In this document: positions 1-18,165 of the stretch, one piece after another
Layout of the letters: the number at the start of each line of letters is the position of its first letter
How positions within the stretch are numbered: position 1 is the first letter of the stretch
Origin: a virus
Taxonomy: Duplodnaviria > Heunggongvirae > Uroviricota > Caudoviricetes
Length of the DNA stretch: 18,165 nt
Reading direction: 5' to 3' (one strand)
Virus record (IMG/VR): IMGVR_UViG_2874951433_000003
The notes under the pieces: generated by a model
Told to the model about the DNA's origin: nothing
What the model saw: only the letters and a program-made list of their open reading frames with translations
Database searches by the model: none
Program-made: the position numbers and the translations under genes

Positions 1-662
<662 letters not shown>

Positions 663-760
663 AATAGGTGTTTTTCGTCATGAAGTTGATAAAAGTCTAT
701 ATAGAACCACCTCCTGTAGAGGTGGTGGTAATTTGCCAGAGTGTGGGATTCGTTAGTATA

Positions 761-2023
761 CTATGGGATAAACTTATTTTTACCAATTGTATAAGGCGGT
801 GCATAAGATTCTCGGCATGCTTCCAGATAATCCGACCACCACTGCATCATCGCTTTGCGGGCTTCCAGGTGCTCTGCCTTATGAATATAAGCCATGCGCA
901 CGGTATTGCGCTCCTGATGACTCATCTGGCGTTCTACTGCGTCCTTTGCCCATAAACCCGATTCCATCAGCGCACTGCATGCCATTGCCCGGAAGCCGTG
1001 ACCGCAGATATCCTTTTTCGTGTCGTAACCCATCACCCGCAGTGCCTTATTGACCGTGTTTTCACACATTGGCTTATACGGGTTATGGTCGCCGGGGAAG
1101 ATCAGTTCATTATTACCGGTGATATCCTTAATCTGTTTCAGAATGGCGATGGACTGTTCTGAGAGGGGGACGATATGCGGCATTCGCATTTTTGCCCCGC
1201 GGCCGGAATAACGCACGCCAATAATGGGTTCTCGCGTCGCGGGTATCGTCCAGACTCGGTTTGTGAAATCAATCTCTGAGCAGCGGGCGAAACGCAGTTC
1301 ACTGGAGCGAATGAACACATGCAGCATCAGCAGAACGGCATGCCGGGTCAGTTCACGGCCCTGATGATATGCCCCAATACGTTCAAGCAGTTCAGGCAGC
1401 CGCTCCAGCGGCAGGGCAGGATAGTGCCGTCTGACAGGAGGTGTGGTCACGCCGCCAAGGTTTGCTGCAGGGTTCGTATCGATTAACTCCTGATGGACCG
1501 CATGGCGCATTATGTTACTCAGGTGCTGCCGTGTGCGGGACGCAACCTCCAGCAGACCTTTTTCCTCGATCCCTTTCAGCAGGTCAATGAAATGACGGGG
1601 TTTAAGTTCTGATACAGGTAGGTTCCCGATGACCGGAAAGATGTGATTGTTCAGGCTGGCAAGCAGACGGTCGGCGGTGTTCTGCGACCATTTCCTGTTA
1701 CTTTTATGTCACGCCAGCGCCATGTTTTTAAAAACTTTCTCCGGTGTTCGTGAGCCACGTTCAGCAGCCCGCTGCTGTACCGGGTTGATATTCAGCGCCA
1801 GCATTTTACGGATACCTTCACGTTGCTGTCGCGCATCAGACAGGGAGATGGCTGGATAGGCACCCAGCGCAATGCGGGATTCTTTACCGCTAATACGGTA
1901 TTTGAGATACCAGTGGCGGGAGCCACCCGGCTTGACCAGCAGATACAGACCGTGAGAATCGGAGACTTTAAAGGGTTTATCAGAAGGCTTGAGGGTGCGG
2001 ATTTTTGCGTCGGTAAGGGATAT
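761..2023 (-). pseudogene. int: P4/HPI-type tyrosine integrase adjacent to tRNA-Asn, inactivated
   Basis: One reading frame from about 2038 down to 761 encodes ISLTDAKIRTLKPSDKPFKVSDSHGLYLLVKPGGSRHWYLKYR...FKNMALA*HKSNRKWSQNTADRLL...MRHAVHQE... The expected start codon reads ATA (2023..2021) with no in-frame ATG upstream. An in-frame TGA sits at 1711..1709 where I would expect a W codon. The C-terminal 249 aa (761..1510) is the listed ORF. Position just downstream of the tRNA-Asn 3' end is typical of P4-like integrases. Confidence 0.75.
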
Positions 2024-2184
2024 ATGGGGGGCACTCCATTATCGAACTAACCTGATCCCAGATTTGACCACCAATTTTTCCCGATGCGTAGGGTAAAATC
2101 AAAATGCACCGAGAAGAGTTTTCACACTAACCTGTTGAATCAACATCAGATAAAGATTCGCAAGGATGCATGAAAACAGAAAAT

Positions 2185-2260
2185 TGGCTCCTCTGACTGG
2201 ACTCGAACCAGTGACATACGGATTAACAGTCCGCCGTTCTACCGACTGAACTACAGAGGA
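2185..2260 (-). tRNA. asnT: tRNA-Asn (anticodon GUU)
   Basis: Reverse complement reads TCCTCTGTAGTTCAGTCGGTAGAACGGCGGACTGTTAATCCGTATGTCACTGGTTCGAGTCCAGTCAGAGGAGCCA, matching enterobacterial tRNA-Asn with encoded CCA. Symbol asnT inferred from adjacency to mtfA as in E. coli K-12. Confidence 0.9.
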
Positions 2261-2360
2261 ATCGTGAGAACGGGGCGCATATTACTTAGCGGTACCTTGT
2301 CTGTCAACACTAAATTTCATAAGCCATTTCAATTGGTTAATTAATCTTCAAAGTTGTTAA

Positions 2361-3158
2361 TTAATGAACATTCGTCGCTGAAAACGAGTCTGTATCATTA
2401 GCGTGATGCAGTCTCTGCAAAGGATCTTGTTGATAAAATTGACAGAAACGTTGCCACAATGAAGGGAAACGAGGAGCAAAAAGTTCTGGGGCGCTAAAGA
2501 AATATTCAGAAAGTACGGCAAAACATTCAGCAGGATCACTGGCAGCATAAGCATCAATGCTCGCCGCATTCTCACCAACTAATTCGATTTCTTCCTGAAT
2601 GTTGTTCATTGCAGCATGAAGATCGTGTTCCCAGCCAGCAACCTCACGCAACGAAATAAAGGGAACTCCGCTGGCGCGATCGCCGTTACGGGTGTCCAGC
2701 TTATGAGCGACTTCATGAATAATCAGGTTAAAACCAGAAGCATCAAAAGAATCTTGTATATCCAACCAGTTCAAAACGATAGGCCCTTGCTGCCAGCTCT
2801 GACCTGACTGAACAATACGTTGGTTATGCACCAGACCGATATCGTCTTCCCATTCATCATCGACCACAAATGGCGCAGGATAAATTAAGACTTCATGAAA
2901 ACCATCCAGCCATTCCAGTCCTAACTCCAGAACGGGCAGGCAAAATAGAAGTGCTATCCGGCAGCTTCTTAATGAATTCAGCTCAAAGCCCTGTAAAGGA
3001 ACAAGCCGTTTTTGCTGTAAAAAACGTTCGGCAAGAGCGACCAATTTGCTTTGTTCCTGTTCTGTCAGACACGTTAAAAGGGGGATCGATAGTGCTTCCT
3101 GCCAGGGAAGGGCAGTTTGATGTGCTGATTCTTGTACTTTCCAGGGCCACTTAATCAT
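2361..3158 (-). CDS. mtfA: MtfA (Mlc titration factor A), zinc-dependent peptidase with HEVAH motif
   Basis: Protein [23 protein letters not shown]...HEVAHKLD... matches MtfA/YeeI as I recall it. The listed ORF (start 3197) has a 13-codon upstream extension; the start at 3158 is chosen to match the MIKWPW N-terminus. Confidence 0.9.
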
Positions 3159-3251
3159 CGTTTTGCTCGCAAACTCGTCACTTGAACAAAATTGCACGGA
3201 CAGGGACTGTTAAAATGCCAAATTTCCTGGCATCATGGCAACCATCTGAAC

Positions 3252-3341
3252 GGAGAGATGCCGGAGCGGCTGAACGGACCGGTCTCGAAAACCGGAGTGG
3301 GGGCAACTCCACCGGGGGTTCAAATCCCCCTCTCTCCGCCA
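3252..3341 (+). tRNA. serU: tRNA-Ser (anticodon CGA)
   Basis: GGAGAGATGCCGGAGCGGCTGAACGGACCGGTCTCGAAAACCGGAGT...CCGCCA: long-variable-arm class II tRNA, anticodon loop CTCGAAA, encoded CCA. Flanked by mtfA as in K-12. Confidence 0.9.
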
Positions 3342-3368
3342 AAATTCAATCACTTATACATCATTAAG

Positions 3369-4406
3369 TCAGTGACAAAAATCACACTTGGAATTTCTTG
3401 GAATATTTTCAGGTAACGGGACATCAAGTGTCGGTGAAACTTTAACCTTCCTGTCATAGATTAGCACTTGCCCCTCGGTTTTGTGACCAGAGAAAAGTTG
3501 CTTATCCCGACTGCTTCCTTCATAGTCTGAAATTCCTTTCGCCTTCAGATCATGAAAGGTGAAGTCGGTTAAAATACCTGAAATTTTGCCTGCGCGATTT
3601 CTTGCTTCTACCCACATTTCGTTAAAGCCTTTGTACATATATCGGTTGCCGTATTGATTGCTGATTACATAGGCGGATGTTGGTAACTGTTTTGCTTTTT
3701 CGATCGCCGCCTGTAATCGTGGACTCCATGCTTTTATCTGTTTTTTTCCTGTTTTCCCTTGCTGGATAAAGATCCCGTCGTTTCCAATCTGCTCCCATTT
3801 CAGCGATAACACATCGGAAACCCTCGCTGCACACAGATAGGCAATTTCCATTGCGATAAAAACAGGAAGAGGTGCAACGCTTAATACTGCCTGGTATTCT
3901 TTGTCGGTTACATATCGTTCGCGGTTTTTGGCCTTGAATTTACTTACACCTGCACATGGGTTAGCCTTCACGTACCCTCGCTCATACCCCCAACTGTAAA
4001 CGCGGGACATACTGCTTTTTTCATGGTTGGCTTGCGTTTTACTCTGTTCCCCTCTCTTGTCCATGTATCGACGGATGTGTTCTGGTTTTATGGAATCTGC
4101 CGGCACCTTACCGAATACGGCAAGCAACTTTTTTTGATGTTGCAGATAATCTTTTTGTGTTCTTGGACTGAGGTCACTGTAATAGGCGCTGGCGAGGAAT
4201 TTTTCCCACAAGCGACCGAATGTCATTGCACGATCGCGATTATTTACAGTTTCCTCATACTTTTTCCATAAAGCAGCTAAACCATCCTTGATGGCGGTTA
4301 GTGTTACAGATTCTCTGGATGTTGGTTTCCATACATAACTATATTTATTTGGGTATACATTTGGAGGTAATTTTTCGTGTTCAGGATTTTTCCTTCGTCT
4401 TCCCAT
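3369..4406 (-). CDS. int: Lambdoid phage integrase (tyrosine recombinase), prophage integrated at serU
   Basis: 345-aa ORF starting MGRRRKNPEHEKLPPNVYPN..., lambda-Int-like N-terminus and C-terminal catalytic region. The 3' end lies 27 bp from the tRNA-Ser 3' end, the standard att arrangement. Confidence 0.85.
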   Translation of the reverse strand: MGRRRKNPEHEKLPPNVYPNKYSYVWKPTSRESVTLTAIKDGLAALWKKYEETVNNRDRAMTFGRLWEKFLASAYYSDLSPRTQKDYLQHQKKLLAVFGKVPADSIKPEHIRRYMDKRGEQSKTQANHEKSSMSRVYSWGYERGYVKANPCAGVSKFKAKNRERYVTDKEYQAVLSVAPLPVFIAMEIAYLCAARVSDVLSLKWEQIGNDGIFIQQGKTGKKQIKAWSPRLQAAIEKAKQLPTSAYVISNQYGNRYMYKGFNEMWVEARNRAGKISGILTDFTFHDLKAKGISDYEGSSRDKQLFSGHKTEGQVLIYDRKVKVSPTLDVPLPENIPRNSKCDFCH

Positions 4407-4559
4407 CAGATCGCACCAAAATTCGGCTCTACCTCGCGTGGTGGTAAAGTTTTATTGCAGGTAAATAGCTCCCGGCTGACAATCGGTTTGCCACTACGAT
4501 TGGTATAGAACGGAAGCCCGTTTTCCATTAACCATTTTCGCTGGTGGCTTGCATATTTG
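4406..4559 (-). pseudogene. Putative excisionase (xis) remnant, 5' end removed by IS1 insertion
   Basis: Minus-strand frame reads ...ASHQRKWLMENGLPFYTNRSGKPIVSRELFTCNKTLPPREVEPNFGAI* with its TGA overlapping the int ATG (TGATG). The frame runs into the IS1 end at 4560 without a start. Identity as Xis is inferred from position and overlap only. Confidence 0.35.
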
Positions 4560-4614
4560 GGTAATGCTGCCAACTTACTGATTTAGTGTATGATGGTGAT
4601 TTTAAGGTGCTTGC

Positions 4615-4890
4615 GTGGCTTCCATTTCCATCAGATGTCCTTCCTGCTCCGCTACTGAAGGCGTGGTGCGTAACGGCAAAAGCACTGCCGGACATCAGCG
4701 CTATCTCTGCTCTCATTGCCGTAAAACATGGCAACTACAGTTCACTTACACCGCCTCTCAGCCCGGTACGCACCAGAAAATCATTGATATGGCCATGAAT
4801 GGCGTCGGATGTCGCGCCAGTGCACGCATTATGGGCGTTGGCCTCAACACGGTTTTACGTCACTTAAAAAACTCAGGCCGCAGTCGGTAA
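4615..4890 (+). CDS. insA: IS1 InsA
   Basis: 91-aa [46 protein letters not shown]..., the canonical IS1 InsA zinc-finger protein. Confidence 0.92.
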
Positions 4891-5312
4891 CCTCGCGCAT
4901 ACAACCGGGCAGTGATGTGATTGTCTGCGCTGAAATGGACGAACATTGGGGCTACGTCGGTGCTAAATCACGTCAGCGCTGGCTGTTTTACGCGTATGAC
5001 AGGATACGGAGGACGGTTGTGGCGCACGTCTTCGGTGAACGCACTCTGGCCACACTGGAGCGTCTTCTGAGCCTGCTGTCGGCCTTTGAGGTCGTGGTAT
5101 GGATGACGGATGGCTGGCCGCTGTATGAATCACGCCTGAAGGGAAAGCTGCACGTTATCAGCAAGCGTTACACTCAGCGCATTGAGCGACATAATCTGAA
5201 TCTGAGACAACATCTGGCAAGGCTGGGACGGAAGTCACTGTCGTTCTCAAAATCGGTGGAGCTGCATGACAAGGTCATCGGGCATTATCTGAACATAAAA
5301 CACTATCAGTAA
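4809..5312 (+). CDS. insB: IS1 InsB reading frame (normally expressed as InsAB' by -1 frameshift)
   Basis: 167-aa ORF ...[29 protein letters not shown]..., canonical IS1 InsB. Confidence 0.9.
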
Positions 5313-5443
5313 GTTGGAGTCATTACCCATATTTGCAGCCCGTTAATATTAGCAATTCATCTTCGGTTAAAAATAAGCTGCTCATAGCTATATCTCATAA
5401 CCGCCGCTAACTATATACGGTTAGCGGCAATTAGGGTTGAACA

Positions 5444-5749
5444 TTAAAAATCAGCCTGACTCGGGATCAGTTTTTGCCAGATAGCTGAAACGTATTTTGC
5501 CTGGTAACGAGCGTCATCAAGTGCATTATGGCGCTCACCTTCGAATGGAATAGCCGTTCTGGCATCGAAGTCTATGGCTTTCCCCAGCTCAACGATTGTG
5601 CGTACATCGCGATCGTTGTAGTAACGCCACGGGCAGGGGATCCCCTGCCGTTCGTATGAACGGCGCAAAATCGTGTTGTCGAAGTTGGCTCCATTTCCCC
5701 AGACCTGAACAAAAAATTCACCGGAGTTTTCGTCGATAAATTCCCGCAA
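5444..5749 (-). pseudogene. DnaQ-like (DEDDh) 3'-5' exonuclease, C-terminal fragment; N-terminus removed by IS1
   Basis: 101-aa ORF with a HNALDDARYQAKY motif typical of the exonuclease III motif of DEDDh nucleases. The reading frame is cut at the IS1 end at 5773. Orientation matches a lambdoid early-left operon. Confidence 0.55.
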
Positions 5750-5787
5750 TTGTAACAGTGCATCATCTAACGGGTAATGACTCCAAC

Positions 5788-6291
5788 TTACTGATAGTGT
5801 TTTATGTTCAGATAATGCCCGATGACCTTGTCATGCAGCTCCACCGATTTTGAGAACGACAGTGACTTCCGTACCAGCCTTGCCAGATGTTGTCTCAGAT
5901 TCAGATTATGTCGCTCAATGCGCTGAGTGTAACGCTTGCTGATAACGTGCAGCTTTCCCTTCAGGCGTGATTCATACAGCGGCCAGCCATCCGTCATCCA
6001 TACCACGACCTCAAAGGCCGACAGCAGGCTCAGAAGACGCTCCAGTGTGGCCAGAGTGCGTTCACCGAAGACGTGCGCCACAACCGTCCTCCGTATCCTG
6101 TCATACGCGTAAAACAGCCAGCGCTGACGTGATTTAGCACCGACGTAGCCCCAATGTTCGTCCATTTCAGCGCAGACAATCACATCACTGCCCGGTTGTA
6201 TGCGCGAGGTTACCGACTGCGGCCTGAGTTTTTTAAGTGACGTAAAACCGTGTTGAGGCCAACGCCCATAATGCGTGCACTGGCGCGACAT
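5788..6291 (-). CDS. insB: IS1 InsB reading frame
   Basis: 167-aa ORF identical to the other copy except one residue (LARLVRK versus LARLGRK). Confidence 0.9.
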
Positions 6292-6485
6292 CCGACGCCA
6301 TTCATGGCCATATCAATGATTTTCTGGTGCGTACCGGGCTGAGAGGCGGTGTAAGTGAACTGTAGTTGCCATGTTTTACGGCAATGAGAGCAGAGATAGC
6401 GCTGATGTCCGGCAGTGCTTTTGCCGTTACGCACCACGCCTTCAGTAGCGGAGCAGGAAGGACATCTGATGGAAATGGAAGCCAC
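6210..6485 (-). CDS. insA: IS1 InsA
   Basis: 91-aa ORF identical to the InsA of the first copy. Confidence 0.92.
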
Positions 6486-6549
6486 GCAAGCACCTTAAAA
6501 TCACCATCATACACTAAATCAGTAAGTTGGCAGCATTACCAGGGCGGTA

Positions 6550-6972
6550 ATGAAAATGACTGAATTAACAAAAGAACAATTAATCGAAGAAGCCAAATTA
6601 AAAATAGCGATTACGAAATGCCACCCCAATTCAGGGATGGCGCGAGTAGAGGGCGAGTTATTCAAAATTGCACGGGCATCGCTGGAAGCAGAGCCGATAG
6701 CGTGGCGATATCGCTACGTGAAAAAAGGTGTTATGGACTCTCAGGGGGAGTTGTGGGTTGGTGACTGGAAATATGTACCGAAAAAAGAGGATTGTAACGA
6801 CAGGCCGAACTATGAAATTCAGGCCTTATTCACTGCCCCACCAGTCCCGGTTACATCAGAAGAACTGGTTAAAGCTGTGCACTTTTATGAACAACTAAAA
6901 CGCGAAAATCCACCAGCATCCGGCAACCAGATTAATGGGTTAACTATGTCGGTTAAACGACCAGCCAACTGA
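6550..6972 (+). CDS. Hypothetical prophage cargo protein (140 aa), no recognisable domain
   Basis: ORF begins 10 bp after the IS1 end with MKMTELTKEQLIEEAKLKIA...; soluble-looking composition, no motif I can assign. Confidence 0.5.
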   Translation: MKMTELTKEQLIEEAKLKIAITKCHPNSGMARVEGELFKIARASLEAEPIAWRYRYVKKGVMDSQGELWVGDWKYVPKKEDCNDRPNYEIQALFTAPPVPVTSEELVKAVHFYEQLKRENPPASGNQINGLTMSVKRPAN

Positions 6973-7184
6973 AAAAGCGGAAACCTGATTATAGGTTGCC
7001 AGATAAGGCAATAAGCTACCTGGCGCGGAACGGACTGATAAGTATGGGGAATGTTTTACGATGAGTATTTAGACTAAAGAGTTTGTAACGCTATGTAAGT
7101 GATTTTTTCTGGTTTAGATATTTATATGTCCGGCCAAATTGAGGTGTGTTTAAATGTTATTGCACATTGATTGTAGGGGGAATA

Positions 7185-7364
7185 ATGAAAAACGCATTGC
7201 AGTTTTTGTTTGTTGCGTTCTGGTTGTTCGCATCATGTATGCCCATCATCTTCACAGCAAGGTATATGGAAAAAATTGATGTTTTGATATTAATGTTTGG
7301 ACATATAAATGCCCTTTTTTTAGGGGTGTTCATGGCGGTCATGTGCATTGAATACTGGCGGTAA
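7185..7364 (+). CDS. Small hydrophobic (predicted membrane) protein, 59 aa
   Basis: Internal ATG of the listed 7146..7364 ORF, preceded by GGGGGAATA, giving MKNALQFLFVAFWLFASCMPIIF...LGVFMAVMCIEYWR with two hydrophobic segments. AT-rich context. Confidence 0.4.
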   Translation: MKNALQFLFVAFWLFASCMPIIFTARYMEKIDVLILMFGHINALFLGVFMAVMCIEYWR

Positions 7365-7623
7365 ATACAGCGAACGCTATTGGTTTAGTTGGATATTTAC
7401 TGTGCCGGACAAAAACGGTTTGCAGGGAAATCTTAGTTAAGTAGAATGACTGCGGGTGCTTGAGGCTATCTGTCTCAGGCATGAACACCAAAAGGCAGAT
7501 AGAGAAAAGCCCCAGTTAACATTACGCGTCCTGCAAGACGCTTAACATTAATCTGAGGCTCAATCCATGCTGAACACATGTAGGTTAGCCTCTTACGTGC
7601 CGAAAGGCAAGGAGAAGCAGGCT

Positions 7624-7779
7624 ATGAAGCAGCAAAAGGCGATGTTAATCGCCCTTATCGTCATCTGTTTAACCGTCATAGTGACGGCACTGGTAACGAG
7701 GAAAGACCTCTGCGAGGTACGAATCCGAACCGGCCAGACGGAGGTCGCTGTCTTCACAGCTTACGAACCTGAGGAGTAA
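7624..7779 (+). CDS. hokD: Hok/Gef-family type I toxin (51 aa), RelF/HokD-like
   Basis: MKQQKAMLIALIVICLTVIVTALVTRKDLCEVRIRTGQTEVAVFTAYEPEE matches the HokD/RelF sequence as I recall it. The listed ORF from 7567 is a 19-codon in-frame extension. Confidence 0.85.
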   Translation: MKQQKAMLIALIVICLTVIVTALVTRKDLCEVRIRTGQTEVAVFTAYEPEE

Positions 7780-7847
7780 GAGACCCGGCGGGGGAGAAAT
7801 CCCTCGCCACCGCTGATGTGTCAGGCATCCTCAACGCACCCGCACTT

Positions 7848-7876
7848 AACCCGCTTCGGCGGGTTTTGTTTTTTCT
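7848..7876 (+). terminator. Rho-independent terminator downstream of hok
   Basis: AACCCGC-TTCG-GCGGGTT hairpin followed by TTGTTTTTT. Confidence 0.6.
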
Positions 7877-7946
7877 GGTCGTTCTGGTTTACAATCCATC
7901 CGTCAGCCTGAACAACTGGCACCTGCTGCGCCAGCAGAGAAAACAG

Positions 7947-8225
7947 ATGGCGCACGATACCAAATTTTACAATTCGGATAACTCTGCCGCCCCTGCCAGC
8001 AGGCACGGGCGGCGTTCTCATGCATTCAAATCTGACGGGTATCAGCACGACCCCTGCACCGAAGAACAGGCTGAATGGCTGATTCAGCGCTACCGCAGAC
8101 ACGGATACGAGATTAAGAAAGCCCTCAGTCTCGATTATCGTCACTGGATAATCTTCGTCAGGCTCCCTTATTCCGAACGGCCACCGCGTCCGTCCTGCAC
8201 ATTCCAGCAACGGATCTGGAGGTAA
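7947..8225 (+). CDS. Hypothetical prophage protein (92 aa), possibly Rem-like by position
   Basis: ATG at 7947 preceded by AGAGAAAACAG; product MAHDTKFYNSDNSAAPASRHGRR... Sits between hok and the next ORF as rem does in K-12 Qin (hokD-rem-ydfU). Assignment is by synteny only. Confidence 0.45.
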   Translation: MAHDTKFYNSDNSAAPASRHGRRSHAFKSDGYQHDPCTEEQAEWLIQRYRRHGYEIKKALSLDYRHWIIFVRLPYSERPPRPSCTFQQRIWR

Positions 8226-8226
8226 T

Positions 8227-8643
8227 GTGCGGGTATTACTTCGACCTGTTCTGGTTCCGGAACTCGGGCTGGTGGTCCTTAAGCCAGGCCGTGAATCCAT
8301 GCCGGTATTCCACAATACCCGGGTACTGGTGGAGCCGGAACCGAAAAGCATGCGTAATCTGCCGTCCGGGGTCGTTCCTGCCGTTCGCCAGCCGCTAGTG
8401 GAAGACAAAACATTGCTGCCGTTTTTCAGTAACGCACGGGTGATTCGTGCTGCTGGTGGTGCTGGCGCATTGTCTGACTGGCTATTGCGCCATATTAAAT
8501 CCTGCCAGTGGCCACACGGCGATTATCATCACAGCGAAACCGTCATTCACCGTTATGGTACCGGCGCAATGGTGTTGTGCTGGCACTGCGACAACCAGTT
8601 GCGTGACCAGACATCCGAATCACTCGAGCAACTTGCTCATTAA
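8227..8643 (+). CDS. Hypothetical prophage protein, possibly the N-terminal part of a YdfU-like gene
   Basis: ORF starts at GTG 8227 after GGAGG and TAA; the C-terminal half looks protein-like (QWPHGDYHHSETVIHRYGTGAMVLCWHCDNQL). Same frame as the 8659 ORF, separated by TAA at 8641..8643 and 8650..8652. Confidence 0.4.
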   Translation: MRVLLRPVLVPELGLVVLKPGRESMPVFHNTRVLVEPEPKSMRNLPSGVVPAVRQPLVEDKTLLPFFSNARVIRAAGGAGALSDWLLRHIKSCQWPHGDYHHSETVIHRYGTGAMVLCWHCDNQLRDQTSESLEQLAH

Positions 8644-8658
8644 AACCTGTAAGCATGG

Positions 8659-9285
8659 ATGATTGACGTCATCGGTCACGCAATAAGCGGTACGCAGGAG
8701 CGTGAATTATCTCTGGCTGAATTATCCTGGTGGGCGGTCCGCAATCAGGTGGCGGACGCGCTACCGGAAGCGGTATTACGTCGTTCGCTGGGGTTGCGTG
8801 CGGAAAAAATCCGCTCAATGTACCGTGAAAGCGACATCGTGCCGGGAGAGCAGACCGCCACCAGCATACTGAAGCAGCGCACAAAAAATCTTGCGCCGCT
8901 GCCTCACGCCCACCAGCAACAGAATCCACCACAGGAAGAGACGGTGGTCAGCATTGCCGTTGATCCGGAATCTCCGGCTCAGTATCTCCAGCGCCAGAAA
9001 CCACAACGGGAAGAGATGCCTGTATACACGCGCTGGGTAAAAACGCAGAAATGCATGACGTGTGGCAATCAGGCAGATGATCCGCACCACATCATTGGTC
9101 ATGGACTGGGAGGGATGGGAACAAAGGCTGACGATTTGTTTGTTATTCCGCTGTGTCGTAAATGCCATAACGAACTACACGCCGGGGTAAAAGATTTTGA
9201 AGAAAAACACGGTAGTCAGTTGTTGTTGCTGATTCGTTTTTTAATGCACGCGAGAAATTCGGGTGTTCTGAAGTGGAAAGCATAA
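8659..9285 (+). CDS. Prophage protein with HNH/zinc-finger-like motif (YdfU-like C-terminal part)
   Basis: 208-aa ORF containing CMTCGN...DDPHHIIGHGLGGMGTKADDLFVIPLCRKCHNELH (Cys/His cluster). Family assignment is from memory of Qin ydfU and is tentative. Confidence 0.55.
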   Translation: MIDVIGHAISGTQERELSLAELSWWAVRNQVADALPEAVLRRSLGLRAEKIRSMYRESDIVPGEQTATSILKQRTKNLAPLPHAHQQQNPPQEETVVSIAVDPESPAQYLQRQKPQREEMPVYTRWVKTQKCMTCGNQADDPHHIIGHGLGGMGTKADDLFVIPLCRKCHNELHAGVKDFEEKHGSQLLLLIRFLMHARNSGVLKWKA

Positions 9286-9651
9286 ATGACCGAACGCATA
9301 GAATTTGTTTTGCCTTACCCGCCAACGGTGAACACCTACTGGCGACGTCGTGGCAGCACATATTTTGTATCAAAAGCCGGTGAGCGTTATCGCCGTGATG
9401 TGGCGCTAATTGTTCGCCAGCAGCGACTGAAATTAAACCTGTCCGGAAGGCTGGCGATAAAGATTATTGCAGAGCCACCGGATAAGCGCCGTCGTGACCT
9501 GGACAATATCCTGAAGGCACCGCTGGATGCGCTGACGCATGCTGGACTACTTATAGACGACGAGCAGTTTGATGAAATCAATATTGTGCGCGGTCAGCTC
9601 GTTCCTGGTGGGCGGCTGGGGATAAAAATCACAGAACTGGGGTGCGCATGA
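9286..9651 (+). CDS. rusA: RusA-family Holliday junction resolvase
   Basis: 121-aa ORF MTERIEFVLPYPPTVNTYWRRRG...DKRRRDLDNILKAPLDALTHAGLLIDDEQ..., colinear with E. coli RusA including the RRRDLDN catalytic region. Confidence 0.85.
   Translation: MTERIEFVLPYPPTVNTYWRRRGSTYFVSKAGERYRRDVALIVRQQRLKLNLSGRLAIKIIAEPPDKRRRDLDNILKAPLDALTHAGLLIDDEQFDEINIVRGQLVPGGRLGIKITELGCA

Positions 9652-18165: not shown

Follow-up and report, generated by a model that had tools for sequence, protein, structure and literature searches.

The segment 7419..7875 of the window, by which the whole analysed stretch of 18,165 nucleotides is meant, is very probably a self-contained hok/mok/sok type I toxin-antitoxin cassette, intact in sequence and carried as a moron in a degraded lambdoid prophage. 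Judged from its sequence, the cassette joins a HokD-allele toxin to a control region of the hokW/sokW type. Features of the Hok family that are present include the toxin ORF, a structured leader, a predicted tac-fbi pairing, a mok frame with its own Shine-Dalgarno sequence (SD), and Sok. Every element of the cassette was found to be present, intact and conserved, with the pairing predicted for it, and the coordinates are collected in Table 1.

Table 1. Elements of the hok cassette and landmarks of the surrounding prophage, in window coordinates
Feature	Position	Strand	Description or basis
Integrase	3369..4406	-	
Two inverted IS1 copies	4586..5312, 5788..6485		Occupy the place of the early region
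hok promoter	7419..7447	+	-35 TTTGCA/TTGCAG, -10 TAGAAT (7442..7447), 17-bp spacer; consensus scan
hok mRNA leader (predicted)	7454..7629	+	Rfam RF01794 match
tac, translational activator element	7454..7465	+	GGGUGCUUGAGG; 5' end of hok mRNA, pairs with fbi
ucb, anti-SD box	7505..7513	+	AAAAGCCCC; pairs with SD-mok (full-length) or tac (enforced open fold)
Sok antisense RNA gene	7505..7575	-	71 nt; counterpart of the annotated sokW of 933W
SD-mok	7555..7558	+	GAGG; 8 nt upstream of ATG 7567; covered by ucb when folded at full length
mok	7567..7779	+	70 codons, in frame with hok, same stop; ORF list
Sok promoter	7581..7610	-	-10 TAACCT(A), complement of 7581..7587; -35 TTGCCT, complement of 7605..7610; 17-bp spacer; identity to 933W
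dcb, downstream complementary box	7587..7592	+	AGCCUC; pairs with SD-mok in the Rfam consensus and the enforced open fold
SD-hok, Shine-Dalgarno	7609..7614	+	AAGGAG; direct sequence reading
hok (hokD allele)	7624..7779	+	51 aa plus stop
3'-UTR hairpin	7787..7812	+	CGGCGGGGGAG...CCCUCGCC; in the minimum free energy (MFE) fold
fbi, fold-back inhibitory element	7829..7841	+	CCUCAACGCACCC; complementary to tac, one bulged C
Intrinsic terminator of hok mRNA	7848..7875	+	7-pair GC-rich stem 7848..7865, then T run

An intact 51-aa Hok frame had been claimed in an earlier note on this DNA, and it was confirmed by a Pfam match (HOK_GEF, PF01848; 82.9 bits against a cut-off of 22) and by tblastn, in which K-12 HokD and the Hok of the window proved 100% identical; reading the gene one base late, from 7625, gives rise to stop codons. 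SD-hok is unchanged across the alignment of hok mRNAs described below. The 516-bp region used as query is 100% identical in E. coli FDAARGOS_944 and in S. flexneri SFBU1023 (locus L013), and RefSeq labels the identical DNA hokD, annotating the hokD coding sequence alone; the whole window is contiguous in none of the complete E. coli genomes searched. Toxicity of the HokD coding sequence has been reported (preprint 10.1101/2025.08.07.668861), and the 51-aa HokW is toxic by itself (Takada et al. 2021, PMC8621323).

The locus had been singled out as a hokD lacking the relBE genes that precede it in K-12. The observation itself holds: with RelB/RelE of K-12 and a further RelBE pair, taken from a related prophage, as queries, tblastn detected no homologue in the whole 18-kb window (best E-value >1), and the relB-relE-hokD operon arrangement of K-12 is absent, a leader and not relE lying upstream of hok. 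The companion statement, that K-12 hokD is regarded as lacking its own antisense control, also agrees with the data, the K-12 gene having no control region of its own, in that homology between the window and K-12 begins only at ~7610, 14 nt before the hok ATG, with relE to the left of that point in K-12. Because the homology starts so close to the hok ATG, K-12 hokD is a 5'-truncated version; it has also been listed as inactivated by rearrangement (PMC12214031). The K-12 Qin gene (relF) shares with the window its Hok, SD-hok, 3' UTR, fbi (locus L012) and terminator, as well as the downstream backbone of a DUF968/ydfU homologue (80% amino-acid identity) followed by Q, but it lacks the hok promoter, tac, ucb, SD-mok, the mok start and the whole Sok gene, and has relE instead. 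The view of the window as the oddity is thus reversed by the counts: when at least 80% of the 516-bp query was required to be present, the full-leader form occurred in 3819 of 5426 complete E. coli genomes, with a median of 2 places in each genome and a maximum of 9, whereas the relE-hokD junction of K-12 occurred in 1165. Of the 80 IMG/VR contigs encoding exactly this Hok, the full leader is found in 77 and the relE junction in 2, with another arrangement in the remaining one.

The only sigma-70-like site found by a consensus scan of 7000..8100 is TTTGCA-17-TAGAAT, the -10 hexamer of which is kept among 66 unique relatives. It lies 6 nt upstream of the start, at 7454, of a match to Rfam family RF01794 that scores 118.9 bits (gathering score 59; E 5e-27) and covers model positions 1-157, which is the whole model. 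The family bears the name 'sok antitoxin (CssrC)'; since the match runs sense to hok as far as the hok AUG, RF01794 represents the hok mRNA leader with its Sok target. Northern blots of S. flexneri 301 had shown CssrC as a ~340-nt species (PMC3071730), possibly transcribed from another hok copy, and such a size suits a hok mRNA and not the 70-nt Sok. Taken together, the promoter-like site and the start of the Rfam match place the 5' end of the hok mRNA near 7454, from which a leader of 170 nt is predicted. A leader therefore exists, as the earlier note had proposed, but the 260 bp it had allotted to it are not all leader. Its description of the upstream DNA as AT-rich with a small membrane ORF agrees with a GC content of 0.34-0.37 across 7000..7400, compared to 0.54-0.57 from 7600 on, and with a hydrophobic ORF at 7146/7185..7364, for which no family was matched. 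The clean terminator reported after hok is likewise present, with a stem of seven pairs and a T run.

The fold-back elements ucb, dcb and fbi, which had been named as features to look for, are all recognizable from the Rfam match, the folds and the alignment, and tac is found in addition. Folded at full length (7454..7875), the RNA has an MFE of -173 kcal/mol (z -8.1, with no shuffle equally stable), and in this structure nt 1-12, corresponding to tac, pair with fbi, and ucb pairs with the GAGG of SD-mok; the predicted energy of the tac-fbi duplex is -21.5 kcal/mol. The arrangement corresponds to the closed, inert state of R1 hok mRNA (PMC9841398). In 3'-shortened RNAs, the unconstrained MFE structure mostly retains ucb on SD-mok and pairs tac with nt 20-29, giving a modelled hairpin that resembles a reported metastable hairpin. 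The open tac-ucb fold is the MFE structure at the 345-nt end point only among the 3' truncations folded; when enforced in shortened RNA, it lies 1.1-1.8 kcal/mol above the MFE and is nearly iso-energetic with it, and SD-mok then pairs with dcb, matching the Rfam consensus. On these energies, a tac/ucb/SD-mok switch appears thermodynamically plausible. By analogy with R1 (PMC9841398), the 3'-UTR hairpin likely forms the 3' end of the processed mRNA.

For comparative analysis, related loci were gathered with a single Hok protein as query, and 41 distinct hok mRNAs from Escherichia, Kluyvera, Photorhabdus, Pantoea, Erwinia and Citrobacter, together with an R1-like plasmid, were aligned. Counted against the window's own MFE structure, which itself derives from one member of the alignment, and in sequences delimited by 5' and 3' motifs, a choice that biases the invariant outer bases towards pairing, the paired fraction of cells is 85.4%, compared with 38-44% when partners are slid, and 46 pairs carry double changes. 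The observed values were reached by none of 500 shuffles on four of five measures, and the value for further standard pair types by 8 of 500. Position 4 of tac covaries with its fbi partner (UA in 26 and CG in 11 of the 41 mRNAs), several pairs of the Sok-target hairpin alternate between A-U and G-C among homologues, and pairing in the 3'-UTR hairpin (helix 18) reaches 95.8%, 3 of its pairs showing compensatory changes. The six inner tac-fbi pairs are undercounted, because the Photorhabdus group lacks the bulge and falls out of register in this alignment; ucb and SD-mok are nearly invariant in it. Across the 66 unique loci, which encode the identical Hok, per-column entropy is 0 bits in tac, 0.035 in ucb, 0.019 in SD-mok and 0.054 in fbi, with 0.017 in the hok coding sequence and 0.108 in the Sok promoter. 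Conservation among these relatives collapses left of ~7420 and right of ~7868, stopping just past the hok terminator.

On the opposite strand, the putative Sok gene shares 70 of 71 bases with sokW, the sole difference (7532) being in the hairpin loop, and it is predicted to fold (-30 kcal/mol, z -5.0) into a single long hairpin with a tail of 14 unpaired nt on its 5' side and a terminal UUUU. No minus-strand promoter was called by the consensus scan of 7000..8100, in which the Sok -10 hexamer TAACCT matches 3 of 6 positions. The Sok promoter was therefore assigned by identity to the mutationally defined sokW promoter, the 41 bp of 7576..7616, which hold both its -10 and its -35, being identical to 933W; the minus-strand promoter that the earlier note had suggested seeking is thereby found. 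In the work of Takada et al. (PMC8621323), HokW is toxic and sokW is its antitoxin, protecting from its own promoter; a change of the -10 region from TAGGTTA to CCGGCTC abolishes protection (primers YO-421/422), RNase III and Hfq are required, and the hokW/sokW locus speeds lysis and doubles the release of phage Sp5 after induction. By the same sequence identity, a cis-encoded Sok with its own promoter appears to lie over SD-mok and the mok start. Whether the locus is functional or silent had earlier been left undecided, and it now looks functional insofar as the fold-back elements and an antisense promoter are in place; their absence, named earlier among the grounds for refutation, does not apply.

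The closest characterised relative is the hokW-mokW-sokW locus of 933W and Sakai Sp5 (AF125520; PMC8621323). Phage 933W, in which sokW, mokW and hokW are all annotated, matches 7411..7851 at 93%, with 397 of 425 bases the same over 7419..7843, and shares with the window the Sok promoter, the Sok 5'-tail allele, an in-frame 70-codon mok, tac, ucb, dcb and fbi. The two differ in four C-terminal residues of the toxin (FTAYEPEE in Hok against FVDYESEK in HokW) and at the 3' end, where the window has a canonical terminator (7848..7865), whereas the 933W homology stops at ~7851. They also differ in setting, the 933W/Sp5 locus having another position in the phage genome and other neighbours, and the prophage of the window being defective. 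The plasmid-borne hok/mok/sok (parB) system of R1/R100, for which post-segregational killing is proven in R1, resembles the window in its predicted tac-fbi and ucb/SD-mok pairings, its dcb, the predicted two-state mRNA switch, a Sok with a 5' tail and hairpin, and a 70-codon mok, although its Hok is only 39% identical and its mok is out of frame. K-12 hokC/mokC/sokC (gef) encodes an 82% identical Hok and has a homologous leader and an in-frame mok with the same MLNTCR start; it is a chromosomal locus outside any prophage, with a shorter Sok-target hairpin and a leader of about 150 nt, and in K-12 an IS186 located 20 nt past the stop disrupts it.

A separate observation concerns a hypervariable patch at 7560..7581 (+), which comprises Sok nt 1-16 with their target (7560..7575) and the six positions upstream of the Sok start (7576..7581), and which on the plus strand covers the spacer between SD-mok and the ATG and mok codons 1-5. 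Its mean entropy is 0.78 bits, compared to 0.017 in the hok coding sequence of the 66 unique loci, and at least 15 alleles occur among viral contigs with identical Hok, differing at a median of 8 of the 22 positions. The window and 933W have the same patch allele. In S. flexneri SFBU1023, each of three co-resident copies has an allele of its own; one pair of viral contigs from the same genome shares an allele, and this pair may be a single prophage split in two. On this anecdotal basis, the patch may be, as a tentative suggestion, a diversifying determinant of Sok specificity.

The cassette is located in the nin region of a lambdoid prophage that adjoins a tRNA-Ser. After the IS1 copies, the order is a phrog_660 ORF, the AT-rich stretch, the hok cassette and a phrog_1212 ORF, followed by the DUF968/ydfU homologue, RusA, a split Q gene, four tRNAs and the lysis genes. 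The ORF at 7947..8225 was considered as K-12 Rem, which tblastn ruled out; it matches phrog_1212, a family of unknown function. The DUF968/ydfU homologue has an in-frame stop at 8641..8643, and the Q gene is frameshifted and divided between two reading frames. Together with the two IS1 copies, these lesions make a role in phage release doubtful here. The collapse of conservation in the flanks and the different neighbours in 933W argue for a moron of ~450 bp with its own promoter and terminator.

Homology with R1 hok/sok and Sp5 hokW/sokW suggests how the cassette would work. The hok mRNA would be made from its own promoter, running from ~7454 to the terminator at ~7875, and the full-length RNA would be inert, with tac on fbi and ucb over the mok Shine-Dalgarno. 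Slow 3' trimming would then take off fbi, leaving tac free for ucb and releasing SD-mok. The 71-nt Sok, transcribed from the opposite strand (7575 to 7505), would pair with the region of SD-mok and the mok start, block translation of mok and of the coupled hok, and mark the duplex for RNase III. If Sok decayed without replacement, Mok and Hok would be translated, and Hok would depolarise the inner membrane. Expression, toxicity and a role in prophage retention, or in helping lysis on induction, are expected on this analogy. The Sp5 homologue aids lysis on induction, while the prophage of the window looks unable to induce; retention of the region by addiction, phage exclusion and plain inertness are the candidate outcomes here.

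The mok frame bears on one alternative reading. As noted earlier, an in-frame extension of 19 codons starts at 7567 and gives a 70-aa ORF that ends at the hok stop, its ATG lying 57 nt upstream of that of hok; it matches phrog_251, 'MokW-like host killing' (E 8e-33). The extension had been called unusual, mok being supposed normally to overlap hok out of frame. The latter is true of R100, identical to R1 in this region, where mok has a 58-nt offset and ends 4 nt before the hok stop, and of K-12 mokB, but not of the clade to which the window belongs, in which an in-frame extension is normal: the annotated mokW/hokW of 933W and mokC/hokC and mokA/hokA of K-12 share a stop at a 57-nt offset, and of 40 relatives whose mok start could be recognised, 28 have it in frame. 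It is conceivable, though improbable, that the 70-aa ORF specifies the real product, a Hok with an N-terminal extension and a function of its own, and is not a coupling leader. The prevalence of the in-frame arrangement, the annotation of in-frame Mok proteins in 933W and K-12, and the recurrence of a (R)LASY.PKGKE motif in the extension speak for such a product. The frame is nevertheless not kept, 7 relatives being +1 and 5 being +2 (the latter with 19-codon ORFs whose stop overlaps the hok ATG), codons 2-5 fall inside the most variable patch of the whole cassette, and the 51-aa HokW suffices for toxicity (PMC8621323). Where the extension is conserved, it overlaps dcb, the Sok promoter and SD-hok, and constraint at the RNA/DNA level is enough to account for this. 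What is constant is position: in 40 of 41 relatives, mok starts 6-10 nt past GAGG and the hok ATG follows 56-58 nt later, a spacing better suited to translational coupling than to conservation of Mok as a protein. Given the variation of frame among relatives, the 70-aa product was rejected as a functional entity.

Two further alternatives question whether the control region operates. The 'silent' alternative of the earlier note, taken to mean a K-12-like locus that lacks its own antisense control and owes any expression to read-through out of upstream genes, is very unlikely. This reading could draw on the negative minus-strand scan and on RefSeq, which annotates only the hokD coding sequence at the identical locus; against it, the Rfam score of the leader is twice the gathering threshold, the Sok gene and promoter are near-identical or identical to those of validated sokW, hok has its own promoter, and K-12 homology from 7610 only makes the K-12 situation inapplicable. 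A less remote possibility, still doubtful, is that the cassette is intact in sequence but inert, being transcribed and permanently silenced, with neither post-segregational killing nor any benefit, and that it persists only because loss of Sok is lethal or by hitch-hiking on prophage DNA. Its standing derives from the chromosomal hok/sok loci tested earlier, which gave no post-segregational killing (Pedersen & Gerdes 1999, as summarised in preprint 10.1101/2025.08.07.668861). Moreover, the chromosomal hok loci of K-12 are regarded as inactivated (PMC12214031), the prophage of the window is degraded, and other Sok RNAs might cover for that of the window, given the number of copies per genome and a Sok tail allele that is the same as in 933W. 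Set against inertness are the integrity and strong constraint of all regulatory elements across the 66 unique loci, where the flanks vary freely, the activity of the closest characterised relative (93% identical, Sok 70/71), which affects phage release, and the different appearance of decayed copies elsewhere (e.g., loci L011 and L053). An intact cassette with its own promoter, leader and antisense gene thus remains the preferred reading.

Much of this was already known: the DNA is annotated as hokD in RefSeq, its leader constitutes an Rfam family, and the 93%-identical hokW-sokW has been characterised experimentally. The value of the finding, which is small as a discovery, lies in correcting the K-12 picture of hokD as the tail of a relBE operon without antisense control, a picture that holds for a truncated derivative. 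In its common natural form, hokD comes as a complete hok/mok/sok cassette, of which annotation usually omits mok and sok. The hypervariable Sok tail offers a small lead on how many near-identical type I systems might coexist in a single genome without cross-talk: if it did determine specificity, each prophage could keep a private antidote not available from other copies, addiction would be preserved despite up to 9 hok/sok copies, and the window would belong to the 933W/sokW specificity class.

Among relatives that encode a Hok identical to that of the window, variation is concentrated in a hypervariable patch that covers the Sok 5' tail, its target and the first codons of mok. At least 15 alleles of this patch were found, while the surrounding cassette is strongly conserved across the same 66 unique loci. 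The mean entropy of the patch in these loci is 0.78 bits versus 0.017 in the hok coding sequence. In a single strain, S. flexneri SFBU1023, three co-resident copies (L013, L015 and L019) carry three different patch alleles. Two other related loci are decayed copies that display the appearance of an inactivated locus, unlike the window. In one of them (L011, E. coli ECMA0423), the Hok reading frame is intact, the GGGTGCTTGAGG 5' end is gone and the leader contains several indels; in the other (L053, S. flexneri SFBU0723), hokC is frameshifted.

A hok cassette identical to that of the window is found in the prophage of E. coli FDAARGOS_944 (L002). This prophage also has a RelE/ParE-RelB pair (3233..3717 of L002), which is not fused to hok and lies on the opposite strand, approximately 5.5 kb from it, adjoining the immunity region. 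E. coli-type hok cassettes with 100% or nearly 100% identity also appear under other source names, namely two very short contigs that carry the labels Acinetobacter idrijaensis (275 bp) and Xanthomonas pisi (431 bp), a MAG and an 'Actinobacillus phage' (loci L023, L028 and L061, and the match H28, PP818812.1). These records probably reflect contamination or misassignment and not true host range.

The prophage in the window is a remnant. Straight after its integrase come two mutually inverted IS1 copies, occupying the place where the immunity and replication region should be. Farther along, the ydfU homologue and the Q antiterminator gene are interrupted, and RefSeq also reports Q as frameshifted in the related E. 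coli locus. The tRNA-Ser(CGA) gene adjoining the integrase is the probable attachment site.

Features of the window (+ and -, strand)
Feature	Position	Strand	Remarks
Host tRNA-Asn	2185..2260	-	upstream
tRNA-Ser(CGA)	3252..3341	+	adjoins integrase
Integrase	3369..4406
IS1 with transposase	4586..5312	+
IS1 with transposase	5788..6485	-
AT-rich island	7000..7400		GC 0.34-0.37
Hydrophobic ORF	7146/7185..7364	+	59-72 aa; GGGGGA in front
RF01794, 'sok antitoxin (CssrC)'	7454..7629	+	Rfam match; ends at hok AUG
Hypervariable patch	7560..7581		Sok 5' tail, its target and mok codons 1-5
TTACGAA motif	7760..7768		around Tyr47 codon TAC (7762..7764)
DUF968/ydfU homologue	8227..9285		80% identical to K-12 YdfU; in-frame stop 8641..8643
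Q antiterminator gene	9642..10502		broken across two frames, 9642..9959 and 9960..10502
Four phage-borne tRNAs	10529..10838	+	Met/Ile-type CAT, Lys, Thr, Gly; between Q and holin gene
CssrB	16983..17162	+	full-length Rfam match, 230 bits
IS009	17919..18122	+	full-length Rfam match, 129 bits

The hydrophobic ORF in the AT-rich island upstream of hok gave no match in searches of Pfam, PHROG and NCBIfam. It is unannotated in the identical E. coli locus, and a 'hypothetical protein' has been called at its position in some other genomes.

Within hok, an alignment of 41 mRNAs, one of them R1-like, shows no variation in the TTACGAA motif around the Tyr47 codon. The motif is consistent with the TadA A-to-I editing site at which Tyr is recoded to Cys; for K-12 hokD, 6% editing has been reported (PMC12214031).

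In the same prophage as the cassette, farther along, lie the CssrB and IS009 matches. For the leader itself, the matching Rfam family, RF01794, is named for the sok antitoxin, yet its match in the window lies on the hok-sense strand. Since this hok-sense match extends to the hok AUG, and CssrC was detected as a Northern band of approximately 340 nt in S. flexneri 301 (PMC3071730), RF01794 is a model of the hok mRNA leader rather than of the Sok RNA.
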